Below are positions 1 to 8,465 of a stretch of DNA of 8,465 nucleotides, one piece after another; position 1 is the first letter of the stretch, and the number at the start of each line of letters is the position of its first letter. The notes below the pieces were generated by a model. It was not told the DNA's origin and ran no database searches. It saw only the letters and a list, made by a program, of their open reading frames with translations. Both the position numbers and the translations under genes were made by a program. Source of the DNA: a virus (taxonomy: Duplodnaviria; Heunggongvirae; Uroviricota; Caudoviricetes); the IMG/VR virus record IMGVR_UViG_3300014749_000013, positions 1-8,465 of that record; one strand, given 5' to 3'.

Positions 1-456
1 CTGGCACGCCGTGTCCTTGTCCCCCCGCCAGTAATACCGCCATTCCGGCGCATTCACCGCGTCAGTACAGGCAGATGAGCAGGTGAACGTGCTTTTGTCG
101 TATCGCGTGATGGTAGCGTCTGGTCTGCCCAGGGCAGCAAGCTGTGCAAGGTAAAAATCCTCATTGATGCCGCCCGCCAGGTTAACCTTCGCATCCAGTC
201 GTTGCTGACGCTGGCGAAGGGTCTGTGTCCCTGCGGGAATACATTCATCCGGCAGACCGCACAGACGCTCCCAGCGGTTTATCAGTTCAGTGGTGGTGCG
301 CGGATCCAGCTCCCGCATCAGGGCATCCGCACGCTGATGAACGCGGGTTAATGACGGTGCCGCACCGGCAATCGCCGGATCTCTGGCTGACCACGCCGGA
401 CCGGGTGGCAACAGTGCCGACAACAGACGGATGTAATCATCGTTTGTCACGTCCAT
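1..456 (-). CDS. Mu gp48-like tail/baseplate protein (P2 gpI / DUF2313-type); N-terminal 152 codons only, C-terminus lies beyond the window start
   Basis: Reverse-complementing 1..456 by hand gives ATG at 456..454 followed by 152 sense codons with no stop down to position 1 ([124 protein letters not shown]...). The start overlaps the baseplate J stop (ATGGACGTGA). Position immediately after baseplate J matches the Mu gp47-gp48 order. Missing from the ORF track because it has no in-window stop. Family assignment rests on position and N-terminal motif recall, not a search. Confidence 0.55.
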
Positions 457-1503
457 GAAATCGTCCCCAGTACCGCCAGTTCATTTTTTGCAATGGAGAT
501 ATTGTCCGCCGGTGCAAGCAACTGATGGCTGTATTCCCCGTTCGCACCGGAAATCGCTTCACTGATACGTGACACCTTCAGTTCTCCCTGCGGATAACCA
601 TCACGCAGCAGGAACGAACGCAACTCCGCGGTAATGGCAGCCCGTATTTCTGGTGTGTCCGGCGTCACGCGGATATGAAAATCCACCGTATGTGCCACCG
701 GCCTGAATACATACAAATCAGAGCCTGCCACCGGGGCCAGTGGCCCGATATGTTGTCTTGCTGCCGTTTCCGTTGATTCTTCCGGAATGGGATTAATCAG
801 GTCACTGCTGGCAATCATCACACCGACAGTTCCCGTTCCCATCCAGTGGCGGTATGTCCATGCACGGGTAATGCCTGGCACTTCTTTAGCCCAGACGACA
901 TAGTCCCCGTCAGCCCCGCCCTGAGGCGTCCAGTAATACCGCTCAATGACGCGGGCGCGCCACGTTTCCAGCTCTTCAGTATCAAATCCGCCTGTCAGGG
1001 TGTCAGCCACACCGGAAGACGGCAGACCATTCACCGGCGTGACCAGGATTAATGCCGTACCGTCGTCAGCGTTACCGACCGCGCCTGTAGTTGAGCAAGT
1101 GATCGGCACACGCAGGACACCACCGGAGCTGGTTGCATCGGCAGTTGCCGTGTACTGAACCAGGTCATCGCGCTGAATCACGCTCCCGGCAGTCACCTTC
1201 AGGCCATCTCTGACACCTTCCCAGCGCATATACCCGCTGGCAGCCGTGGCCCCCTTGCGCGGACACCGTTTCATCGCAGCATGTCGCGCCAGCCAGGACT
1301 CATCGCACAGGTCAGGCAGCATATTCATTGCCAGATAATCGATGTACCCGTAAACCGTATGCAGCGCCGCCGCATACACCTTTGCCCGCACGTCTTCNNN
1401 NNNNNNNNNNNNNNNNNNNNNNNNNNNNNNNNNNGAATAAATCGTTACGGAGCATACTGATATTTTCTGCCAGCGTCGGGCGCTGAAATTCACTGTCCGC
1501 CAT
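447..1503 (-). CDS. Baseplate J-like protein (Mu gp47-like), interrupted by a 37-N gap that breaks the reading frame
   Basis: The 357-aa ORF 447..1520 reads as a baseplate J family protein after the gap ([23 protein letters not shown]... to ...AVLGTISWT, stop TGA at 447..449). The likely true start is ATG 1503..1501 ([23 protein letters not shown]), in a different frame upstream of the N-run and overlapping the gp46-like stop by 14 nt. The two frames cannot be joined across 37 N, so the real gap length is not 37. Confidence 0.75.
1398..1434. other. Run of 37 N (assembly gap or masked bases) inside the baseplate J-like gene
   Basis: Directly visible as n characters at 1398..1434. Confidence 0.97.
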
Positions 1504-1918
1504 GCGTTATCGCACTCCACAGATCATCAAAAGAAATCATTACCGGTCCGTCACGACGCCAGAGAGTGATACTGTTACCCAGTTCATTAATCCCGGTGCG
1601 GCGGATATCCAGATCAATACGGGACACCACGCCGTCATCAATCATCCATTGCAGGCATTCGCGGATATATCCCCTTACCGTCTGCACCAGTTGATTGGTC
1701 AGTTTGCTGCGCTGAAGCAGCCACAGTCGGGAGCCGTAACGGTCATTCTGTACCGCAGGCCAGGTATCCCCCCACCATCCCATCGGGACGTCGGCGTTGT
1801 CATCAGGCTCCGCCCGCCGCCAGGTAAACAGGGAAATCACCACGGCGCGGGTCAGCGGATCCAGCGGTGCGCTGGCGCAGGTGCGTTTACCGTTCACCGT
1901 CAGCCACAGTTCCATCAT
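1490..1918 (-). CDS. Mu gp46-like baseplate protein (GP46 family; gpW / T4 gp25-like wedge)
   Basis: 142-aa ORF with ATG at 1918..1916 overlapping the upstream gene's TGA (ATGA). Size and position between the gpV-like and baseplate J-like genes match Mu gp46. Confidence 0.7.
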   Translation of the reverse strand: MMELWLTVNGKRTCASAPLDPLTRAVVISLFTWRRAEPDDNADVPMGWWGDTWPAVQNDRYGSRLWLLQRSKLTNQLVQTVRGYIRECLQWMIDDGVVSRIDLDIRRTGINELGNSITLWRRDGPVMISFDDLWSAITHGGQ

Positions 1919-2463
1919 GCCTCCATCGCTTTATCCGGTTTGTCGGTGTTACTGCCCTGACCGTTCTCTCTGTGACGATGCCCGTTATAGGCAAGCCGCA
2001 TCGCTGACATGGTGGTACCGCCGGAGTCGCACAGGTCTTTCACCTGTCCGGTCACTTCCAGGTCCATTTCAAAACGTGCTCTGGGCGCATTGCGAAACGT
2101 GATCGTTTTACCTGCACCGTCCACCACGATCCCCTCCCGGGTCAGCGTCACAGACTGCCCCTGATCGTCATAGACAGCCACCTCACCCGTCTGCAGCCCT
2201 TTCAGGCGGTAGCGCCGGTCCGACACCGTAACAACCACCGCATGAGAACGGTCGCCATCCGGAAACAACACCACCGCTTCCGCACCGCTGTTTGCCCTTG
2301 CGGTAAAACCGTAGGGTTCAAGATGTTCAATCCCGGCTTTGGGTTCACCGGCAATCAGGGACACATCCACGGTCTGACATTTCGTGGCGGCACTGATGCT
2401 TTTCACCACTGCCCGCCCAATCAGGCCGAGAAGTTGTCGCTGCATTGCTTCAATCGTCCTCAT
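1915..2463 (-). CDS. Baseplate assembly protein V-like (Mu gp45-like spike/hub protein)
   Basis: 182-aa ORF with ATG at 2463..2461 overlapping the upstream stop (TGATG). Sequence (LIGRAVVKSISAATKCQTVDVSL...GEVAVYDDQGQSVTLTREGIVVDG) and position after the P-like gene fit the gpV / Mu gp45 family. Confidence 0.75.
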   Translation of the reverse strand: MRTIEAMQRQLLGLIGRAVVKSISAATKCQTVDVSLIAGEPKAGIEHLEPYGFTARANSGAEAVVLFPDGDRSHAVVVTVSDRRYRLKGLQTGEVAVYDDQGQSVTLTREGIVVDGAGKTITFRNAPRARFEMDLEVTGQVKDLCDSGGTTMSAMRLAYNGHRHRENGQGSNTDKPDKAMEA

Positions 2464-3542
2464 CAGAACGGGTCCTCCTGTACTCTGGCTTTTTTCTTTT
2501 TCCGCGCGCCGGGATCTTCGGGTTCAGGCAGATAAGCATCAGGCGGGCCGACACGGATTTCCGTCAGGGTGCCGTTCTGGTCCTGAGTAAACGTGACTTC
2601 CGAGACAAGCAGTTCGGTATTGTCGAAACCACAGACCGGATCGAAGACAATCACCCGCTGGTTGGGCTGCCACAGCGTACCGTTACCCTGTCGCCAGCCC
2701 TGCACCACATAGGTGGTTTCATCCGTCCGCGCCGCCCGTTGCCGGGCTTCAAAGTCAGCACGCGCAATACAGCCTGCCCCCGTAGCCTGCCCTGTCTGCC
2801 TGATATACATCGGACGGTAACGGGCAATAAATGCGTCCTCTGTGCGGGCCCGCAGCGCGGTGGTGGTGGCCTCACCGAAATCATCGTCGTTTCCGGCACG
2901 CTGCCCCGCCACCTGGTAAACAGAAAACCGCTCCCGGATACTCTTCTCCGTATCACAGGAAAGGATGTTTTCCCCAAGTACCAGCGCGGTATGTGCCCGC
3001 GTTGAGCCAACACCGCCAATCACCAGCCTGCCGTGCGGGTCGTCATAAGCCAGCGCCTGCTGCTGACCGAGTATTTTGTTGATTACCTCAATCACCGTTT
3101 CACCGTGATCAGGCTGGACATCAGGAATAACACCCGACGGCGCACCGCTGTTCACCACCTCAATGCCGAAAGGCGCAGCAAGCGCCTGCGCAATCTGTAC
3201 CAGCGATCGTCCGTTAAACTGTGTCGGTTCGGCTGCACAGTCAATCAGGTCAGCGGTCAGACTGCGTCCGGCAATACCGGTGCTGACCGAACGGGCATCG
3301 TAACGAACGGGCGTCGCCTCCACCCAGCCGGTGATCACCAGCTCATCACCAATCAGCACCTCCACTTTTGAACCGTTTTTAATGCGCGGCTGAAGCGTGG
3401 TGATACCCTCATCTCCCGGCCACTGGCGGGTGATCTCCACACTGAAATCCCGCGCCAGTCGTTCAACACCGGCACCGATGCGCACCGATGTCCAGCCATT
3501 CCACTCCCGGCCATTTACCCGTAGCGTGACGTTATCGTTCAT
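2463..3542 (-). CDS. Mu P (gp44)-like tail protein; P2 gpD-like baseplate hub
   Basis: 359-aa ORF with ATG at 3542..3540 overlapping the N-like stop (ATGA). Size and position match Mu gp44. C-terminus carries a lysine-rich tail (ARKKKKARVQEDPF). Confidence 0.8.
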   Translation of the reverse strand: MNDNVTLRVNGREWNGWTSVRIGAGVERLARDFSVEITRQWPGDEGITTLQPRIKNGSKVEVLIGDELVITGWVEATPVRYDARSVSTGIAGRSLTADLIDCAAEPTQFNGRSLVQIAQALAAPFGIEVVNSGAPSGVIPDVQPDHGETVIEVINKILGQQQALAYDDPHGRLVIGGVGSTRAHTALVLGENILSCDTEKSIRERFSVYQVAGQRAGNDDDFGEATTTALRARTEDAFIARYRPMYIRQTGQATGAGCIARADFEARQRAARTDETTYVVQGWRQGNGTLWQPNQRVIVFDPVCGFDNTELLVSEVTFTQDQNGTLTEIRVGPPDAYLPEPEDPGARKKKKARVQEDPF

Positions 3543-4915
3543 TGCACTGGCACCTTCAGAGGGATCACCGGCACAAAGCCGGGATGCGTAATGGCATTAC
3601 GCCGGATAATGTCCGCGTCACGCGCCGCGTTATCAAACCAGGTCGCCGCCAGCACCAGCGCGGGTAAAACCTCATCCGGCGTGCGCTGAATGATCCGTGC
3701 AGACTGTTCAAGGCGCGTGTTGATATCCGCATTCAGATCTGCTTTCACCCGGCGCAGCGCCAGAAACAGCGCATCACTGGTTGTACGGGACAACTCCTTA
3801 TCAATTGCCGTATTCAGTGTGTCGCGAATGTCAGTCAGTTCTTCCCACGTCGGCAGATCAACCGTGTTTTTCACCGCCGGTGCATTGTTCAGTGCCGGAT
3901 GCGTAACGGAAGGCCAGCCGGTGCTCTGCGCAGCTGTTGTTGCCTGCCCCACTGCGGCATTCTGCATCACCGCGGAAGTTGTTGGCGCAGGCAATCGGGT
4001 GACGGCATACGCCGCTTCGCTGATTGCGGTCGTACGAAGGGTGCTGGCAACCACGTTACGCTGCTGTGTCGCCGTGGCGGTGGTTTTACTGTCCGTTTTC
4101 CAGACGCCGCGCGGTTGCAGATCGCTGCCAAGGCTGACACCGGAAAGCGTTTTGATCATGGTGGCCAGGTCGCTGGCGTTACCATAAAGGCGTTTCCCGG
4201 TACGCCACATTTTCTGCACCTGCTCAACGAAATTTTTGCCTGACGATGGCGGCGGCAGAAGTACCGAGATATCCCCCTGCAACAGCCTGGCGGCATCCGA
4301 TACGGCAGAATCCACCACTTTCATCGCATCAGAAACATACCCCAGCATTATGCTGGCATTACCGATAACGTCGTTCTGCACGAAATCCGCCACACCATCG
4401 ATACTGAAACCGCTGAAGCTGTCACTGATGCAGTCATCCAGTGCAGAACAGGATGACATCAGCGTCTGCGCCGTCGCCGCACCTGATGTGGGGTAAGAGA
4501 GTTCTCCTGCTTCGACAAACTTCAGGTCAAAGCGGACAATACGCCCTTCACTTTTCGATGTGCTGACCCGAACTTCCCCGTCAACACAGACTTTCAGCTC
4601 ACCATATGTCGGGTGGACAAGCGTGCCGGGACCGGGTTTATTCAGCGCTTCAATCAGGCGATCGCGCTGGTCAAAGCAGTCATCTCCCACCACATAAGCT
4701 GTGATGGACGGGCGGAAAGTGACTTTTCCCAGATCTTCGGTATAGGGCTTGTCGCGGTTCGGGTATTCATGTGTTTCCACACGGCGACCGGTTCCCGCAC
4801 TTTCTTCTTCAACCTTAAACGGCACACCTCGAAATGACGCATCCTGAAGTCTGTCACGCCAGCCTGAAGACGACGAAAGTAATGAAGGTCGGGTGGGAAA
4901 TGAGGATAAATCCAT
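3539..4915 (-). CDS. Mu N (gp43)-like DNA circulation protein
   Basis: 458-aa ORF with ATG at 4915..4913, 24 nt downstream of the tape measure stop, with GAGGT upstream. The N-terminal region (LQDASFRGVPFKVEEESAGTGRRVETHEYPNRDKPYTEDLGKV...GTLVHPTYGELKV) resembles the DNA circulation N-terminal domain of Mu N. Confidence 0.8.
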   Translation of the reverse strand: MDLSSFPTRPSLLSSSSGWRDRLQDASFRGVPFKVEEESAGTGRRVETHEYPNRDKPYTEDLGKVTFRPSITAYVVGDDCFDQRDRLIEALNKPGPGTLVHPTYGELKVCVDGEVRVSTSKSEGRIVRFDLKFVEAGELSYPTSGAATAQTLMSSCSALDDCISDSFSGFSIDGVADFVQNDVIGNASIMLGYVSDAMKVVDSAVSDAARLLQGDISVLLPPPSSGKNFVEQVQKMWRTGKRLYGNASDLATMIKTLSGVSLGSDLQPRGVWKTDSKTTATATQQRNVVASTLRTTAISEAAYAVTRLPAPTTSAVMQNAAVGQATTAAQSTGWPSVTHPALNNAPAVKNTVDLPTWEELTDIRDTLNTAIDKELSRTTSDALFLALRRVKADLNADINTRLEQSARIIQRTPDEVLPALVLAATWFDNAARDADIIRRNAITHPGFVPVIPLKVPVQ

Positions 4916-4939
4916 AGACTGACCTCAAAAAGGACTGCG

Positions 4940-6874
4940 TTATCGTGGAAAACGAAAAGGGGAATACCCCACATCGTGCGTGATTTTCATCAGGGGATCG
5001 GCTTTGCCCGGTACATCAATTATCTTCATACCTGGCGGAGCATTCTCGAACGTGACTTTCAGCTCGCTGTGCTGTGTCATGGAAGAAGATGGATTCAACA
5101 GCGGAACATTGGGTTTGTACTGACTCAGGCTGGCCTGATACTGCTCGTACTCTTTACGATCAAAAAAAGGCGTCCAGTCTGAAGCCAGAAACAGCCCTTT
5201 ATTATCCAGCCAGTTAACCGTATCTTCAGGAACAACACTTTCCAGAGTATCTTTAACCGGCTCATACATCAGGGTTCCCAGAAAACCATATACCCCGGCC
5301 TTCCCGATAAAGCCGCGGCCTTTCCCCATCAATCCCGTTTCTGCCGATACCTTCCCCAGCGTACGCATCTCTCTGGTCACTGCGGTAATGGATTTGGTAA
5401 CGTCAGCAACCCATTTGGTTGCCATAAACAGGGCAATCGCTTTCAGAACAGTTTCCCATCCCCCCATCGCCTGCGCCGTTTCATCCACCACGTGCCAGAC
5501 TTTTTTTATGACAGGACCTACGGTTTCCCAGTTATCAATAATGAGGTAAGCGCCACCAACCAGAAGAGCAATCAGCCCCTTAGCAGGCGTCATATTCATC
5601 ACACCGCCGAGAACTTTCATAATTCTGGACAAAGAGCCTGCAGCGGCTCCCACCGTCAGTAAGGCCAGACCGATTTTAGCAATGGTCTTAACGAGCTCCG
5701 GGTTTTCACGGACAAACGTTCTCACTTCCTCAAGGAGCGGTTTTACCGCTTCAAGACCATCATTAACCTCAGGAAGAAACGTTTCCCCCAGCGTGGAAGA
5801 AATGGCATCAAGTTGATTTTGCAGAAGTAAAAGCTGGTTTTCCGTCGTCGCTGCCCTCGAAGCATATTCCTTCTGCATCGAACTGCCATACTGCTGGGAA
5901 TCCGCAACCCGCCTGAAGTTGGTACGCAACAAATCAAGGTTAGTCAGCAGAGGTGCTATCGCGCCCAGAGACTCTTTCCCGAACAGGGCATTCAGCACAG
6001 CTGCCTGTTTTTCTTTGGGCACTTTAGCCATCGCATCCAGTACAGACAGCATGGTTCCCCGGGCATCTTTCTGCATATCAGCAGCTAATTTCTTCGGATT
6101 GATCCGCAGAAAACGTAATGCCTGTTTCTGCGATTTTGTCGCGGAATTTCCCGCGGTCAGGGAAAGCATGAAGTTCTTGATCCCTGTGGCGGCAATTTCT
6201 GACTCCACGCCCATCCCGGCAATGGTTGCCCCCATTGCCGCGATTTCGCCGGAAGCCACACCTGCAACACCACCTAAAGGACCAATACGCGTAACAATAT
6301 CGGAGATTTTCTTCGCATTCGCCGGGCCGGTATTACCAAGGTAGTTGATTTTGTCAGCCAGCCCGGCCACTTCATCCTGCGTCATATTAAACGCAGTACG
6401 CCACTGGGCCATCATCTGCCCGGACTCTTCAGCCGTGGTATCAAAGGCCACGCCCATCTTCACCGCATCAGTGGCAAACTGCATCAGTTCATCACGTGCA
6501 ATCCCGGCCTGACCGCCACCCCGGCCACCCCGGCCCTGCCCCCCGCCCGCCACAATTTCCGCGATCCCGTCTGCAGACATGGGAAGCTCAGTAGACAAAG
6601 CGCGTACCTGCTCCGTCATGGCCTTAAACGCATCCGGCGTATCCAGACCGTCTACCACTTTGCGGACATCAGCCATCTTCGATTCAAGGGTGATGGCTGA
6701 TTTTACAGGGAGTGCCAGTGCCCCCATTATTGCAGTACCCGCCCCGGCAGCGCCCAGAGCAAGGCTGGAGACTTCTTTCTGAAACCCCTTAAGCTGACGC
6801 TGCATACCTTTAAGCGGGCCGGACAGCCTGTCAACGGCGGTGATGATGGCTTTCAGCTGAAAATTATCAGCCAT
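4940..6874 (-). CDS. Tail tape measure protein
   Basis: 644-aa ORF, the longest in the window, lying between the chaperone and the baseplate genes. ATG at 6874..6872 is preceded by GAGGAG at a 7-nt spacing. Mostly Ala/Gly/Leu-rich with a glycine-rich GGGQGRGGRGGGQAG segment and a hydrophobic stretch (IGLALLTVGAAAGSL...LIALLVGGAYLII), typical of tape measure proteins. Confidence 0.9.
   Translation of the reverse strand: MADNFQLKAIITAVDRLSGPLKGMQRQLKGFQKEVSSLALGAAGAGTAIMGALALPVKSAITLESKMADVRKVVDGLDTPDAFKAMTEQVRALSTELPMSADGIAEIVAGGGQGRGGRGGGQAGIARDELMQFATDAVKMGVAFDTTAEESGQMMAQWRTAFNMTQDEVAGLADKINYLGNTGPANAKKISDIVTRIGPLGGVAGVASGEIAAMGATIAGMGVESEIAATGIKNFMLSLTAGNSATKSQKQALRFLRINPKKLAADMQKDARGTMLSVLDAMAKVPKEKQAAVLNALFGKESLGAIAPLLTNLDLLRTNFRRVADSQQYGSSMQKEYASRAATTENQLLLLQNQLDAISSTLGETFLPEVNDGLEAVKPLLEEVRTFVRENPELVKTIAKIGLALLTVGAAAGSLSRIMKVLGGVMNMTPAKGLIALLVGGAYLIIDNWETVGPVIKKVWHVVDETAQAMGGWETVLKAIALFMATKWVADVTKSITAVTREMRTLGKVSAETGLMGKGRGFIGKAGVYGFLGTLMYEPVKDTLESVVPEDTVNWLDNKGLFLASDWTPFFDRKEYEQYQASLSQYKPNVPLLNPSSSMTQHSELKVTFENAPPGMKIIDVPGKADPLMKITHDVGYSPFRFPR
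6516..6551. repeat. Short imperfect 9-bp tandem repeat (CCACCCCGG x2, then CCCTGCCCC, CCGCCCGCC) inside the tape measure gene
   Basis: Visible on the plus strand at 6516..6551; on the minus strand it encodes the glycine-rich segment GGGQGRGGRGGGQAG. Confidence 0.5.
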
Positions 6875-7282
6875 GCTTCATCTCCTCATTTATACGGACG
6901 GCCTCTGCCTCCAGATCAGCAAAGTGGGAAATAGCCGTCCGGCGAAGTTCAAGGGGGTTTAATTTCCAGAACCACGCGACATTGTAGAATCGCTTCCGGA
7001 GGTCTCTTCCGTCTCCAAGCCGGTAAAAAAACGCATTACAATCATGCCTGCCTTGAAAATATCCAGCTTCGTCATCTGCGCTGCAGACGAGCGCGGGATC
7101 CCGGCCAGAAGCGGGATATATTTCAGCGCTACCTGACTGTCCATTTTCATACCACCATCAGGTGAAACAGAGAAAGGGAACCCCAGCGCCTCAATCTCGT
7201 CATACGTAGGCTCACGTATTTCCAGCACATGCAGTGTTTCTTTGTGGGCGATGATCGGTTTTTTAAGTACAAGCTCAATCAC
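6867..7282 (-). CDS. Predicted -1 frameshift product of the tail assembly chaperone (lambda GT / P2 E+E' analogue), about 138 aa
   Basis: After codon 86, the -1 frame stays open for 52 codons (YRLGDGRDLRKRFYNVAWFWKLNPLELRRTAISHFADLEAEAVRINEEMKHG) and ends at TGA 6869..6867, which overlaps codons 2-3 of the tape measure gene. This fills the 84-nt non-coding gap between the 0-frame stop and the tape measure start. Confidence 0.55.
6882..6887 (-). promoter_or_regulatory. Shine-Dalgarno sequence (GAGGAG) for the tape measure gene
   Basis: GAGGAG on the minus strand, 7 nt upstream of ATG 6874..6872; it lies inside the predicted frameshift extension. Confidence 0.5.
6959..7282 (-). CDS. Tail assembly chaperone, 0-frame product (Mu gp41-like; lambda G / P2 E analogue)
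   Basis: 107-aa acidic ORF between the tube and tape measure genes. Start is GTG at 7282..7280 overlapping the tube stop (GTGA), with AAGGGG upstream; no in-frame ATG is available. Stop TAA at 6961..6959. Confidence 0.7.
   Translation of the reverse strand: MIELVLKKPIIAHKETLHVLEIREPTYDEIEALGFPFSVSPDGGMKMDSQVALKYIPLLAGIPRSSAAQMTKLDIFKAGMIVMRFFTGLETEETSGSDSTMSRGSGN
7025..7031 (-). other. Candidate -1 ribosomal frameshift slippery heptamer T_TTT_TTT
   Basis: Minus-strand sequence ATG CGT TTT TTT ACC (plus-strand A7 at 7025..7031) fits the X_XXY_YYZ pattern in the chaperone 0 frame, at codons 84-86 of 107. Confidence 0.55.
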
Positions 7283-7635
7283 TGGTAATCCCCTTCTTCA
7301 CCGTGGAACTCAAGATCAACCGTGCCTTCTTCGGCATTATGGTTCGCTTCGCCGTGCAGCCAGGCAGACGACAGTACATAGACCTGACCGTTCGCCAGCT
7401 CGGCAGTGATGGTCATCTCATCAGACGAGGTGATTTTGCTCACCGGAAAATTCTTCGGCACCTTGAAGGTCCCTTTGACATAGGGCGCACGGTGAGTTTC
7501 CTTGCGGTCCACTGAACCGTCCAGGCCGATGATGTCATCATTGACCGTCCTGTTCATGGGCACCTCAATGCCGCCGGTCAGCGATAGCTGCTGACCGTCA
7601 ATTTTGAAATAACAGGTTCCCCCAATACGGGCCAT
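7279..7635 (-). CDS. Tail tube protein (Mu M-like)
   Basis: 118-aa ORF immediately downstream of the sheath, with ATG at 7635..7633 overlapping the sheath TAA by 1 nt (TAATG). Size and position match a contractile-tail tube protein. Confidence 0.8.
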   Translation of the reverse strand: MARIGGTCYFKIDGQQLSLTGGIEVPMNRTVNDDIIGLDGSVDRKETHRAPYVKGTFKVPKNFPVSKITSSDEMTITAELANGQVYVLSSAWLHGEANHNAEEGTVDLEFHGEEGDYQ

Positions 7636-8465
7636 TATGCAGACTCCTCTGAATACTGAAGACGGAACTGGTTAACCACGGCAAAGACACGCAACTGGTT
7701 AACATAGTCAGGCGGGAACAGCGTGTTCAGGCGGTTCGGATCGCTGGCATCACGCTCCACAACCAGGTACTGCTTAAACAGTTCGTAGTTTTCCACGATC
7801 CCCGCACGCTCAAGCTGACGGTAGGTTGCCAGCAGTTCCCCTTTGATCACCGCCGGGGTGACAATCGCCTGACCGGGACCAAAGCGGGTACCGTCACTGG
7901 CAAGCTTGTGACGCCCGTACTTACTGGTAATGACGGATTTCAGTTTGCGCAGTACATACGCGCTGGTATGCAGTGTCTCACTGTCGAGGTAGCTGTTATC
8001 CGCAACCCCGTAAGCGTTTTTCCTGTACGTGGTGACATCACGCTGAATGCGCAGTACCCCGCTTTCGACATACGCCGTTGCCACGCCATGAGACAGCAGG
8101 GTCTGTTGTTCGGTCATCGTGAACCGTTTCCCCTTCGGCGCAGGCAGCATACCCACCATCTCACCGGTCTGCGTGGGACGTGCCGGATCGTTGCGGATAA
8201 ACACCGCTGCGCGGGCGGTACGGCTGGCTGCCAGCTCGTCGGCAGGCGTCTGGGTCTCTTTTTCGTACCCCGCCAGGGTGATGTGCTGCTGATTAAACTG
8301 GTCACCTGCGGTCACCAGTTCTGACAGCGTGCCGATCTTTGCCGTATACACATGACCATACAGCTGACGCGCATAGCTCCAGCGACCACTGGTATCGTTC
8401 ATCTCGGTCACCAGCGTGTTAACGGAGGCCGTGTCGTTGAACGGCAGGGCGAGATAAACAACAAG
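7635..8465 (-). CDS. Tail sheath protein (Mu L-like), C-terminal ~276 codons; N-terminus lies beyond the window end
   Basis: The frame is open from position 8465 to stop TAA at 7637..7635; the 18 codons 8465..8412 (LVVYLALPFNDTASVNTL) contain no stop. The track start at 8411 is an internal GTG. The C-terminal sequence (...NRLNTLFPPDYVNQLRVFAVVNQFRLQY) and position upstream of the tube gene fit a sheath protein. Confidence 0.85.
   Translation of the reverse strand, partial: LVVYLALPFNDTASVNTLVTEMNDTSGRWSYARQLYGHVYTAKIGTLSELVTAGDQFNQQHITLAGYEKETQTPADELAASRTARAAVFIRNDPARPTQTGEMVGMLPAPKGKRFTMTEQQTLLSHGVATAYVESGVLRIQRDVTTYRKNAYGVADNSYLDSETLHTSAYVLRKLKSVITSKYGRHKLASDGTRFGPGQAIVTPAVIKGELLATYRQLERAGIVENYELFKQYLVVERDASDPNRLNTLFPPDYVNQLRVFAVVNQFRLQYSEESA

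What the first reader, a model, noticed from the sequence alone, without database searches (positions are those of the whole stretch)
6867..7282. Apparent programmed -1 frameshift in the tail assembly chaperone, ending inside the tape measure start
The chaperone 0 frame contains a canonical slippery heptamer T_TTT_TTT (plus 7025..7031). A -1 slip there opens a 52-codon extension that terminates at a TGA overlapping codons 2-3 of the tape measure gene, exactly filling the 84-nt gap that otherwise looks non-coding. This matches the conserved G/GT-type recoding architecture of dsDNA phage tail chaperones. It is expected biology, not novel, but automated annotation usually misses it and it confirms the locus is a genuine tail-assembly cassette.
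Basis: partly seen in the sequence, partly recalled or inferred. Interest (0 to 1): 0.5.

Follow-up and report, generated by a model that had tools for sequence, protein, structure and literature searches.

The report
Tail chaperone -1 frameshift, P2 E/E+E' type
A small phage tail-assembly gene in this E. coli/Shigella prophage almost certainly makes a second, longer protein when ribosomes slip back one base on a run of seven U's; this trick is well known in tailed phages, but public annotation of this phage group misses it.

Summary
All genes lie on the minus strand. The 107-codon chaperone ORF (7282..6959) contains T_TTT_TTT (7031..7025) in the X_XXY_YYZ register. A -1 slip opens 52 codons that end at a TGA (6869..6867) inside codons 2-3 of the tape measure gene.

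The heptamer alone is not beyond chance. The comparative evidence is what decides it.
- In 62 of 64 distinct relatives, down to about 40% protein identity, the aligned site is NNT TTT TTY.
- The -1 extension is 50-57 codons in all 58 distinct regions analysed, and in most it stops across the tape measure start.
- The extension is under purifying selection in the -1 frame (pN/pS 0.17-0.28). The 0-frame tail is not (about 1) and varies from 3 to 26 residues.
- No independent start codon exists for the extension.

The N-terminal domain is Pfam PF10109 (P2 gpE / Mu gp41) and ends exactly at the slip site. The layout copies the annotated frameshift of P2 E/E+E' (T6G, 8-nt overlap with gene T). No conserved RNA stimulator was found.

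None of the 16 phage records, nor the one RefSeq E. coli record inspected, annotates the long form. Verdict: real, expected biology, a new member of a known kind, low novelty.

The parts
7279..7635 (-). Tail tube gene (118 aa). Its stop overlaps the chaperone start codon as GTGA.
   Evidence: PF10618 Tail_tube, E 2.4e-33. ORF listed.
6959..7282 (-). Tail assembly chaperone, 0-frame product (107 aa, GTG start). Residues 5-86 form the Phage_TAC_7 domain. Residues 87-107 are an unconserved acidic, Ser-rich tail.
   Evidence: PF10109, 32.1 bits against a cut-off of 25; the domain ends at F86. phrog_166 'tail protein', E 1.3e-25. PGAP calls the same CDS 'phage tail assembly protein'. The 0-frame tail has pN/pS 0.91 and a length of 3-26 aa in relatives.
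7025..7031 (-). Slippery heptamer T_TTT_TTT in the X_XXY_YYZ register (codons CGT TTT TTT = R84 F85 F86).
   Evidence: NNT TTT TTY is conserved in 62 of 64 distinct relatives. The preceding amino acid varies (R, G, N, S, V) but its third base is always T. The first Phe codon is TTT in 57 of 57, although TTC makes up 60% of Phe codons elsewhere in these genes.
6867..7025 (-). -1 frame extension: 52 codons (YRLGDG...EEMKHG) plus TGA. It is the E'/T-like C-terminal segment of the 138-aa frameshift product.
   Evidence: Motif conserved across relatives. pN/pS is 0.25 in the -1 frame against 1.13 and 1.66 in the other two frames, and 0.17 in the stretch beyond the 0-frame stop. phrog_32181, E 4.5e-6. 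No ATG/GTG/TTG start gives 20 aa or more in this frame.
6867..6869 (-). TGA stop of the extension, formed by the third base of tape measure codon 2 and the first two bases of codon 3 (ATG GCT GAT).
   Evidence: The same overlap ((A/G)TGGCTGA or ATGGCTAA) occurs in most relatives. P2 has ATGAGTAA at the E+E'/T junction.
6882..6887 (-). Shine-Dalgarno sequence GAGGAG of the tape measure gene, embedded in the last codons (N-E-E) of the extension.
   Evidence: Sequence read. Function inferred from position, 7 nt upstream of the ATG.
4940..6874 (-). Tape measure protein gene (644 aa), the presumed binding partner of the chaperone.
   Evidence: PF10145 PhageMin_Tail, E 1.1e-38.

Best explanation
This is the tail assembly chaperone gene of an SfIV-like temperate myophage: a Mu-like tail module in an E. 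coli/Shigella prophage. It is decoded in two ways.

Most ribosomes read the 0 frame and make a 107-aa protein, the counterpart of lambda gpG and P2 gpE. A minority undergo tandem -1 slippage on U_UUU_UUU. The P-site and A-site tRNA-Phe re-pair from UUU UUU to the overlapping UUU UUU one base back. Those ribosomes continue for 52 codons and make a 138-aa protein, the counterpart of gpGT and E+E'. That protein terminates 8 nt inside the tape measure gene.

By analogy with lambda, the shared N-terminal domain would coat the tape measure protein, and the extension would recruit the tube protein so that the tube polymerises around the tape measure.

Shown here: the sequence architecture, its conservation, and protein-level selection on the -1 frame. 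Inferred: that slippage actually occurs, that it is ribosomal, its efficiency, and the assembly role of the two products.
For: 1. Geometry: the heptamer is in register, the -1 ORF has 52 codons, and its stop overlaps the tape measure start.

2. Conservation: 126 related loci give 64 distinct sequences. 62 of them have NNT TTT TT(T/C) at the aligned site. The two exceptions (L094, L102) keep the T7 but carry an indel and come from insect-symbiont genomes.

3. Codon choice at the site is constrained at the nucleotide level. The third base of the preceding codon is T across five different amino acids, against 24-59% T elsewhere. The first Phe codon is always TTT, against 40% elsewhere. This holds in 17 lineages below 80% identity.

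4. Shift window: a -1 frame stop lies as close as 7 codons upstream, and a 0-frame stop as close as 3 codons downstream. Across the family, the shift is therefore confined to about 10 codons around the heptamer.

5. Selection, measured on gap-free alignments: pN/pS is 0.25 (window type) and 0.28 (SfV type) in the -1 frame, against 1.1-1.7 in the other frames. The N-terminal domain gives 0.18-0.25.

6. The 0-frame tail is unconstrained (pN/pS 0.91) and is 3-26 aa long.

7. No start codon allows separate expression of the extension.

8. PF10109 (P2 gpE / Mu gp41) ends at the slip site. hhalign against P2 E+E' is collinear over 119 columns, E 4.6e-5, and aligns GFF with the GFL of the P2 slip site. 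The P2 record annotates a -1 frameshift at T6G with an 8-nt overlap into T (PMC3091744).

9. U_UUU_UUU and U_UUU_UUC fall in the efficient H_HH.U_UU.Y class of -1 motifs in E. coli. UUUUUUU is strongly avoided in E. coli genes, z = -15.6 (PMC4066793).

10. Negative controls: the three other in-register T- or A-rich heptamers in the tape measure gene are not conserved at the nucleotide level in phiP27, ST64B or SfV.
Against: There is no direct evidence of the long product, because no proteomics or ribosome profiling could be run.

No conserved stimulatory element was found.
- The 97 nt from the heptamer onwards fold no better than shuffles (z = -0.33).
- RNAalifold predicts no pairs in the window-type group. 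In the SfV-type group it predicts one invariant hairpin 45 nt downstream, with no covariation.
- No Rfam family matches.
- No Shine-Dalgarno-like sequence was seen upstream. This was a check by eye on the contexts.

In the reporter assays of PMC4066793, bare UUUUUUU gave only 0.33% frameshifting and UUUUUUC 0.12%. That is well below the roughly 1:30 GT:G ratio cited for lambda (PMC5009743). Either the efficiency here is low or there is an unrecognised stimulator.

The extension does not match Pfam PF06528. The structure model was unusable, pLDDT 48.
Confidence: 0.9

Rival explanations
1. Transcriptional slippage. RNA polymerase stutters on the T7 tract and produces a subpopulation of mRNAs with one U fewer or two more. 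Standard translation of these mRNAs yields the same long product.
For: The site is a homopolymer. UUUUUUU is avoided in E. coli genes in all three phases, which PMC4066793 attributes partly to transcriptional slippage or indel mutation. Length variants of the tract occur in assemblies, for example the T5 allele P0001.
Against: Efficient slippage by bacterial RNA polymerase is described for runs of 9 A or T, matching the 9-10 bp hybrid (PMC5009743). Here the run is 7, and only 6 (TTTTTTC) in 19 of 58 distinct relatives. The third position Z is restricted to T or C, as expected for the efficient ribosomal class H_HH.U_UU.Y. The homologous P2 site T6G is annotated as a translational frameshift (PMC3091744). 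Most of the T5 alleles lie in assemblies whose neighbouring genes are also fragmented, which points to sequencing error.
Confidence: 0.05
2. No recoding takes place. The 84-nt stretch is a non-coding spacer, or a relic, conserved for tape measure translation signals. The heptamer simply encodes Phe-Phe.
For: The tape measure Shine-Dalgarno sequence GAGGAG lies within the last codons of the putative extension. No record annotates a product here. The heptamer count in the window is not above chance.
Against: Variation is concentrated at third positions of the -1 frame (diversity 0.14 / 0.08 / 0.35). pN/pS is 0.17 in the gap against 1.6-2.5 in the other frames. The frame stays open for 50-57 codons in all 58 distinct sequences. 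The peptide motif is conserved while the nucleotide sequence diverges to saturation. Synonymous choice at the heptamer is fixed.
Confidence: 0.02
3. The extension is a separate small gene that is translated from its own start codon.
For: phrog_32181 shows that some annotators have called similar small ORFs as genes.
Against: No ATG, GTG or TTG in this frame gives a product of 20 aa or more in the window. The conserved part begins immediately after the heptamer. The -1 frame upstream of the heptamer is closed at variable distances, 7-44 codons, and shows no conserved start.
Confidence: 0.02

Closest known systems
Bacteriophage P2 gpE / gpE+E' (-1 frameshift at TTTTTTG, FETUD tail operon)
   Same: - Same Pfam N-terminal domain (PF10109), ending at the slip site in both: profile position 78 of 79.
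- U6N heptamer in the same register and at the aligned position, GFL against (G/R)FF.
- Products of similar size: 91 and 142 aa in P2, 107 and 138 aa here.
- The extension stop overlaps the tape measure start by 8 nt in both.
- Located between the tube and tape measure genes of a contractile tail.
- No downstream RNA structure is reported for P2 (PMC3091744), and none was found here.
   Different: - Z is G in P2, and T or C in this family.
- The P2 extension matches PF06528 at 76 bits; this extension does not match it at all. Profile similarity of the extension alone is weak: E 0.0027, probability 11%.
- The surrounding tail and baseplate genes here are Mu-like (PF07157 DNA_circ_N and others), not P2-like.
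Lambda gpG / gpGT (G_GGA_AAG, conserved tail chaperone frameshift of Xu, Hendrix and Duda 2004)
   Same: - Same position, between the major tail gene and the tape measure gene.
[quoted passage not shown]
- Presumed role in coating the tape measure and recruiting the tube subunit (PMC5009743).
   Different: - No detectable sequence similarity was tested or claimed.
- Different heptamer.
- Lambda has a non-contractile tail.
- Lambda's ratio of about 30:1 has been measured; here it is unknown.
Phage Mu gp41 and its frameshift extension
   Same: - Same neighbourhood: sheath L, tube M, gp41, tape measure, N, P.
- gp41 is named in PF10109.
- Mu also has a 144-nt unannotated gap before its tape measure gene.
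- The peptide encoded there in the +1/-2 frame aligns weakly with this extension: E 0.0011 over 27 columns.
   Different: - Mu is reported to shift by -2, not -1 (PMC5009743, PMC2628397).
- Mu has a G-run rather than a U-run near the end of gp41.
- gp41 is longer (145 aa), and the full-length profile comparison is insignificant: probability 1.6%.
E. coli dnaX and IS3/IS911-type stimulated -1 frameshifting
   Same: X_XXY_YYZ tandem slippage by E. coli-type ribosomes.
   Different: Those sites depend on an upstream Shine-Dalgarno sequence, a downstream hairpin or pseudoknot, or both. None is conserved here.

Membership tests
Conserved tail assembly chaperone frameshift (lambda G/GT type) | The gene lies between the major tail or tube gene and the tape measure gene. 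| tested here: met
   Tube (PF10618) at 7635..7279, chaperone at 7282..6959, tape measure (PF10145) at 6874..4940.
Conserved tail assembly chaperone frameshift (lambda G/GT type) | A second ORF overlaps the 3' end of the first in another frame, has no start of its own, and runs to the tape measure gene. | tested here: met
   52-codon -1 ORF ending at 6867. No start codon gives 20 aa or more.
Conserved tail assembly chaperone frameshift (lambda G/GT type) | A slippery sequence lies in the correct register inside the overlap and is conserved among relatives. | tested here: met
   T_TTT_TTT at 7031..7025. NNT TTT TTY in 62 of 64 distinct relatives.
Conserved tail assembly chaperone frameshift (lambda G/GT type) | The trans-frame segment is a real protein-coding sequence. 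| tested here: met
   pN/pS is 0.17-0.28 in the -1 frame against more than 1 in the other frames, on gap-free alignments. The motif is conserved.
Conserved tail assembly chaperone frameshift (lambda G/GT type) | Both products are made in a fixed ratio, are required for tail assembly and are absent from virions. | not testable with these tools
   Requires proteomics, Western blots and phage genetics.
Pfam PF10109 Phage_TAC_7 (P2 gpE, Mu gp41) | HMM score above the gathering cut-off. | tested here: met
   32.1 bits against 25, residues 5-86. Relatives score 26.6-65.2 bits and P2 E scores 47.8 bits.
Pfam PF06528 Phage_P2_GpE (the E' segment) | HMM match of the trans-frame extension. | tested here: not met
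   No hit at E up to 10 for the window extension or for four fused relatives. The positive control P2 E+E' scores 76.3 bits.
Pfam PF06528 Phage_P2_GpE (the E' segment) | Remote homology of the extension to P2 E' by profile comparison. | tested here: inconclusive
   hhalign of the extension alone gives E 0.0027, probability 11%, over 33 in-register columns. The full-length comparison gives E 4.6e-5, probability 69%.
Mu-type -2 tail chaperone frameshift | The extension is encoded in the +1/-2 frame. | tested here: not met
   The conserved extension is in the -1 frame. The +1 frame closes after about 26 codons.
Stimulated -1 frameshifting (dnaX / IS3 type) | A conserved downstream hairpin or pseudoknot at 5-9 nt, or an upstream Shine-Dalgarno sequence. 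| tested here: not met
   Fold z-score -0.33. RNAalifold finds 0 pairs in the window-type group, and one hairpin 45 nt away without covariation in the SfV-type group. No Rfam hit.
Programmed transcriptional slippage | A homopolymer run about as long as the RNA-DNA hybrid (9 or more A or T). | tested here: not met
   The run is 7 T here and 6 T in 19 of 58 distinct relatives. The threshold is taken from PMC5009743.

The most novel reading that the evidence does not exclude
This PF10109 lineage may reach a biologically adequate E : E+E' ratio on a bare U_UUU_UUY heptamer through a stimulator that is not an mRNA structure near the site. No conserved mRNA stimulator was found. Candidates are the conserved hydrophobic nascent peptide just upstream ((I/V)xx(G/R)FF) or coupling to tape measure initiation 150 nt downstream. 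If so, the frameshift signal would be mechanistically different from the textbook heptamer-plus-structure type.
Probability: 0.12. Interest if true: 0.4.

Novelty: new member of a known kind. Interest (0 to 1): 0.15.

Why it matters
The main value is for annotation. A functional tail protein, presumably essential, is missing from every public record of this phage group that I inspected: SfIV, phiP27, ST64B, the SfV-type phages and one RefSeq E. coli genome. The stretch matches 217 of 5426 complete E. coli genomes. The 84-nt 'gap' there is coding sequence.

The finding also confirms that the locus is an intact tail-assembly cassette. It provides a clean comparative dataset: 17 lineages, a U6Y heptamer and no detectable stimulator. 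That dataset could be used to benchmark frameshift predictors. It does not change the understanding of tail assembly or of recoding.

Tried and rejected
- **Structure prediction.** An AlphaFold2 model of the fused product, from a 24-sequence alignment, gave pLDDT 48 and pTM 0.30. It was unusable, so no fold search was run.
- **Solved structures.** A sequence search with the family profile found only chance hits, E 0.03 or worse.
- **NCBIfam.** No model matched the 0-frame product, the fused product or P2 E+E'.
- **Rfam.** Nothing in the window.
- **Downstream RNA stimulator.** None is supported. The GGAG...CUCC hairpin seen by eye in the window is not kept in relatives.
- **Literature.** Xu et al. 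2004 and Christie et al. 2002 are not held. I could not check whether SfV, ST64B or phiP27 were already listed there. No held paper contains 'SfV', 'frameshift' and 'tail assembly chaperone' together. The SfIV genome paper calls ORF-12 a hypothetical protein.
- **ST64B 'tail assembly frameshift mutation'.** The mutation cited in PMC7067206 is a prophage-inactivating defect in a tail gene (STMMW_19861-19871), not this recoding site. I did not map those tags, so this reading is inferred.
- **Fused database proteins as natural single-ORF versions.** They turned out to be indel alleles. One is a T5 deletion, mostly in error-prone assemblies. The other is a G insertion in a decaying S. flexneri prophage next to IS1.
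- **Pooled pN/pS over all 47 extensions.** This analysis was saturated and guided by the alignment frame. It was replaced by gap-free within-group comparisons.
Full report
**Setting.** All genes in the window run on the minus strand and form a Mu-like contractile-tail module:
- sheath C-terminus, 8411..7635 (PF04984/PF17482)
- tube, 7635..7279 (PF10618)
- a 107-codon ORF, 7282..6959
- an 84-nt gap
- tape measure, 6874..4940 (PF10145)
- a Mu N-like protein, 4915..3539 (PF07157), followed by ORFs that by gene order correspond to Mu's baseplate genes (only PF07157 was checked)

The stretch 6700..7700 is 99.9% identical to Escherichia phage vB_EcoM-720R4 and 99.0% to Shigella phage SfIV. It is 78% identical to phiP27 and 74% to ST64B. 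The stretch 6800..7300 matches 217 of 5426 complete E. coli genomes.

**The observation.**
- On the minus strand the ORF starts at GTG 7282, overlapping the tube stop as GTGA.
- Codons 84-86 are CGT TTT TTT, so the seven T's at 7031..7025 sit in the X_XXY_YYZ register.
- Resuming at 7025 in the -1 frame gives 52 codons, YRLGDGRDLRKRFYNVAWFWKLNPLELRRTAISHFADLEAEAVRINEEMKHG, then TGA at 6869..6867.
- That TGA is formed by the tape measure codons ATG GCT GAT.
- The fused product has 138 residues.

Every coordinate in the finding is right.

**Is it more than chance?** The motif alone is not. TTTTTTT occurs three times in the window against 1.0 expected, and 25 of 200 shuffles reach that count. The nine genes hold 11 in-register heptamers. 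Two of these are in-register homopolymers inside the tape measure gene: A7 at 5507..5501 and T7 at 5168..5162. Their -1 frames close after 6 and 0 codons. These served as controls.

**Comparative evidence.**
- I collected 8 annotated phage loci, 80 IMG/VR loci and 37 loci from GTDB species genomes. With the window this makes 126 sequences, 64 of them distinct in this region.
- At the codons aligned to R84-F85-F86, 62 of 64 read NNT TTT TT(T/C).
- The preceding residue varies (R, G, N, S, V), but its codon always ends in T. Elsewhere in these genes, codons for these residues end in T 24-59% of the time.
- The first Phe codon is TTT in 57 of 57, although TTC is the majority Phe codon elsewhere (171 TTC against 113 TTT).
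- The second Phe codon is free to be TTT or TTC.
- This pattern holds in 17 lineages that are less than 80% identical.
- The -1 extension is 50-57 codons in all 58 distinct regions analysed. In most it ends in a stop built from the first codons of the tape measure gene, (A/G)TGGCTGA or ATGGCTAA.
- The two exceptions, L094 (Arsenophonus endosymbiont) and L102 (a Pantoea symbiont MAG), still have the T7 tract but carry an indel nearby. They look like pseudogenes or assembly errors.
- The three T- or A-rich control heptamers in the tape measure gene are not kept at the nucleotide level in phiP27, ST64B or SfV, even where the amino acids are kept.

**Coding signal.** Within the window-type group (9 sequences) and the SfV-type group (11 sequences) the extension aligns without gaps, so no frame is favoured by the alignment.

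| Region and group | -1 frame | 0 frame | +1 frame |
|---|---|---|---|
| Whole extension, window type | 0.25 | 1.13 | 1.66 |
| Stretch beyond the 0-frame stop, window type | 0.17 | 1.62 | 2.51 |
| Part overlapping the 0-frame tail, window type | 0.34 | 0.91 | 1.31 |
| Whole extension, SfV type | 0.28 | 1.21 | 1.15 |

Values are pN/pS.
- The N-terminal domain gives 0.18-0.25.
- Nucleotide diversity by -1 codon position is 0.14, 0.08 and 0.35.
- The 0-frame tail ranges from 3 residues (LQA* in SfV) to 26.
- The peptide motif (Y/F)(N/D)xAxxW(R/K)(I/L)NP...(E/Q)AxRI(N/E) is conserved across groups that share only about 40% identity and whose tape measure proteins are 24% identical.

**Where the shift must happen.** A -1 frame stop lies as close as 7 codons upstream of the first extension codon (L111). 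A 0-frame stop lies as close as 3 codons downstream (SfV type). If all relatives shift at the same place, it must be within about 10 codons that contain the heptamer. There is no ATG, GTG or TTG that would give 20 residues or more in the -1 frame in the window. Separate initiation is therefore excluded.

**What it is like.** Residues 5-86 match Pfam PF10109, 'Phage tail assembly chaperone proteins, E, or 41 or 14', above the gathering score. The match ends at profile position 78 of 79, exactly at F86. The same is true of four divergent relatives and of P2 gpE.

The P2 RefSeq record annotates E (91 aa) and E+E' (142 aa, -1 frameshift). In the P2 sequence the heptamer T_TTT_TTG sits in GGT TTT TTG, and E+E' ends 8 nt inside gene T as ATGAGTAA. 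PMC3091744 summarises this site and the absence of a downstream structure in P2.

A profile of 21 fused products aligns collinearly with P2 E+E' over 119 columns, E 4.6e-5, and superposes GFF on GFL. The extension alone is only weakly similar to E' (E 0.0027) and does not match PF06528, which P2 E' hits at 76 bits. It does match phrog_32181, of unknown function.

Mu is a poorer comparator. It is reported to shift by -2 (PMC5009743, PMC2628397). Its gp41 is 145 aa and ends near a G-run. The profile comparison is insignificant, apart from a weak in-register match of the +1-frame peptide.

**Mechanism.** The best reading is tandem -1 slippage of two tRNA-Phe on U_UUU_UUY. PMC4066793 places H_HH.U_UU.Y among the efficient -1 motifs in E. 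coli and shows that UUUUUUU is strongly avoided in E. coli genes (z = -15.6). Without a stimulator, its reporters gave 0.33% for U7, 0.12% for U6C and 0.12% for U6G. With the IS3 pseudoknot they gave 7.6-10% for U7 and U6C but only 0.77% for U6G.

I found no conserved stimulator. The fold z-score is -0.33. RNAalifold gives no pairs in the window-type group, and one invariant hairpin 45 nt downstream in the SfV-type group without covariation. There is no Rfam match. Efficiency is therefore unknown and may be low.

Transcriptional slippage is the main rival. It is disfavoured by the short run (7 T here, 6 T in a third of relatives), since a run of 9 is the length described for efficient slippage by bacterial RNA polymerase (PMC5009743). 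The restriction of Z to T or C also argues against it.

**Annotation status.** None of the 16 phage records that contain the extension annotates it. The one RefSeq E. coli record inspected annotates only the 107-aa 'phage tail assembly protein'. The SfIV genome paper calls ORF-12 a hypothetical protein. I could not read Xu et al. 2004 to see whether this phage group was already listed.

**Database proteins that look like single-ORF fusions.**
- P0001 (137 aa) is a T5 allele, a 2-nt deletion in the tract. Most of its contigs also have fragmented neighbouring genes, which indicates homopolymer sequencing errors.
- P0007 (142 aa, on more than 650 contigs) comes from a Shigella flexneri prophage remnant. 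A G insertion 30 nt after the T7 fuses the frames, and IS1 follows the tape measure gene. This looks like decay, not an alternative design.

**Verdict.** This is ordinary, expected phage biology that annotation pipelines miss: a new member of a known kind, of low interest.

Noticed in passing
window 6521-6547 (minus strand, tape measure codons 110-118): The tape measure protein here is 644 aa. It carries a 9-residue Gly-rich insertion (GGGQGRGGR) that is absent from the 635-aa proteins of SfIV and E. coli 2012C-4221. It may be a small repeat expansion, and could slightly lengthen the tail.
   Followed up: partly
window 7245-7254 (5' end of the chaperone gene): This is a mosaic joint. SfV, SfI, SfII and SKA5 match the tube and sheath at 96-97% nucleotide identity, but the match stops here. 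They carry a different chaperone plus tape measure module (tape measure 24% aa identity) with the same frameshift layout. The chaperone and the tape measure seem to be exchanged as one unit (also noted in PMC3851460).
   Followed up: partly
L131-L133 (Shigella flexneri chromosomes), chaperone at 3001-3429: A widespread S. flexneri prophage remnant (protein P0007, on more than 650 contigs) has a 1-nt G insertion 30 nt after the T7. Normal translation therefore makes only a fused 142-aa long form. IS1 sits directly after the tape measure gene, so the prophage is decaying.
   Followed up: yes
L134-L138, chaperone gene: Alleles with T5 instead of T7 give a single 137-aa fused ORF (P0001). In most of these assemblies the neighbouring sheath, tube or tape measure genes are also split, which suggests homopolymer sequencing errors rather than real variants.
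   Followed up: yes
window 5501-5507, 5162-5168 and 4955-4961 (minus strand, tape measure gene): Three more in-register slippery heptamers lie in the tape measure gene: A_AAA_AAA, T_TTT_TTT and C_CCT_TTT. Their -1 ORFs have 6, 0 and 33 codons. None is conserved at the nucleotide level in phiP27, ST64B or SfV, so they look incidental.
   Followed up: yes
window 1398-1434: A run of 37 N lies inside the last ORF of the module (447..1520, at the position of Mu gp47). The window therefore comes from a scaffolded or masked assembly.
   Followed up: no
L004 and other SfV-type loci, about 45 nt 3' of the heptamer: An invariant 8-bp hairpin, UGCGCCAG-CUA-CUGGCGCA, lies in the extension coding sequence (peptide CASYWR). 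It is too far from the slip site for a classical stimulator, shows no covariation, and is absent from the window type.
   Followed up: partly
window 6882-6887 (minus strand): The tape measure Shine-Dalgarno sequence GAGGAG is encoded by the N-E-E codons near the end of the extension. The last codons of the extension are therefore under double constraint, and termination of the long form occurs right at the tape measure start. Translational coupling is possible.
   Followed up: no
L127 (phage Mu) 3988-4131: The Mu RefSeq record also leaves a 144-nt unannotated gap between gp41 and the tape measure gene. The +1/-2 frame there encodes a peptide (…AIGVILKSGPEWALSLPLSRFF…) that aligns weakly with this extension. 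The reported -2 frameshift product is therefore not annotated in this record either.
   Followed up: partly
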